Source: Candidatus Heimdallarchaeota archaeon (GTDB taxonomy: Archaea; Asgardarchaeota; Heimdallarchaeia; Heimdallarchaeales; Heimdallarchaeaceae). From it: a stretch of 64,000 bases of DNA. Positions 1 to 64,000 of this stretch are shown one piece after another. The translations under genes and the position numbers were made by a program. The stretch's first letter is position 1, and the number at the start of each line of letters is the position of its first letter. The notes below the pieces were generated by a model, which saw only the letters and a list, made by a program, of their open reading frames with translations, searched no databases and was not told the origin of the DNA. The stretch covers positions 2,364-66,363 of the forward strand of contig JAAFKJ010000115.1 of the NCBI GenBank assembly GCA_021399395.1. The letters run 5' to 3'.

Positions 1-558
1 GTTATCGCTATGCATTCTGACGAGAAACCTTACGTCTGTGAAAAATGTGGTCGAGGGTTCGCCGATCCTAGTCACTTGTATAGACATGAGCAAGCTGAAG
101 CTTGCTGGTTTACAACTACTACAGCTTACAAGTGGGAAGAACTTTGTAAAGAGATAGCTGAGGTGTTACTAGCTGATGAAAAATGGAAATGGAAACCTAA
201 GATAGACACACCTGAATTAGAGGAACAGAGCTGGATTCAACCAGAAATAGTTGCATACTACGAAAATAATACGATAAGAATTATAGATGCGAAGAGGTCA
301 ACGTATGCTATATTCAAGGAGAAGGATCTGGTAGTCTATCCAAAGATGGCTGAGAAGGTGGAGTTCTGGTGTTTATATGGTAAAACTGAGGGAATGTTTG
401 AAGAAGAGGAAGGGATGGAAGCCAAGGGTAGTGAAGAGATTATAAGAGAATTGAAGAAAAAGATACATGAGAAGAATAGGGATATTGTTGATATTCTGAT
501 TATGAAGATTCAGTTGTTAAAGAAAGGTATTGCTTATGAAAATCAAACCATTCTGTGA
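1..558 (+). CDS. C-terminal part of a C2H2-type zinc-finger protein (5' end outside the window)
   Basis: Frame 1 is open from base 1 (VIAMHSDEKPYVCEKCGRGFADPSHLYRHEQAEAC). The spacing Y-x-C-x2-C-x3-F-x5-L-x2-H is preceded by an H-SDEKPY linker. The remaining ~150 aa are acidic/helical and unassigned. Confidence 0.6.
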   Translation, partial: VIAMHSDEKPYVCEKCGRGFADPSHLYRHEQAEACWFTTTTAYKWEELCKEIAEVLLADEKWKWKPKIDTPELEEQSWIQPEIVAYYENNTIRIIDAKRSTYAIFKEKDLVVYPKMAEKVEFWCLYGKTEGMFEEEEGMEAKGSEEIIRELKKKIHEKNRDIVDILIMKIQLLKKGIAYENQTIL

Positions 559-805
559 AAGAAAAGTGTAAGAATTTCAGAAAGAAGAAATATCATTATT
601 GTTTGATTTACTATTTTCTATTTGGAAATGAATTTGAGTAATTTCTCGTATTGCCAAACACGTTCCTTAGGATTAGGTTTAGCTAACGGAAAGATTGTGT
701 TGGTAGCCATCATCATAGCTTTAGTTACACTTTCTTTTTTTTCTATTTTCGCCTCTAAGCTAAGAAAAAGCTTGTTTCAATCCTCCCAGACAATACGCAC
801 ATGAA

Positions 806-815
806 TTTTTTTTTT
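806..815 (+). terminator. Oligo-T tract (T10), candidate archaeal terminator
   Basis: Uninterrupted run of ten T in the non-coding region downstream of the zinc-finger gene. Confidence 0.3.
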
Positions 816-965
816 GCTTAAAACTATCTCTCCATGCTATTGGAACATAATGAGTAGGTGGAAAGACTCTAGGTGGGTCTCATGCAATTTTTCATTACCG
901 TCGGTTAAACCATCGGGGTCGAAGGGATTTTTGTGCTAGATTTTTTGGTAATACTAGGAATGAAG

Positions 966-1005
966 GTAACTAGTAGTCTGATTTAGAAAGTAACTAGTAG
1001 TCTGA
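966..1005. repeat. Direct repeat, 2 x 16 nt (gtaactagtagtctga) separated by 8 nt
   Basis: Identical 16-mers at 966-981 and 990-1005. Each contains the palindrome actagt. Lies in a ~700 bp non-coding region. Confidence 0.8.
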
Positions 1006-1170
1006 CTTGAGTCTTCCTATTAATTCCCTTCATCAATTATACTGAAAAATGTGTAATTTAATTGGAATAATTAAACAAAAAACCTCTAAACGTAGTGACT
1101 AGAGGGCTTATATGACGTTTATAACAAATATTTTATTAGTTAATTACTTGTTTACTTGGTAAAACACCAC

Positions 1171-1190
1171 CTGCAACAACCTGCAACAAC
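1171..1190. repeat. Perfect tandem 10-mer (ctgcaacaac x2)
   Basis: Read directly from the sequence. The adjacent ttacttg is also duplicated at 1144-1158. About 85 bp upstream of the MBL-fold gene ATG. Confidence 0.8.
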
Positions 1191-1274
1191 TGAGTAATTT
1201 TGCCCGGTATTGAATAGGCACTGTTGTCCGAAAGTTTTTTCTATTGCTGTTTATTTCTCATTTTAGTGTATTTT

Positions 1275-2111
1275 ATGTCGATTGAAAAAGTCAAAGAGAA
1301 TGTTTATGCAATTACTGATGGGAGTACAAGAGGAAATGTTACCGCATATGTTTTACCAACTCAGATAGTTTTTGTTGATTCGGGTATGAATATACCACTC
1401 ATAAAGAAATTTAGAGAACATATTGAACAAGAAACAGGTAAGAAAGCTTCTGTTCTCTTAATAACTCATGAGCATGGAGATCATGTTTTCGGCAACCAGA
1501 TATTCAAGGATTGTGAAATTATTACTTCTGAATTTACCCATGAAGAAATGATTGTGTCAAAAGAGAAAAACTGGACACCAGAATCTATCGAAGAATGGAA
1601 GAAAAACGCTGAAGATCCCTCATCTTTGGATGGACTGGAGATAGTTCTTGCTACCAAAACATTTGCAGATGAATATGAAATAGTTGATGGCGATGTGAAA
1701 GTTATTGCCAAAAGAACTGGAGGTCACACAGAAGGTTCTAGTTATGTTTATTGCCCTAATTACAAAGTACTGTTTGCTGGTGACAATTTGTTCAACCATC
1801 AGTTTCCTTGGGGTGGACCACCTTCTGCTAATCCGATTAAATGGGTGGCAGCAATGAAGGAATATCTCTCACTAGATGTAGAACATTATATTCCGGGACA
1901 TGGTCAAATATCAAATGAAGAACCACTGAAGGAATTCTTGGATTATCTTGAGAAGGTTATCTCACTCATGAAGGAGCAAATTGCTGCAGGTAAGACTGAA
2001 GAAGAAACTCTAGAAGAAGCTGAGAAGATTGAATATTACCCTCCTCGAGAAGGAAGAGAACAGTGGAAAATTGCTACATTAAAGAAATGGTATGAAGTAT
2101 TAACGAGTTAA
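1275..2111 (+). CDS. Metallo-beta-lactamase-fold hydrolase
   Basis: H-x-H-x-D-H motif 'THEHGDHVFG' with later H/D ligands (GGHTEGS, FAGDNLF, PGHG). The ATG at 1275 is preferred over the upstream TTG of the ORF track. Confidence 0.8.
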   Translation: MSIEKVKENVYAITDGSTRGNVTAYVLPTQIVFVDSGMNIPLIKKFREHIEQETGKKASVLLITHEHGDHVFGNQIFKDCEIITSEFTHEEMIVSKEKNWTPESIEEWKKNAEDPSSLDGLEIVLATKTFADEYEIVDGDVKVIAKRTGGHTEGSSYVYCPNYKVLFAGDNLFNHQFPWGGPPSANPIKWVAAMKEYLSLDVEHYIPGHGQISNEEPLKEFLDYLEKVISLMKEQIAAGKTEEETLEEAEKIEYYPPREGREQWKIATLKKWYEVLTS

Positions 2112-2148
2112 TTCTTTCTCTATTTCTTGTTTCCTATATTTTTTAGAT

Positions 2149-3033
2149 TTAGTGTTCAAAATCCTTAAACATTATGATTATAACGGAACCAGGTCCAGTA
2201 AAACAATAGGTGATTCCACTCATGGGAACTATATCATAGAAATGCACCGCTGGATATTGTTCGATTAAAGAGCGTTTTGCAAGAATTGATCCTTTTTCCG
2301 CATTTCCAGATATAATGTAACACCCTAAGTCATCAAAATGCTTCATCCTGTCATAAGCGCGATTTACTATGCTTTCAACTGCTTCATCGTATGATTTTGC
2401 TTGATGAAACGAGTTTATTTCACCTTCTTTTGTTCCCTCCAAACAAGGATAGATATTTAGAAGAGATCCCATGAAATACTTGACTAAACCTATTCGACCA
2501 CTCCTTTGTAAGAATTTTAGGTTTTCAAAAGTAAAGGTTGTAGTTAATTCTTTAGTTTTAAAATGATTCAACATTGTAATTACTTTGTCAATAGGGTGCC
2601 CTTCATCCAATAGTTTGGCTGCTTTGATAACTGAAATACCGACACCAAAAGATCCTTCTTTTGAATCATATTGATGAAAATTGCACTTTCCCCCCTTCTT
2701 TTGATATCGGTTGATACTCGCTTTTACTGTATTTACAATCCCAGTTCCTCTGGAAGTCATATTTACAATAAACAAATCACTGTATCCCTCTCCCTCTAGA
2801 ATATTAAATGTATCAACAAAATATCCGATGCTAGGTTGATTGGGTTTAGGGTTTTTCTTATCTGAATGAACTCTTCTTAGAAATTCATCATCTGTAACAT
2901 CTCTTGGATAAACTAGAATTTCATCTGTATCTGGAAATTCTACTGGTACTTGGATAGTCTGAATATTATATCTATTAATCAATTTCTTAGGGATATCTGC
3001 TGCTATGTTTGAAAGGATAGCAGTTTTGATCAT
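2149..3033 (-). CDS. DegV-family (fatty-acid-binding type) protein
   Basis: Layout matches the DegV consensus: 'NQPSIGYFVDTF', 'TSRGTGIVNTVKAS' and 'YDSKEGSFGVGISVIKAAKLLDEG'. The N-terminal DS-x-x-D motif is divergent. Confidence 0.6.
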   Translation of the reverse strand: MIKTAILSNIAADIPKKLINRYNIQTIQVPVEFPDTDEILVYPRDVTDDEFLRRVHSDKKNPKPNQPSIGYFVDTFNILEGEGYSDLFIVNMTSRGTGIVNTVKASINRYQKKGGKCNFHQYDSKEGSFGVGISVIKAAKLLDEGHPIDKVITMLNHFKTKELTTTFTFENLKFLQRSGRIGLVKYFMGSLLNIYPCLEGTKEGEINSFHQAKSYDEAVESIVNRAYDRMKHFDDLGCYIISGNAEKGSILAKRSLIEQYPAVHFYDIVPMSGITYCFTGPGSVIIIMFKDFEH

Positions 3034-3176
3034 AAATTAGATTGTACTTTCACTATTAAAAATGTAATTTAGAGGGTATCTATAAACTTTTGAAAATACT
3101 AGTATCTGCACAATAGATTGAAAATAGACATTGTTATTTAAAATAAATTTATAATGCAACGCCATAATTACAGATT

Positions 3177-4973
3177 ATGGGTTATGCTGGAATTACTTTT
3201 CTATTATTTGTAGCCTATGTACCCCTTATTTGGATAATTTTTCGAATAAAACAAAGAAACAAAGTTTTGGGATACCTCTCTTCGGGTGTATTTGCTCTGT
3301 TGCTGTTGGGTGTATGGGTTGTTGGATTTCTTAATCGTACAATGATGGTAGGTGCTATTGAACATTTGATATTAGTAGGATCTATAAACACAATCCTAGT
3401 TCTGATATTCGAACTGACGATAAACAAAATTAATATCATAATGAGGTTAAAACGAAGAAAGAAATCATTTGTTTCTATCGCGGTTTTAATATTGGTCATC
3501 ATAATCGCTGGACACTCACTATTAGGTATAAGAAAAACAATGTTAAGTGCAAGACACTTCGAATCTATGGTAACATATGATTCTACAGATTTGCCCTTTA
3601 TTGTGCTAAATGAGGAAGCTGAGATCGATAATAACATAAGACTTGTTACAAAGGAATTTGCGATTAGTAAAGCAGAACAAAACAAAGCAACTTTTGGTTC
3701 TAATGCAGACTTAATGGAAGCCAATGTAATTTATGTAAATGAATCAATTTATTGGTGTATGATTTATGCCCCAAAGTCTTCTGCGCAGTTCTGGACACCA
3801 GGACAATTCAATCTAGCTTGGGGTCTAATTCTTGTAGAGGTTAACAATCCAAATGCTGAACCGATAATTGTTAACTTTGCTGAGGGGGATTTCAACTATG
3901 CTGAAGGTCTTTGGCGCAATCACAATGTTATTCTGAAAAACTATCGGCGTGATCAAGGAGCAAAATATTGGCGCTCCTATCCGACATGGACAGGAACAGA
4001 ATGGGTATATGTTATGACCCGAACAACACGAGATGTTTATGGTGCGTGGAAATCAGACGGTATTGATGTTCTTGATATCAAAACTGGTGGTTTAATAATA
4101 CATTATTCTGTAGACGAATTAGAAACAACCCCCGATTACATTCTACAAATCTATTCTGAAGTTTTGATTGAAGAAAAATGGATTATTAACTGGGGAAATA
4201 AGAGAGATACAACTGCTGAAGGTAATATACGATTACTCAGCGGATTCCCTAATTACAGTTCAGATCGGTTAGGCTTCTATGGTGAAGGTATAGAGGATAT
4301 CAGATATGTTAAATTTATGAATTCAACTTTAGCGTTCTTCGCTACTCATCCAAAAGATTCTGAAGAAACACTCGGTGGTATTGGCGTCATAAGGAAAAAT
4401 GGTACAAGATTCTATGATTTGAGAAGTAGAGGTTTTATTTCTGCCCTTACCGTATCTAAACTAGCAAGAGGGCAACTTACTGCTCCCAATACTGGTAGTT
4501 ACATTGTCCAAATGCCGGTGCCTTATACACTTAATACATCTATAGGTTTTAGACTTGCATGGTTTGTACCAATATATTGGCAAAGCGGTTCTGTACAACG
4601 ATTATCTCATGTTTGTGTTATCGATGCATTAGATTCAAGTTATATTTCTATAGCTGAAGCAGAAGGCTTGACTGGTTCTCAAGTAGTCAAAGAAGCACGA
4701 TTACAGTTCAAATCATTCTTCGCCTCAGAGATACCTCAGCAAGAATTTGAGATTGCTCAGATTGATGATGCAGGAACTTATGTAGATGGTGGAAATAGCA
4801 TATTCGTGTTTCAACTCAATGATTCGCGAATAATTCGTTGTTCCCAAAATTATCTCAATGAGACACATTGGAATGAAGTAGTTTTGGCTAATATTGGGAA
4901 TGTAATTCAATATACTTATACAGAAGATGATGAAGGTATATTGTGGGCAACTGAATTCTTTGTGATATCCTAA
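3177..4973 (+). CDS. Membrane protein: ~4 N-terminal TM helices plus a large extracytoplasmic domain, function unknown
   Basis: 598-aa ORF with hydrophobic segments in the first ~120 aa. The long soluble region is W/Y-rich and carries several N-x-S/T sequons. Confidence 0.6.
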   Translation: MGYAGITFLLFVAYVPLIWIIFRIKQRNKVLGYLSSGVFALLLLGVWVVGFLNRTMMVGAIEHLILVGSINTILVLIFELTINKINIIMRLKRRKKSFVSIAVLILVIIIAGHSLLGIRKTMLSARHFESMVTYDSTDLPFIVLNEEAEIDNNIRLVTKEFAISKAEQNKATFGSNADLMEANVIYVNESIYWCMIYAPKSSAQFWTPGQFNLAWGLILVEVNNPNAEPIIVNFAEGDFNYAEGLWRNHNVILKNYRRDQGAKYWRSYPTWTGTEWVYVMTRTTRDVYGAWKSDGIDVLDIKTGGLIIHYSVDELETTPDYILQIYSEVLIEEKWIINWGNKRDTTAEGNIRLLSGFPNYSSDRLGFYGEGIEDIRYVKFMNSTLAFFATHPKDSEETLGGIGVIRKNGTRFYDLRSRGFISALTVSKLARGQLTAPNTGSYIVQMPVPYTLNTSIGFRLAWFVPIYWQSGSVQRLSHVCVIDALDSSYISIAEAEGLTGSQVVKEARLQFKSFFASEIPQQEFEIAQIDDAGTYVDGGNSIFVFQLNDSRIIRCSQNYLNETHWNEVVLANIGNVIQYTYTEDDEGILWATEFFVIS

Positions 4974-5044
4974 TTTCCCTTCTTTTTCTTATTTTTAATT
5001 TTTAAGTATAATTTATTAATTAGAGATTACTAATAGTTGTTGCA

Positions 5045-6067
5045 ATGAACAATGAGACCAAAAAATTCGATTTAGTTAGCTTGGGTTCATGTACTATGGA
5101 TATGATTTTTTCTGTTGATGATTTGATGAAAATGGAACTAACAGGTAAAAATCAAGCTGAAAAGAAGTATATTGCAATTGAATATTCATCAAAACTAAAT
5201 GTAAAGAATGTAAAATTCTTTCCTGGAGGATCCGCAGCAAATGTTGCGTGTAATCTAGCAAATATTGGATTTAAATCTGCTTTTATTGGGGGAGTTGGGG
5301 ATGATATGAATGGAAATGCTTGCTTAGAAGATATGAAGAATCACAAAGTAGATGTTACTGGTGTTAAAATCTTCAAAGAAGAATCCACAGCTATATCTAT
5401 TATCTTGATAACTCCGTGGGGAAAAGATAGATCTATTTTAGCTTACAAAGGCGCGAATAATCTCTTTACACAAGAAGATATAGTTGAAGATATGTTATTG
5501 TCTACAAAATGTTTTGTTTGGACTTCTCTTACATCAGATAATGGAATAGGAGCTATTGAAAAATGTATCAAATTAACAAAATCAACAGGTGGTCTGATTG
5601 TGGGTGCACCTTCTATTTCTATAATCAAAAATCGTTTAGAAGATACTACCAATCTCATGAAGAACAGCGAAATAGCAAGCATGAATGAAGAAGAGTTAAT
5701 GGCACTAACTGGAGAGAAAAATATTCTCAAAGGAATGAAAGTATTATTTGGCTGGGGGATAAGAATTGTTAACATAACTTTCGGAAAAGAAGGTCAATGG
5801 TTGAGTGATGGCAAGACACTTATCAAAACACGTGCTCCTAAAACCTTTCTTGAAGATACAACAGGAGCTGGAGATGCGACTTTGAGTGGTATAATATATG
5901 GCGTTCTTAAGAAAAAGTCTTTACAAGAAACTTCTAAACTTGCAGCTGCTTTGAGTGCCATGGAAATTGAAGCCACTGGAGTTAGGGTTGGAATGCCAAT
6001 CCAACTTTCTGAACTTGAGAATTTCATGAATAAACATGAGATTATACAAGAAAAGATTGATTTCTAG
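5045..6067 (+). CDS. PfkB/ribokinase-family carbohydrate kinase
   Basis: 'GGSAANVA' N-terminal motif and the C-terminal 'DTTGAGDA' PfkB signature. Confidence 0.85.
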   Translation: MNNETKKFDLVSLGSCTMDMIFSVDDLMKMELTGKNQAEKKYIAIEYSSKLNVKNVKFFPGGSAANVACNLANIGFKSAFIGGVGDDMNGNACLEDMKNHKVDVTGVKIFKEESTAISIILITPWGKDRSILAYKGANNLFTQEDIVEDMLLSTKCFVWTSLTSDNGIGAIEKCIKLTKSTGGLIVGAPSISIIKNRLEDTTNLMKNSEIASMNEEELMALTGEKNILKGMKVLFGWGIRIVNITFGKEGQWLSDGKTLIKTRAPKTFLEDTTGAGDATLSGIIYGVLKKKSLQETSKLAAALSAMEIEATGVRVGMPIQLSELENFMNKHEIIQEKIDF

Positions 6068-6105
6068 AAAAAACTTAAAGTGTTTGTTTTTCTCTTATAT
6101 TTTAT

Positions 6106-6807
6106 ATGACCATTCCTACAGCTACTCCCTCTGAATTACCTATAAACTGTATTGCGGATGAAAATTCAAATTGTGCAGAATGTGATCTTGAAGGAGAGTT
6201 AATTTGCTTTGTAAATAAGAATTTTGCAAATAAATTTACTATAGGAAACATTATTTATCGCATATTAGCAATAACGATTTTCATATTTTCAGGTCTTTTG
6301 ATTGGTCATTGGTGGATGTTGATATCATATTCTATTGTACTTTTAATAACTTTCACGATTCTAGAACCTCGCTTATTATGCAGCCATTGTCCATTTTATG
6401 AAAAGAAGGGAAAGTGTTTGAAGTGCTGGGCTCTTAGAGGTATGCCAAAAATGTGGAAGTATAGACCTGAACCAATGAGTAAATCTGAAAAAATACTCAT
6501 GCTGATATTTGGGAGTTTCATAGACTTATTCCCAATTGTAGGTGCAGCTTGGGGTATGACAGTTTTTGGGTTAAATTATACCAATCCTGACCTATTATTT
6601 GCTGGAGTGGCAATTGTAATTTGTACTTTTCTTTTTATGATAGTAGCAGGATACTTTTCACGAGTTTTACTTGGTAATGCTTGTAAACGATGTGCTAATT
6701 TTTCTTGTTCTATGAATAAAGTACCAAAAGAATTGGTCGATAAATTCCTTGAAAAAAATCCAAAAATGAAAGAATCTTGGCTTGCTTATGGTTGGCAAAC
6801 AGACTAA
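6106..6807 (+). CDS. Cys-rich integral membrane protein, unknown function
   Basis: About 4 TM helices are interleaved with cysteine clusters (C-x8-C-x2-C-x8-C; CSHCPFYEKKGKCLKC; CKRCANFSC). Confidence 0.5.
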   Translation: MTIPTATPSELPINCIADENSNCAECDLEGELICFVNKNFANKFTIGNIIYRILAITIFIFSGLLIGHWWMLISYSIVLLITFTILEPRLLCSHCPFYEKKGKCLKCWALRGMPKMWKYRPEPMSKSEKILMLIFGSFIDLFPIVGAAWGMTVFGLNYTNPDLLFAGVAIVICTFLFMIVAGYFSRVLLGNACKRCANFSCSMNKVPKELVDKFLEKNPKMKESWLAYGWQTD

Positions 6808-6902
6808 TAATTAGACTTTAATCTCTTTTCTCAATCTTTTTAAGGAAAACATCGAAACCTCTTCATGATATTAAATCTACTCCTAATAATCAGTTGATTC
6901 AA

Positions 6903-7874
6903 ATGGATTCCCAAGCAAAATTCGATCTAATTAAACGCAATACAGAAGAGATTGTAACAGAAGAAGAATTGAAAACCATCTTAGAAACCAAAAGCAAACC
7001 TAATGTCTATACTGGTTACGAACCAAGTGGTCCCGTGCATATCGGTCATGCGGTCACCGTAATGAAACTCAAGGATATGGAAGCAGCTGGTTTTCACATT
7101 AAGATTCTCCTAGCTGATGTTCATGCTCTCTTAAACAAGAAAGGGACAGAAGAGGAAATAGCCCAACAATGCGTTCTATGGGAAAAAGCTATGAATGCTT
7201 TAGGATTGAAAAATCCTGAAATTGTTTTAGGGAGTGATTTTCAATATACAAAAGAGTATATTAGAGAATTGCATAAACTTGCTTTAAGGACTTCGATAAA
7301 AAGAGGTCTGCGTTCAATGCAAGAAGTAGCTCGAGATATAGATAATGCTACTGTTTCTCAAATGATCTACCCCTTAATGCAAACTCTAGATATCAAATAT
7401 CTTGATCTAGATGCTGCCCAAGGTGGGATGGAACAAAGAAAGATTCATATGTTAGCTAGAGAACTTTTCCCTTCTGAACTTGATATACCATCGCCAACTT
7501 GTGTTCATACACCACTTATTTCCGCGTTGACAGGACCTGGTTCAAAAATGTCTTCTTCCATCCCCGAATCTATGATTTCTGTTACAGATTCAGAAGAAGA
7601 GATAATGAGAAAAATGAAAAAAGCATACTGTCCAGCAAAAATCATAGAAGAAAATCCAGTTCTTCAAATTGCTAGACTAATTGTCTTCCCTAATACTAAA
7701 TCCTTGAAAATTGAAAGACCTGAGAAGTTCGGTGGAGATCTTCAGTTTGGTAACTATGCAGAAATAGAAAGTGTTTATCAAGATGGTGGATTACACCCCC
7801 TTGATCTGAAAAAAGCTGTAGCAAAAGAATTAGCTTCGATTTTTGCTCCTGTAAAGAATGTTTTTAAAAAATAG
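6903..7874 (+). CDS. tyrS: Tyrosyl-tRNA synthetase (archaeal/eukaryotic type)
   Basis: Class I HIGH motif 'GPVHIGHA' and KMSKS-like 'SKMSSS'. Length is typical of archaeal TyrRS. ATG at 6903, with a TTG at 6894 also possible. Confidence 0.9.
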   Translation: MDSQAKFDLIKRNTEEIVTEEELKTILETKSKPNVYTGYEPSGPVHIGHAVTVMKLKDMEAAGFHIKILLADVHALLNKKGTEEEIAQQCVLWEKAMNALGLKNPEIVLGSDFQYTKEYIRELHKLALRTSIKRGLRSMQEVARDIDNATVSQMIYPLMQTLDIKYLDLDAAQGGMEQRKIHMLARELFPSELDIPSPTCVHTPLISALTGPGSKMSSSIPESMISVTDSEEEIMRKMKKAYCPAKIIEENPVLQIARLIVFPNTKSLKIERPEKFGGDLQFGNYAEIESVYQDGGLHPLDLKKAVAKELASIFAPVKNVFKK

Positions 7875-7961
7875 TAGGGGATTTTCCTCTCTATTTATTT
7901 ATTCAGTTTCAAATATGTCCCCAAAGTGTTTTTAAGTTGTTCTTTTTCTTTTTTTCTTAGT

Positions 7962-8774
7962 ATGACAAAATCATTAGATGAAGTTCTGAATTCTTTAGGG
8001 GATATTTGTGATAAAGCAGTAAAAAACTCTGAAAACTACGGTATTGAATTTGGAACTTTTTCTCCCCACAAATTGAAGGCAACCAATGTGAAATGCATCG
8101 TTACATCACCATTAATGAACCTGAAACTTGTACATTTTATGAAAGAGAATAATGCTACTCTAGCTATTACCCTTCTTCCTCTTTCAATAACACAAACAAA
8201 ATTCCCTCTCATAGAAAGAGACTTTGAACTGCTCAAAGCTCTGGTAACAAATAACATCAAAACCATCTTATTACCAGATGAATGGATTTACTCACTACAA
8301 GGTAGCTTTGCTTATTTCTTACAAACTTTAGGACTTACTAATGCAGATACAGACGAGGTTACAGGGATTGGTGGTTCATCTATAATCAATTGGGAAATTC
8401 AATCAATAAGTTTCAATGATTTTCTTGCTAATCTAGGGCACTTGAATAAGAAATGGATGGCTTATCCCTTTGCATCGGAAGATTCTAACTTATCGTTCAT
8501 TTTAGAAAGAGATGATTTGTCCTTAAAAGAACTAGAGCTCTTACGAAACGAGGGTGTTAATACCATTGTGAGTTTTAAAATCGATTCTAAAAAGCTTCAA
8601 ATGTATCAAAGCAATAAACTGAATTTCATCTACATTCCTTATGTTGATTATTGTAATATTGCTTTACGTAAATTCTCACAAGTTTTACAGCTTGAAGTAG
8701 GAGAGCAAGTTCTGTTCAAGCCTTTTGAAACAAAAGATGGTATAAATTATACTGATTATCAAAACAAAAACTAA
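7962..8774 (+). CDS. NIF3/DUF34-like protein with degenerate metal-binding motifs
   Basis: Colinear with NIF3 (YbgI-type) architecture. The positions of the conserved HH, H-x-x-x-D and HH-x-x-E ligands read 'TLLPL', 'LLPDEW' and 'IPYVDYC'. Confidence 0.4.
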   Translation: MTKSLDEVLNSLGDICDKAVKNSENYGIEFGTFSPHKLKATNVKCIVTSPLMNLKLVHFMKENNATLAITLLPLSITQTKFPLIERDFELLKALVTNNIKTILLPDEWIYSLQGSFAYFLQTLGLTNADTDEVTGIGGSSIINWEIQSISFNDFLANLGHLNKKWMAYPFASEDSNLSFILERDDLSLKELELLRNEGVNTIVSFKIDSKKLQMYQSNKLNFIYIPYVDYCNIALRKFSQVLQLEVGEQVLFKPFETKDGINYTDYQNKN

Positions 8775-8818
8775 TAATATCTAAAATTGTTTCACAAATT
8801 AGTTGATGAGGGGTTAAC

Positions 8819-10144
8819 ATGAATAAAATTGCTCCATTGATTCTTAGTGCTCTAGAAACAATCGAAAAGGGAAAATCCATCAGAGTTACACTTAGAGCTA
8901 TTATTGAAGATACCAACATAACAAAAGAAGAAGAATCAATGCTTTATTATTATGTTTTTGAAATTTATAGAAAACTTAATTTCATTGATTTATACATCAA
9001 AAATAGCTCATCATCCTATTCCTTAAAGAAAATAGGAGTAGAAAATAGAAGTTTACTGAGGCTTTCCACTCACTTGCTAAAAATTGATTTGAAATCATTA
9101 CCTGATGTCCTTGAACTTCTACAAGACTATTACTACCAAATCGGAAATCTTGAGTTTTCGACTATTTTGAACTCAATTAAGGATACGTCTGAAGAACAGC
9201 TTTACGAAAATCGTGATGATCTTGCTTCCAAACTCTCTCTCCAATTTTATCTTCCAACTTGGATTATTAGACGGTTTATAGATCAATGGGGGGAAAAGTT
9301 TACTTTGGAACTCTTACCATCTCTTCTAAAAAACCCCCCTCTCTACATAAGAGTTAACACTCTAAAATCAAATCTTGATAAAATTGAGGGATCATTTAAC
9401 AGTCAGAATATTGAGTATACGAAGGTAGAGGAAGTTGAAAATCTTCTAAAAATTATAAAAAGTCCAATTCCAATTCCTCGCATAAAAGAGTATATTGAAG
9501 GAGATATTGTTATTCAGCAAAAAGCTTCTGCAGCTGTTTCACTAGTTTTGAATCCTCAAGAAGATGAGCGTATCCTAGATATGTGTGCCTCTCCAGGAGG
9601 TAAAACGGCGCATATTGCGGCTCTTATTGGATCTGGAAAAGGAATAACGGCAGTAGATCTAAATGATGAAAGAACAAGGGTTCTGAAGCAAAGATTACAA
9701 CTTCTGGGTGCTCATGATATAACGGTAATTAAGACAGATGCTCGAGAATTATATAACAAGATTGATTATACTTTCGATAAAATTCTTCTTGATCCTCCTT
9801 GTTCCGGATCTGGTACCTATTCCTCTAGACCAGAAAATAGGTGGAGATTAAAACAAAGAGATCTTAGATGGTATGTTAATCTTCAAAAAGAATTACTACA
9901 ATCCGCAGCAAGATTGACCAAGGAAAATGGATGCATTATCTACTCTACCTGTTCTTTATTTCACGATGAAAACTCAGATATTATCACTTCATTTCTACAA
10001 GATAATGAAAATTTCTTTTTAGAGAAGACCAATCCCAACATTGGTTTCCAAACGAAAATAGAAGCCGGAAATGTTCAGGAAGTCTTTCCTCATCTACATG
10101 AAACTGAAGGATTCTTTATAGTGAAGATTAAAAGAAGAAAATGA
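8819..10144 (+). CDS. NOL1/NOP2/Sun-family RNA m5C methyltransferase
   Basis: 'DMCASPGGKT' SAM motif, the 'LLDPPCSGSG' and 'YSTCS' catalytic cysteines, and an N-terminal NusB-like region. Confidence 0.85.
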   Translation: MNKIAPLILSALETIEKGKSIRVTLRAIIEDTNITKEEESMLYYYVFEIYRKLNFIDLYIKNSSSSYSLKKIGVENRSLLRLSTHLLKIDLKSLPDVLELLQDYYYQIGNLEFSTILNSIKDTSEEQLYENRDDLASKLSLQFYLPTWIIRRFIDQWGEKFTLELLPSLLKNPPLYIRVNTLKSNLDKIEGSFNSQNIEYTKVEEVENLLKIIKSPIPIPRIKEYIEGDIVIQQKASAAVSLVLNPQEDERILDMCASPGGKTAHIAALIGSGKGITAVDLNDERTRVLKQRLQLLGAHDITVIKTDARELYNKIDYTFDKILLDPPCSGSGTYSSRPENRWRLKQRDLRWYVNLQKELLQSAARLTKENGCIIYSTCSLFHDENSDIITSFLQDNENFFLEKTNPNIGFQTKIEAGNVQEVFPHLHETEGFFIVKIKRRK

Positions 10145-10262
10145 TCAATTCTACTTTGTAAACCTACCCAATCAATTCAAATTCAAATGTTTAAGTCCTA
10201 ATTTCAGGTTCGGAATGATTCTACAGTTATTTCACGGCTTCTAGTTGAAATTTTGGTCGTGC

Positions 10263-10892
10263 CTAATCATACATTTTATCAAGCAAATCATCGATTTTCT
10301 TCACTAGTTCACTTTTGAGTTTGTGTCTAGGTGGTTTATCCACATTCCTTAGATTTTTTATGTTGGATTCAAAGAGTATTTTTGATGCTAGAGTTTTTAC
10401 GATGTCTTCAACATCATACGTTTTTGGCTTAAACTCCTCTTCTGTCTTCTTTACTTCTACAACTTTCTGTTCAAACTCTCTGGTTTCCTTAATATCCAAA
10501 GGTTTTTGTTCTATTGTTCTTGAAGCTGGTAGAGTTTTTTCACCATATACATATGCTTGGGCAGGTAAATAATCTCTTGAAGAGATTGGCATCTCTTGAT
10601 ATGCTTCGGATTCCATTTTTCTTAGGATCTCAGGAAGAATTCTGTCCCTTTCCTCATGTTCAATGTTTACTACATTATATTTTGAACCTTTCATTGTTTT
10701 AAGATTAGTAGCTGCTCTACCTGCTGAATAGGATAAAACGTTTGAAATTCCATCTTTTCTGTAGATGAATATCTTTTTCTCAATTCTATCCATTATCAAA
10801 TAAGCTCCATTACCATCAAGAAAACTTTCTTTTTTTGCAGGTACTTCTTTATAACTACCATCTCTTCTTATTGAAAAAACTCGTAAACCCAT
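10263..10892 (-). CDS. Gelsolin-like domain protein with a charged C-terminal extension
   Basis: The N-terminal ~95 aa follow the gelsolin-repeat pattern (F-x-x-G-x-x-Y-[LI]; 'KIFIYRKDG...SAGRAATNL'; a terminal acidic strand 'VNIEHEERD'). The C-terminal ~100 aa are unassigned. Confidence 0.45.
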   Translation of the reverse strand: MGLRVFSIRRDGSYKEVPAKKESFLDGNGAYLIMDRIEKKIFIYRKDGISNVLSYSAGRAATNLKTMKGSKYNVVNIEHEERDRILPEILRKMESEAYQEMPISSRDYLPAQAYVYGEKTLPASRTIEQKPLDIKETREFEQKVVEVKKTEEEFKPKTYDVEDIVKTLASKILFESNIKNLRNVDKPPRHKLKSELVKKIDDLLDKMYD

Positions 10893-10942
10893 GTTAATAC
10901 CCCAGTGTTAACGTTATGTCTTTCACACATAAAAACGTTTTT

Positions 10943-11662
10943 TCAAACTTGGTATCTTGTAGTATCCTCTTTTTCAATGATTTGGAAGGCTCTTTTTCTT
11001 CTTTGGCAAGATTCGCATATGCCACAATGAATTGGATGACCTTCTTTAGTCCAGTCTTTAACTTGATAGCAAGATGAAGAAAATTCTATCAAAGCATCTT
11101 TTTCTTTGAGGAATTCTACAATTTCACTTTTTTGTTTTTCATGAAATGGAGCTATTACCTCAATATCGTTCATACATCCTAATTCTATTGAATCATTCAT
11201 ACGTTCAACAAATTCTGTAGTGTTATCTGAAAAAGTACTTGCCTCTTCCTCATTAGCACCAAAAAGTATGCCAACTGTAGTGTCTAGACTGTCTGCATAG
11301 GAAGCTGCTATAGAAATAAATAGGATATTTCTTCCAGGAACCCAAACTGATTTTGCAGTTTGTTTAGTTAATTCCTCAGAATCAAGTTGTTCAAAATTAT
11401 TTATTTCAGGCACTTCATTTCCTGATTGTGATAGAGTAGACCCCGAATTTTTTGTAAATTCATCTAAAAACGGAAGTTCAATTATTTTGCTTTCCAAATT
11501 TAGTAAAGATGAAAATTTACTATTTATTTTAGAGATTGTATAATCTTCTTTACTTCCATACAGAAAACTAAGTAAAATTGTCCGATCATATTTTTCTAGA
11601 GCCCAATAAAGACATGCTGTTGAGTCTAACCCTCCTGAGAATAAAACTATTGCAATACTCAT
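10943..11662 (-). CDS. queC: 7-cyano-7-deazaguanine synthase
   Basis: PP-loop 'FSGGLDST' and a C-terminal Zn cluster 'C...CGICESCQRRKRAF'. Confidence 0.9.
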   Translation of the reverse strand: MSIAIVLFSGGLDSTACLYWALEKYDRTILLSFLYGSKEDYTISKINSKFSSLLNLESKIIELPFLDEFTKNSGSTLSQSGNEVPEINNFEQLDSEELTKQTAKSVWVPGRNILFISIAASYADSLDTTVGILFGANEEEASTFSDNTTEFVERMNDSIELGCMNDIEVIAPFHEKQKSEIVEFLKEKDALIEFSSSCYQVKDWTKEGHPIHCGICESCQRRKRAFQIIEKEDTTRYQV

Positions 11663-11720
11663 TTGAATCCTTCTTTGAAGTGTAATCTCGCGTATTATAT
11701 GTGTATTATTGTTTTTTTCC

Positions 11721-12173
11721 TTATTCAGTGTAGGAAACTATACTGGTGGGTGTTTCTGACATCGTAACAGTAATATTGAATTGGGGATATTTCCCTTTTA
11801 GCTTGTCATGTAGATATTTTGATAGTAATTCAACTGTTGTTGCTTCTAATGGAACCAGTACAACATCTTCTTTGGGAAAACGATAGAATTTCCCATCACA
11901 AGTTGAAACCTTGTATTGTTTTTGATCTAACTCAATGTTAAGATCTGAGTTATTTTCTGGTAATAAAACCATATGATCCAACTCTTTTATGATTGAGCTA
12001 ACACTCGTTTTGAATGGTCCAAAGTCAATGACCATGTTGTTCTCATCAAGATCCCCCTCAATTTCTACCTCGATTTCATAGTTATGCCCATGAAGACGAG
12101 CACATTTATCATGTTTGATTAACATATGAGCTGAAGCCAAAGTAAGCTTGTCACCTGAAATTTTTAACTTCAT
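11721..12173 (-). CDS. queD: 6-carboxy-5,6,7,8-tetrahydropterin synthase
   Basis: PTPS-fold motif 'CARLHGHNYEIEVEIEG'. Size ~150 aa. Confidence 0.9.
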   Translation of the reverse strand: MKLKISGDKLTLASAHMLIKHDKCARLHGHNYEIEVEIEGDLDENNMVIDFGPFKTSVSSIIKELDHMVLLPENNSDLNIELDQKQYKVSTCDGKFYRFPKEDVVLVPLEATTVELLSKYLHDKLKGKYPQFNITVTMSETPTSIVSYTE

Positions 12174-12181
12174 AATTATCC

Positions 12182-12814
12182 CTATATTGGTCTTGTTTTC
12201 GAAACATCTTCTTTTATTTTTGATATTTCATTTGAATATCTTTCAGCAATTTCCATTGCTATATTTTTTACATCCTTTTGTTCGATACCTAGTTCTAGAA
12301 GTCCTATCGCATTTACATGTGAAGGAAAACCTGTTCCAGCAATATTGATTCCCAAATGAATTTTGCTGCTAGAAACTCCTGTTGATGCAATAGCAACATT
12401 TAGTTTTCTATCCCCTACATACATGTCAGTTCCTTTCCTTATGAGTTCTATACCCTCATTTTTGAGAACCTCAATTACTATCTGAGCTAATACTTGTAAT
12501 CTATAATACTCCAATTCCATATTTGGAGGTTGAATGTCAAACTCCTCAATTATAAAATGTAATGAATCATCAGAACTTATCAGAATTTTGTTCAGATGTG
12601 ATTCCCTTACTATATCCTTTATATCAACCATTTCTTCAGGAGATAGTTTCATTCCTCCTCGAAATATAAGTATGGTTTCACCAAAAACACCATATTTCTC
12701 CGTTGTATATCTGTTGGCTAGCTGAGAACCATCATATGTAATGGGTTCTGAGAAATTCTCAACAATTATAGTATACTGATTTTTCTTAATTTTCTTCATT
12801 ATTTTCAAAACCAT
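12182..12814 (-). CDS. Conserved hypothetical protein embedded in the preQ0 cluster
   Basis: 210-aa ORF whose start overlaps the folE2 stop by 29 nt and which ends 9 nt before queD. I see no recognisable catalytic motif. It may belong to a small archaeal DUF, which I cannot verify. Confidence 0.5.
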   Translation of the reverse strand: MVLKIMKKIKKNQYTIIVENFSEPITYDGSQLANRYTTEKYGVFGETILIFRGGMKLSPEEMVDIKDIVRESHLNKILISSDDSLHFIIEEFDIQPPNMELEYYRLQVLAQIVIEVLKNEGIELIRKGTDMYVGDRKLNVAIASTGVSSSKIHLGINIAGTGFPSHVNAIGLLELGIEQKDVKNIAMEIAERYSNEISKIKEDVSKTRPI

Positions 12815-13754
12815 TTAATTGTTCTTTCAATCTCTGTAATGTGGTTTTTACTTCTGCTACAGCATTGTGTTGGTGAATACTTTCATAATTTGTCTGTTTA
12901 ACACAGATTTGTGTTTCTGGAGGTTGATTGCTATACTTAAGCGCTACTTGTTTAAGAATAGTACGAACTACGTCTTCAACAAAAACTGGATTATTGTGAG
13001 CATATAACACTACAGCTTGTTCATCTTTTCTCTTAAGTACTTCGTGTATTGGTGCACTCATAGAAGTTTCAAGAATTTTAATTACATCTTCTAATTCAAT
13101 TCTCTCTGCATTTCTTGGTTGTTCAAAAATAAGTATTGATTTTGATCTCTGATTGTGGGCTGCCAAAGGCATATCTTCTAGAGCAAGTTTTACTTGCTCT
13201 TCTGTAAACCCTTTCTCTAATAGCTTTTCTTGTGCAAAATCTCTCGACAATTCTTGAGAACATGGACATACTGTAGTTCCTTCAACTTCCGCACCAATAA
13301 TTTTCAAAACCTCTATTTTCTCCCCGTTTTTCTTAGCTCGAGCCCCAGCGATAAGCTTATGCACACTTGATTTTTCACCTTTAATTGCCTCAGAATACGT
13401 TTTCAACTCATAATTAGCTGTTAGGTTGACTTCAGAATTAGTAGCTCCCGGTTGAGCTAATAGAACCTTTTCTGCTATTTGAGAACACAACTCTTCACTA
13501 TCAGAAATAACTTCTCCTGTAAGGGTTGAGATGACCTCATTGATTGCTTCAATGTTCCGAGACATATGAATTCCTCTTTTTGAAGGGAGTAAGTCGACAT
13601 AAACGTCAATTTTCGCAGTCAACTCATTAATTTCACCAAACCGTTTTCGTTTTATGATTTTAGGAATGTCACAGATTCCTACTCTTCTGATTCCTATCTG
13701 AATTTTGGAATCATCCGACTGAACATCTGATAGTGGTTTGCTATTTAGTTTCAT
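12786..13754 (-). CDS. folE2: GTP cyclohydrolase, FolE2/MptA family (type IB)
   Basis: 'RGIHMSR' and 'CPCSQE' motifs typical of the FolE2/MptA fold. The context with queCDE favours the FolE2 role. Confidence 0.8.
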   Translation of the reverse strand: MKLNSKPLSDVQSDDSKIQIGIRRVGICDIPKIIKRKRFGEINELTAKIDVYVDLLPSKRGIHMSRNIEAINEVISTLTGEVISDSEELCSQIAEKVLLAQPGATNSEVNLTANYELKTYSEAIKGEKSSVHKLIAGARAKKNGEKIEVLKIIGAEVEGTTVCPCSQELSRDFAQEKLLEKGFTEEQVKLALEDMPLAAHNQRSKSILIFEQPRNAERIELEDVIKILETSMSAPIHEVLKRKDEQAVVLYAHNNPVFVEDVVRTILKQVALKYSNQPPETQICVKQTNYESIHQHNAVAEVKTTLQRLKEQLNGFENNEEN

Positions 13755-13764
13755 TTTTTATCAC

Positions 13765-14574
13765 CTATAGAATCTCAACAGCTTTGTGCATTTGAATTGA
13801 AATTCCAATTTTATCTGCAGGTAGATATTTGCCTGCTATTTGAGTGAAGTTATTTATTTGACTCCAAGTTGGTTTTTCAACTTTAGATCCTGCTGTTGGG
13901 GAGACAAATTGAATTACTATTGGGACACCAATTTCTCCACAGTTTCTTGCTATAATCTCAAAATCTTCATCTTTTGAGGATTTAGTTATTACAGTTTTTG
14001 CAAAGACTTTTGTTCCTGAATTTTTTAGTATCTTGCACATTAGAAGCTCCTGTTCTATTAACTTTTCCCAGTTCAATGCTGCTTCAGCTGTTCTGTCTTT
14101 AACATCTACACAAGCATAATCTAAGTTTTCTGCAATTTTTTCTAAATACTCAAAATTATCTGTAAAAGCTGTTTCTAAATAAATATTATATCCGTTTAAT
14201 TTGAGGAGCTCTATGGTTTTTTCTAGAAATGACTCCTGAAACAAAGGTTCCCCACCTGTGAAACTAATACTGTGTAAATCCTTTGATGTAAGATTCTTGA
14301 CCATATTTAGGATATCATTTGAAGTCACAGGATTTTCTATTTCTTTAAATATCTGGCTGCCTGGTTTGGTTTCCACAAGACATTTTTTTGGTGTAGAACC
14401 CCATGATTTTGGTGAATCACACCAAATACAACCTTTTGTTCCATGAACACCTAAAGCCAAAGGACAACCTGAAAACCTAATGAAAATTTGTCTTAATCCA
14501 TAACAACTTCCTTCAATAGCTGCACCTTCACCTTGGAAACTAGAGAATACTTCTTGAATATATCCTTGAGACAT
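13765..14574 (-). CDS. queE: 7-carboxy-7-deazaguanine synthase (radical SAM)
   Basis: N-terminal 'SFQGEGAAIEG' and a cluster motif 'C-x11-C-x2-C' (GCPLALGVHGTKGCIWCDS). Confidence 0.85.
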   Translation of the reverse strand: MSQGYIQEVFSSFQGEGAAIEGSCYGLRQIFIRFSGCPLALGVHGTKGCIWCDSPKSWGSTPKKCLVETKPGSQIFKEIENPVTSNDILNMVKNLTSKDLHSISFTGGEPLFQESFLEKTIELLKLNGYNIYLETAFTDNFEYLEKIAENLDYACVDVKDRTAEAALNWEKLIEQELLMCKILKNSGTKVFAKTVITKSSKDEDFEIIARNCGEIGVPIVIQFVSPTAGSKVEKPTWSQINNFTQIAGKYLPADKIGISIQMHKAVEIL

Positions 14575-14642
14575 CGGGATACTATTTTCTTCATTCTAAA
14601 TAAGAATTACTTATGTTGATAAACAAAAATTAGATGAGCCAA

Positions 14643-15110
14643 CTAAAGACTATACCTTCCTATCTGTTCAAAAGTAGCAAACTTGTCTACATATTCTTTG
14701 ACTTTATGGGAATATTCCTTTGGATCCCTTTTCATTAGATTTGCAGCTGTAGAATTTAAGGGATCATCAGGATTTGGGTTACTTAAAATAAATCGAATTG
14801 ATTCGATAACATCAACTAGATTGTTCGCTGGTGTCCAATCTGCTCCAAGCACCCCTACACATATACGGGTATCAAATACATTTGCATGGAATACTTTGGT
14901 CAGCATTTTTACCTTCGGGGGTTTGAATGGATATTCTCTTGGTATTTCTACCTCCAGCACGAAGACACCCCCCTCATATAATCCTGCTCCAAAGATGAAT
15001 CCTCGCCAGTAAAGAGTATTGCCATCAACAGGTTTGAAAGTTGGCAACTCTTTCTTTAATTCATTTGCTTCTATTGCAATTCGAGGCCAGAACTCTTCTT
15101 CAGATAACAT
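14643..15110 (-). CDS. Ubiquitin-conjugating enzyme (UBC/E2) fold protein
   Basis: 'YPFKPPKVKMLTKVFHANV...RICVGVLGADWTPANNL...SNPNPDDPLN' matches the UBC core, including the catalytic Cys and W-[ST]-P-A. Confidence 0.8.
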   Translation of the reverse strand: MLSEEEFWPRIAIEANELKKELPTFKPVDGNTLYWRGFIFGAGLYEGGVFVLEVEIPREYPFKPPKVKMLTKVFHANVFDTRICVGVLGADWTPANNLVDVIESIRFILSNPNPDDPLNSTAANLMKRDPKEYSHKVKEYVDKFATFEQIGRYSL

Positions 15111-15145
15111 TTTTATCCCTTATATTTTCCTCGGTGTTCTGTTTT

Positions 15146-15310
15146 CTAATATACTCCGGAACCCTTATTTTGCATTTCAAGTAGTATCATAAGTATTGCA
15201 GCAATCAATCCTTTTTGATCTCCTGCTATTCTCTTAAACTCTTCTCTTTCAAGCATCATTGCTACAGAACGCCATCTAACAAGTAATTCTACTATATCTC
15301 TTTCACTCAT
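15146..15310 (-). CDS. Possible 54-aa helical micro-protein upstream of the E2 gene
   Basis: An ATG-to-TAG ORF found by hand (MSERDIVELLVRWRSVAMMLEREEFKRIAGDQKGLIAAILMILLEMQNKGSGVY). It is on the same strand as the E2 and ends 35 nt before its ATG. It is below the ORF-track size cut-off. Confidence 0.3.
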   Translation of the reverse strand: MSERDIVELLVRWRSVAMMLEREEFKRIAGDQKGLIAAILMILLEMQNKGSGVY

Positions 15311-15461
15311 TAGCCTTCAGATATGCAAAGTTTGCTAGCTTTATTAAGATTATGTAACTCCTAATGGCATCGAATTTTTTTGACAATAGAATGGCAATTT
15401 CTCAATCCGCCTAATCCACAAATTTTTAAAATTTAAAGTTATTCTGTTATTGTGAATATTA

Positions 15462-16127
15462 ATGAGTAACCCAGAAGAAATGTTAGTACAATTAATCAAT
15501 TCTATTAACAAACTATCTACATTAGTTCAAAACGTTAATGATTCAATTGGCCAATTATCTACGCAGATTGCTCAATTAGAAACTAAGATGGCTGGTTTTT
15601 CCAATGTTGAAACTCAAGTATCTGAGGTTGGACTTAAACTTGGAGAAATTCCAGGAATAAAAAATATGATTTCTAATTTAGATGCAAAAATCGATGGTTT
15701 AGGTGCTACTGTCAGTACAGATGTAGCTCAAGCTCCCGTTGCTGAATCTAAACCAGCAAAGAAAGCGAAGAAAGAGGAATACGTATCACCTGGTATTACT
15801 GAAGAAGAACCTTCTGTTGGAGGCGCTTCTGAGGCTGATGCTGCATTTACAGCTGTTTCAGCAAAATTCAAGCACATAACACAGATGGTAAATCCGAATT
15901 CAAGTTGTGGAAATGTCTCACAAATGCTAGAAGATCTTAGAGATGAGGTGGAAACTCAAGTTGGAATGTCTCCAATGCTGTATGAATTAAATTCTTGGGT
16001 TCAACGGATTTCTAAAATGCCACAAGGTGATGTTCTTCTTCCTGAAGTTCATAGTGAACTTATAGAAAAGCTAGATGATTGGCTCAATAGAGTAACAAAA
16101 GCTATCCATTTGAAATATCAAGAGTGA
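15462..16127 (+). CDS. Coiled-coil protein with a Vps28-C-terminal-domain-like tail
   Basis: N-terminal heptad-rich helix, then an A/E/K/P-rich linker. The C-terminal ~90 aa ('...LNSWVQRISKMPQGDVLLPEVHSELIEKLDDWLNRVTKAI') align by eye with the human VPS28 C-terminal domain. Confidence 0.4.
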   Translation: MSNPEEMLVQLINSINKLSTLVQNVNDSIGQLSTQIAQLETKMAGFSNVETQVSEVGLKLGEIPGIKNMISNLDAKIDGLGATVSTDVAQAPVAESKPAKKAKKEEYVSPGITEEEPSVGGASEADAAFTAVSAKFKHITQMVNPNSSCGNVSQMLEDLRDEVETQVGMSPMLYELNSWVQRISKMPQGDVLLPEVHSELIEKLDDWLNRVTKAIHLKYQE

Positions 16128-16131
16128 TAAC

Positions 16132-16154
16132 TTTTGTTCTTTTTTTTCTTTTTT
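16132..16154 (+). terminator. T-rich tract, candidate terminator
   Basis: cttttgttcttttttttcttttt immediately after the stop codon at 16127. Confidence 0.35.
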
Positions 16155-16222
16155 AGTAATACCCGTATTCATACCGATGTAATACTAATTTTTTAACCTA
16201 ATAACAACATGTATAATATGTT

Positions 16223-16858
16223 ATGATGAACCTAAGTGATATTAAAGGCATTATTGAAATAAATGGTGAATCTTATGACCCTAAATCTGTTCTCAAAGCA
16301 TTACTTGATCAAGGATTAAAGATTCATCCTCTAAATGGTTCTTTGTTAATTGGTAGAACATTTATTGATGCTGCACCAAATTTGCAATATGGTTCAACAA
16401 CCTGTCCCATTTCAGATCATTGTAAGATATACGATAAATTATATCCACAAAAATTGGACGAAACAAATCCTTCAGAATATAGTTCAAACCAAAGTTCACC
16501 ATCTGTTAATGCCACTTCGGATTCTTCTCAAACATCATCAGACCGATTTTATACTGATCCTATTCGAATTGATATTGATGATATAGATATTACAAATCTG
16601 TTCTCTGACTCAACTATAGGTGCACAATCTGTTGATGATATTGAAGAAGATATTTTCTTGAATCCGGATTTTGGAAGAGAATTAGATTCTGATCCAACAG
16701 AAATGGTTGGTTTGTCTCCTGTAACCCGTTATGGAAGAACTTCACATATTCAAGAATCAACTGTTCCATCGGAATATAGAGGGAGATGTCCTTTCTGCAA
16801 TTCTATAGTTAACATAAAATGGAAATATTGTGGAAGTTGTGGAACTTCCATGAGTTAA
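16223..16858 (+). CDS. Protein with a small N-terminal domain, an S/D-rich disordered linker and a C-terminal zinc ribbon
   Basis: The C-terminus 'RCPFCNSIVNIKWKYCGSCGTSMS' has C-x2-C-x10-C-x2-C spacing. Confidence 0.5.
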   Translation: MMNLSDIKGIIEINGESYDPKSVLKALLDQGLKIHPLNGSLLIGRTFIDAAPNLQYGSTTCPISDHCKIYDKLYPQKLDETNPSEYSSNQSSPSVNATSDSSQTSSDRFYTDPIRIDIDDIDITNLFSDSTIGAQSVDDIEEDIFLNPDFGRELDSDPTEMVGLSPVTRYGRTSHIQESTVPSEYRGRCPFCNSIVNIKWKYCGSCGTSMS

Positions 16859-16864
16859 CTTCTT

Positions 16865-18175
16865 TTATACTTCTGCATCAACACAGCCTTCAGGTGTGAT
16901 TGCAAAAACTGCTTCTGTTTCTGGCAAGTAAGGTGAATCATAAATTCTAATGATTCGTTTTTCTCCTTTAGATTTTCTTAAATAGAAACGTGTTATGGCC
17001 CAGTGTCCTAAGATGTTTCCACCAATAGCTTGTGTTGGATCCCCAAAAAATGCTGCGGGATTTGATTGTACTTGATTTGTAATTGCGATTGCTACACCAT
17101 AAGTATCAGCCAATCTACCTAATATTCCTAGATGGTAGTTAATTGTCTGTTGTCTTTCAGCTAGCGTACCTCTTCCTGCATATTCAGCTCTGAAGTGTGC
17201 TGTTGCTGAGTCAAGTGCAACAAAACCGTATTCGTCTTTGTGATTGTAAAACAATTCTAGTAGTCTTTCTACTAAGGTCATCTGATGGTCTGAGTTATAT
17301 GCTCTTGCATATGTAATATCTCTAAGAACATCTTCAAAGTTCTTTTCCCAACCTAGGTCTTTCTGTAGTTTTTCGTGGATAGCTTTTATTCTGCTTGGAG
17401 AGAATGTACCTTCTGTATCAACAAACACTGCTTTTTTACCAACTCCACCAAGTTCTGGAGGAAGCTGAACAGTTACACACAATTGATGACAAAGTTGAGA
17501 TTTTCCTGAACGAAACGGACCAAAAAATTCTATAGTTTCACCAAGTCTAACACCTGCAACACCTAGTTCATCAATAGTGGTTAAGGCATCCAAAGCTTTT
17601 ATTCCATATGTAAAAGCTGGTGAACCCATTTGCTTTTCCATAATATCAAATGCATTGACAAAATCTATTCCACCCCTTAGCTCACTAAGAGATTCCTTGT
17701 ATTTCTTAGCAGCGCTGGATGTTATACCATATTTTTCTTCTAATTCTCTAATAGGAGTTGTTTCAAGTAAATATACATTTAATCCCTTATCTCTAAGCAT
17801 ATCAGCTGTTGCTTTGCCAACACCAGGAAGATCTTCAAGTCCCATTTCTTCTTTGAAGAACTTATACTTGGCAATTGAACTTGAGATTTCAGCTCGAACT
17901 TTCTTTATTATTGCTCTTTGAAGACCCATTGCTTGGAGTTCAATAAGTCGGGTTGTCATAAGTTCCTCAATTTCATTAATATCATTTTCATTCAAAATAT
18001 CCAGAGTTTTCGTTCCTAAACCAGGTACATCAGTTAATTTCTTGAATTCTACTTTCTTTGATTTTTTAGCAGTTTCCTTCTCAGCAAGCTCTATTAGGTG
18101 TTCTTCATATTCTTCTTCAATTTCCTTTGCATCAGGTTCAGTAATTTCTTCCTGTATCTCTGTCTTTTTGCTCAT
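16865..18175 (-). CDS. radA: RadA recombinase with an extended N-terminus
   Basis: Walker A 'GPFRSGKSQ', Walker B 'FVALDSATAHFR' and a RecA-core C-terminus. Two HhH-like 'PG[LV]G' modules precede the core. Confidence 0.9.
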   Translation of the reverse strand: MSKKTEIQEEITEPDAKEIEEEYEEHLIELAEKETAKKSKKVEFKKLTDVPGLGTKTLDILNENDINEIEELMTTRLIELQAMGLQRAIIKKVRAEISSSIAKYKFFKEEMGLEDLPGVGKATADMLRDKGLNVYLLETTPIRELEEKYGITSSAAKKYKESLSELRGGIDFVNAFDIMEKQMGSPAFTYGIKALDALTTIDELGVAGVRLGETIEFFGPFRSGKSQLCHQLCVTVQLPPELGGVGKKAVFVDTEGTFSPSRIKAIHEKLQKDLGWEKNFEDVLRDITYARAYNSDHQMTLVERLLELFYNHKDEYGFVALDSATAHFRAEYAGRGTLAERQQTINYHLGILGRLADTYGVAIAITNQVQSNPAAFFGDPTQAIGGNILGHWAITRFYLRKSKGEKRIIRIYDSPYLPETEAVFAITPEGCVDAEV

Positions 18176-18332
18176 TACTTTGCACCACTACTATTAATTC
18201 GAAGAGGTTAGAGTATTTAAAGGTAATACTTAATCAGGCGATGGTCTAACCTTAATTTAACTTCTTCGAAGGGTGACCCCACTTCAAAAGTAAAAAAATT
18301 GAAAACATAATTCATACAAGATTTGAATCTGC

Positions 18333-18842
18333 TTAAAAATCAATCCCTTTTCTAGCTACTATGCCTTCATTATAGGGGTGCTTAACCTCTTCAATATTGA
18401 TTATTTCATCTACTCTACTTCTAATCTTATCAGGTATTTTTCTACCTGTAATAATGATTTCCTCTTTTACTCTTCCCAAAATTGTTTGCAAATCTTTCCA
18501 TTCCACCAGATCATATGATAGGGCTATACCAAGTTCATCTAGTAATAGAATATCGATTTTGGCTTTGTTTAACTCATTTGAGATTTTATCTATCCCTTCT
18601 TTTACTATGTTTCTGAACTCTTCTAGTTGTTCATCTGAAACATAAAATTCGCTTTTACCAAAACAATACCATCTTAACTGATAATATTTATCAAAAAATT
18701 CACGCTCACCACTATTTTTACCCGTTTTTAGAAATTGTGTAACAATGACTTCCTTTCCATTTTGTATCTCTAAAAAAATATGTCCAATGGCAGTTGAGGT
18801 TTTACCTCGTCCATCTCCAGTAATAAGAGTGAGTTTTGCCAT
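18333..18842 (-). CDS. CobA/CobO/BtuR-type P-loop protein (ATP:corrinoid adenosyltransferase family)
   Basis: 'TGDGRGKTS' P-loop, 'QFLKTGKNSGE', 'LLLDELGIAL', 'ITGRKIP' and 'VKHPYNEGIVARKGIDF' follow the family consensus. Confidence 0.7.
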   Translation of the reverse strand: MAKLTLITGDGRGKTSTAIGHIFLEIQNGKEVIVTQFLKTGKNSGEREFFDKYYQLRWYCFGKSEFYVSDEQLEEFRNIVKEGIDKISNELNKAKIDILLLDELGIALSYDLVEWKDLQTILGRVKEEIIITGRKIPDKIRSRVDEIINIEEVKHPYNEGIVARKGIDF

Positions 18843-18898
18843 TGTAAAACCTATCTTAACAATCTTTTTAATCTTAGCGATGATGAAAAGAAAACCAA

Positions 18899-19333
18899 TT
18901 ACTCAATTTTTGTTTGTTCTTCCGATTCTGACAATGCTTGTTTTTTCTGTTCCTCTTCCCAAAGTTCTGATCCCTTGTCATACATCTTTCCTGTACCATT
19001 ACATAGTGAGCAAACTTCTCTTTTTGCTTCCTTTTTTACTCCAGAATCAACATATCCAGTTCCATGACATAATGGACAATTTGTTCCAATGACCCTTGCC
19101 CCTGTTCGTGCATAGATATAGGATAAAACAATAAAAATCAGACCTAAAGCAAGTAGAATGAATCCTGCGATTTCCAACCCTCTTGCATCTGGAAGATTAG
19201 GATCTTCTGAAACACTTGCTCCATAATCGTACATATAGATACCCGCAATGAATAAAATTCCTCCAAGTAGAAAAATGGCATATTGAGTTATATAAATTCT
19301 AATGTTCGAAACTCTTCGTAGCTTTTTACTCAT
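18899..19333 (-). CDS. Membrane protein with a cytoplasmic DnaJ-type C-x-x-C-x-G-x-G zinc finger
   Basis: Two TM helices, then 'CPLCHGTGYV...CSLCNGTGKMY' and an acidic tail. The ATG at 19333 is preferred over the TTG at 19345. Confidence 0.6.
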   Translation of the reverse strand: MSKKLRRVSNIRIYITQYAIFLLGGILFIAGIYMYDYGASVSEDPNLPDARGLEIAGFILLALGLIFIVLSYIYARTGARVIGTNCPLCHGTGYVDSGVKKEAKREVCSLCNGTGKMYDKGSELWEEEQKKQALSESEEQTKIE

Positions 19334-19422
19334 TAATCCTTCCAATACTTAAACGATGAAAAACATTGTGCTAAATGTTGAAAAGATGGTAAGAAGAAAA
19401 TTCCTAATTAAGCTCTTAAGGC

Positions 19423-19980
19423 TTATCTTCCCATAGATTTTCGTCTATTATTTTGATCTTGTATTGCATTTTCAATTAGTGTTTTTACAAGATTTGCAAT
19501 ACCGTCACCTGTTAACGCAGATGTTTCTACATATCTGCAACCCAATCTTCTTGCAATTCTTTCTGCATCACTATGTTGAACTTCTCTTGCGACATCTGTT
19601 TTGTTCCCAACAATGGTTATATCTAAATCGATATTTTCTTGGCGTAATTCCCTAATCCAGTCTGCGCATTTTTTAAAAGAGTCCCTATTTGAAACATCAT
19701 AGATTATAGCAGCTGCATTAGTTCCAGGATAAAGAAGTTTTCTTACAACACCAAATCTTTTTTGACCTGCCATGTCATAGAAAAGTGCAACAGCTTTTCC
19801 TTTTTGTGTTTTGAAAGAGTAAGTATGAAATTCCGCCCCGACAGTTGGTTTGTATTTCTTTAGAAATACATTCTCGCTGATTCTTTTACAAATCGTTGTC
19901 TTGCCTGATCTACCCGGTCCACATATGGCAAGTTTATAGATATCATAGTCGCGGAACTTAACTTCTACATTTGAGCCCAT
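19423..19980 (-). CDS. Rab/Ras-like small GTPase
   Basis: G1 'GPGRSGKT', switch I 'PTVGAEF', G3 'YDMAGQKRF', G4 'GNKTDV' and G5 'ETSALTG'. The start is set at the internal ATG (MGSNVEV...). The 34-codon upstream extension looks non-coding. Confidence 0.85.
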   Translation of the reverse strand: MGSNVEVKFRDYDIYKLAICGPGRSGKTTICKRISENVFLKKYKPTVGAEFHTYSFKTQKGKAVALFYDMAGQKRFGVVRKLLYPGTNAAAIIYDVSNRDSFKKCADWIRELRQENIDLDITIVGNKTDVAREVQHSDAERIARRLGCRYVETSALTGDGIANLVKTLIENAIQDQNNRRKSMGR

Positions 19981-20125
19981 CTTTGGGAGCACCATGTAAA
20001 AACCCAGAAAAATAATTAAAAGGCGATGTAATACCTCACAGTTACGAGAACCCATATGTGTTGAATTTTGAAACTCATACACACTGGTTAATTCTTAAAT
20101 ATTACCAAGATGTAATTTGATTAGT

Positions 20126-20980
20126 ATGAATTCCGAATTCAAGAAAATTGCTGTTATTGGTTCAGGAACAATGGGTAGTGGTATAGCACTTGTCTTAGCC
20201 AGAGCTGGAATTGATGTAAATATTGTGGATGTAGAACAAAAATTCTTAGATTTAGGGGTACAGAGCATTGAAAATTTTCTTAATTCTAGAATAAGAAAAG
20301 GGAAGATGAATGATCAAGAAGTTAATATTCTAAAAAAGAAAATTCATCCTTTTCTGAAATTGGAAGATGCAACTAGAGACATACAATTGGTGATAGAAGC
20401 AATCACTGAAGACGAAAAATCTAAGAAACAACTATTTGAAGAACTCGAGATTCATTGTGATGATCAAGTTATTTTTGCTACTAACACTTCAGCTATCAAG
20501 ATATCGGAACTCGCAACTGCAACTAAACGTCCTGATAAATTCGTGGGAATGCACTTCTTTAATCCTCCAGCACTAATGAATTTAGTAGAGGTAATACGAG
20601 GTGATAAGACCAGTGATATAACCATAGAAAGTATAATTTCTTTGTGCAAGTTTCTTGAAAAAACCCCCGTATTATCAAAAGAAGCTCCTGGTTTTATAGT
20701 AAATCGATTATTATGGGTGTTCTTGAATGAATCATACAAGCTCTTAGAAAATGGAATAGCAGAAAGGGACCATATAGATAAAGCAATCAAACTAGGTTTG
20801 AACCATCCTATGGGACCATTTGAGTTGTCTGATTATATCGGTCTAGATGTGGTGTTAGAAATTGGAGAATACATCAAAAATCAACTAGGTGAGCAATACG
20901 AACCTGCTTCTTTGTTAAGAAAAATGGTTAATGATGGTAAACTAGGAAAGAAAAGTGGATCTGGTTTCTATAACTATTAG
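20126..20980 (+). CDS. 3-hydroxyacyl-CoA dehydrogenase (NAD-binding)
   Basis: Rossmann motif 'IGSGTMGSGIA', plus 'HFFNPP' and 'PGFIVNRLL' family motifs. Confidence 0.85.
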   Translation: MNSEFKKIAVIGSGTMGSGIALVLARAGIDVNIVDVEQKFLDLGVQSIENFLNSRIRKGKMNDQEVNILKKKIHPFLKLEDATRDIQLVIEAITEDEKSKKQLFEELEIHCDDQVIFATNTSAIKISELATATKRPDKFVGMHFFNPPALMNLVEVIRGDKTSDITIESIISLCKFLEKTPVLSKEAPGFIVNRLLWVFLNESYKLLENGIAERDHIDKAIKLGLNHPMGPFELSDYIGLDVVLEIGEYIKNQLGEQYEPASLLRKMVNDGKLGKKSGSGFYNY

Positions 20981-21010
20981 AGATAAATAAGTAAAAAGAA
21001 CCATAAGGTT

Positions 21011-21697
21011 CTATCTTCTTCTAAAATATAAAAAGAGTGCTGCAACTGCTGCAATTGCAGCTGGTACGACAGCGAATATTACCCATGCCCAGGCTATGGG
21101 AATTGCATTTCCGATGTTCCATTGAGGTAGATGTGGGTCTATTATTTCTCCAGGATTAACAAAACTTAGTAAAAACCTATGTTGACTTCTCACATCTTCT
21201 TGAAAATCGGTCCAATTATCATAAAACGACATGTAAACATATGGCACTTGCGCATCAGCTATGGTATCAGACGTGACATTATAATTAAATATCATTTTCT
21301 CGTTTGGTTTAATTTCCGATATATTATACTCTAGATAACTATCAGACATAAATAAACCAGTTATGTTTACTGCTGCAAATTCATTCATAACAGGTGAAGT
21401 CATTGTCTCATTAATTGTAATATTATCCCCACTTAAGACACTTAACGAGCATGCAGTTAGTCTAAGCTGAGTTATTTCAGTAAGGTTTAATGAAACGGTA
21501 ATGTTTGTTATTGTATAATTTAAGTAATTTTTGATGAAGATTCCTACAGTTATGTTCTCTCCAATAATTACTTCTCTTTCAAATACTATTTGATCAAAAA
21601 CCAATTCTTCTTCTGGAATAAAACCTACAGTTGAGTAAGTGAAACCTAGCATGGATATTAGCAAAGTTATGAAGAGTATTTGACTAAGTTTTCTCAT
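21011..21697 (-). CDS. Secreted, C-terminally anchored surface protein, sequon-dense
   Basis: N-terminal signal-like helix and a C-terminal TM helix followed by 'RRR'. Ten N-x-[ST] sequons lie within ~130 aa. Confidence 0.6.
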   Translation of the reverse strand: MRKLSQILFITLLISMLGFTYSTVGFIPEEELVFDQIVFEREVIIGENITVGIFIKNYLNYTITNITVSLNLTEITQLRLTACSLSVLSGDNITINETMTSPVMNEFAAVNITGLFMSDSYLEYNISEIKPNEKMIFNYNVTSDTIADAQVPYVYMSFYDNWTDFQEDVRSQHRFLLSFVNPGEIIDPHLPQWNIGNAIPIAWAWVIFAVVPAAIAAVAALFLYFRRR

Positions 21698-21778
21698 TAT
21701 AGTATCTCCTTCAGACCTTAAAAAGTGATAATGTTTTTAACTTTAACTCTTTGTGAGCCATTTAAGAACCTAGATTTT

Positions 21779-22492
21779 TTAAATTAAATCTAAAGTACTC
21801 TGATACGCTCTTACAATATCGATATTTTCCACTACAGAAGATTTAGCAACAATTTCAGGCAAATGCTGGTTAACCCAATTCATTGCATTTTCCATTTCCT
21901 TACGCATTATCGGGTCTGTGCTCCTAAATATGTCCACAAGATTATCAAAGTCAACAACTTGCTTGTTTTCTAATAATTCTAGCCATGCTTTTAATGTTTC
22001 AATTCGTTGAGATGGTAAGATAAATTCAACAGTTTTAGTGATTTTATTTGCTACAACTACTCCTTTGATTTTTACTGGCATTAATGCTCGGAATTGGCCA
22101 CCAAGCTGAGACCTAAAGAACATTGAGAGTATCTTTGTTTTATCTGAAATCCTTAATCTATTGTAGAGTAGATCATAATTTATTAATGTTGTACCAAAAA
22201 AAATCCTGGTATCACCATGTTCAATATTAAGAGCTGACTTAGATTCGAGTTCTGAATACAGATCATTTGTTTTGAATCTTATTCCTATAATTCTAGGCAA
22301 ATCTTCAGAAAGCTTAGCTAGAACTCTATCAACATCTCCTTCTATTACAAGATCGTCCCCAGAATGGGAAAAACGTGGATCAAAGATTCTTTTTATTGTG
22401 ATTGCTTCTTCTTCAAGAGAAGAATAGAGATCGTTTAAATTTTCAATATTCAAAGATTTCTGTGAAATTCTAATCATTTTGGTTTCAGGCAT
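21779..22492 (-). CDS. Hypothetical protein co-oriented with and immediately downstream of polB
   Basis: 237-aa ORF starting 16 nt after the polB stop. No motif recognised. Confidence 0.5.
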   Translation of the reverse strand: MPETKMIRISQKSLNIENLNDLYSSLEEEAITIKRIFDPRFSHSGDDLVIEGDVDRVLAKLSEDLPRIIGIRFKTNDLYSELESKSALNIEHGDTRIFFGTTLINYDLLYNRLRISDKTKILSMFFRSQLGGQFRALMPVKIKGVVVANKITKTVEFILPSQRIETLKAWLELLENKQVVDFDNLVDIFRSTDPIMRKEMENAMNWVNQHLPEIVAKSSVVENIDIVRAYQSTLDLI

Positions 22493-22508
22493 CTAGTAAA
22501 CCTCATAT

Positions 22509-25262
22509 TCATTTAAACCAATTATCAAGGGATTTTTGCCCCTCAATTGATTCATCCCACGAGATACCAAGTGTATCAAGCAATTGTATCAAAGTAGATT
22601 TTAGTAGTTCTTTAACTTTCGGTATATCTACATCAATTTTCTTTGCTAATTGGAGTGGTTTGACAGAACACTCATTGCTACCAGTTATTTTGTCCGACAG
22701 CTTAATCGAATATGAAGGGAGTTTAAACGGTTTTGTTTTAATGAAACTGATAAAACTACCAACAGTCGGTTTTTCACCATCAGGAAAATGAATAATCAGT
22801 TGAATTGCAGCTTGAAGAGGTTGTGTCCAACTATCATATTGAGTAATTTTTTTCGATAATGTAACACTAATAGCTAAATCTTCTAGTTCAAAATCTCTTT
22901 TTGCAATTTTTCGATTGACTTCTTTAATTATTTTGACAATACTAGTTTTAGCGTTTTCAAGTTCGTCAGGATTCTGAACTTCTGCAAGAATTTCTACTGC
23001 TTTCTCGAAGGGTTTTTTAGCTAATTCCGGTGTATTTTTCTTCTTACCCATTAAACCTTTAACAATCGGAGTTCCTTTTGTTGTGATTCCAAAATAATTC
23101 TTCTTTCTATCTGAAAGACAGCAATACCTGAAAATATAATCCGTACCTAGTTCTATTTGAAAAGTGTCCATACTCCATTTTTCCAATTCTTTGATATTTT
23201 CTGGTGTAGGTTTGTGGACAAAAATACTATCAGTATCACCATACAAAACTTTGAGACCTAAATTTTCTTCTGTATATTGCTTGGTTTTCGATATCGCTTC
23301 TCTCGCCAAAGCTGCAGTAGACTCAGCTACAGGTGGGCAATATAGAGCAAAATTTTCAGAACCAAACACTCCATAAGATGCGTTTAAAAGAACTTTTAGA
23401 GAAGACTGAATTACATCACTTAGTTTTCTTTCTTTTTCACTTAATGTTGAATCTTTTGCTCTATCTTTGAACCAGTACACCCTGATGTCCCGAATAAATC
23501 CAACAAGCATTGAGCTTATTCCTATTTGTTTCTCACAGATCCAATGATTTGTCTCATGAATCTTGTTCTTTTTACATTCAGGATGGTTACAATTTATAGA
23601 TTCATAAGATAAATTTCTTGTTTTGATTATAGAAGGATATAAACTAGCGAAATCAAGTGTGTAAACATTCCACCATACACCCGCTTGAGGCTCGATAACT
23701 ATTGCTCCTTGATACTTCTTCCCTTTGATAATTGCTTCAGTTGATGTGCCCCCTTTGAGTTGCAATATATCTACTTGTCTCGGGATTAAGTTTTCTCTAA
23801 TTCTATGTTCAAAATACATCCAATTTTGAATCCAGATACTGATGCTTGCTCTAGTAAAATCATCAATAGGCATTTTTGTTATTCTTGAAAGCATAATAAT
23901 TAGTTCTATTACTTGATTGTCATTGAAACTAGTTAATTCATAAGTTATTTCAGCATCGCGACCATTATATTCTATTAGTTCCTCTAGCTCTAAATCCCAA
24001 ATATCCTTTTCATGCTTTAATTTTTCTTTTCCAAGTAAAGTTCTCCCAAGTTCATCTAGGGTATTGCGTTCATATGCTCCTCCGAAAGCATAAATGCGAA
24101 TAGCTGGTTGCCTGAAGAATCTATACAAATCAAGATGTATTCCATTTACCAAGTAAACATCTTGTGTTCTAGTTGTTATAAAAGGAATTGAACTCTCTTT
24201 TATTTCCAATCTTTTTGCACGATTATTTAGATAAGCGAAGTCGAAATTGTCTCCATTAAAAGTTATCACAATAGGATAATTGCTCATTTCTTTGAAGCAT
24301 GCAATTAAAAGATCTGATTCATTATCAAATTCCTTTACATTGACTGTTATTTTGCTTTTATCAATTTGCTTTTTTTCTTCATTCAAAACATAAACGGTTG
24401 TTTCATGTTTATCATTGGTTATTCCAATTGAAATGACCTTCTGTTTTGCTGTATTTGGGTCTGGAATCTTGTTCTTCTCACTTTCAACCTCTATGTCCAC
24501 AGAACATCTTCTAAGTGTTGGAATAGGTGCAAAAAGTATTGGTAAATATTGCTCAACTAGTTCTAGAATTTCAGAAGACTGTCCTTTAAAAATTTCTAAT
24601 ATGTTTTGTTTGACTTCGGCTTTGATCTTTGGTTCTTTTCGAACCAGCTTATTATTTTTTATCTCATAAAACAAACCTGGGACTAGAGCATTATCATAAA
24701 TATAATTTAGATGATACCTGATATTCGCTTCAAATGAAGGTTTTATTTTTTCTCTATAGCTATTTCCTCTACCTCCAATTGCTAATGGATTAGTAGCAAA
24801 AACTTTGGTTAATGACAAGTTTTTTTGGTTTAATCGGTTGAATTTATTTACAACCTCACATCCAACGAATTCCTTTTCATTTTTCAGGATATTTTCTACA
24901 TCAGCTTTTTTCATGGTAGTTAGCAGATATGGAAGGTGGTTTGTGTTGTCATACCATCTGTAGACTTTTTCATCATCAGGATTATATAATTTCAAATAGG
25001 CCTTCTCGTTTTTCCCATCATATTTGACATCGATTAAATAAGAAGCTGAAAGATTATCAGGAGCTAGAAGCACAAAATCACTCCCCTTTACCTCTAAAAT
25101 TTGTTTTGAGGCATTAAAAACCTCTTTTTCACTATCACCAGTATCATTGTTTTGTGAATTATCTTCTGCTATAATACTATCTGAAACATTGTTTGGAGGT
25201 TTTTGGATAAAACTCATTAAACCTCTGTCATTCTGATTGTCTTCTTTCTTACCATGGCTCAA
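22509..25262 (-). CDS. polB: Family B DNA polymerase
   Basis: Exo I 'SVDIEV', Exo II 'FNGDNFDF', Pol A 'DFASLYPSII', Pol C 'YGDTDS' and a 'KKKNY'-type motif. The start is uncertain (TTG at 25262 or ATG at 25217). Confidence 0.9.
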   Translation of the reverse strand: MSHGKKEDNQNDRGLMSFIQKPPNNVSDSIIAEDNSQNNDTGDSEKEVFNASKQILEVKGSDFVLLAPDNLSASYLIDVKYDGKNEKAYLKLYNPDDEKVYRWYDNTNHLPYLLTTMKKADVENILKNEKEFVGCEVVNKFNRLNQKNLSLTKVFATNPLAIGGRGNSYREKIKPSFEANIRYHLNYIYDNALVPGLFYEIKNNKLVRKEPKIKAEVKQNILEIFKGQSSEILELVEQYLPILFAPIPTLRRCSVDIEVESEKNKIPDPNTAKQKVISIGITNDKHETTVYVLNEEKKQIDKSKITVNVKEFDNESDLLIACFKEMSNYPIVITFNGDNFDFAYLNNRAKRLEIKESSIPFITTRTQDVYLVNGIHLDLYRFFRQPAIRIYAFGGAYERNTLDELGRTLLGKEKLKHEKDIWDLELEELIEYNGRDAEITYELTSFNDNQVIELIIMLSRITKMPIDDFTRASISIWIQNWMYFEHRIRENLIPRQVDILQLKGGTSTEAIIKGKKYQGAIVIEPQAGVWWNVYTLDFASLYPSIIKTRNLSYESINCNHPECKKNKIHETNHWICEKQIGISSMLVGFIRDIRVYWFKDRAKDSTLSEKERKLSDVIQSSLKVLLNASYGVFGSENFALYCPPVAESTAALAREAISKTKQYTEENLGLKVLYGDTDSIFVHKPTPENIKELEKWSMDTFQIELGTDYIFRYCCLSDRKKNYFGITTKGTPIVKGLMGKKKNTPELAKKPFEKAVEILAEVQNPDELENAKTSIVKIIKEVNRKIAKRDFELEDLAISVTLSKKITQYDSWTQPLQAAIQLIIHFPDGEKPTVGSFISFIKTKPFKLPSYSIKLSDKITGSNECSVKPLQLAKKIDVDIPKVKELLKSTLIQLLDTLGISWDESIEGQKSLDNWFK

Positions 25263-25473
25263 AATTGTTTTACCTCATTGAAATTGTAATACCAACTAAT
25301 GCTTACTGAATCAACCTAATTTTTGTCAAATTTTCAAGCATATCAATATATCGCTTTTCAATTAATTTTTTCTTGCTAATTAATATGTTCTAAATACTAA
25401 CAGACATTTTTCTTAATAAATCCATCAAGTTTTTCCCACTAATTTTATTTATGATGACTGTTTGAAATTAAAC

Positions 25474-25908
25474 ATGAAATCGAAGAACGTTAAATTAGTT
25501 AAAGTGCATTTTCTTAGATTGATGAAAGGGGAAAATTTGCTTGAAAGTATTATAACATACTGTAAAGAAATGAATATCTTATCAGGTTCTGTACAAGGAA
25601 TTGGTGCAATAAGCAATCCTTCAATCGGTTATTACGATTTGGAGAAAAAAACATATTTAACTAATAATTATGACTTTAATGCAGAACTAGTTAATTGTTC
25701 TGGTAATATTGCCAAAAATAAGGAAACAGGAGAGATTATTGCCCATTTACATATGGTTGTGGGTGATCAAAAAGGTCAAACATACGGGGGGCACGTTATG
25801 CCAAAAAATAGGATTAGTGTAACGGGGGAATTTACAATCATTGAAACAGAGGGTACTAATTATCGTGCTACTGATGAAGATTTTAATTTAATGCTCTTAG
25901 ATTTCTGA
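25474..25908 (+). CDS. PPC (DUF296) domain protein
   Basis: 'G.G...H.H...G...G...GGH' pattern ('AHLHMVVGDQKGQTYGGHVM'). Size ~145 aa. Confidence 0.7.
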   Translation: MKSKNVKLVKVHFLRLMKGENLLESIITYCKEMNILSGSVQGIGAISNPSIGYYDLEKKTYLTNNYDFNAELVNCSGNIAKNKETGEIIAHLHMVVGDQKGQTYGGHVMPKNRISVTGEFTIIETEGTNYRATDEDFNLMLLDF

Positions 25909-25940
25909 GTAGGATAACATTTGTACTCTACTTCCCTTCC

Positions 25941-25948
25941 TTTTTTTT
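25941..25948 (+). terminator. Oligo-T (T8), candidate terminator
   Basis: The T8 run begins 33 nt after the stop codon at 25908. Confidence 0.3.
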
Positions 25949-26052
25949 ACTGCAGTTACTTATTCTAACACTACTTATTTCATCTCTTGCGATTAATCCT
26001 CTAACAAACTTTTAATAAGGCGAAATGTGTTTATCATATTAAAAGCAACATA

Positions 26053-27066
26053 GTGGTTATTGTGTCAGATATACTACAAGCTATCCTTGAAAGTGGATCA
26101 ATTCTAGTAATTGATCCAACAGTTATTCAAACCAATCCGGATGATTTTTTAGATCATTATGGACATATTTTAGATGTGATTGCACTCGTTGCAAAAGGTA
26201 AGTCTGGATTTACTTTCTATCAAAGCAATAGTGCACCAAGAGATAAGACAAATGGGGTGTTCTTCCATTCATTTTGTACCATAGCTGATAATATGGGAAT
26301 CAAAGTAGATGCAATCGTGAATTCATACAGTGATACTTTTCTATCACAAAATGCAGACTTTCAAGTGGTAAGCAGTGATGGTGCAACCATAGCGTCGTTT
26401 GCATGTCCAAGTCAAGAGAACTTCAGCAGATATTTGGCATCCATCGCTTCTGAAGTAGCACATTATCCAATAGATGGCTTAATTCTTGATGATTTAATGC
26501 TTCCAAATAAAAGATCATGTTTCTGTGATCGATGCCGAAGATTATTTGCTAGTAAATGGAATATCGAACGTGATTTCAGTTTTGAATATCTGGAATCTAA
26601 AGACCTATTGACAAATTGGAATGATGAAAGGTCTACCTACGTAAATCAAGCCTTGAAGGAAGTTACTGATACCGTAAAAGGATTGAAGAACATAGATATT
26701 TCCATCATTATGAAAACTGATAGAGAGACAGATTCTTTAATTGGTTCTCATGAGCATTTCGGTCAGAATATTGTTGAACTTGCCAAAACCACCCGTAATT
26801 TGATATTGCATGTAAATCCTTGGAGTGAAATCTCCTCTACAAAAGATGACCCTGCATATCAACAATTATTGACATCATTATCAATACTAAAAGAATATTC
26901 AGGAACTGGAATCAAACCTTCACTCTACTTCTGGGACATTACAACATCTGAAAAACTCGAAACTGCAATAAAATTAAAAGATGATTTGAAAGCAGAGAAG
27001 TTATACATAGATTCAACTCTTCCACATGATTTCACAAAAAGACGAACTACTAACCTAGGGTTTTAG
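26053..27066 (+). CDS. Hypothetical protein, possibly a TIM-barrel glycoside-hydrolase-like (GHL) fold
   Basis: 'IDGLILDDLMLPNKRSCFCDRCRRLF' resembles the D-x-x-R-x-P...C-[FY]-C-x-x-C motif of GHL-type barrels. GTG start. The assignment is weak. Confidence 0.4.
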   Translation: MVIVSDILQAILESGSILVIDPTVIQTNPDDFLDHYGHILDVIALVAKGKSGFTFYQSNSAPRDKTNGVFFHSFCTIADNMGIKVDAIVNSYSDTFLSQNADFQVVSSDGATIASFACPSQENFSRYLASIASEVAHYPIDGLILDDLMLPNKRSCFCDRCRRLFASKWNIERDFSFEYLESKDLLTNWNDERSTYVNQALKEVTDTVKGLKNIDISIIMKTDRETDSLIGSHEHFGQNIVELAKTTRNLILHVNPWSEISSTKDDPAYQQLLTSLSILKEYSGTGIKPSLYFWDITTSEKLETAIKLKDDLKAEKLYIDSTLPHDFTKRRTTNLGF

Positions 27067-27068
27067 AA

Positions 27069-28451
27069 ATGACTCTTGAAAAAGCAATTGAAGAAATTAA
27101 GAAGATGTTTTGGGGAGTATTAAAAGGGCAATTTAATCCTGAAGAGGAAGAAGACGTTAAAACTCATCTTATAACGAATTTAGCCACTTTAACTTCATAT
27201 GCAAAAACATGCTTGCCACCTGATCAGAAGAAAGAGTATGAAAAACACTTTACTAAAGCTAAAGACGTTCTTCTGAAATTTGACAGTGCAGGTCCTTGGT
27301 TTAGAGAACTTCCAGAGATGATTGATACCGTTTATAATGTTATCACCTATGCAAACATGTTGCAGATAGAATATCATCGTTTTAATGGCACAGATAACGA
27401 CAGTCTACAATACATTAATACAAAATTGGAAACTTTGGAAATGCAAGTCAATTCCCTCATTGAAGACTTAAAGAGCATTAAGAAGAAAATTTCTCCCTCC
27501 TTTCAAACCAATCGGCCAGTAACTATAGACGAAACTAAAGGGGAGTTAGTTGATTTTGAGGAAGAAACTCAACTTGAAACTGAAGATGAAGTTCAAGTTT
27601 TTGCTGAACCCATTGATACAACACCAATTGAAATAAAAGAAGTTGAAGAAGCCGAAGAAGATGATACAAAAATAGTTAAGGAGACTGAAATTGAAACTCC
27701 TGAGGTAGAATTAGTGGGAGTTCTAGATGAAGAAATAAGCGGTGATACACAAGATTTGATTGAAGGGATAGAAATCGCTTCTCAGTATGAATTTGAACAA
27801 GAACCATTTGTGCAAAATATAGAATCTGAGCAAGAGGCTTTAAAACAACTAGCAAATCTACTATCTGCTTTAGATCCAGGAGATGATTCTGTAATATCTC
27901 CCCTTACTGAAAAATTGATGACCATTGGAGAAGAAGATGAAATAGAAATCATAGAAGAAATCCCATCAATTGAGTCTGGAGTTGTGGCTGAGGAAGATTT
28001 AAGCAAAGAAGAAATAGCAGAAGTCCACGAATTTAGATCATCAGTATCGCGGTTGAGTCACGTTTTATCATCACCATCAGAAATTAAGGATGCGGCAGAA
28101 TTTGTTTCATCGATAAAGAAAACTATAGCAGATGTTTCTAAGGATAAGGATCTTGAAGCTGGTAAGAAATCAAAACTAACTCAAATCATAGAATCTGAAG
28201 TGGGTGAAGTAGAAAAACCTCCAGTTCAAACAGAAGATATTGAGAATGTAATTAAGCACCTTGAAACCAGAAGACAAAAGGCAGTAGAACGGATACAGCA
28301 ATTAGAAGAAGCTCTTAATTCAGAGAAAATTGATGAGGAAGAATGGCAAGAACTTCGAATAAAGGCTGAAAGACATATGTTAAGGGTTGAAGATACTCTA
28401 GATGGTTATAAGAGATATTTGACCAAATTACATACTAAACCCACCGAATAA
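27069..28451 (+). CDS. Highly acidic protein with a helical N-domain and a C-terminal coiled coil
   Basis: 460-aa ORF starting 2 nt after the previous stop. It has a long E/D/I/V-rich middle region and terminal heptad repeats. Confidence 0.5.
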   Translation: MTLEKAIEEIKKMFWGVLKGQFNPEEEEDVKTHLITNLATLTSYAKTCLPPDQKKEYEKHFTKAKDVLLKFDSAGPWFRELPEMIDTVYNVITYANMLQIEYHRFNGTDNDSLQYINTKLETLEMQVNSLIEDLKSIKKKISPSFQTNRPVTIDETKGELVDFEEETQLETEDEVQVFAEPIDTTPIEIKEVEEAEEDDTKIVKETEIETPEVELVGVLDEEISGDTQDLIEGIEIASQYEFEQEPFVQNIESEQEALKQLANLLSALDPGDDSVISPLTEKLMTIGEEDEIEIIEEIPSIESGVVAEEDLSKEEIAEVHEFRSSVSRLSHVLSSPSEIKDAAEFVSSIKKTIADVSKDKDLEAGKKSKLTQIIESEVGEVEKPPVQTEDIENVIKHLETRRQKAVERIQQLEEALNSEKIDEEEWQELRIKAERHMLRVEDTLDGYKRYLTKLHTKPTE

Positions 28452-28455
28452 GACG

Positions 28456-28893
28456 ATGATCATGAAAGAAATTTTTCTTACTCATTATTATTATGGTGAT
28501 AGATTTACATCTTTTAAGACAGGATTAGGTACTATTATTAGAGGTCTTGGTCATTCATTGAATATTCGAATGATTCTCATAAATGACTCCTTTCATTGGT
28601 TAACAAATCAAGATCAGTTCAAAAATATAGATGCAGTTTTTCTTGATTTAAATCAACACAAAGAGATTCTACGTGTTCTTCAAGAAGAAATTTTGTCCTT
28701 AGAGAAGTCTCTTCTGTTTATTGCCAATTTTGATTTACTCATTGAGCATAACATTTTGAGTATAGAGGATTTTATAGATCTTATTAAGAGTAAACATAAA
28801 ACAACAGAGATTCTTTTAACTGGGGAAATGAAGTATCCTAAACTAGAAAATATAGCTGATTATGTAAGTGCCATTCAATCAACTAAAAACTAA
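28456..28893 (+). CDS. CobO-like fold protein lacking the P-loop
   Basis: Aligns by eye with the protein at 18333-18842 ('DLLIEHNILSIEDFIDLI...EILLTGEMKYPKLENIADYVSAIQ' vs 'ELGIALSYDLVEWKDLQTIL...EIIITGRKIPDKIRSRVDEIINIE'). G-x-G-x-GKT is replaced by 'YGDRFTSFKT'. Confidence 0.45.
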   Translation: MIMKEIFLTHYYYGDRFTSFKTGLGTIIRGLGHSLNIRMILINDSFHWLTNQDQFKNIDAVFLDLNQHKEILRVLQEEILSLEKSLLFIANFDLLIEHNILSIEDFIDLIKSKHKTTEILLTGEMKYPKLENIADYVSAIQSTKN

Positions 28894-29673
28894 ATCAACT
28901 GCAATATGTGCAATTCTAGGGGCTAACCATCTTATTAATCTCGATGTTTCTATATGAAAAGAAGATTCAATTTGGTTTGTTTTGAGAACATTCTCAATCT
29001 TTTGTTCAATATTTCTGTTAATTCTTTCCTTCTCTTGCACCTTATCTGTTATTTGCCAATGGATGATACCTTTACCATCTTTTAGAGAATTAACTGCTAC
29101 TGGAAGTGCACGTTCTGCTTCAAGAGGAAGGGGAAGGAGTATTCTATCAACTTCACCAAAAAATAAATCTGGTACAATACTAAATGCATCTCCCAGATAA
29201 GTTTTTACTATATCTTCACATTTGTTTAATTCAATGTTCCTTACAAGGAAATTATATGCCGCTTCGTTCAATTCAATACTGTGTACAATACACTCCTTAC
29301 ATTTCGTAGCGATAGCAATACTAAATGGTCCAACTCCTGAAAAGAAATTTAACACAATTTCTCCTTCTTTAACCAAATTAGCAATTCTTTGTCTCTCATA
29401 ACTTAATCTTGGTGAGAAAAACGTGGTTGATATGTCAACTTCAAATGTGTTTCCATACTCTTTATGAACGGTTTCGAATGTTTCGATCCCCATAAAATGT
29501 TGAAAATCTCTAGATCTCTCCACTCCTTTTACTTTAGAGGTTTGCACAACTACCGTTTTTATTTTAGGGTACCTTTCTAATATTTCATTTGAAAACTGTA
29601 GTAATTTAGACTCATCAGTTTGCTCGCGTATGATAAGTATGCTCCCTACAATTTCAAAGATAATATCCTTCAT
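28879..29673 (-). CDS. Trm5/Taw2 (Met-10+) family tRNA methyltransferase
   Basis: SAM motif 'VLNFFSGVGPFSIAIA' and the 'LLPLP' motif equivalent to NLP. The ~265 aa size matches the short Taw2/Trm5 forms. Confidence 0.7.
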   Translation of the reverse strand: MKDIIFEIVGSILIIREQTDESKLLQFSNEILERYPKIKTVVVQTSKVKGVERSRDFQHFMGIETFETVHKEYGNTFEVDISTTFFSPRLSYERQRIANLVKEGEIVLNFFSGVGPFSIAIATKCKECIVHSIELNEAAYNFLVRNIELNKCEDIVKTYLGDAFSIVPDLFFGEVDRILLPLPLEAERALPVAVNSLKDGKGIIHWQITDKVQEKERINRNIEQKIENVLKTNQIESSFHIETSRLIRWLAPRIAHIAVDLVFS

Positions 29674-29698
29674 ACTTATCTCCAGTAGAAATTATTGT

Positions 29699-31852
29699 TT
29701 ATTCTGGAATTTCCCGGATAGGTTGCCCTTTGTATATAGCTTTGTCAAACGCAATTCTTCTCATTTGAGGTTGAGTATTAATCTCTTCATAATAATGTGC
29801 TGCTAATCCTGCCGTTCTTCCAAAGACAAAGACTGCTTTAGCTAATTTCGGATTTATATCCATATCTGCAATAATGGCCCCAATTACACCATCTACATTA
29901 ATTGGAAGATTCATTCCTCGAACTCTATAAAAGGCATCACCTATAATTTTTGAAACTGCAACACATTCTTTTGCATATCCCGCTTTTTCGGATAAATCCC
30001 AGAGAACATCTCTTCTAGGATCTTGTGTGTGGATTCTATGACCTAGTCCTTCGATACGTTTACCTGATTTGATGGTTTTTTTAATTAGCTCAAAGGTTGT
30101 TTCTTGAAGGTCGGTTGCGTTTTCTTTTGATAGTTTTACAGCTGAAAGCATGAATTCAGCAGCTTTTTGCCCTGCTCCTCCATGAACATCAGTTATAGCT
30201 TGAATGCCTGCAGAAATTGCTACTTCATAGTTAGCGCGAGTTGATGCTAATATTAGAGTGGCTTGTGCTGATGGAGGAGTAACTCCATGGTCCACACAGG
30301 CAGTAATTATAGCTTCAAGAAGTTTGATTTTCATTTTATCCTTAGGCATTTCTCCAACTAATCCCAAATAGAGTAAATCTGAGAAAGAGAGATTTTCTTT
30401 GCTTTGAGTATCAATTTTTTGTACGTTTCCAAAGTAAATTGAAAGATATCTCAAAACCCTTCCCAAGGAATATACTACAATTTTTGAAGGATTTTTTTCG
30501 AATTGAGCAAATGTTGATAATTTATCATCAAGTAGCAAAAACGTTCCAATAAGTTTGGAAACATCAGATTCTTTAGAGATTTTATCATTATAGAGAAATT
30601 CTTCCTTAGCTGCGTTAATTCCAATCTCCTCGAGTTCTTGCATTTCTCCAACCGGAAATTCTCCTTCAATTAAAAGACTAGCTGTTTCTAACAACCCTTT
30701 TTTTGCAATTATCTCCTGTAAAGGATATCCTCTGATTATGAGGTTGTTAGGAACAACTTTTGTTATCAAAGTTCCCCATGTAGGTTCAGGAGATTTTTCA
30801 TCCCATTTCTTTTTCATTCTTTGATAATAATTCTCTACTTCAAAGTATGTTCTGTTAAGTTTAGTTTTTACGGCGTCAATCAAATCTTTTTGATGGTTTA
30901 CAACAACAGCTCCAGCTTTTTCTAATAACTCTTTTTTGGAGTTGAAAGTTCCATGTTTTTGACCAGGAGCTATAACTGCTCCAGCATGTCCCATTGTTTT
31001 TCCTTCTGGTGCGTTTGCTCCAGAAATAAGTGCAACTAGAGGTTTTGGGTATTTTTCGGGATGATTTATCATATCTTGAGCAAGAAGTTCCTCTTGCATT
31101 CCTCCAATCTCACCTGCAACAACTACCAAATCTGTATTATCATAATTCATTACTAAAGAAACAAGGTCTACAAACCTTGAACCTATAGCACCGTCTCCAC
31201 CAACTCCTAGTACACCATTTTGAGCTATTCCGGCACTTGCCAAAGCATCTGACATGTGATACAGAATTGCTCCACTTCTTGATAGAATGGTGACACCTTT
31301 TGGACCAATAGTTCCATCTTCTGTAATTTGTGCTTGAAAAATATCGGGAAGCATGCCGACTTTTATTGCTTCAGGGGGGAAGATTATACCTGGTGTATTT
31401 CCTCCAAATAAGATGGTTTTGTGTTTTCGAGCCTCTACTAAAATATTTCTTACATCTTTGAGTGGAATAAATTCTGAGATAAGAACCACAATTGGTACTC
31501 CCGATCTAATGACTTCTATTGTTGCATCTTTTGCAGTTGAATAATGTCTCCAGATACTAGCTACAGCAATATTTGGGTGACTATTTACCGCTTCTTCTGC
31601 AGAGTCATATACTGGAATGGTTTCATGTACTTTTGTTCCACCTCTGCCTGGTGCAACTCCACAAGTCACATTTGTTCCATATTCCATCATAAGCTGAGCA
31701 TGTCTTGTACCTTGTCTTCCTAACCCAACTATCATTGTTTCAATTGACTCAGATTGATTTATTTTCTCCGCAAGCTTCGGTCTTACCTGTTTAATAAGAT
31801 AATAAAGCAATCCTTGGTTAGTGTTAAGTTTTTCATTTTTCATATAACTCAT
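29699..31852 (-). CDS. ATP-citrate-lyase-like large subunit (SucD-like CoA-binding/phosphohistidine domain fused to a citrate-synthase-like citryl-CoA lyase domain)
   Basis: 'GRQGTRHAQLMMEYGT', the catalytic-His loop 'TMGHAGAV', and C-terminal 'GLGHRIHTQDPR'. There is a 4-nt ATGA overlap with the upstream subunit. Confidence 0.8.
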   Translation of the reverse strand: MSYMKNEKLNTNQGLLYYLIKQVRPKLAEKINQSESIETMIVGLGRQGTRHAQLMMEYGTNVTCGVAPGRGGTKVHETIPVYDSAEEAVNSHPNIAVASIWRHYSTAKDATIEVIRSGVPIVVLISEFIPLKDVRNILVEARKHKTILFGGNTPGIIFPPEAIKVGMLPDIFQAQITEDGTIGPKGVTILSRSGAILYHMSDALASAGIAQNGVLGVGGDGAIGSRFVDLVSLVMNYDNTDLVVVAGEIGGMQEELLAQDMINHPEKYPKPLVALISGANAPEGKTMGHAGAVIAPGQKHGTFNSKKELLEKAGAVVVNHQKDLIDAVKTKLNRTYFEVENYYQRMKKKWDEKSPEPTWGTLITKVVPNNLIIRGYPLQEIIAKKGLLETASLLIEGEFPVGEMQELEEIGINAAKEEFLYNDKISKESDVSKLIGTFLLLDDKLSTFAQFEKNPSKIVVYSLGRVLRYLSIYFGNVQKIDTQSKENLSFSDLLYLGLVGEMPKDKMKIKLLEAIITACVDHGVTPPSAQATLILASTRANYEVAISAGIQAITDVHGGAGQKAAEFMLSAVKLSKENATDLQETTFELIKKTIKSGKRIEGLGHRIHTQDPRRDVLWDLSEKAGYAKECVAVSKIIGDAFYRVRGMNLPINVDGVIGAIIADMDINPKLAKAVFVFGRTAGLAAHYYEEINTQPQMRRIAFDKAIYKGQPIREIPE

Positions 31853-33153
31853 CCCCTAATCTCCTGTTGTTTTATTTTGAAACCGTATTCAATACCGTCT
31901 TTGATTACATCCGCCATAATTTTTTGATTCCCAACGACTATGTGCAAATCTTTCAAAGGTTCAGGAGTTTCTCTTTTTGCCTTTTCTAGATATTCTCTTG
32001 CAGCTGCTAAATCAGTTCCCACCATCCTACCATATACTGGAATCATTCTTCTTTTTTGCAAGTATCTGTCTCTTAAAGACATAATCAAACCACGGATAAA
32101 TACATCACAACTTGAAATTCCTCCAAATCTGCTAGTGATTATTAGATCTGTTACTGGATGATCCATCAGAAGATGAAACATATCTGCAACTTTGCTAAGA
32201 GATGGACCTCCTCCACTATCCATGAAGTTTATTGGAACTACCTTCCCGTCGAAATACCTGTTGCCTACATTAACTACTTCATCAACTGAGAAGATACCAT
32301 ATCCAGCTCCTCCTGGAACTAATGCAACATAGAGCTTGTCTTCTTCCTCATTAAAATTATCTGGATTTTCTAATAAATCTAAATATGGGAACCCAATTTT
32401 ATACGCTTTTGCTTCAAAAACAGTTTGTTCTGAGACATCGTGTCTTTTACTTCTTGGGTCAATACCCATTGATTGTAACAAGGGTTCTTGCCTGTATAAA
32501 CTGTTATCGTCTAATACTACTTTTGCATCTGCCGCTACAATCTGGTTATCAGCTGTAAGGATTAAAGGGTTAATCTCACAGATTTTAGCTTCAATATTCT
32601 GAAAAGTTGAATAAAGGGATTTTATTGTATTTTGTAACTGATTTCTGATTTCGGGTATCTCTGGGAAGTTTTTTAGAAGGAAGTTAACTGCTTCTTCAGT
32701 AATAGATTCATCTAACTCTTTTGCATTATCAAAAATGGTTTTTTTCCAGATCAATTCAGGATTGTTTTTTGCAACTTCTTCTATGTCGATTCCACCACTT
32801 GCTGAAGTTACTAAAACTATGTCAAATGTTGCAGGATCTGTTGTTACTGCAAGATAAATTTCATTGGAAATGCTTACTGTTTCTTCTAATAGAATTTTCT
32901 CAATTGGGTATCCTCGAATTGAAGTTTGAAACATTTTTTCAATAATCTTCTTTGCTTCTTCAATGTTTTCTACTTTTTTGATTCCTCCCGCTTTTCCTCT
33001 TCCACCAATTAACACCATTGCTTTTACCATTAAAGGGAATGATAATGTAAATGAATCAATATCCTCTAGTTTTTCAATTACTGCTACTTGTCTAGGAATT
33101 TTTAATCCAAATCTCTCAAAAATCTGTTTAGCTTCATACTCGTATAATTTCAT
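31849..33153 (-). CDS. ATP-citrate-lyase-like small subunit (SucC-like ATP-grasp)
   Basis: N-terminus 'MKLYEYEAKQIFERFGLKIP' and 'VKAMVLIGGRGKAGGI' are typical of succinyl-CoA-synthetase-beta/ACL ATP-grasp domains. Confidence 0.8.
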   Translation of the reverse strand: MKLYEYEAKQIFERFGLKIPRQVAVIEKLEDIDSFTLSFPLMVKAMVLIGGRGKAGGIKKVENIEEAKKIIEKMFQTSIRGYPIEKILLEETVSISNEIYLAVTTDPATFDIVLVTSASGGIDIEEVAKNNPELIWKKTIFDNAKELDESITEEAVNFLLKNFPEIPEIRNQLQNTIKSLYSTFQNIEAKICEINPLILTADNQIVAADAKVVLDDNSLYRQEPLLQSMGIDPRSKRHDVSEQTVFEAKAYKIGFPYLDLLENPDNFNEEEDKLYVALVPGGAGYGIFSVDEVVNVGNRYFDGKVVPINFMDSGGGPSLSKVADMFHLLMDHPVTDLIITSRFGGISSCDVFIRGLIMSLRDRYLQKRRMIPVYGRMVGTDLAAAREYLEKAKRETPEPLKDLHIVVGNQKIMADVIKDGIEYGFKIKQQEIRG

Positions 33154-33165
33154 ATTTCTTCACTT

Positions 33166-35019
33166 TTAAGATGAATTAAGTTGTTGATAATAACTGATTA
33201 AACCTCCAGCATTGAAGATTTTGAGTAATTCTTCTGGAAGTTTAGGGAAAATATAAGATTGATCTCCATTAGTAATTATACCATTCTCTAAATCAATTGT
33301 TACGGGTTCATCTGGATTATAATTACTTACAAATTCAGAATGAACAATGATAGGTAATCCTTGATTGATTGCTGACCTATAGAATATTCGAGCAACTGAT
33401 TTAACTATGACAGCTTTTATACCCGCAGCAGCAAGTCCTACAGCAGGATGTTCTCTTGATGAGCCACATCCAAAATTTTCTCCGCTTACGATAATATCCC
33501 CTGGTTTGACCCTAGATGCAAATGTTTCATCCAATCCTTTGAACAAATGTGGTACGATTTTATCTCCTTCTGACGATTTGATATCATATGTTAGCCCCCC
33601 TGCGAACATTTGATCGGTATTAAAATCGCTAATATCTTTGTAATTCCAAACATTTTCTTTGTATCTGTCATCATTAGATCCAATTGTGAGAGTTTTTTCT
33701 TCAATATCTCTTGATTTTAGTTCAATTGTTTTTTCGTCACTTTTAACTTCAATTGAAAGATATTCCCTAGGATCAACAATTTTCCCTTCTATTGCTGAAG
33801 CAGCAACAGTTGCGGGTGATGCTAGATACACTGAAGATTTCTTGTTTCCCATTCTCCCTAAGAAATTTCTATTTGCTGTTGATATTACATTCCATCCATC
33901 TGCTGGAATACCTTGCCCTTTACCTAAACAAGGACCACAACTACATGATAAGATTGTAGCTCCTGCATTAACGAGAATTGTAATTACGCCTTTCTTCAAT
34001 GCTTGTTGATAAATCTTCGAAGATGCTGGAGCAACTAAGAATACCACTCCTTTCTTTATCTTCTTATCCTTCAAAATCGAAGCAGCGATTTCTAAGTCAT
34101 CTAAACGTGCATTTGTACAAGTACCCAAGAAAGCTTGCTGAATCTCGATTTCATTTAAAACCTTCGCAAATTCTGCGTTATCCACTTGATGAGGAACGGC
34201 AACTAGTGGTTCTAAATGGTTTAATTGTAATATTACTTCGAAACTAAATGATGCATCTTCATCTGACCACAATACTTCTTTTTCATTCAAGAAATCATTG
34301 CTTTCATATTTCTCTGATAGCCACTTTATTAAAACTTCATCTGATGGAAAAATGGCTGTTTTTGCACCCATTTCTGATGCTAAATTGGCAAGTGTCATCC
34401 TTTCTGAGACAGAAAGTGTCTTTACTCCATCTCCATGAAATTCTATCGCTTGATATGTTGCACCTGATGCCCCTATCTTATTCATTAACCAAAGAGCTAT
34501 GTCCTTTGCATAAACTCCTGGCGATAATTTACCGTTCAAAACTACTTTAATAGTTTCAGGAACTCTGAACCAAGTTTTTCCTGTTAACCACAATCCCGCA
34601 GTTTCCGTTCGATCAATTCCAGCTGCAAATGCAGCGAAAGCTCCACTTGTACATGTGTGTGAGTCTGAACCAACAACTAACATATTTGGGAGTGCATGGT
34701 TAGACATAAGTTGATGACAAATGCCCCTTCCTTCGTCATAAAATTTGGTGATATTATGCTCTTTTACCAGCTCTCTTATGCTTTTATGATCATTTGCTAT
34801 TTGTACGCTTGTTGGTGGGGAATCGTGATCAAGAACAATTACCAATCGATTTGGAAACATAATTTTTGTCCCACCCATTTTTTGGAATGTTTTAACAATT
34901 GAAGCTGAATTGTCGTGTGACAGAATTAAATCGGGTTCTGCATAAACAATAGATCCTGCTGTAACATTCAAATCTGATTTAAGTGAAAAAAGTTTTTCAG
35001 AAAATGTTTTTCCAACCAT
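33166..35019 (-). CDS. Fused LeuC-LeuD-type aconitase-family hydro-lyase
   Basis: Fe-S ligand motifs 'GSDSHTCT', 'GTCTNARLDD' and 'SCSCGPCLG' in the first ~420 aa. A LeuD swivel domain with 'GENFGCGSSREHPA' occupies the last ~170 aa. Confidence 0.8.
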   Translation of the reverse strand: MVGKTFSEKLFSLKSDLNVTAGSIVYAEPDLILSHDNSASIVKTFQKMGGTKIMFPNRLVIVLDHDSPPTSVQIANDHKSIRELVKEHNITKFYDEGRGICHQLMSNHALPNMLVVGSDSHTCTSGAFAAFAAGIDRTETAGLWLTGKTWFRVPETIKVVLNGKLSPGVYAKDIALWLMNKIGASGATYQAIEFHGDGVKTLSVSERMTLANLASEMGAKTAIFPSDEVLIKWLSEKYESNDFLNEKEVLWSDEDASFSFEVILQLNHLEPLVAVPHQVDNAEFAKVLNEIEIQQAFLGTCTNARLDDLEIAASILKDKKIKKGVVFLVAPASSKIYQQALKKGVITILVNAGATILSCSCGPCLGKGQGIPADGWNVISTANRNFLGRMGNKKSSVYLASPATVAASAIEGKIVDPREYLSIEVKSDEKTIELKSRDIEEKTLTIGSNDDRYKENVWNYKDISDFNTDQMFAGGLTYDIKSSEGDKIVPHLFKGLDETFASRVKPGDIIVSGENFGCGSSREHPAVGLAAAGIKAVIVKSVARIFYRSAINQGLPIIVHSEFVSNYNPDEPVTIDLENGIITNGDQSYIFPKLPEELLKIFNAGGLISYYQQLNSS

Positions 35020-35031
35020 AATGTAGTCTCC

Positions 35032-35538
35032 TCAGAATTTTTCTCCTAATTCTAATAACCCCCCAGCATTCATAATATCTAATACTGGTTGTGGAATTTT
35101 TCTGCAAGTTATTTGTGTATATTTAGTTTTGTTTAGGATAACTGATTGATTAATATCTATCTCTATTTCGTCATCTTTGTCAGTATCAAAACTAGCGATT
35201 TCAGGAACTTCAACAAGAAGTAATCCTGCGTTTACAGCATTGCTGTAATATATGGGACCAAAGGATTCACCTATTATTGCTTTAATTTTGTGGGCAAGAA
35301 ATCCAGTTACTGCTTGTTGCCTGGTAGATCCTTTACCAAAATTTTTTCCTACCACCAAGATTTTGTTTGAATTGTCTTCTTTTCCGAAATCTTGAAATCC
35401 TTCTAAATTACCGAAAATGTGAGGCTTAATTTCTTCTGGATTGTGGATTGTTAATAATGATTGATGAAAAATTTGATCAGTATCAATATCATCAACACGT
35501 ACTAATTTCACTTTACCGATAATAGTCTCTTTTCTCAT
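35032..35538 (-). CDS. Aconitase-family small subunit (LeuD/HacB-like), divergent active-site loop
   Basis: Swivel-domain layout. 'GKNFGKGSTRQQAV' stands in place of the usual 'G-x-NFGCGSSREHA'. Confidence 0.8.
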   Translation of the reverse strand: MRKETIIGKVKLVRVDDIDTDQIFHQSLLTIHNPEEIKPHIFGNLEGFQDFGKEDNSNKILVVGKNFGKGSTRQQAVTGFLAHKIKAIIGESFGPIYYSNAVNAGLLLVEVPEIASFDTDKDDEIEIDINQSVILNKTKYTQITCRKIPQPVLDIMNAGGLLELGEKF

Positions 35539-36824
35539 TTATTTTCACCGACTTTGGGGATGGCAATTTTCCCTTCAATTGCTGTCGCTGCAGCTATTGC
35601 TGGGCTTGCTAAATAAACATCCGCTGGACCGATTTTTCCTTGTGTATTGCGGTTGCCAGTTGTTAAGGTAACAGCTGTTTTTCCACCTGTTAACCCATAT
35701 TGACCTTTTGCACAAGTTGAACAACCTGCACCAAAGAAGTTGCCACCAGCTTCTAGAATTACTGTCATATCTCCATCAGCATTTATTTCAACAAAATCTT
35801 CTCTGGTTGCTGGAACGATACCGAATCTTACATTAGGGTTGATTTGAGAGCCTTTGAGTACTTTTGCAACTTCATGAATGTCATCGGCACTGCCGTTTGT
35901 ACAGGAACCAATTATGATTGAATTTATCGGGGTTCCCAAAACATCTTCTATGGGCTTAACATTATGTGGGTGAGGCGGACAGGCAATGTATAATCCTAAA
36001 TTATCTATGTTGATTGTAAGCTCAGAATCATAATTTGCATTATCATCTCCAGCCAATAACTCTATGTTAATGTTAAACTGTTTATAATATTCTGCAGTTA
36101 CTTCATCAGCTGGAACAAATCCTATCATACCAGAAGCTTCTGTAATTAGTGAACATAATGTCACACGGTCTTCAATTGAAAGTTCCGAGATTATATCACC
36201 ACTGAACTCAACGGCTTTTCCAGTGATCCCATGTTCATGAAGTTCCTTTAAAACGTATAATGCTAAATCTTTGGAAGTAGTGGGCCATGTGTATCTGCCT
36301 TCTAGTTTAATCTTTACAGTTTCAGGAATTTTTATCCAAGATTTGCCTGTTTTGAAGGCAAAAGATAACATTACGTCTCCTGCTCCTTGACCAAGAATAC
36401 CTAATGCGCCTAGTATATTATAATGGCTATCCGCACCAATAACCATGTTCCCTGGTTTTGAAAAACCTCTTCTAAATAGTAGATGAGAGCCAATACCCGA
36501 TCCTAAATCTGTAACTTTAATCTGGTGTTCCTTTGCAAATACGCGAATCTTTTCTTGATCTTTAGCGTGCTTTGGATCATTTCCATACGGATAACAATCT
36601 GGTGTAAAAATTATTTTGTCGCTATCAAATGTTTTTGAGCCAGGATAGTGCTTTTGAAATAAATCGATAACTTGAGGACCCGCGTAATCTCTTGCTGTAA
36701 CTAAATCTACATTTACCCATACAATATTACCGGGATAAATATCCTCATCTGAAGCCTCTGTGTGCTTTCTAATAATCTTCTCTATTAGCGTAAGCCCCTT
36801 CATTTTCCTCAAATTCACCAACAT
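35535..36824 (-). CDS. Aconitase-family large subunit (LeuC/HacA-like)
   Basis: 'GADSHYN', 'GSCTNGSADD' and 'GCSTCAKG'. There is a 4-nt overlap with the small subunit. An alternative ATG at 36803 gives 'MKGLTLIEKII'. Confidence 0.85.
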   Translation of the reverse strand: MLVNLRKMKGLTLIEKIIRKHTEASDEDIYPGNIVWVNVDLVTARDYAGPQVIDLFQKHYPGSKTFDSDKIIFTPDCYPYGNDPKHAKDQEKIRVFAKEHQIKVTDLGSGIGSHLLFRRGFSKPGNMVIGADSHYNILGALGILGQGAGDVMLSFAFKTGKSWIKIPETVKIKLEGRYTWPTTSKDLALYVLKELHEHGITGKAVEFSGDIISELSIEDRVTLCSLITEASGMIGFVPADEVTAEYYKQFNINIELLAGDDNANYDSELTINIDNLGLYIACPPHPHNVKPIEDVLGTPINSIIIGSCTNGSADDIHEVAKVLKGSQINPNVRFGIVPATREDFVEINADGDMTVILEAGGNFFGAGCSTCAKGQYGLTGGKTAVTLTTGNRNTQGKIGPADVYLASPAIAAATAIEGKIAIPKVGENK

Positions 36825-36914
36825 GAAAATAAGTAATAAACATATCTCTATGTGTTTATACTAACTATTACTTGAAAATAAATAAAAAGAAGGAAAAATG
36901 TAAACCGTTTACAT

Positions 36915-38042
36915 TTATTTTAATTTTTCACAGATTGCATCAGCCATTTCAGTAGTTTTTGCATCTCCACCCATATCATATGTTCGAACTTTTCCTTCAG
37001 CAATAACAGCTGCTACTGCATCTTCAATTTTGTTAGCCATCACTTTTTCTCCAAGCCAGTCTAACATCATTTTAGCTGATAAAATCTGTGCTATGGGATT
37101 AACTTTGTTTTGACCTACATATTTTGGAGCTGATCCATGGCTGGGCTCAAAAACTGCAAAGTTGTCACCAATGTTTCCTGAACAAGCAAACCCTAAACCA
37201 CCAACTAACTGAGCACATAAATCGGAAACAATATCACCAAACATGTTGGAAGAGACTAAAACACCATAATTCTGTGGATTCTTAACTAACCACATGCACA
37301 TGGCATCAATATTGGTTTCCCAGAGTTCTTTCCCTTCATAATCTTGGATGAGTTTGCGTGCTTCTCTAATCATCAAACCAGAAGTTTCACGAATCACGTT
37401 TGGTTTTTCAACAACAGTAATTGTAGGATAATCATACTCCTTTGCGTAATCCATACTAGCTTTCAAAATTCTTTGGACACCTTTTCGAGTGAAAATTCTT
37501 GTAGAAATAGCAACATCATTCAAATTTGCATCTGCAAAACGTTTAGCTTTAGGGTTATTTTCTATTAAACAATTCATTACCTCTTCTGGTACGGGATGAA
37601 ATTCTATCCCAACATAAAGACCCTCAGTATTCTCTCGAAACACTACTAAATCTAAATCATCTCGGAAATTTAATGGGTTGCCTGGATAAGCTTTGCATGG
37701 ACGTAAATTTACGTACAAATCAAATAACTGCCTTAATTTAACAATTGGGCTAGAATACACTAATCCTTTTTCTTGTAGTTCTGGAGCTAATTCCTTCTGT
37801 GCTTCTTCTTTTGGCTTAGAAGTAATAGCTGAGAATAAACAACAATCTGAATTTTTGAGTAACTCTATTGTTCGATCAGGTAGAGGATTTCCTTCCGTCT
37901 TCCAGAATTCCCATCCAATATCACCATAGGTATATTCTGCCATTTCACTAAATCCAACAGCATCTAAAACTTTCATTGTTGCCTCTGTGACATCTACTCC
38001 GATACCATCTCCAGGTAAAACTGCGATTTTATACTTCTTCAT
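36915..38042 (-). CDS. Isocitrate/isopropylmalate/homoisocitrate dehydrogenase family enzyme
   Basis: 'IAVLPGDGIG', 'LRQLFDLYVNLRP', 'NMFGDIVSD' and 'EPSHGSAP' motifs. Substrate cannot be deduced by eye. Confidence 0.85.
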   Translation of the reverse strand: MKKYKIAVLPGDGIGVDVTEATMKVLDAVGFSEMAEYTYGDIGWEFWKTEGNPLPDRTIELLKNSDCCLFSAITSKPKEEAQKELAPELQEKGLVYSSPIVKLRQLFDLYVNLRPCKAYPGNPLNFRDDLDLVVFRENTEGLYVGIEFHPVPEEVMNCLIENNPKAKRFADANLNDVAISTRIFTRKGVQRILKASMDYAKEYDYPTITVVEKPNVIRETSGLMIREARKLIQDYEGKELWETNIDAMCMWLVKNPQNYGVLVSSNMFGDIVSDLCAQLVGGLGFACSGNIGDNFAVFEPSHGSAPKYVGQNKVNPIAQILSAKMMLDWLGEKVMANKIEDAVAAVIAEGKVRTYDMGGDAKTTEMADAICEKLK

Positions 38043-38069
38043 TATTATACACCTTTCTAAAAATCTACA

Positions 38070-38633
38070 TTAATTTTCTTCAAATATTTTCTTTATTGGG
38101 GAAAAACAAAGGAAATCAACACGGTGGATTATATCTACTTCTGGTAATCGATTAATCTTATCACCTTCTTTACTGTGGAATACAATAGCCTGTCTTACAA
38201 TAATAGGTAAATTGAATTCGCTTACTAATTCCAAACCCATTGCTGGGTGACGAATGCGGTTTCCTTCCAAAGTTTGAAATATTTTTCCTGATGAATCCCT
38301 TTCATATTCTGTGAATTTACCAACATCATGAAGTAAGGCTCCTGCAATTAACTCATCTCGATTCAATTTGTCTCCTAATCCCAAGTTAGAATATGTTTCA
38401 TATGTGGCAATGCACATTTGTGTCACAGCTCTAATATGATCAACCAAACTGATTTTTGCTACCTGGTCTTCTAATATTAGATCAGGAATTAAAAGTGTAG
38501 CAGGTATAAACTTAAAATCTTCATCAGCCCAACCACCAAGTTTAATTGCTTTTTTAAGAGATTTGGTTACTTTTTCACGTAACTCCTTATCATTAATTTC
38601 ATTAAGTTCTGGAAATAATTTTGTAATATCCAT
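38070..38633 (-). CDS. HD-domain phosphohydrolase
   Basis: 'H...ALLHDVGK' H-HD motif. ATG at 38633, with the track's TTG at 38657 also possible. Confidence 0.75.
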   Translation of the reverse strand: MDITKLFPELNEINDKELREKVTKSLKKAIKLGGWADEDFKFIPATLLIPDLILEDQVAKISLVDHIRAVTQMCIATYETYSNLGLGDKLNRDELIAGALLHDVGKFTEYERDSSGKIFQTLEGNRIRHPAMGLELVSEFNLPIIVRQAIVFHSKEGDKINRLPEVDIIHRVDFLCFSPIKKIFEEN

Positions 38634-38737
38634 TATTATACCCCGGTTTGTTTTCAATCTTAACGAATAGATTGTTATTGGTACCTCACAACCATTAGTA
38701 ATATATTATTTTCTGTATGTAGTGTGAGGTTGAATAA

Positions 38738-39124
38738 CTAAACATATCCAAAAAGAGACAATCTGTTTTTTCCATGGAGGGAGATGACAGCAATTCCTTT
38801 TTCTCTGAGAGTTAATCTAAGTTCTCTATCGTTGGTAGCTACAATTGCCTTGTGTTCTAGTGCTAAACGGAGAATTTCTTCATCGGTATGAATTTTCTCT
38901 TGTGATTCTAAAATGGAGTAATTTTGTGCAAGATTAAGTGCAAAATTTGCTTTTCTCGTAGTTACACTACTAGAACTCCTAAGCAGTTCAGTTAATTCAT
39001 TAATAACAATTTTAGGAACAACAATCTCATATGATTGAGTAATAATTCGTTCAATTTCAGACGATAGATTAATTCTCTTTTCTAAAGGAAGCATCAGCAT
39101 ACTTGAATCAAGAATGATGAGCAT
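38738..39124 (-). CDS. PIN-domain ribonuclease (small archaeal PIN encoded next to aIF2-gamma)
   Basis: N-terminal 'IILDSS' acidic motif and later 'ATND'. 128 aa. Starts 18 nt after the aIF2-gamma stop. Confidence 0.7.
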   Translation of the reverse strand: MLIILDSSMLMLPLEKRINLSSEIERIITQSYEIVVPKIVINELTELLRSSSSVTTRKANFALNLAQNYSILESQEKIHTDEEILRLALEHKAIVATNDRELRLTLREKGIAVISLHGKNRLSLFGYV

Positions 39125-39142
39125 TCAATCCTCTCTCGTGAT

Positions 39143-40414
39143 CTAATCCTTAATAGAGCCAACACCAATCAACCTAAAGCGACCAGCAATTCTTCTTGAA
39201 ATTGCTACTTTGCTTTGAGTACTTGCTGCAACCTCTCTATTAAGTTTAATTTTTACGTCTTCCCCTTTGATTTCAGTTATTGATCCTGCTGTTTTTGCGG
39301 TTCCAACATTTAGCATTAAGGTTTCTCCTTGAGCTAATGGTTGCACTTTTGTTATTTCTTCTGAACCAACAACAAATTCCATAAGACGAACAGTTAATGC
39401 AAGTTCCGTACGAACTGGAGGGGTATTATTGGGTGTTGTAACTATATTACCTGACATTTTATCGGCTTTTAAAAATGAAGGATCTAATTCAGTTCCTATA
39501 GATACTAATCCTCCTGAATGTGCGCTGTCAACTAGACCTTGTTCACCTATTGAAATACTAACCACTTTAGTTTTGATTGGAGTATAAACAGTTTTATTAC
39601 CCTTTTTGATAGCAATACCAGGCACTATTTCGATATCTTCTCCCTTTGTAACCTGTCCTCTAATTATAGTTCCCCCAAGAGCTCCTCCCCTAATTTTCTC
39701 GGGTTTGGTTCCTGGACGATTAATATCAAATGATCGTGCAACATGCATTTCTAAGGGGCTTTCAATATCAGAATCGGGAGTTGGTATGTTTTTCTCAATT
39801 TCACAAATTAAAACATCTAGATTAGCACTATGCATTGCGCTGATAGGTATGATCGGTGCATTTTCTGCAATGGTTCCCTTGATGAAATCCTTAATCTCTT
39901 GATAATTTCTTTGAGCTTCTTCTTCTGTTACCAATTCGATTTTATTTTGAACGACTACTATGTTAGGTATTTGAAGAATCTCCATTGCTGCAAGATGTTC
40001 TCTTGTTTGTGGTTGTGGGCACCTTGAATTAGCTGCAACAAGCAAGATAGCACCATTCATAAGAGTTGCACCAGAGAGTAATGTAGCCATTAATACTTCG
40101 TGTCCAGGGCAGTCGACAAAAGATACCCTTCTAAGAAATTTGGAAGGTGTTCCACATTTTGGACACTTTTCTTCTATTGTATATGCTTCTGGATCTGGAC
40201 ATTTAGGGCATTTACGGAATTCTGTATCAGCATAGCCTAAACGTATGGAAATTCCTCTCTTCAATTCTTCAGAGTGGTCATCTGGAAATTTACCAGTAAG
40301 TGCTTGTACGAGGGTAGACTTACCGTTATCTACGTGCCCTATTGTACCTATGTTGACAACTGGTTGTCTGATTGTCTTTTCTTTCTTTTTTTCAGGAGAA
40401 TCTGCTTGGCTCAT
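39143..40414 (-). CDS. eif2g: Translation initiation factor aIF2 gamma subunit
   Basis: 'GHVDNGKST', 'DCPGH', 'QNKIE' and the zinc knuckle 'CPKCPDP...CPKCG'. Confidence 0.95.
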   Translation of the reverse strand: MSQADSPEKKKEKTIRQPVVNIGTIGHVDNGKSTLVQALTGKFPDDHSEELKRGISIRLGYADTEFRKCPKCPDPEAYTIEEKCPKCGTPSKFLRRVSFVDCPGHEVLMATLLSGATLMNGAILLVAANSRCPQPQTREHLAAMEILQIPNIVVVQNKIELVTEEEAQRNYQEIKDFIKGTIAENAPIIPISAMHSANLDVLICEIEKNIPTPDSDIESPLEMHVARSFDINRPGTKPEKIRGGALGGTIIRGQVTKGEDIEIVPGIAIKKGNKTVYTPIKTKVVSISIGEQGLVDSAHSGGLVSIGTELDPSFLKADKMSGNIVTTPNNTPPVRTELALTVRLMEFVVGSEEITKVQPLAQGETLMLNVGTAKTAGSITEIKGEDVKIKLNREVAASTQSKVAISRRIAGRFRLIGVGSIKD

Positions 40415-40627
40415 TAATTTTTCCTCAATACTGATATCTTCGTTGAATTTTCTATCTTCTCTGCGTATTAATGGTTATTCATTAAACACAATTTTGTGCT
40501 ATATTCTTCTATCAAAAACCTTGCGCTCAAATAATTTTAATGTAATTTCAAAAAATCCACCATTTATCAAGATTTTATTGGGTTTTAGTGAAAGAACCTT
40601 AAGAAAAAAATATTTGATATAACTATC

Positions 40628-40637
40628 TTTAAAAATA
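40628..40637 (+). promoter_or_regulatory. Candidate TATA box for the rpoE'-spt4-S24e-S27ae operon
   Basis: 'tttaaaaata' lies ~46 nt upstream of the TTG start at 40683, in the divergent intergenic region. Confidence 0.3.
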
Positions 40638-40682
40638 ATGGCAAAGAACCAGCAATGAAGAAGAAAGAGAGATGACCTTATC

Positions 40683-41261
40683 TTGTATTATGGTGTTAAA
40701 GTAAAAGATACACTTCGTGTCCCCCCAAATAGGTTTGATGAAGATCTTTCCCAAGTTTTAGCAGAAATTGCCAGAGAAAGCTTTGAGGGAAAAATTGATC
40801 CAGATCTGGGTTTCATAGTTGCTGTAACTGAGATAAACAAAATCTATCAAGGAAAACTCATTTCAGGTGATGGTGGTGCATATTATGAAACAGATTTCGG
40901 ATTATTATGCTATTTACCAGAAATCGATGAAATAGTATCTGGTGAAGTTGTTGAGTGTGTAGATTTTGGTGCATTTATTAGAATTGGAACAATTGATGCC
41001 CTTTGTCATGTTTCTCAAATCGCAGATGATTATTTCAGATATATACCAAAGAACGCCTTATTAAGGGGAGATAAATCCAAACTAGATTTACTTATTAATA
41101 CAAAGGTTAGAGCTAGAGTTATAGCAGTAAGTATAGGGAAAACTGCTATACGTGTTGGTCTTACTATGAGACAAGACGCTCTTGGTGCAATTGATTGGAT
41201 AGAAGAGTGGAAGAAGGGCGGACCAAAAGACTCAACAAAAGTTGCAGAGGAGGCTTCATAA
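40683..41261 (+). CDS. rpoE: RNA polymerase subunit Rpo7 (RpoE')
   Basis: 'MYYGVKVKDTLRVPPNRF' N-terminus and a C-terminal S1 domain. TTG start. Confidence 0.9.
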   Translation: MYYGVKVKDTLRVPPNRFDEDLSQVLAEIARESFEGKIDPDLGFIVAVTEINKIYQGKLISGDGGAYYETDFGLLCYLPEIDEIVSGEVVECVDFGAFIRIGTIDALCHVSQIADDYFRYIPKNALLRGDKSKLDLLINTKVRARVIAVSIGKTAIRVGLTMRQDALGAIDWIEEWKKGGPKDSTKVAEEAS

Positions 41262-41262
41262 G

Positions 41263-41451
41263 ATGTCCAAAGCATGTAGAATATGTCATATGATTCATGA
41301 AAAAACTGCAAGTATGTGTACAAATTGCAAAACACAAGATCTTTCTTCTGAATATACTGGAGAGATATTTATTATTAATCCAGAAGAAAGTGATGTTGCT
41401 CAAAGAATGAAAATCAGTAAGAGTGGACATTATGCTTTAAGAGTCCGGTGA
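41263..41451 (+). CDS. spt4: Transcription elongation factor Spt4 (RpoE'')
   Basis: Zinc ribbon 'CRICHMI...CTNC' followed by the NGN-binding tail. The ATG lies 1 nt after the rpoE' stop. Confidence 0.8.
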   Translation: MSKACRICHMIHEKTASMCTNCKTQDLSSEYTGEIFIINPEESDVAQRMKISKSGHYALRVR

Positions 41452-42008
41452 AATCTGTGGATTCTTCTGAAATTGGTTATTTTTTCCTTCCTGAGAATGA
41501 AAGAGAGCATTTCAAACAACCTTTGGATATTTTGTATAAAACTGAATCTGAAGTTCTATCCTTAATTACTAAATTAAAGGAAGACAAATCCATCCCAAAA
41601 ATTATCACAGTAGGGGATGTATGCACTCAAACATTAATTGAGAATTCTCTTGTACCTGATTTGGCAATAATTGATGATTATGTGCAAAGAAAACAATCTC
41701 CATTGGTCGATTTATCACATTTTCAGGTTTTGGAAGCTAAAAATCCTGCGGGGATAATTACTTTTGAAGCTTGGGAAGTGGTTCGTCAAGCAATAAAAAT
41801 AGATGATAACAAAATAATTATAAAAATAACTGGAGAAGAAGATTTACTAGTGCTTCCAGTAATAAGTGAAACACCTTATAATTCAAAAGTCTTATATGGA
41901 CAACCAAATGAAGGATTAGTAGGCGTTACAGTTACAAGGAAAATAAAAACAAAAATCCAAGATTTAATTCAAAAAATGGTGAAGATTAATGAAAATTACA
42001 ATCGTTAA
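41448..42008 (+). CDS. DUF359 protein (family of the archaeal GTP-dependent dephospho-CoA kinase)
   Basis: 'ITVGDVCT' motif. It occupies the conserved position between spt4 and S24e. The GTG start overlaps the spt4 stop. Confidence 0.7.
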   Translation: MKSVDSSEIGYFFLPENEREHFKQPLDILYKTESEVLSLITKLKEDKSIPKIITVGDVCTQTLIENSLVPDLAIIDDYVQRKQSPLVDLSHFQVLEAKNPAGIITFEAWEVVRQAIKIDDNKIIIKITGEEDLLVLPVISETPYNSKVLYGQPNEGLVGVTVTRKIKTKIQDLIQKMVKINENYNR

Positions 42009-42288
42009 CAAAACTGAAAACAAACTTCTTGAAAGAGTAGAATATAAAATAGAGATCGATCACCAAGGTGAAGCAGTTCCTACAAGAGATTCAGTTTTAT
42101 CTAAAATTGCTGCTCAAGTTAATAAAGATAGAAATCAAGTTGTTTTGATTAAAATAGACACTAAATATGGGATTGGTATAAGCAATGCTTTGATTCATGC
42201 TTATGAATCCACTGAAAGAGCTATATTAGTTGAAAAAGAACACATCTGGAAAAGATCTGGACTTAATGAAGAGAAGAAGGAACAGTAG
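41989..42288 (+). CDS. rps24e: Ribosomal protein S24e
   Basis: 'NKLLERVEYKIEIDHQGEAVPTRDSV...' matches the eS24 consensus. Confidence 0.9.
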   Translation: MKITIVNKTENKLLERVEYKIEIDHQGEAVPTRDSVLSKIAAQVNKDRNQVVLIKIDTKYGIGISNALIHAYESTERAILVEKEHIWKRSGLNEEKKEQ

Positions 42289-42297
42289 GGTGAAAAA

Positions 42298-42468
42298 ATG
42301 AGCGAAACACACAAAAAGTACAAAATAGAAGGCGATAAACTTACACGCGTAAAGAAAGTTTGTGAAAGGTGTGGGGATGCCGTTTATATGGCTGAACATC
42401 CTGATAGACAAACTTGTGGTAAATGCGGATTTACTACTTATAAAAGAGGTCGTAAAGTTTCTTCTTAA
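42298..42468 (+). CDS. rps27ae: Ribosomal protein S27ae (eS31), zinc ribbon only
   Basis: Hand-translated 56-aa ORF missing from the track: MSETHKKYKIEGDKLTRVKKVCERCGDAVYMAEHPDRQTCGKCGFTTYKRGRKVSS. It has a C-x2-C...C-x2-C ribbon. Confidence 0.85.
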   Translation: MSETHKKYKIEGDKLTRVKKVCERCGDAVYMAEHPDRQTCGKCGFTTYKRGRKVSS

Positions 42469-42694
42469 TCAATCTTTTTCTAATAGAAAAATTTAAACTT
42501 TGGTAATTTCTATTTTCAAATAGGCGGATGACTGATTGAGACGGCTTAGATGTGCCTTCACACACATGATAGGAAGAACTCAAAGGACGCCCTATTATCT
42601 CTCCTTTTAATATCATGCCCTAACCTAAGAACAAAGGTTTAAATCATAGCTGAATAAATAGCTCACCTAAATAATTGATGAAGGCGTTATACAA

Positions 42695-43174
42695 ATGAAC
42701 CCCGTCGAAATAGAACTTTCAGATAAATTAAATGAGTATATACAGAAGCTTGTAGATGACGGTAATTTTGAATCAACAGAAGCTTTTGCTAAGCATGCGA
42801 TTTACTGGTTAGCAGAATTATATGGTTTTGGAGAACAATATGAAGGAAAAAGCCTAAGCGCTATGATTTCAGAAATAATTGGTTCAAAAGCTCAAGTAAC
42901 TACAAGTGCAGTTCAAGATGTTAAAACAGAAGTAAGAACAGTAGTTAAGGACTTAAAGATACCAAACAAAGATCTCATTCTTGAATCCTACAGTTCATCG
43001 AAATTTATGTATGAAAACGCGATTTTTATAGCCTGCCAATTTGCAGCACAAAAACAAGGAAGTCCTCCTATTTCAAAAGAGGAATTTGCGAAGTCTTTGG
43101 AGCAAATGGAGGAAGCTGGAATTTTATCAAGAATCCAGAAAGGCGAAAAAATTATGTGGAAAAGAAATGAATGA
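42695..43174 (+). CDS. Putative ribbon-helix-helix DNA-binding protein with a C-terminal wHTH-like region
   Basis: N-terminal beta-strand then helix pattern 'VEIELSDKLNEYIQKLVDDGNFESTEAFAKHAI', as in CopG/Arc-type proteins. Confidence 0.45.
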   Translation: MNPVEIELSDKLNEYIQKLVDDGNFESTEAFAKHAIYWLAELYGFGEQYEGKSLSAMISEIIGSKAQVTTSAVQDVKTEVRTVVKDLKIPNKDLILESYSSSKFMYENAIFIACQFAAQKQGSPPISKEEFAKSLEQMEEAGILSRIQKGEKIMWKRNE

Positions 43175-43191
43175 ATATTTTCTTCTTTTTC

Positions 43192-43872
43192 TTAAACCAT
43201 TAAAGCCTGTGCCATCTCTTGCAATACTTCTTTAGGATCTTTAGCTTTTACAAATCCTGAAGCTAATAGGACTCCTTTTGCACCCATCTGTACAGCTTCA
43301 GCAACATCTTGCGAAGTTGTAACACCCGCACCTACAAGAGGTTGCACTGAACTATTCACATTCTTAATAGCTAATAGTGTTTGCTTTACTAACTCAGGTT
43401 TTGTTGTTACAGAAACACCACTACCAATTAACTCTGGTGGTTCCATTGCACATGCAGATGGTTCCAGAGAAGCTATTGCTTTGCTTGTTTGAATATTGTT
43501 TGAACACACACATGTATAGAAATCCAATTTCTTTGCTTTATCGACTATTTTTTCTATATCTGACAATCTTAATCTGTGTTCAGAGTGGTTAACTAAAGAT
43601 CCCGCAACTCCACTCTCTTTTACTGCTTCTAAGAGATTATTTCCTGTATAACTACCAGCATCATTACCGTCAACATGTTGAGCTAAAACAGGTATTTCAA
43701 CTTCTTGCACAATTAAGCCAATATCTACTGTTTGAGGACACACCGCAATTGAAACTCCAGTTTCAAATGCTACACTTTCTGCTATTTTAGAAAGAACTAA
43801 ACCTCTTTTACCTATGGTCTGAGTGTAGTTTTTATAGTTTAAGATTATTATTGGATAAGTGATATCTGACAT
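43192..43872 (-). CDS. tpiA: Triosephosphate isomerase (archaeal short type)
   Basis: 'IILNYKNY', 'VNHSEHR' and 'EPPELIGSG' motifs. Start at 'MSDITYP'. Confidence 0.85.
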   Translation of the reverse strand: MSDITYPIIILNYKNYTQTIGKRGLVLSKIAESVAFETGVSIAVCPQTVDIGLIVQEVEIPVLAQHVDGNDAGSYTGNNLLEAVKESGVAGSLVNHSEHRLRLSDIEKIVDKAKKLDFYTCVCSNNIQTSKAIASLEPSACAMEPPELIGSGVSVTTKPELVKQTLLAIKNVNSSVQPLVGAGVTTSQDVAEAVQMGAKGVLLASGFVKAKDPKEVLQEMAQALMV

Positions 43873-43993
43873 AAAAGAAAAATTCCACGACATATTTAAA
43901 AACATTGCTTAATATAAATTAGTACGGCTACAGCTGTTGAAAGCTTTAAATATATTTAAAGATAAATAATCAATAAGAGATGTCTAAACACAC

Positions 43994-44521
43994 TTGGTGA
44001 TTTACTTGTATGGTGCTGACCAAATTAATACAATTCTTCATGAGATTATAACAAGTGATGCTAATATTAATCATGTAATATTAGCTGATAAAACAGGATT
44101 AACACTAGCTTACTCCTCACGTTTTGCCTTTGATGAGTTTGAAACAGAAGCATTAGGCGCAATAGCTAGTGCAGTTTATTTAGCTAGTGAACAACAAGGA
44201 ACAAACGTTGGTCTGGCGGAACTAGACATTATCATTTCAGAATTTTCCGATGGTCTAATTTTAGTAGCAAGTTGTGGAAGCACTGTTTTGTGTTTGATTA
44301 CTGACACAGGCGTTGCATTGGGCATGGTTAGAAGAACCATGAAAATAGCAGCTGAAAAAATCAGAAACATATTAGATGTTGAAGCTAAACCTGTTATTGT
44401 TCCCGAAACTCAGCCTGCAGTTGCTGCAACTTCACAACCTGTAGTTGCGGAAGAGAAGAAAGTTCAGGATGAGTTTATCTCCGATTTAGAATTAGCATTA
44501 AGGGAATTAGAACAATTCTAG
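43994..44521 (+). CDS. Roadblock/LC7 (MglB-like) domain protein with a P/A/V/E-rich tail
   Basis: 'INHVILADKTGLTLAYSS...ALGAIASAVY...DGLILVASCGSTVLCLITD' follows the Roadblock alpha-beta-alpha pattern. TTG/GTG start. Confidence 0.7.
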   Translation: MVIYLYGADQINTILHEIITSDANINHVILADKTGLTLAYSSRFAFDEFETEALGAIASAVYLASEQQGTNVGLAELDIIISEFSDGLILVASCGSTVLCLITDTGVALGMVRRTMKIAAEKIRNILDVEAKPVIVPETQPAVAATSQPVVAEEKKVQDEFISDLELALRELEQF

Positions 44522-44546
44522 TTCTATTTATTGTGTAGGGTGTTTG

Positions 44547-45380
44547 ATGGATATGGATGCTCCTGATGAAGGACTAGAACGAATTGGAAAAACGCAAGCG
44601 TCTAAGGATTCAAGAGGAGAGCTAATTTTAACAGGAATCCGTTCTTTAGATCAGAAACTTGGTATGGAAATGGCAAAAAGAAGGGGAATACCCCAGGGAT
44701 CCTTTATCCTTGTAAGTTATCCATCAGGAACAGTTATTCCAACTTTGTTCATTCAGAGAATTCTTCTCAATTGGGCTAAACAATCTCCTGATAATGTGAT
44801 TTTTTATGTTCATAGCAGTCGACCCTATGATCATGTTCAAAATTCCTTCCAAGCATATAATTGGGATGTAAGTCCCTATGAGGGAAAGAATTGGTATTTT
44901 GAAAATATGTTCGATTTATCCAGCTCTGCAATGACTTCATCTTTAAAACTAGGTAAGATTGAAGTGAAGAGAAAAACCTATGTAAACAGAATTCTAGATC
45001 GAATGATTCACGTAAAAGAATCTCAGAAAAAACAATGTTTCAGTGTTTTTGATGATTTACTATGGATGAAAGAAGATAGGTTAGATGAAGATTCAAGTGC
45101 TCTCATTACTTTTATTAAAAGTGCAATTATGAAATTTACAAAAATTGGCGGTGTGCATTTCCTCCTCCTCCCTCAAGGTATTTTGGATCCTGTTGCGGAA
45201 AGAATCATCATGAATGCAGCACAAGGTATATTCCATTTCACAAGGAATACTGTTGGGAGTAGAATCAAGGATACTTTTGCCATAACTAAATTGATGGGGA
45301 TAGCCTTTGTTAGTGAGAATCTAGACATTACTCCTTCAGAAACAGAAGGTTTCAAAATAGAATCAACAGCAAAGATATAG
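44547..45380 (+). CDS. KaiC/RecA-superfamily protein with a degenerate Walker A
   Basis: 'TGIRSLDQKLG...GIPQGSFILVSYPSGTVIPT' is colinear with KaiC-like 'TGI.GLD..LGGGIP.GS..LV.G.PGTGKT' but lacks GK[ST]. The C-terminal 'FAITKLMG...EGFKIE' is also family-like. Confidence 0.65.
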   Translation: MDMDAPDEGLERIGKTQASKDSRGELILTGIRSLDQKLGMEMAKRRGIPQGSFILVSYPSGTVIPTLFIQRILLNWAKQSPDNVIFYVHSSRPYDHVQNSFQAYNWDVSPYEGKNWYFENMFDLSSSAMTSSLKLGKIEVKRKTYVNRILDRMIHVKESQKKQCFSVFDDLLWMKEDRLDEDSSALITFIKSAIMKFTKIGGVHFLLLPQGILDPVAERIIMNAAQGIFHFTRNTVGSRIKDTFAITKLMGIAFVSENLDITPSETEGFKIESTAKI

Positions 45381-46175
45381 ATGATGGTAATGGAAGGTTA
45401 TGAAGAAAATAAAAACGAAGAAGAACCCGAACTAATGGACATTGCATCTGAAATTTCGAAACTTTCAGAAGAAGTTAGTGCGTTAAAGGATAATATCAAA
45501 ACTCCAAAAAAACGCAGCAAAAGTGATAAATCATCTAAAGTTAAACAATCCCCTCAAATTGAGTTATCACCAGCTATTGGATATGTTAATGAATTGTTAG
45601 AAAACTCTTCTGAAGTCATTATCTCAGAGATGAAATCAGAATTCTTCAGATTATTCAATTTTCTTTCAAGTATGTTCTCTGTAACACCCTATCAATCCAT
45701 GGGGAGAACTATTCCTAGAAAGGAGGATTCCATGGAAGACTCAGCTGTTAAGCAAGTTGTATCAACTTCCGAATTCCAAAAGGAAAAAGAAATGATGCAA
45801 TTACTACTTGAAGAACGTGAATCATTAGTATACGAATTGTCTGATCAAATAGTTGCAATTGAAGCTGAAAAGAAAGTGTTAGAAGATAAAATGCAAGAGA
45901 TTGAGAAAGATAAAGCTAAATGGAATACACAGAAGAATATCCTGGAAAGAATAGTAACCACTGATCCAAGATTTAACATAATTACACTTCTAAGAAGAAT
46001 GGGTGTAATTGCACCAATACAGCTCTCTTTTGTTCTTGGGGTTTCTTTGTCACAAACTAGACGCTATATCTCCGAACTAGAACAAATAAAAATATTACAG
46101 GTAAAAGATGATGGTACAGTCTCTTTACATCCTGATTTTGATGAAGATTCTATGAATATTAAAATTCAAGAATGA
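45381..46175 (+). CDS. Coiled-coil protein with a C-terminal winged-helix domain
   Basis: The ATG directly abuts the previous stop. It has a central heptad region. The C-terminus 'ITLLRRMGVIAPIQLSFVLGVSLSQTRRYISELEQIKILQVKDDG' is wHTH-like. Confidence 0.5.
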   Translation: MMVMEGYEENKNEEEPELMDIASEISKLSEEVSALKDNIKTPKKRSKSDKSSKVKQSPQIELSPAIGYVNELLENSSEVIISEMKSEFFRLFNFLSSMFSVTPYQSMGRTIPRKEDSMEDSAVKQVVSTSEFQKEKEMMQLLLEERESLVYELSDQIVAIEAEKKVLEDKMQEIEKDKAKWNTQKNILERIVTTDPRFNIITLLRRMGVIAPIQLSFVLGVSLSQTRRYISELEQIKILQVKDDGTVSLHPDFDEDSMNIKIQE

Positions 46176-46215
46176 TTTTTTTGAAAATAAAGTAAAAATA
46201 GAAGAGAAGTTTCGT

Positions 46216-46785
46216 CTATTGTTGAGCATAGAGTTTTTCATAGAAAAGAACGATATTCTTCAACAAAGTTTTGAATGCTTCATCAACGTTTTCTCCAGTT
46301 TTAGCTGAAGTTTCTATGTATGGAACAGTAAACCCTGACCATTGAGACAATGACCTAGCATATTCTTCTGATTGTTCTCTCATGATTGGATCTTTTGCTG
46401 TTGCTCGTAAGTCTGATTTATTCCCTATTAGGACTATTGGTACAACTCTATTGCTATTGTTTTTTAGAAGTTCTGCAATCCATGAAGGAATGTTCTCAAA
46501 ACTTGAACGTCTAGATATGTCAAAAACCAACAAACATCCAGATGTACCTCTGTAGTAAACCTCTCTAACAGCTGAGAATCTTTGCTGTCCTGCTAAATCC
46601 CAGATTTGAGCAACAAAATCCTGATCGTCAATACGTAGGCGCTTAACTGCAAAATCTGCACCAATTGTCATTGAATATCCGTCTTTGAAACCCTCACCTA
46701 AATAGGTTTTGCGGAGGCTAGTTTTTCCAACTGCTCCGTCTCCGAGTAGAGTTATTTTGAAGATTTTACGTTGTCCGGCACCCAT
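46216..46785 (-). CDS. Rab-like small GTPase
   Basis: G1 'GDGAVGKTS', 'TIGADF', G3 'WDLAGQQRF', G4 'GNKSDL' and G5 'ETSAKTG'. There is no C-terminal Cys prenylation motif. ATG at 46785. Confidence 0.85.
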   Translation of the reverse strand: MGAGQRKIFKITLLGDGAVGKTSLRKTYLGEGFKDGYSMTIGADFAVKRLRIDDQDFVAQIWDLAGQQRFSAVREVYYRGTSGCLLVFDISRRSSFENIPSWIAELLKNNSNRVVPIVLIGNKSDLRATAKDPIMREQSEEYARSLSQWSGFTVPYIETSAKTGENVDEAFKTLLKNIVLFYEKLYAQQ

Positions 46786-47011
46786 TATAAGTTCCCCATT
46801 ATACAATTTATTTATTCTCTCGGATACTATTTAAATTGTTTGTTATTTCTCGTTAAACTATGTTTTCACTTTTTCAAGCAATATTCTGTTTTCATCAGCT
46901 TTTGTTATCGATTATTCTTCAATTTTGACATCATCTACAAAAAACATTATAAAAAATCTTACATCTTCATATTTCACAAAATATAAAATTAGGATAACAT
47001 TCTTATTTCTA

Positions 47012-47668
47012 ATGAATAAAGTTAATGAGGCGAAAGAAAGCGTTATTCTTGCCCTTTTAGAAGAAGCATACCCCGTATTCAAAGGAGGTTTAACCAACTT
47101 CTCCTCACCTTTTCAAATGCTTGTTGCTACAATTTTAAGTGCACAAAGTACAGATAAACAAGTAAATTCGATTACTGAAGAACTTTTTTCAATGTATCCA
47201 GATCAACATTCTTTTGCAAAGGCAACTCTCGAAGAAATAGAGCATGCGATTTCAAAAGTGGGTCTATTTAGGAATAAAGCAAAATCGATTTCAGCAATGT
47301 CAAAGAAAATAATCAGTGATTATGACTCAGAAATACCAAGAACTGTCGACGAACTAATAAAATTGCCAGGAGTAGGACGAAAAACAGCCAATGTTCTTCT
47401 TAATGACTGGTTCGAAATTCATGATGGAATTGCTGTTGATACTCATGTAAAGAGGATATCTTATCGTTTAGGTTTTACAGAATATACAAATCCTGATAAA
47501 ATTGAATTTGATCTTATGAAGATTATTCCCCAAGAAAAATGGGGCCGGATTACACATCTCCTTATTTCTCATGGAAGAGTTATCTGCAAAGCTCCAACAC
47601 CTAAATGTCAAGAATGTTTTTTGCTAGATTATTGTCCTAGAGTTGGGGTTGAGGACAGTAAGAACTAA
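47012..47668 (+). CDS. nth: Endonuclease III (HhH-GPD DNA glycosylase/AP lyase)
   Basis: HhH 'LPGVGRKTANVLL', a catalytic K/D context, and the Fe-S cluster loop 'C-x6-C-x2-C-x5-C' (CKAPTPKCQECFLLDYC). Confidence 0.85.
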   Translation: MNKVNEAKESVILALLEEAYPVFKGGLTNFSSPFQMLVATILSAQSTDKQVNSITEELFSMYPDQHSFAKATLEEIEHAISKVGLFRNKAKSISAMSKKIISDYDSEIPRTVDELIKLPGVGRKTANVLLNDWFEIHDGIAVDTHVKRISYRLGFTEYTNPDKIEFDLMKIIPQEKWGRITHLLISHGRVICKAPTPKCQECFLLDYCPRVGVEDSKN

Positions 47669-47788
47669 AAAAACTTCTTTGCCTTTTGTATATTCTTTTT
47701 AAGTCGATTTTCTTATCTCTTTACTGTAACAATACTTATGTAGTAAACAACTACCTCGTAAAATCAAGAAAAATAAAGGATGATTTAA

Positions 47789-50086
47789 ATGTCAAAAATT
47801 GATATTCTTCCACCATTGTTAACTCGAATTGGTTTTAGTGAAACTGATATTAAGGTTTATTCAGCAACCTTAGGGCTAGGCAAAGTTACAATTGGAGAAT
47901 TGCTGGTTGTAACAGGAATTGACCCATTAACACTCATCCAATCAGTAAAAAATCTAGAGGAGCTAGGGTTTCTCAAGAAAATAGCGGGTAAAACTCCTCA
48001 GTATTTTGGAATGTTACCATTTCTTAAGGAATATATAGTAATTGAAAAAGACGCCCTTTATTCTATAGATGGTGTTATTACCGCTCTAAAATCTTCCAAG
48101 AAAGATTATCAACAAAAGAAAACAAAATTTGGAGGAACTTTAGAATTAACAGGGGAAGGAACTGTTTTCGATATTCATGTTGTTAGCGGTTTAATAAAAC
48201 AAGTAGTTGATACCTTATATCAAAATTATGTTGAGTATAGTGATCAAGCTGCAACTACAGCTTCTGAATTTGTAGCTGAGAGCAGTGGAGAAATTGAAGG
48301 ATACTTGTCTCGAGTTATGGATCAACCTTTTGTATTTTCTACACAACTTGAGACCTTTATTCAAGAATTGAATGCTTTTGTTAAACAGTTTCATCATTCA
48401 GCCAAGCAAAATAATGAAATTCTAATTCAAGCAACTGAAGAGAAAATAAACACAACTCATGATAATCTGTCTCAAATTATTTGTAATGGTTTAGATGCTC
48501 ATACTGAGAATCACAGTGAATTTCTAGAGAAATTGGCACCTGAACTGGATAATGTTCTCAAAGAATTAGTAGGTCAAATAACACAGACACAGGAATCATA
48601 TGTTGACAATTATAATAAAATTTGGCAAGAAGCTTATAATTCTTGGACAACAGAATCAAAGAAGGTTACTGACGAACTATCAAATGAAGTGAATTCTCTA
48701 TTTTCTGAGCAGATAAAACAAACTCAAGAACTTAGACGTAGTGTTGAACAAATTGATAGGCAGACTAATTTCCTTTCTTCAAAAATTGCTGAAGCGATTA
48801 ATGCTATTGATACATCTGCGGTTCTAAAGCTAGGTAAGGCTCGAAAACAAATTGAATCACCCTTATCAGACGCTCGAGATACAATAAGAAATCTAGCTAA
48901 CGATCTAAATGAGAGCGGTCTACAATTAATTGATCAGTATGTTCTTTCACTTAATGACGTTAGAGATAATATACGTTCTAAATTAGATCATTTCCAAATT
49001 GCTGGAGAAACTACAATAAGAACTAAGAAGAACGAACTCACTGGAGCTGCAATCGAGAAAATCGATCTTCTACCAAATGAATTGATTGATTCAATACAGA
49101 ACCAGGTGGAGAAATACGCGGCCTCCTCATTTGATTCTTGTTTAGAAGTTACTGGACAACTTAAAGAAACTACAAAAGAGAGGCTCTCTTCAACAAAAGA
49201 ACAAACTCTACAAGATTTCAAATCTCATGATATTGAAAAAACTCAGATAATAGATAAAATTCAAAATGATACCATAAAGGAGCTTGAAAAATCTAAACAA
49301 GATGCAGAAAAAATGGCCCTTGAACTAAAGGAGAAGATTCAGGTTTCATTAGATCAGTTCAAACAGCGCACCACAGATAAGCAAAACGAAGTGGCAATGC
49401 AATTAACTGCTGCAAAACAGAACTTAAAGGATTATAAGGATGATCAAAAAGATCAGATAATTAAACAAGTAACAGAAGGAGAAGAGATACAAATAAACAC
49501 TCTCGTTTCTCAAGTAGCATCTGTAATCAAAGATGTGGATGAAATTCTAGTATCACAACTAGATTCAATGATGGAAAAAGCTATGACTTTCTATCAAGTT
49601 ATTAATACGAGAGAAGATGAACTCCGACAAGTAGATACAGCTGCCTCATCCTACTCATTAGAAGGACAACATAATACCTCTATTATCGTTGGTGAAGAAG
49701 CAATAAAAGCAAGTATAACTGATATCGCTATGCGGTCAAAATACGAACTTCTTCTTGTAACACCTGACGTAGATGAAGATCTTCTAAAAGAAATGATGCA
49801 ATATACTAAGGCTCAAAGAATTACTTTGGTATCCTATTTTGATAAAAGGCACCAACCTTTACTTCGACCTTTAGCCGAAAGATTCACTGGTTTAAAACTT
49901 AAACATTATGAGAAGAAGGATGTGTACTGTGGAATTTTAGATGGAAATCATGAAGCTATTTTTGCTTTCCTTACAACTGATTCAGTTCCAATTGCGATTA
50001 GGACAACTAATGAATTGCTTTTAGGACTATTCAAATCTGCAATAAATAGAGATGTATTATTCCACTCAAGTGATGTAGAAGTTTAA
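47789..50086 (+). CDS. TrmB-like wHTH protein with a very long internal coiled-coil region
   Basis: The N-terminus 'IGFSETDIKVYSATLGLGKVTIGELLVVTGIDPLTLIQSVKNLEELGFLKK' matches the TrmB HTH. About 500 aa are Q/E/K-rich and helical. The C-terminal ~130 aa form a globular domain. Confidence 0.6.
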   Translation: MSKIDILPPLLTRIGFSETDIKVYSATLGLGKVTIGELLVVTGIDPLTLIQSVKNLEELGFLKKIAGKTPQYFGMLPFLKEYIVIEKDALYSIDGVITALKSSKKDYQQKKTKFGGTLELTGEGTVFDIHVVSGLIKQVVDTLYQNYVEYSDQAATTASEFVAESSGEIEGYLSRVMDQPFVFSTQLETFIQELNAFVKQFHHSAKQNNEILIQATEEKINTTHDNLSQIICNGLDAHTENHSEFLEKLAPELDNVLKELVGQITQTQESYVDNYNKIWQEAYNSWTTESKKVTDELSNEVNSLFSEQIKQTQELRRSVEQIDRQTNFLSSKIAEAINAIDTSAVLKLGKARKQIESPLSDARDTIRNLANDLNESGLQLIDQYVLSLNDVRDNIRSKLDHFQIAGETTIRTKKNELTGAAIEKIDLLPNELIDSIQNQVEKYAASSFDSCLEVTGQLKETTKERLSSTKEQTLQDFKSHDIEKTQIIDKIQNDTIKELEKSKQDAEKMALELKEKIQVSLDQFKQRTTDKQNEVAMQLTAAKQNLKDYKDDQKDQIIKQVTEGEEIQINTLVSQVASVIKDVDEILVSQLDSMMEKAMTFYQVINTREDELRQVDTAASSYSLEGQHNTSIIVGEEAIKASITDIAMRSKYELLLVTPDVDEDLLKEMMQYTKAQRITLVSYFDKRHQPLLRPLAERFTGLKLKHYEKKDVYCGILDGNHEAIFAFLTTDSVPIAIRTTNELLLGLFKSAINRDVLFHSSDVEV

Positions 50087-50134
50087 TTAAACTTCTTTTT
50101 TTATTTTTGCTAAAAATATGTTTTGTTGATATGT

Positions 50135-50380
50135 TCAGTCAACATAAAATTTACATGATCTCATGTCAAGCAAGTGAGGTAACTTCTGTATTAAACTAGC
50201 ACGTACTAAGAGCTTTAGTCCATGACGTACTGTCCTTGGTGCTAAACTGCACAAATCTACAATTTCACTACTAGTGATTGGTCCTCTTCCAATAACTATC
50301 TTATAAATTGTTACTGCACTGGGTGGTAATCCAGTTAAATGATTTTGATTTATAATAGATTCTTCCAGAGTTACTGCCAT
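50135..50380 (-). CDS. Small winged-helix (MarR/TrmB-like) DNA-binding protein
   Basis: 81 aa. 'LPPSAVTIYKIVIGRGPITSSEIVDLCSLAPRTVRHGLKLLVRASLIQK'. Confidence 0.55.
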   Translation of the reverse strand: MAVTLEESIINQNHLTGLPPSAVTIYKIVIGRGPITSSEIVDLCSLAPRTVRHGLKLLVRASLIQKLPHLLDMRSCKFYVD

Positions 50381-50847
50381 CTAAGCCATTACCTTTTTTG
50401 GTTAACCATCAATCAACAAGTTCTCTTTTTAAACTTATTTAAAATTGGTTTCCAGTGAGACCCTTGAAATGCTGAGTTTCAACCCTTTTTCTCACTTATT
50501 TGAGTTCACAAGACAAATATACAAAAAAAGTAGTTTCTGTGGTGAAGAGTTTATTTAATTGCACTTCACTCTTTTAACTGCCAAATTCGACAGTTTAACG
50601 ATTTTAAATCTTTCTTATACAGTGCCGAAATTTTAGATTATTTTTCCTATGTTGAGCTCTCCTTGGTTGGAATTTAGTATATTTTTAAAAATAGATATAA
50701 GAATTCTTTAACTTTAAAGGTTATAGAATTGTTTTTTATTAGTGATTTCATCTACACAGATATGAGTAACTAAAAGGAAGAAGGCAGTAAAAATTCTGTT
50801 GTTTAGTTTTTTGCCAAAATAAGTTTAACATAAGAATTATACTTTAA

Positions 50848-51507
50848 TTATATGATAGTTTTTTTATACTTTGCTGCTAAGAGATGGGCCAATTGTTGAG
50901 GAATTGGTAATTTATGTTTACTTGTAAGTAAACCCTTGGTGATATTATATGAAGATTCAAAGGAAATTTTATGACCAGGAGAAATATAGATTGGATTCCA
51001 TTTCTTTTCAAATTTATATCTAAAACCAACTCGATTCTGATTTAAGTATACCTCATCCAAATTATCCTGATTAGTTTCTTTATAACTAAAAAATTTCATT
51101 GGCTTTTTTGCAACCCCAATTGATGGAATATTTGCTATGATTCCAAAGATTGAAGCAGACCCTGCAGTTCGTGGATGTGCTATTCCGTGTCCATCAATTA
51201 TCATAATATCAGGTATGTTGACTATTCTATCCAATAAAGTCAAAAAATGGGGGACCTCTCTTAGAAAGAGATAATTTGGAACATACGGAAATTCCACTCT
51301 ATCACTAATTACTTTTTCCTCAATAACTGATTTTGTAGAACAATCATAAATTACTCCTGCTGCAAATGCAGTATTTTCTTTATATGCTATATCAAAAGCT
51401 CCAACAATACTGGACTTCAAAAAACTATCCGAGAGTATAATCTTTTTTGCAATACCCTCTTGGTATATCTTTGCTTCTACTATAGTTGTTGGGAATTTCG
51501 GAATCAA
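50848..51507 (-). CDS. nfi: Endonuclease V
   Basis: 'GAFDIAY', 'YVPNYLFLREVP' and 'IIDGHGIAHPR' motifs. TTG start, with no in-frame ATG before the catalytic Asp. Confidence 0.85.
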   Translation of the reverse strand: MIPKFPTTIVEAKIYQEGIAKKIILSDSFLKSSIVGAFDIAYKENTAFAAGVIYDCSTKSVIEEKVISDRVEFPYVPNYLFLREVPHFLTLLDRIVNIPDIMIIDGHGIAHPRTAGSASIFGIIANIPSIGVAKKPMKFFSYKETNQDNLDEVYLNQNRVGFRYKFEKKWNPIYISPGHKISFESSYNITKGLLTSKHKLPIPQQLAHLLAAKYKKTII

Positions 51508-51544
51508 CGATTATACCTCTTACAATGAGTGTGTCCGATAACTT

Positions 51545-53164
51545 CTAGTCCTTACAATTTATTTGTTGTTTATATCTATTGTAAGCTGAAATTAATGTCT
51601 TTTTCTGAATAGTATGAATAATATTGTCCCAGGGTAGTGAGTCTTCTGTTCTGTATTTCCAATTTGCCTCGTAATCTAGATCACTATCGGCTTGTTTTAG
51701 AGTTTTCTTCCAATTTCCAATAGTACTTCCTATTTCTGCTATCTCTCGGATAATTGGAAAATACTCATGCCCTCTAAGTGACATAATCCTCTGAATTATT
51801 GCCCATTCTGGACCATATAATGATAATTGAATATTTTTTATTTGATATAATTGACTTCGGTACCATTTTTGGATACTCTTTGATTCTTTTACCGTGAGCA
51901 TCGAAGCAAATTGGAAGGGAGTTTGTGCTTTCGTTATGAATTGATTCATAGAGATGCTGATTTTTCCTGTTGGAAAATGATTTTTTCTAATTTTTGAAAC
52001 AAATTCAATTGTTGACTCTTTAGTTTCTGAAGGTTCACAGGGAAAACCATAGATCATATAGAGTTTAAGTTTTCTAAACCCTGTTTCCCATGCTAGTTTT
52101 AGTGAAGAAAAAATTGATTCATCGGACATTCTCTTATTCAAGGCCATACGTAATCCTTCTTCTCCTGTTTCAGGAGCTAAAGCTATTGTTCTTTGCCTGC
52201 CTTTCCTCAAGGCTTTCAATACGCCTTCGGTTAGATAATCTGATCTTATGGAGGAACAAGAAACCTCGTAATTCTTAGAAACAATGTGTTCGATTAAATC
52301 TTCTAGATTATCAGATTGAGCAATTGCACTTCCATATAGAACTACCTTGTCAAAATCATTTTCTTCACTTGCTCTGTCAACAATCTCAATTAGTGTATCT
52401 AAATCTCTTGCCGCCCTAGGGAAACGACAGTAACCTACATAACAAAACATACATCTCTCTGAACAACCCCTATCGGTTTCTAAATAGAAAGCCTTACCAA
52501 AAATTGGTTCGTTCTTAGTGCCCTTAACTCCTTCGGGTATTATTTGTTTGATTGGATAGAACCCTTTTGACAGATTCTTTAGTTTAACACTTCCCTTGCG
52601 TTCCCCTATCCATTCACTCTTTGCATTATAATGATGATTATACGCAATCACACCAGGAATAGAAGCTAAAGCATCAATTCTATTACTTTTTGTTTGATTT
52701 TGAAAGGCAAGCATCATTTCTTCTGAAATAGGTTCTATGTCTCCGAGAAAAAACGCATCTCCCAAAAACAGTACTGAAAAGGGATTTGCAGTTACAGAAG
52801 GACCTCCACAGATAAGAAGTGGATCTTCCTCCTTTCTTCTTCTAATATCTGGGTCAATACCTCCTCTAATAAGTAATTCAATTGCTTGAATGTAATCATG
52901 TTCAAATTGGCAAGATATAGCGATTATATCGAAATCAGCAAGACTTTTCTGATTTTCCAAGGAATAGGGAGCAACATTGGGATTTAAAGGTTTGAAAATA
53001 CGTTCACATATGAAATTATCCCAACTATTGAAAAGGAAATAAAGCAGCTGCACACCTAAACTTGTCATAGCTACTCGGTAGGTATTTGGATATAACAATC
53101 CAATTTTTACTTTTTCTGAAGTCCAAGTTTTTTTTATAGCATTCTGCTCTTTAATCTGTATCAT
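51545..53164 (-). CDS. B12-binding-domain radical SAM protein
   Basis: An N-terminal Rossmann-like region, then 'RGCSERCMFCY' (C-x3-C-x2-C). 539 aa. Confidence 0.8.
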   Translation of the reverse strand: MIQIKEQNAIKKTWTSEKVKIGLLYPNTYRVAMTSLGVQLLYFLFNSWDNFICERIFKPLNPNVAPYSLENQKSLADFDIIAISCQFEHDYIQAIELLIRGGIDPDIRRRKEEDPLLICGGPSVTANPFSVLFLGDAFFLGDIEPISEEMMLAFQNQTKSNRIDALASIPGVIAYNHHYNAKSEWIGERKGSVKLKNLSKGFYPIKQIIPEGVKGTKNEPIFGKAFYLETDRGCSERCMFCYVGYCRFPRAARDLDTLIEIVDRASEENDFDKVVLYGSAIAQSDNLEDLIEHIVSKNYEVSCSSIRSDYLTEGVLKALRKGRQRTIALAPETGEEGLRMALNKRMSDESIFSSLKLAWETGFRKLKLYMIYGFPCEPSETKESTIEFVSKIRKNHFPTGKISISMNQFITKAQTPFQFASMLTVKESKSIQKWYRSQLYQIKNIQLSLYGPEWAIIQRIMSLRGHEYFPIIREIAEIGSTIGNWKKTLKQADSDLDYEANWKYRTEDSLPWDNIIHTIQKKTLISAYNRYKQQINCKD

Positions 53165-54452
53165 TTCTCTTCCTTTTTAGAGTATACTTTTGTGTTCCAA
53201 AAAACATTGAATTTTCTGGTATGTTTTCATTTACTATAGTTCCTGCACCTATCCACGAACCTTTACCTATCTTAATTCCAGGCATTATCAAGACACCAAT
53301 ACCTGTTTCAACACCCTCTCCTATTATAGCTCCCAGTTTCCTCCTTCTACTATCTTCTCTCTTTCCTTTGATAGTTACAGGAATACTACCTTTGTCTAAT
53401 CTGAGATTCGCTGTAATTGTACCAGCACCTAAATTACAATTATCATCTAATATGGAATCACCTATGTATGATAGATGAGCCGCATGAGTATTGTCCCCTA
53501 GAACAGAATTTTTTACTTCACAACCATTACCAACTCTTGATTTTTTACCGAAGTAAGAGTATTTTCTTATGTAGCAATGTGGACCAATATCTGCGCCCTC
53601 ATCAAAGAAAGCAGGACCCTCAACATATGTACCACTTCGTAAAATGGCATCTTTATGAAGTACAATCTTTCCTTTGAGTTGAACACCATCTTCAATAATC
53701 CCTTCTATTTTTTGTTCCATTTGAGACAATAGCACTTCAGTTGCTTCAAGAAGTGACCACGGACGACCAAGATCAAACCAATAATCGTTTTCTTCTAGCT
53801 TAATCAGCTGTTTTTTATGTTGGCCATTTCCTAAAAGAACATTTACGGCATCTGGAATTTCATATTCTCCCCTGGGGGAAATATTTTTATTTTCCTCCTG
53901 AGTATGAAGAACTTTGAATATCTCTTTGTTTAAAGAATAAATTCCTATATTTGCATATCCTTCAGATATTTCGTCCTTACTAGGTTTCTCAACTATTGTT
54001 TGGGGAATTCCTTCACTTTCTTCGACTACAATACCAAAATTCTCTGTGTCTGTAGTGAATTTTCCACCAACTGAGAGTATTCCTTTCTTAGCTGCATCTA
54101 CTGATTTTCTAATCAGTGATTCTGAATAGAGACAATCACCATAAACCCCAAGGAAAAACTCATTTTGAATTTTAGATTCAGCTAAAAGAAAAGCATTTCC
54201 TGTACCTTTAATCTCTTTTTGATGAACATATGAAATATCTAAAGAAGGGAATTGCTCTGCTAAATATTCTTTGATATTCTCTTCAAGATAATTTGTTACA
54301 ATAACAAATGAATTAACGTTATTTCTGAGAAAACTATCAATTAGTCTTTTCAAAATAGGTATCCCTAAGATTTTTAGGAGTGGTTTTGGGGTATTACTTG
54401 TTAAAGGTTGTAACCTTGTCCCTTCGCCTGCAGCTAGTATGACTACCTTCAT
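53151..54452 (-). CDS. Bifunctional sugar-1-phosphate nucleotidyltransferase / hexapeptide acyltransferase (GlmU-like)
   Basis: 'ILAAGEGTRLQPLTSNTPKPLL' plus C-terminal left-handed beta-helix hexapeptide repeats. Overlaps the next gene by 14 nt. Confidence 0.85.
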   Translation of the reverse strand: MKVVILAAGEGTRLQPLTSNTPKPLLKILGIPILKRLIDSFLRNNVNSFVIVTNYLEENIKEYLAEQFPSLDISYVHQKEIKGTGNAFLLAESKIQNEFFLGVYGDCLYSESLIRKSVDAAKKGILSVGGKFTTDTENFGIVVEESEGIPQTIVEKPSKDEISEGYANIGIYSLNKEIFKVLHTQEENKNISPRGEYEIPDAVNVLLGNGQHKKQLIKLEENDYWFDLGRPWSLLEATEVLLSQMEQKIEGIIEDGVQLKGKIVLHKDAILRSGTYVEGPAFFDEGADIGPHCYIRKYSYFGKKSRVGNGCEVKNSVLGDNTHAAHLSYIGDSILDDNCNLGAGTITANLRLDKGSIPVTIKGKREDSRRRKLGAIIGEGVETGIGVLIMPGIKIGKGSWIGAGTIVNENIPENSMFFGTQKYTLKRKRNDTD

Positions 54453-54479
54453 TTGTTATTGACGCCCTTGTGAAGTGAT

Positions 54480-54821
54480 TTATACTTCAAAAACTTCTTC
54501 GTCACCTGATTCTTCAACAACTGCTACTCTTGTTTTTCTTATTTCGTTTATACTATTGATTAAATCAAATGCTTTATCGTTATTGAAAATATCTTTGAAT
54601 GCTTCCCACTGTTCAAGTGATGTTATAAAGAGACCCTTACCTCTTCTTTTTAGGGGAATGCCTTGTTCGTTAACAGGGATAATTTCTAAACCAAAACTGT
54701 GGTCATCTCCCTTACTTGGCAATTTAACAATTGTAACTCCAACTACACTTGTTTTCTTCTTGTCCCAATCCTTCATTTCTTTACCAAATTCTTTCAATCG
54801 ATCTACTAAACCTGATGTCAT
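54480..54821 (-). CDS. Small protein with a possible PC4/Sub1-like ssDNA-binding fold
   Basis: 'GIPLKRRGKGLFITSLEQWEAFKDIF' resembles human PC4 '[24 protein letters not shown]'. Its composition is protein-like, unlike the mirror ORF on the + strand. Confidence 0.4.
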   Translation of the reverse strand: MTSGLVDRLKEFGKEMKDWDKKKTSVVGVTIVKLPSKGDDHSFGLEIIPVNEQGIPLKRRGKGLFITSLEQWEAFKDIFNNDKAFDLINSINEIRKTRVAVVEESGDEEVFEV

Positions 54822-54946
54822 AAGCTTTCACTGAAGATAAACAGATAATTTAATTTTTAAACCCTCCTCTCTTTGAGGTTCTAATACAAAGATTGCTCAT
54901 CTAGCAAGGAATCCATTTAAAAAATCATTTACTTAAAGTAATTTGA

Positions 54947-56161
54947 ATGAATTACGCAATTAAGAATGGAAAAATTTTTACTGTAGATAAAAATGAGACA
55001 GTAATCGAAAAAGGAACTATACTGATTAAAAATGGAATAATAGATGGTATTGTTGAAGGAGATATTCCAGTTCCTGAGGGATACGAAGTAATTAATGCAG
55101 ACGGAATGTGTGTGTTACCTGGTTTTATTGACACACATACGCACCAAGGACTTTTTGATGGTAGTGTGGGTTGGGCTGGTTTTGATGGAAATGAAATGAC
55201 AGACCCAACAACTGCATATGTGAGAGCTTTAGATGCAATTAATCCCGAAGATCCAGGACTTGAAGAAGCTCGAGTTGGTGGAGTTACAACTATTCAAACA
55301 GGTCCAGGAAGTGGCAATGTAATAGGTGGGACTGATACAATAATTAAAACATTCAGCAAAAATAAGATCTTGGATGAAATGATTGTTAAAACGCCTTCTT
55401 CGATGAAAGCTGCTTTAGGGGAAAATCCAAAACGTGTTTATGGAACTGATAAAAAACAGCCTTCAACACGTATGGGTACCGCAGCTATATTCCGAAAGGC
55501 GTTTGTAGATGCTCAAAATTATGTAGATAAATGGAAAGAGTATGAGAAAAAGAAAAAACAAGCTGAAGACAAAAAAGAATTAGATAAGGTACCTTCTAAA
55601 CCTGAGAGAGATTTAGGAAAGGAAGCATTAGTAAAAGTGTTAAACAAAGAGATTCCTTTAAATTTCCACTGTCATCAAGCTAATGATATTCAAACAGCTA
55701 TTCGATTATCAGAGGAATTTGATATTGACCTGATGCTTATACACGCAACTGAAGGACACAAAATTGCTGATTATATAGCTAAGAAAGGTGTTGGTGTATC
55801 TGTAGGTCCTTCACTAGTCGGTTTCGAGAAAGTAGAGCTTCGAAATATATCTTTTGAAACCCCTGCAATTCTTTGGAAAGCTGGTGTTAAGATTTCAATA
55901 CAAAGTGACTCTTTTACCAGATTAAAGCACTTCCAAGTTTTGCCATGTATGGCCATTAAGTATGGTCTTCCAATTAATGAAGCACTTAAAGCTGTTACAA
56001 TTAATGCTGCTGAAATGATTGGTATAAGTGATCGTTTGGGAAGTCTTGAAAAAGGCAAAGATGCAGATTTAGTGATTTGGTCAAAACACCCACTAGAAGA
56101 CTTCTATGCAGAAAATCAAGTTACTTTCATAAATGGTGAAATAGCATATAAGAAAGAATAA
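54947..56161 (+). CDS. Amidohydrolase-superfamily metallo-hydrolase
   Basis: 'LPGFIDTHTH' with downstream H and D ligands ('IHATEGH', 'KGKDADLVIW'). Confidence 0.8.
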   Translation: MNYAIKNGKIFTVDKNETVIEKGTILIKNGIIDGIVEGDIPVPEGYEVINADGMCVLPGFIDTHTHQGLFDGSVGWAGFDGNEMTDPTTAYVRALDAINPEDPGLEEARVGGVTTIQTGPGSGNVIGGTDTIIKTFSKNKILDEMIVKTPSSMKAALGENPKRVYGTDKKQPSTRMGTAAIFRKAFVDAQNYVDKWKEYEKKKKQAEDKKELDKVPSKPERDLGKEALVKVLNKEIPLNFHCHQANDIQTAIRLSEEFDIDLMLIHATEGHKIADYIAKKGVGVSVGPSLVGFEKVELRNISFETPAILWKAGVKISIQSDSFTRLKHFQVLPCMAIKYGLPINEALKAVTINAAEMIGISDRLGSLEKGKDADLVIWSKHPLEDFYAENQVTFINGEIAYKKE

Positions 56162-56176
56162 TATTCTTTCTCTTTT

Positions 56177-56515
56177 TCATACTTTCTCGTAATAACCTGG
56201 AGGTCTGTGCTCTCCAAAAAATTCTAGCCCTTTTTCTTGTAATTGTTTTCGCAATTGTTTTGCATGATTTTCTGAAATATCCCCTTTTAGAAGCATATAG
56301 GTTATAATCTCTAATGCTTCTTCCACAGTAGAACAGCGACAAATAAAATCGATTACGCCTGGAGTATAGCCTAGGAACTTCCTTACTTTCTTTGATCCAG
56401 TTGAAGTTCTAATCTCCTCTTCCATAAAATTCTCTTTCCCTTCAGTAATCTCCTTGAAAAGAACTGGAAAATGATTCTGGAACTCTTCTTCCTCGCCTTC
56501 ACTCTCCTGGGACAT
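56177..56515 (-). CDS. Conserved hypothetical small protein
   Basis: An acidic N-terminus followed by a helical C-terminal domain. No motif recognised. Confidence 0.45.
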   Translation of the reverse strand: MSQESEGEEEEFQNHFPVLFKEITEGKENFMEEEIRTSTGSKKVRKFLGYTPGVIDFICRCSTVEEALEIITYMLLKGDISENHAKQLRKQLQEKGLEFFGEHRPPGYYEKV

Positions 56516-56631
56516 ATACAAAATTACTATTGTGCACTAAAAAAGATTGAGATTAGGTATCAAATTGCCGATATTTGTAAGAATCACTTTTATACAAAAA
56601 GTCTTTATCTTTGGATGATTCTTGACTAGTA

Positions 56632-57831
56632 ATGTTAGTTGGAATCGTTGGTAAACCTAGTTGTGGCAAAAGTACTTTCCTCAATGCTCTTACTATGGTA
56701 AATGCGAAAGTTGGAGATTATCCGTTTACAACTGTAGATCCAAACAGAGGAACTGCATATGTGCAGAGTACATGTGTTTGTAAGGAATTGGAAGTTCAAG
56801 ACAATCCAAAGAATTCTATCTGCACAGATGGAATAAGATACCTCCCCATTCAAATTCTAGATGTAGCTGGTTTGGTTCCTGGCGCTTCAGAAGGAAGAGG
56901 ATTAGGAAATAAGTTTCTTGATGATTTAAGACAAGCTGATGTTTTGATTCATGTAGTGGATGCGAGTGGTTCTCTTGATGCTGAGGGAAATAAAATTAAT
57001 AAGGGTAGTTGGGATCCTTTAAAGGATGTAAGTTTTCTCGAAGAGGAAATAGATGCTTGGATAAAATCAATCATTATGAGAGATTATGAAGTGATGAGGA
57101 AGAAAGCAGCAGCCGAAAAACTCCGTTTTTCCATCCTATTACATGAGAAATTAACAGGTTTAGCTATCAAGAAACATCATATCGATGCATCGATTCGGGA
57201 AGTAGGTATTGTTGACAATGATGTTAACACTTGGGACGAGAACCTCGATACTCTCATAACTACTATTCGAAGAAAATCCAAACCAATAGTTGTTGTAGCT
57301 AACAAAATTGATCAGCCAACCTCCGCAGATAATTTCAGTAGAATGCAAAATGAACTAGATGCTAAAGTATTTCCTGTTTCAGCGTTAGCAGAAGTGTTTT
57401 TGAGAACTGAACACGAAGATAAAACTATCAGCTATAAACAGGGCGAAGCTGAATTTACTATGATCGATGAAGAAAAATTAGGCGATAGTAAGAAACAACT
57501 TTTAACAAAAATACAATCAGACTTACTGGAAAAATATGGTTCAACAGGAGTTCATGATGTTCTAACTAATGTGGTGTTTGATTTGCTAAATATGATTGTA
57601 GTCTATCCAGTGGAAGATGTCTCCAAATTTTCAGATAAATCAGGTAATGTTCTGCCAGATGCTTACCTAGTTCCAAAAGGAACAACTGCTATTGAATTGG
57701 CAGGAAAGGTCCATTCAGATTTTGCAGAAAATTTCATACATGGGAGTTTAGCTCCTTCAGGAAGACGTGTAGGTACCGACTATGAACTTAGAAACAATGA
57801 AGTGATAAAAATAGTGTCTGCAGTAAAATAA
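56632..57831 (+). CDS. Obg-family (YchF/OLA1-DRG-like) GTPase with a C-terminal TGS domain
   Basis: G1 'GKPSCGKST', G3 'DVAGLV', G4 'NKID' and a TGS-like C-terminus. Confidence 0.85.
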
Positions 57832-57875
57832 TCTTCTGCAGATTTGTGAAGAAATTTTATCCTAAAGATATTGAT

Positions 57876-58526
57876 TTAGGTTGCAGCTGTTGCTGCTGCA
57901 ACTGATTCAACTTTTGTTTCTGGTAATACCAAAACTTTGCTTTTTCTAACATCCACTAATATTACTGGAAATATTTTTGTTACCTCTATCTTTAAAGCAG
58001 AAGCAATCTCTCCATTTACCATATTTTTGGAGAACTCAACAAAAGATTGTTCTCTAGCATTGGCTCTAAGAATATCTACCATTGCTTTTCTAACGACTTT
58101 TTGAGTACTAGCTCCACATCGCATAGGTGTGATAACAATAGATGATACCCTTAATCTTGCTCTATCTTTAGTCATAATATTTTGAATTGCTTCGATTTTT
58201 GAACGGTTTCTTCGTATTTGGGATCTGATTTGTTCTTTAGCGATTTCATGACCATCAAATTCGGTTCTACAAATGTTTCCTTCAACACTAGTAATTCGAA
58301 ATCGTATCTTTAGATTAATGTCATAGAACATATCATTAGCAACTCCAAGTCTAGCCATCTCTATAACTCTCCCAATTAGTTTTTCTGGATCGCTTGCAGG
58401 AGTCTCACCTAAGGATTTCTCCACGATGTAATTTGCTGCATTTACTTCATACCAAGATTTCTCTTTCCATTTATCTACAATTTTTGTTTTTCCTTTTGAT
58501 TTTCTGGTTGGTCTACGTTCTGACAA
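57876..58526 (-). CDS. rps3ae: Ribosomal protein S3Ae (eS1)
   Basis: 'KDKWKEKSWYEV...ETPASDPEKLIGRVIE' matches eS1. The N-terminus is uncertain. I prefer the TTG at 58526 (MSERRPTRKSKGK) over the hydrophobic 32-codon extension to 58622. Confidence 0.8.
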   Translation of the reverse strand: MSERRPTRKSKGKTKIVDKWKEKSWYEVNAANYIVEKSLGETPASDPEKLIGRVIEMARLGVANDMFYDINLKIRFRITSVEGNICRTEFDGHEIAKEQIRSQIRRNRSKIEAIQNIMTKDRARLRVSSIVITPMRCGASTQKVVRKAMVDILRANAREQSFVEFSKNMVNGEIASALKIEVTKIFPVILVDVRKSKVLVLPETKVESVAAATAAT

Positions 58527-58618
58527 AGGTTTAACCTCAACTATGTTGTTTTCCTTCTTCTTTAATCGAGTTTTAAATATTATGTTTAGATAGAAACTAG
58601 AAAATGAACTGTTTAATA

Positions 58619-58885
58619 TCAATTCTTCTTTCTTTTTACAGTTATGTAAATATTTTCGCTAGTACTGATAGTGTTGAAAATATCATCAATTGTATTTCTA
58701 ATAGTAGATAATGAAGAAAGAGAAGAAAATTTTATGAGCAATTTTTGATTCTCTAGTGTCATTTCAATTTTACTCTTTTCATCAATTTGTTTATTTTCAG
58801 GTTCTAATGATTTTAAAATGACTTCTGCAAAATGTACATCTAAGAAATCTAAGGAGATTGTTATTATTGTTTCTTCAGATGACAT
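58619..58885 (-). CDS. Possible KEOPS subunit Pcc1-like protein
   Basis: About 88 aa. 'ISLDFLDVHFAEVILKSLEPE' resembles the Pcc1 N-terminal strand-helix and its L-x-P-E motif. The assignment is tentative. Confidence 0.4.
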   Translation of the reverse strand: MSSEETIITISLDFLDVHFAEVILKSLEPENKQIDEKSKIEMTLENQKLLIKFSSLSSLSTIRNTIDDIFNTISTSENIYITVKRKKN

Positions 58886-58894
58886 ATTACACAC

Positions 58895-60349
58895 CTAATT
58901 TTTATCTGAATCTTTACCTTTGTGATGATAAGCTAACGCGTTTTCTAGTTCCTTAAGAACTAATTCCATTTCTTCTTCTTTAATAGTTGTGTAAAAGAAA
59001 TCAATATCACCTCTAATTGTTGATTCTTTAATAACTCCTTTATTTCTTAAATCTTGAAAAATCTGAAATGACAAATATCCTTTTTTCATGTGAGAAGGTG
59101 AATCATGAACAAATAGATAGTTAGCAGAATTCTCCTTGATATGTAAAATTAGAGGTTTCTCGATAGGAATTATGTTGCTATCTACTAGGGCCTTTATTAC
59201 AAGTGGGGCAGATTCAAGTTCAAAGAAATCTTGATTCCGCATCAAGCGATAGTATTGTAGGTCTTCAGTAATTTCTGGATTTTTAATAATTTCTTCAATA
59301 ATTGTTGTTGCTTTACCATGATAATTACTTAACTCTCTTATCAGTTTATCAAATAAATTCTCTCTGTCACCAAGAACAATTGCAAGTGCTAAACCATATT
59401 TCTGTAATTGTATGGCACCATCAAGAAGCCACAGATATTCTTCAATATTGCGAGTTTGATCCTTTATTGTTTCAGTTTCTAAGATATAAATGGGTCCTCT
59501 TAAATTGGAAATATCTCCCATTAAAAGAGAAACCAACCCATCGTTCAATTTTATAGTTTCTTCAGATGTTAAGGCGGAAATTGTTCTATAATTTCCATCT
59601 TGATCTTTCATTGCAATTCCTAGTTTTGAAACAAAGGATGTACATGCACTTTCATTACCAGTTAAACCTGGAAAGAATGGATTGTTTGAGTATTTCAAAG
59701 CTAAGTGAATAGGTTGGCTTTCTCTACCTGGAATTCTTGTACCTGTTGTTTCTCTTAGAACTTTGTTTTCTTTACCTTCTTCTAGAATTAATAAATTTAT
59801 TCCAACTAATTTCTGATTTTTTTGATTTATCTGTTTCTTTGATAAGCCTCCCAAAATAGCTAATCCAGCATATTTGTAATAGTCATCATCTAAACCACTA
59901 GCTATGAGGTATGCTATCCCTGAATTTGATAGTAAGTTACCTGCTAATTCAAAAGATTTTAGAGATAAAATCTGAATGTTTTCCCAAGGAATCTTTATTC
60001 GCTTATCAATCGTAAAACTATGTTCAATTAAGACAATATTCTTATTTTCATCTTTCAATAGTTTGTTTGGTAATTCTTTAGCTTCGAAACCTATGAAGAC
60101 ATATATTGAGTAATTTGTTTTCTTAACCCTGTCCTCAATATTCTCAAAGTTACTAATTATGATTGTATGGCTTCCAGTTTCAAGTTTTCTTAAACAAGAG
60201 ATTATGATTCCTGATGCACTTATGTTGTCTGGATGTGCTTTGGCTATAATTGCAACAGTTTTTTCATTTTTCTTCAGAAATTCTGCAACTTTAACAGATT
60301 CTTCCTTAAGTTTTGAGTAATTCTCGAATGAAAATTCTTCTTTTGACAT
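58895..60349 (-). CDS. RecJ/Cdc45-like DHH-superfamily protein, with catalytic motifs apparently degenerate
   Basis: 'VAIIAKAHPDNISASG' (motif I-like, second Asp missing) and 'VLIEHS' in the position of DHH. It sits next to the S15 gene, as in many archaea. Confidence 0.55.
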   Translation of the reverse strand: MSKEEFSFENYSKLKEESVKVAEFLKKNEKTVAIIAKAHPDNISASGIIISCLRKLETGSHTIIISNFENIEDRVKKTNYSIYVFIGFEAKELPNKLLKDENKNIVLIEHSFTIDKRIKIPWENIQILSLKSFELAGNLLSNSGIAYLIASGLDDDYYKYAGLAILGGLSKKQINQKNQKLVGINLLILEEGKENKVLRETTGTRIPGRESQPIHLALKYSNNPFFPGLTGNESACTSFVSKLGIAMKDQDGNYRTISALTSEETIKLNDGLVSLLMGDISNLRGPIYILETETIKDQTRNIEEYLWLLDGAIQLQKYGLALAIVLGDRENLFDKLIRELSNYHGKATTIIEEIIKNPEITEDLQYYRLMRNQDFFELESAPLVIKALVDSNIIPIEKPLILHIKENSANYLFVHDSPSHMKKGYLSFQIFQDLRNKGVIKESTIRGDIDFFYTTIKEEEMELVLKELENALAYHHKGKDSDKN

Positions 60350-60406
60350 TGGATTCTCACTATTCTAAATATAAAAAGAAATGAAAAAATAAAAGAATAT
60401 CGTATC

Positions 60407-60859
60407 TTATAGGAGAAGACCAGCTGTTTTTGGATCATATTTCCAGTTTTTCTCAAAGACACCTTTCTTTTTGTAATACTTGACTAAACGTCTAATTTTA
60501 GACTCCATTAATTGTAAACCTCGTTTACTGTGAAGATCTTTTCTGTTATCCTCTAGATGTTTTCTAAGATTAGAAGCTCTTTTAACCAGATTAACCAAAT
60601 CTTCTGGGTATTTAGGATTTAAATCTAATTCTTCTACTATTTGAGAAACCTTAACTCCTAAAGTTTCTTTTACACTTGGAATACCATATTGATCACGTAG
60701 GATAACTCCAATCATAGCAGTGGACTGACCTTGTCTTCTCAGTTCTTCTATTTTTTTAGTTACAAACTTCTTATCGTGAACCATCCATTCTGGAGGTTGT
60801 GTCCTATAAGGTCTAGTTGAACTAGCTTGACCTCTTCTTCTTGCATGAATTCTTGCCAT
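60407..60859 (-). CDS. rps15: Ribosomal protein S15 (uS15/S13e)
   Basis: 'MARIHARRRGQASSTRP', 'LRDQYGIPSVK' and 'PEDLVNLVKRASNLRKHLEDNRKD'. Confidence 0.9.
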   Translation of the reverse strand: MARIHARRRGQASSTRPYRTQPPEWMVHDKKFVTKKIEELRRQGQSTAMIGVILRDQYGIPSVKETLGVKVSQIVEELDLNPKYPEDLVNLVKRASNLRKHLEDNRKDLHSKRGLQLMESKIRRLVKYYKKKGVFEKNWKYDPKTAGLLL

Positions 60860-60880
60860 TTGTTTCACCAATTTGATATT

Positions 60881-61441
60881 TTAAACAGTTAACGAGGTGA
60901 ATAATTCTCGAAGTGACTTTTGACGATGAGAATATAAATTCTTGGTTGTTAGCGTCATTTCTGCGAAGGTTTGGTCACATTTATCTGGTTTAAAAATAGG
61001 ATCAAAACCAAACCCTCCTTGACCTTGCTTTGATAAAGTAATCTCCCCCTTAGTTATCCCCTTGTATAATTTTATCTCTTCATTTGAATAAAAAGCTACG
61101 ATTGATTTGAAAAATGCACTTCGAGTTTCTTTTTCCTCCATGAGTTTTAAAATTCCTTCATTTCCTAGTGTTTTGTAAACATAAGAAGAGTAAGGTCCGG
61201 GAAAACCATTTAACGAATCAATAAATAACCCAGCATCTTCAAGGAAAAAAACAAAATCAGATAATTCTGAATGCTTTTCTAAAATTCTCTCACAGCTCTT
61301 TTTTGCAATAATCTCTAAGGTGTCTTCCTGAGGTTCTTCATATTCAATGTTCTTCCATTGAATTGCCATTTTAAGACTCTCAGCTAATTCTAAGGCTTCC
61401 TCAAATTTAGAAGGATTGTGAGTAATAAAGTATATTTCCAT
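60881..61441 (-). CDS. Non-canonical purine NTP pyrophosphatase (HAM1/RdgB)
   Basis: 'ITHNPSKFEE', 'FPGPYS' and 'GFGFDPIF'. Confidence 0.85.
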   Translation of the reverse strand: MEIYFITHNPSKFEEALELAESLKMAIQWKNIEYEEPQEDTLEIIAKKSCERILEKHSELSDFVFFLEDAGLFIDSLNGFPGPYSSYVYKTLGNEGILKLMEEKETRSAFFKSIVAFYSNEEIKLYKGITKGEITLSKQGQGGFGFDPIFKPDKCDQTFAEMTLTTKNLYSHRQKSLRELFTSLTV

Positions 61442-61593
61442 TGATTTTAATTTCGCTGATGTTTATTAGTCTCTTTCGGTCAGAAGCCTTTTCCTTCATT
61501 TATATAATGAAAGAGTTTAAATGTATTTAGTACATTATTTTAATAATTACACTATGATATTACTTCATTCAACATATAATCCGGTGAAAAAAA

Positions 61594-62001
61594 ATGGAAG
61601 AATTAACTTACTCATCAATCTACAACTCAACTGATGGCATAAGAATTGAAGATCAAATAAAAACTGCTCTCGCTGAGATAACAAAATCTAGTAATATTCT
61701 TAGTATTTACTCCATGAATGCTCGAGCAATCTATTTCTTTCCTGTAGTTTCTGATGTCTACCAGCTGAGTATACAAATTTATCCCTTAACACCAGAAATA
61801 GTTGCAAAAATAATGACCAAGGTTTCTGAATTTTCAACTAAGGTTATTTACAGTACTGGATTATGTTTAGTTGAGAATAGGTGCTTCTGGGAAGGATTCC
61901 TACAAGAAAAAGATTTAACTAAAGATATTGAAGAAATTCAAGAAATTTTAGAATCAATTGCAGAAGTAAAAGGAATTACAATAGAAAAAGTGTCGAAGTA
62001 A
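61594..62001 (+). CDS. Hypothetical 135-aa protein
   Basis: Clean ATG ORF in an otherwise non-coding gap, with protein-like composition. No motif assigned. Confidence 0.4.
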   Translation: MEELTYSSIYNSTDGIRIEDQIKTALAEITKSSNILSIYSMNARAIYFFPVVSDVYQLSIQIYPLTPEIVAKIMTKVSEFSTKVIYSTGLCLVENRCFWEGFLQEKDLTKDIEEIQEILESIAEVKGITIEKVSK

Positions 62002-62002
62002 G

Positions 62003-62950
62003 TTAGTTTAAACTAACTTTTAGATTCAAAACCCGAATGAACTCTTTATACCTGTTTCTTAAAGTAACTTCAGTAATCTGGCAAATTCTAGCTATTTCAT
62101 TTTGAGGACATTTTGTCTTGTTCTGTAGAGCAGCTATATACAATGCAGCGGCTGCTAAAGAATTGGGATTCTTGCCTACTGTTATTTTTGCTGCTTTAGC
62201 TTGAGAAAGAATGAATTGAGCGTCATTCAGTATTTTTGGTTGAAAATTCAGTAAAGATGCGAATTTTGCAATACTACTCTCTGGACTTGCCAAAGGCATT
62301 TTCAGATCAAGATGCTTAAGAAGCAATCTAAAATTCTTAGCTAATTTCTTTTTACTAAGACGTGTTTTATCTGCAACATCTTCCAGAGTAGCAGGTTGTT
62401 TGTGCAATCTGCAAGAAAGATATAATGCGGCTGAAACAAGTGCTTCTGTAGATCTCCCACGAACCAACCCAGTTTTTAGTATCTTCCTGTAAATCATTGC
62501 AGCTGTTTCTCGAACTTTTATTGTTAAATTAAGCTGACTACTTATTCTCTTAATTTCGTTTAAGGCTCTAAGGAGATTTCTTTCTGTTCCATACTGTAAA
62601 ACTGCTCTTCTTTGTAATGTTCTCAGTCTGAACATTTGGCTAGCTTTTTCAGGAGACAAAGAGTTCCCAAATATGTCTTTATTTGAGTAATCAATTAACG
62701 TTCCATAATGATCATATGTTAGAAGATTTTTTGGTGTTCCAGTTCTTGCTCGTTTAACATGTTGCTCTTTTGAATATGCTCTCCACTCTGCTGTTTGATC
62801 AATATATGAATCTTCTACTACTAATCCACAGTTGCCACAACTTACCTCTCCTCTTGTTGAATCGAAAGTTAATTTTGTAGAATTGCAGTCAGGACACCTT
62901 GGAAGAGAAGTTTCAGAACTTGTGGTAATATTGATTGGTTGTGGAGGCAT
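62003..62950 (-). CDS. tfb: Transcription initiation factor TFB
   Basis: N-terminal zinc ribbon 'CPDCNS...CGNCG', a B-reader/linker and two cyclin-fold repeats. Confidence 0.95.
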   Translation of the reverse strand: MPPQPINITTSSETSLPRCPDCNSTKLTFDSTRGEVSCGNCGLVVEDSYIDQTAEWRAYSKEQHVKRARTGTPKNLLTYDHYGTLIDYSNKDIFGNSLSPEKASQMFRLRTLQRRAVLQYGTERNLLRALNEIKRISSQLNLTIKVRETAAMIYRKILKTGLVRGRSTEALVSAALYLSCRLHKQPATLEDVADKTRLSKKKLAKNFRLLLKHLDLKMPLASPESSIAKFASLLNFQPKILNDAQFILSQAKAAKITVGKNPNSLAAAALYIAALQNKTKCPQNEIARICQITEVTLRNRYKEFIRVLNLKVSLN

Positions 62951-62991
62951 AACAGCACCTTACTTGGTTAAGGTATATTTTATCTATTGAG

Positions 62992-63002
62992 TATTTAAAT
63001 TT
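62992..63002 (-). promoter_or_regulatory. Candidate TATA box for tfb
   Basis: On the minus strand, 'aaatttaaata' lies ~45 nt upstream of the tfb ATG. An 'aggtg' SD-like element sits just before the start. Confidence 0.3.
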
Positions 63003-63133
63003 GGCTGAATAATCCTACTCATAATTTGGTAACAAAATCGACTGAAATTTCTAATAATTTAGCAAAAATCTTAGTATTTTTCAGCTAATTTAATTTAGTT
63101 AAAGATAAAAACTGTTAAAAACAAAACATTTGG

Positions 63134-63143
63134 CTATAAATTA
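63134..63143 (+). promoter_or_regulatory. Candidate TATA box for rps6e
   Basis: 'ctataaatta' lies ~45 nt upstream of the ATG at 63185. A 'ggag' element sits 7 nt upstream of the start. Confidence 0.3.
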
Positions 63144-63184
63144 ACAAGTGAATTTACAGAACCTTATATCATGGAGTGTAAAAA

Positions 63185-63592
63185 ATGTCACAAAAATCAG
63201 GACAACTCGAATTTAAACTAAATATCGGTGACAAAACAGGTAAATGTCACACAAAAATAATCAGGGATGCTCAAGCAAACTCTATTATTGGGTTGAAACT
63301 TGGGAGCAAAGTGGATGGTAATTCAATTGGCTTACCCACTTGGGAATTTATCATTACAGGTGGTAGTGACAAAGATGGTTTCCCACACAGATCTAACATA
63401 CAGGGTTCTGGCAGAAGAAAATACCTACTTAAAGGTGGGGTTGGTTATAAGGTTCCCAGAAAAGGTAGGCGTGAAAAGAAATCTGTTAGGGGAAACATTA
63501 TCTCTGAAAGCTCTTATCAGATTAACATGAAAATTTCAAAAGTAGGTAGTAAAAACCTAGAAGAACTTGTTGCTGAAGTTAGTTCAAGCTAA
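63185..63592 (+). CDS. rps6e: Ribosomal protein S6e
   Basis: 'ITGGSDKDGFPHR', 'GRREKKSVRGN' and 'QINMKI' match eS6. Confidence 0.9.
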   Translation: MSQKSGQLEFKLNIGDKTGKCHTKIIRDAQANSIIGLKLGSKVDGNSIGLPTWEFIITGGSDKDGFPHRSNIQGSGRRKYLLKGGVGYKVPRKGRREKKSVRGNIISESSYQINMKISKVGSKNLEELVAEVSSS

Positions 63593-63625
63593 ATTAAAAT
63601 AGAATAGTGGGAATAAATCCCAATA

Positions 63626-64000
63626 TTAATCCTTTTTCTTACTCTTTTCTTTTCCCTTGCGCTTGTCTTTCTCTTTTGCTTCATCTTCTTCACCAGGTTC
63701 AGTTAGGAAGATATAGATAGTTGAAAGGAAAATTACACCTATGAGAATTCCAAATATAGTCCATTGCATTGCTGTATTATAATTTGGAACTCCTCCCACT
63801 CCTTTGGGTCGGATTACAGTTATCATCCATGTTGATAGAATTGAAATGACAACAGGCACAATAAAGGATCCCCAGGAGGGTAGATTTGCACGGATCTCAC
63901 TTAATGTAGCAAGAGCAATAAGTAAGAAGAAATAGAATATCGATACAAGAAAAGCAGTAAGTATTGTTAATCCTGCATTATAAGTTGCAATAAAGTCTTC
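63626..64000 (-). CDS. Multi-pass membrane protein with a lysine-rich C-terminal tail (5' end outside the window)
   Basis: Hand translation shows the frame stays open from 63859 up to base 64000 (...EDFIATYNAGLTILTAFLVSIFYFFLLIALATL...). So the track's GTG start is internal. At least 3 TM helices. Confidence 0.5.
   Translation of the reverse strand, partial: EDFIATYNAGLTILTAFLVSIFYFFLLIALATLSEIRANLPSWGSFIVPVVISILSTWMITVIRPKGVGGVPNYNTAMQWTIFGILIGVIFLSTIYIFLTEPGEEDEAKEKDKRKGKEKSKKKD

Follow-up and report, generated by a model that had tools for sequence, protein, structure and literature searches.

A Roadblock, inactivated KaiC-like and winged-helix operon in Heimdallarchaeaceae, an apparently undescribed regulatory module, and its neighboring Rab-like GTPase gene

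The locus and its gene products

The window, a 64-kb stretch of DNA, comes from a Heimdallarchaeaceae genome and contains three closely packed plus-strand genes that converge on a small GTPase gene. The features of the locus are as follows:

43939..43952, plus strand: BRE/TATA-like promoter element, GAAAGCTTTAAATA, ~45 nt 5' of the operon start codon
43997..44521, plus strand: Roadblock/LC7 (MglB-type) gene; the mechanical ORF runs from TTG 43994
44547..45380, plus strand: gene for an inactivated single-domain KaiC/RecA-fold protein (iKaiC)
45381..46175, plus strand: gene for a coiled-coil protein with a C-terminal winged helix-turn-helix (CC-wHTH)
46176..46215: convergent spacer of 40 nt, likely a bidirectional archaeal terminator (function inferred from sequence)
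46216..46785, minus strand: Rab-like small GTPase gene, G1-G5 motifs intact

All four ORFs are confirmed at their positions, and a preliminary description of three packed, co-oriented genes that end 40 nt from the 3' end of a GTPase gene on the opposite strand holds, with some changes to the starts. The Roadblock gene probably begins at GTG 43997, because TTG 43994 is not conserved, and the GTPase gene begins at ATG 46785, correcting the earlier TTG 46806. Between the Roadblock and iKaiC genes lie 22 nt if iKaiC starts at TTG 44544 and 25 nt if it starts, as is likelier, at ATG 44547; the iKaiC and CC-wHTH genes abut with a gap of 0 nt. The BRE/TATA element proves conserved when 19 upstream regions are aligned. 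Immediately after the operon stop codon comes a T7 run (46176-46182), and opposite-strand T-runs lie past the GTPase stop within the same spacer, a pattern consistent with the likely terminator. In its sequence organization the trio is a genuine operon. A search for structured RNAs gave no Rfam match across the whole 64-kb window.

The four products had been described as a Roadblock/LC7 protein, a KaiC/RecA-fold protein that has lost GK[ST], a coiled coil ending in a winged helix, and a Rab-like GTPase, and each of these identities is borne out by the matches given here. The Roadblock protein scores 32.1 bits against Pfam Robl_LC7 (PF03259; cut-off 23), and its closest solved structures are M. 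xanthus MglB (E 2e-4), CvnB5 and LAMTOR2. In the family alignment the domain (residues ~1-130) is followed by an acidic linker that varies and by a C-terminal helix that does not, with the motif DEF[IL][SA]DL[EQ]xAL[RK]ELExF. The protein is 84-96% identical across Heimdallarchaeaceae, compared with 81-94% for aIF2-gamma, and third codon positions are saturated in this comparison; strong purifying selection is evident. One Roadblock relative, P0201 (L046), was set aside as a probable paralog; its gene has no such neighbors, and its C-terminal motif does not end in ELExF.

iKaiC has one domain of 277 aa. Against Pfam KaiC (PF06745) the protein of the window reaches 24.3 bits, just under the cut-off of 26.6, and 13 of 19 family members match this model (best E 2.5e-9). 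The AF2 model (pLDDT 84) matches KaiC CI/CII, Sso2452, PH0284 and PH0186 in Foldseek at E ~5e-13. In a profile alignment, the Walker A sequence GEPGTGKT of Sso2452 corresponds to SYPSGTVIPT in iKaiC, and the catalytic-Glu segment YVTTEES to YVHSSRP, so that not only the P-loop Lys/Thr but also the catalytic Glu is gone. This loss is common to every family member, and GK[ST] occurs nowhere in the family alignment. The Walker B Asp (D169) survives, as does the KaiC signature at the N-terminus. iKaiC is not a bona fide circadian KaiC, being single-domain rather than tandem CI-CII, and no KaiB or thioredoxin-like family was matched among the neighboring proteins scanned against Pfam.

The AF2 model of the CC-wHTH protein has three helices (16-39, 63-99, 121-194) ahead of the wHTH at 196-249 (helices 196-207, 212-219 and 223-235, and a beta hairpin). 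The linker at 41-62 is basic and Lys/Ser-rich, helices 63-99 and 121-194 are conserved, and heptad periodicity exceeds that of shuffled controls at 15-42 and 148-175. The top Foldseek matches are all wHTH domains (MarR, ArsR, DtxR, CggR), though weak (E 2.5e-3 to 2e-2), and Pfam HTH_24 is matched by 12 of 21 family members. The best sequence match is to ribosomal eS25, with weak NCBIfam matches to S25e and the chromatin protein Sul12a. Since the wHTH matches are weak and lead to eS25 rather than to a transcription-factor wHTH, the output could be the binding of RNA or of protein. DNA binding by the wHTH is putative also in view of charge, the whole protein being acidic (pI 4.9) and the wHTH core carrying no more than +2.

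The GTPase scores 166 bits against Pfam Ras, and its closest solved relative is a Thorarchaeota Rab (1e-39), with Ypt7/Rab7 and Rab11 next. Its motifs are intact (GDGAVGKT, TIGADF, WDLAGQQRF, YYRGT, GNKSDL, ETSAK), including the catalytic Gln (DLAGQ) and RabF-like motifs. The C-terminus (...FYEKLYAQQ) has no C-terminal Cys, the prenylation motif of eukaryotic Rabs.

Conservation of the trio

The Roadblock gene lies directly upstream of iKaiC on the same strand in 41 of 47 iKaiC loci, and the CC-wHTH gene directly downstream in 39 of the 47. In this analysis the trio is found only in Heimdallarchaeaceae- and Kariarchaeaceae-type Asgard archaea, and when the three proteins were used as queries in word-indexed searches, every match was labelled Heimdall or Kari. 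In three further loci (L001, L043, L044) the Roadblock ortholog is on the other strand, 0.4-3.3 kb away, with its C-terminal motif intact. One reading is that the three are chance neighbors with unrelated functions, in an order kept only by genome relatedness. The entire region is indeed syntenic within Heimdallarchaeaceae, so conservation within that family alone is uninformative. However, order, strand and short gaps persist in Kariarchaeaceae-type loci with 40-50% protein identity and other flanks; at this identity in L004, L047 and L048, PHO4-PhoU lies upstream of the trio and TIM is replaced. The 0-nt junction of iKaiC and CC-wHTH also recurs in most loci, and the three protein families share one narrow taxonomic distribution. 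Chance neighborhood is disfavored and appears very improbable.

The CC-wHTH gene is absent beside iKaiC in one sub-clade (L001, L039, L043, L044) and in L032, and lies 3 kb from iKaiC in L045 of the same sub-clade, so that it is not obligatory to the module. A 229-aa gene downstream in L001 was excluded as a CC-wHTH candidate, as it does not align to the family.

The iKaiC family is narrow: an exhaustive profile search gave only two full-length 50%-identity representatives, after which matches fall to E ~1e-18. Its nearest outgroup consists of Walker-A-dead KaiC-family proteins of Asgard archaea and Methanofastidiosia. P0230, one of these outgroup proteins, is a wHTH-iKaiC fusion, and thus joins both domain types within one protein. 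Two outgroup iKaiC genes were checked for neighbors, in Hodarchaeales (L049) and Borrarchaeum (L050); Roadblock is absent beside both, and the neighbors differ. The Borrarchaeum relative adjoins an active-type KaiC.

In both families the trio is flanked by housekeeping genes (aIF2-gamma, Spt4, S24e, TIM, RLI and ribosomal proteins), which give no hint of function. Together with these flanks, the 0 matches of all four proteins to PADLOC defence-system models rule out an anti-phage defence system. The housekeeping flanks would also suit a GTPase-independent structural or housekeeping assembly, for example a coiled-coil tether associated with chromatin, ribosomes or RNA, in which the Roadblock protein and the dead KaiC would do no more than help to assemble it, and beside which the GTPase would be a bystander through synteny inertia. 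The eS25, S25e and Sul12a matches, the acidic character of the CC-wHTH protein and a Roadblock conservation above that of a universal translation factor all point the same way. The wHTH similarities are generic, however, a positive tie to ribosomes or chromatin is absent, and some lineages do without the CC-wHTH gene. Inactivated KaiC relatives elsewhere are reportedly tied to signalling domains. On balance, such an assembly seems somewhat unlikely.

The Rab-like GTPase and related G-protein systems

Conservation of all four genes together, on which the preliminary description had made its reading depend, stands for the trio, kept together across two families, but not for the GTPase. The GTPase adjoins the trio only in Heimdallarchaeaceae-type loci (~28), where the whole ±8 kb block, from aIF2-gamma to a TrmB-like gene, is syntenic, and an inversion separates the two in Ca. 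Heimdallarchaeum (L029, L030). Among 14 more distant loci, none has a small GTPase in the flanks (4-8 kb fetched where the contig allows); the GTPase near LC_2 (L004/L005) is a different paralog, being only 38-41% identical. GTPase relatives of 82% identity or less never have the trio in their flanks, and every metagenomic copy of at least 86% identity lies beside it. The GTPase, at ~99% identity, carries no signal for a mirror-tree comparison of co-evolution, and in the other genes shared phylogeny would dominate such a comparison. No other protein of the syntenic block is as conserved as the GTPase and the Roadblock protein. It still adjoins iKaiC in L032, although the CC-wHTH gene is lost there.

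Given this restriction to one family, the GTPase-controlled switch proposed earlier is not sustained in the form stated. Gene order ties the Roadblock protein most strongly to the dead KaiC-like protein and not to the GTPase. Since Roadblock proteins classically partner small GTPases, such a switch is still conceivable, and the GTPase is a possible but unproven client of the operon or input to it.

One form of this idea is a conservon-like G-protein module serving the adjacent GTPase, with the Roadblock protein as a GAP/GEF platform, the CC-wHTH protein as a GEF or effector (cf. CvnC/MfpC) and iKaiC as the scaffold. Small-GTPase regulation is classic for Roadblock proteins, and MglB and CvnB5 are the closest solved relatives here. 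In conservons, likewise, a Roadblock protein and a GTPase occur with a putative GEF whose fold is unknown. The adjacency in ~28 loci and in all close metagenomic copies, its persistence in L032 and the shared top conservation of GTPase and Roadblock are in keeping with this module. Asgard archaea encode dozens of small GTPases and Roadblock/longin proteins. Regulators are rarely encoded beside GTPases, so that pairings cannot be read from genome layout (Tran et al. 2024) and a stable adjacency is unusual. On the other hand, the GTPase gene is convergent and hence not co-transcribed, and small GTPases are common, with two in the 64-kb window. The adjacency is confined to one family with its syntenic block, is broken by the inversion in Ca. 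Heimdallarchaeum, and is lacking from the distant loci and the more diverged GTPase relatives, the LC_2 neighbor being another paralog. The histidine kinase and DUF742 of conservons were also not found (see below). A G-protein module of this kind is unlikely.

The MglA-MglB polarity module of Myxococcus and Thermus resembles the locus in the MglB-like layout of domain, flexible linker and C-terminal helix. It differs in that the GTPase here is Rab-like with its own catalytic Gln, its gene lies on the other strand and is not kept alongside the trio, and gene order points to the dead KaiC as the Roadblock partner.

In the actinobacterial conservons (CvnA-D; Mfp), too, a Roadblock protein and a small GTPase are encoded together with a helical or HTH-like protein whose function is unclear, whereas the trio contains a KaiC-fold pseudo-ATPase and the GTPase is Rab-like and outside the operon. 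None of the ORFs from 40 to 51 kb encodes a CvnA-type sensor histidine kinase, and DUF742 (CvnC) is not matched at E <= 0.1 by the CC-wHTH protein or among the 21 family members. Lacking these and a co-transcribed MglA-type GTPase, the locus is not a conservon.

An Asgard operon of a LAMTOR1-like Roadblock protein, a Rab-like GTPase and a DENN protein (Liu et al. 2020/2021) is another neighborhood that pairs a Roadblock-superfamily protein with a Rab-like GTPase. In the present locus the Roadblock protein is MglB/LAMTOR2-like with a C-terminal helix, and its partners are iKaiC and CC-wHTH. No DENN domain was matched among the neighboring proteins scanned, which rules out this operon type.

Inactivated KaiC proteins and the proposed complex

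Makarova, Galperin and Koonin reportedly described, in mBio in 2017, archaeal iKaiC domains and KaiC-like "signal transduction hubs". The iKaiC of the window resembles these, as others cite them, in having a single KaiC/RecA-fold domain with a disrupted Walker A beside putative input and output genes, and its nearest outgroup comprises Walker-A-dead Pfam KaiC members, one of them fused to a wHTH. It differs in that the family is far diverged (below the Pfam cut-off) and Heimdall/Kari-restricted, and is paired with a Roadblock protein and not with KaiB, REC, a DEATH-like domain or a second, active KaiC. By alignment and model, iKaiC fits the description of an inactivated KaiC, with a KaiC fold, disrupted nucleotide-binding motifs and putative signalling partners encoded alongside. 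No paper linking KaiC-like and Roadblock proteins in Asgard archaea was found in the literature searched, outside which Makarova et al. 2017 lies. The arrangement had not been recognized as a known one in the preliminary description, and no paper found in that search describes the combination. The trio of Roadblock, dead KaiC and CC-wHTH is a real regulatory module and apparently an undescribed one.

We tentatively favor the view that the operon encodes a three-part, non-enzymatic regulatory complex, with iKaiC as the hub, the Roadblock protein as the adaptor and the wHTH as the output. Complex formation, the binding partners, DNA binding and any GTPase input are parts that we infer. Presumably incapable of canonical ATP binding or hydrolysis, iKaiC would serve as a scaffold, an "inactivated KaiC hub". 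The Roadblock protein, presumably dimeric, may dock onto this pseudo-NTPase as Roadblock dimers do on P-loop NTPases, and its invariant C-terminal helix could be a second docking element by analogy with that of MglB. The CC-wHTH protein would dimerize and present two winged helices as the output, most likely for nucleic-acid binding.

In the haloarchaeal gas-vesicle pair GvpD-GvpE and in KaiC-SasA-RpaA, a DNA-binding regulator that is dimeric or coiled-coil is under the control of a KaiC-family protein, and by analogy binding to the scaffold may determine how available the CC-wHTH output is. Unlike the iKaiC of the window, GvpD and KaiC are active P-loop proteins, and no kinship in sequence with GvpE or RpaA was found.

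In Heimdallarchaeaceae the Roadblock platform may take its input from the ultra-conserved Rab-like GTPase next door, though this is not a conserved feature of the module. The full chain, in which an MglB-like Roadblock dimer held on the pseudo-ATPase iKaiC reads the GTPase and iKaiC in turn gates a dimeric CC-wHTH DNA-binding protein, is decidedly doubtful. If true, it would be a direct pathway from a G protein to transcription or chromatin in close archaeal relatives of eukaryotes, and one of the first cases of an Asgard Rab encoded together with its regulator. The locus offers a compact, strongly constrained and experimentally tractable set of three small soluble proteins and one Rab-like GTPase. 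It bears on whether a Heimdallarchaeia Roadblock platform works with a GTPase, a pseudo-NTPase or both, and on the way in which outputs are linked to inactivated KaiC proteins, which have been proposed to act as signalling hubs in archaea. Should the GTPase link fail, the locus would still hold a new pairing of a Roadblock protein with a pseudo-ATPase, extending the regulation of NTPases by Roadblock proteins to a RecA-fold partner.

The operon and its products

The preliminary description placed four genes here, and an ORF check of the window finds all of them where claimed.

43939-43952, +, BRE/TATA-like element GAAAGCTTTAAATA, ~45 nt upstream of the Roadblock start; conserved in an alignment of 19 orthologous upstream regions
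43994-44521, +, Roadblock ORF as read from TTG 43994
44547-45380, +, iKaiC, an inactivated single-domain KaiC-like protein; start most likely as given
45381-46175, +, CC-wHTH, a coiled-coil winged-helix protein
46216-46785, -, Rab-like small GTPase

GTG 43997 is the conserved Roadblock start among the 19 aligned upstream regions, and the preceding TTG is not conserved. The iKaiC ORF most likely starts at ATG 44547, 25 nt past the Roadblock stop. The three plus-strand genes are packed as proposed, with a second gap of 0 nt, since the CC-wHTH ORF begins at 45381, the base right after the iKaiC stop codon; the first gap is 25 nt, rather than ~22 nt, if iKaiC starts at that ATG. A T7 run lies directly 3' of the CC-wHTH stop (46175), and the expected 40-nt spacer separates the operon from the end of the minus-strand GTPase gene at 46216. 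The GTPase gene starts at ATG 46785, since orthologs do not share the TTG that precedes it. iKaiC and CC-wHTH are 100% identical to GOP50_08440 and GOP50_08445, respectively. The window belongs to a Candidatus Heimdallarchaeota (Heimdallarchaeaceae) MAG. The flanking genes in the window are archaeal housekeeping genes (aIF2-gamma, RpoE-like S1, Spt4, DUF359, S24e, TIM and endonuclease III).

The first protein belongs to the Roadblock/LC7 family (Pfam 32.1 bits versus a cut-off of 23), as had been read from the sequence, and the solved structures nearest to it are those of M. xanthus MglB, Streptomyces CvnB5 and LAMTOR2. In the family alignment a highly conserved Roadblock core precedes an acidic, variable linker, and an invariant helix (DEF[IL][SA]DL[EQ]xAL[RK]ELExF) stands at the C-terminus; MglB is built of the same three parts.

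iKaiC is a single-domain protein of the KaiC fold with a lost Walker A, and here profile alignment to Sso2452 and 19 aligned members bear out the original reading. Its AF2 model (pLDDT 84) matches KaiC CI/CII, Sso2452, PH0284 and PH0186 at E ~5e-13. In the profile alignment SYPSGTVIPT stands opposite GEPGTGKT of Sso2452, and YVHSSRP opposite YVTTEES. Judged from these residues, iKaiC has lost the P-loop Lys/Thr as well as the catalytic Glu. The same losses are found in 19/19 aligned family members, which still have the Walker B Asp and the KaiC signature at the N-terminus.

The third protein had been described as a coiled coil ending in a winged helix, which agrees with its heptad signal, its AF2 model and its weak structural matches. 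The model has helices at 16-39, 63-99 and 121-194 and a C-terminal wHTH at 196-249, and the heptad periodicity exceeds that of shuffled controls. The top Foldseek matches are all wHTH domains, but weak; Pfam HTH_24 is matched by 12 of the 21 family members, and the best solved match of the family profile is eS25. The wHTH core has only a mildly basic character, and the protein as a whole is acidic.

Conservation of the trio

The Roadblock, iKaiC and CC-wHTH families share the same narrow range. An exhaustive profile search with iKaiC (1.84 billion representatives) returned two full-length 50%-identity clusters only, followed by a gap to E ~1e-18. The next relatives, found in Methanofastidiosia and in Heimdall, Hod, Sif, Borr and Prometheoarchaeota lineages, clearly belong to Pfam KaiC (E as low as 1e-37), and every one of them is without the Walker A Lys. 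This makes the iKaiC family a diverged offshoot of a larger set of inactivated KaiC proteins.

Loci were collected by scanning GTDB species representatives with the iKaiC family alignment (40 loci), by encoding-contig look-ups and by a metagenome scan with the GTPase (79 loci), and all were annotated by tblastn and family HMMs. Of 47 loci with an iKaiC gene, 41 have Roadblock immediately upstream in the same orientation, and 39 have the CC-wHTH gene immediately downstream. Within Heimdallarchaeaceae the entire ±8 kb block is syntenic, so gene order there is uninformative. The order is also kept at 40-50% protein identity, in loci labelled Kariarchaeota/Kariarchaeaceae or LC_2, where the flanks differ (PHO4-PhoU upstream; a TIM or thioredoxin-like gene downstream). 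Trio order that persists despite changed flanks is the signature of a selected operon, and chance adjacency of the three genes is disfavoured.

The order is looser in a third sub-clade, where Roadblock keeps an intact C-terminal motif and is encoded on the other strand at a distance of 0.4-3.3 kb (loci L001, L043 and L044), and the CC-wHTH gene is absent or 3 kb away (L045). A further locus (L032:5156-6478) has no CC-wHTH gene, and its iKaiC gene converges directly on that of the GTPase, 21 nt apart. Because CC-wHTH is missing or displaced in these loci, Roadblock and the dead KaiC make the tightest pair. At L059:144-2224 the GTPase and CC-wHTH genes are convergent, and Roadblock comes next on the opposite strand without an intervening iKaiC gene.

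Several neighbouring features recur. TIM (43192-43905, -) adjoins the trio in both families on opposite sides: in the window it is upstream and divergent, and LC_2-type loci (L004, L005 and L040) have it downstream, co-oriented with the trio. A conserved TATA-like TTTAAAAA at 43895-43902 points to an internal Met at ~43872 as the probable true start of TIM. A palindrome, ACAGCTGT (43930-43937), sits between the promoter element of TIM and the divergent one of Roadblock and is a candidate operator; it is present in most orthologous loci and deleted in four (L006, L016, L027 and L031). A 159-aa hypothetical protein with no family match (42695-43174, +) holds the same place between S24e and TIM across the whole of Heimdallarchaeaceae, with 37-87% identity. 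A 765-aa protein (47789-50086, +) begins with a TrmB wHTH, continues in a long helical stretch resembling apolipoproteins and ends in a globular domain; it is also found ≤~5 kb from the trio in Kariarchaeaceae-type loci (L004, L037, L040, L041 and L047). In a Heimdallarchaeota-labelled genome with the PHO4-PhoU context of the distant loci, the ESCRT-I/II genes Vps28, EAP30/Vps22 and Vps25 (L048:1-1431) lie ~4.5 kb upstream of the trio; this is probably coincidental, since unrelated genes intervene.

The neighbouring GTPase

The convergent gene does encode a Rab-like GTPase (Pfam Ras 166 bits), with Thorarchaeota Rab as best solved relative, then Rab7/Ypt7 and Rab11. The G motifs and catalytic Gln are intact and the C-terminal Cys is absent. 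The protein is 97-100% identical across Heimdallarchaeaceae species, versus 81-87% for aIF2-gamma and ~50% at third codon positions in the same species; by this sequence comparison it is more strongly constrained than a universal translation factor. No other protein of the block is under as much constraint as the GTPase and Roadblock.

In ~28 Heimdallarchaeaceae-type loci the GTPase gene lies next to the operon and converges with it, and every metagenomic contig with a GTPase copy at ≥86% identity has part of the trio. In Ca. Heimdallarchaeum PR6 and PM71 (L029 and L030), an inversion of the endonuclease III-GTPase segment parts it from the operon. No small GTPase occurs in the fetched flanks (4-8 kb where the contig allows) of any of the 14 distant loci. 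The LC_2 GTPase two genes downstream is a different paralog, as it is only 38-41% identical. Roadblock, iKaiC or CC-wHTH genes never occur near GTPase relatives at ≤82% identity in the metagenome-scan loci, and small GTPases are frequent here, with two in the 64-kb window. For these reasons the proposed Roadblock-GTPase coupling is lineage-limited and indistinguishable from synteny inertia. Comparison across relatives thus upholds the trio order in both families and finds GTPase adjacency only in Heimdallarchaeaceae-type loci; of the GTPase-controlled switch first envisaged, the trio is real and conserved, and the coupling, seen as adjacency in one family, is not established.

Two facts still speak for the coupling: the GTPase adjoins the operon even where the CC-wHTH gene is lost (L032), and it and Roadblock are so constrained. 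Rival explanations would be a conservon-like G-protein module serving the neighbouring GTPase, or a GTPase-independent structural or housekeeping assembly.

The second small GTPase of the window (19423-20082, -) shares 34% identity with the Rab-like protein; a RadA recombinase is encoded at 16865-18175 (-). In a related lineage, a GTPase domain copy (82% identical) forms the C-terminus of a ~1121-aa ORF (L063:3280-6642 and L064:1469-4738) whose first ~900 residues are PBS-lyase-type HEAT repeats, a HEAT-Rab fusion.

Possible function and related systems

The reading preferred here is that the trio products may form a non-enzymatic complex. The dead KaiC would be the scaffold, and the Roadblock dimer would dock on it as Roadblock dimers do on P-loop NTPases, with the C-terminal helix as a putative second contact by analogy with MglB. 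A coiled-coil dimer could then display two winged helices as output, with putative DNA, RNA or protein binding. This agrees with the published concept, credited to Makarova et al. 2017, that inactivated KaiC domains serve as hubs of archaeal signalling, and it has no more than its logic in common with GvpD-GvpE and KaiC-SasA/RpaA.

By the defining tests the trio products count as Roadblock, inactivated KaiC-like and wHTH proteins. The locus lacks the histidine kinase, DUF742 and co-transcribed MglA-type GTPase of a conservon, and does not qualify as an MglAB module, an Asgard Roadblock-Rab-DENN operon or a defence system; iKaiC is not a bona fide KaiC. Asgard GTPases are generally not in operons with Roadblock or longin genes (Tran et al. 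2024). Full-text searches on KaiC-like proteins with Roadblock or Asgard found no description of the combination, in line with the initial impression of an unrecognised arrangement. The trio is real, conserved and apparently undescribed, and offers a compact and testable lead into signalling by Roadblock proteins and pseudo-ATPases in archaea closely related to eukaryotes.

Two outgroup inactivated-KaiC loci have no Roadblock gene beside them and have different neighbours. Among the nearest outgroup proteins, P0230 (metagenomic, 428 aa) carries a wHTH (HTH_45) at its N-terminus, joined through a linker to an inactivated KaiC domain with Walker A GETTAHNIT, so that KaiC-like and wHTH modules are linked within one protein.
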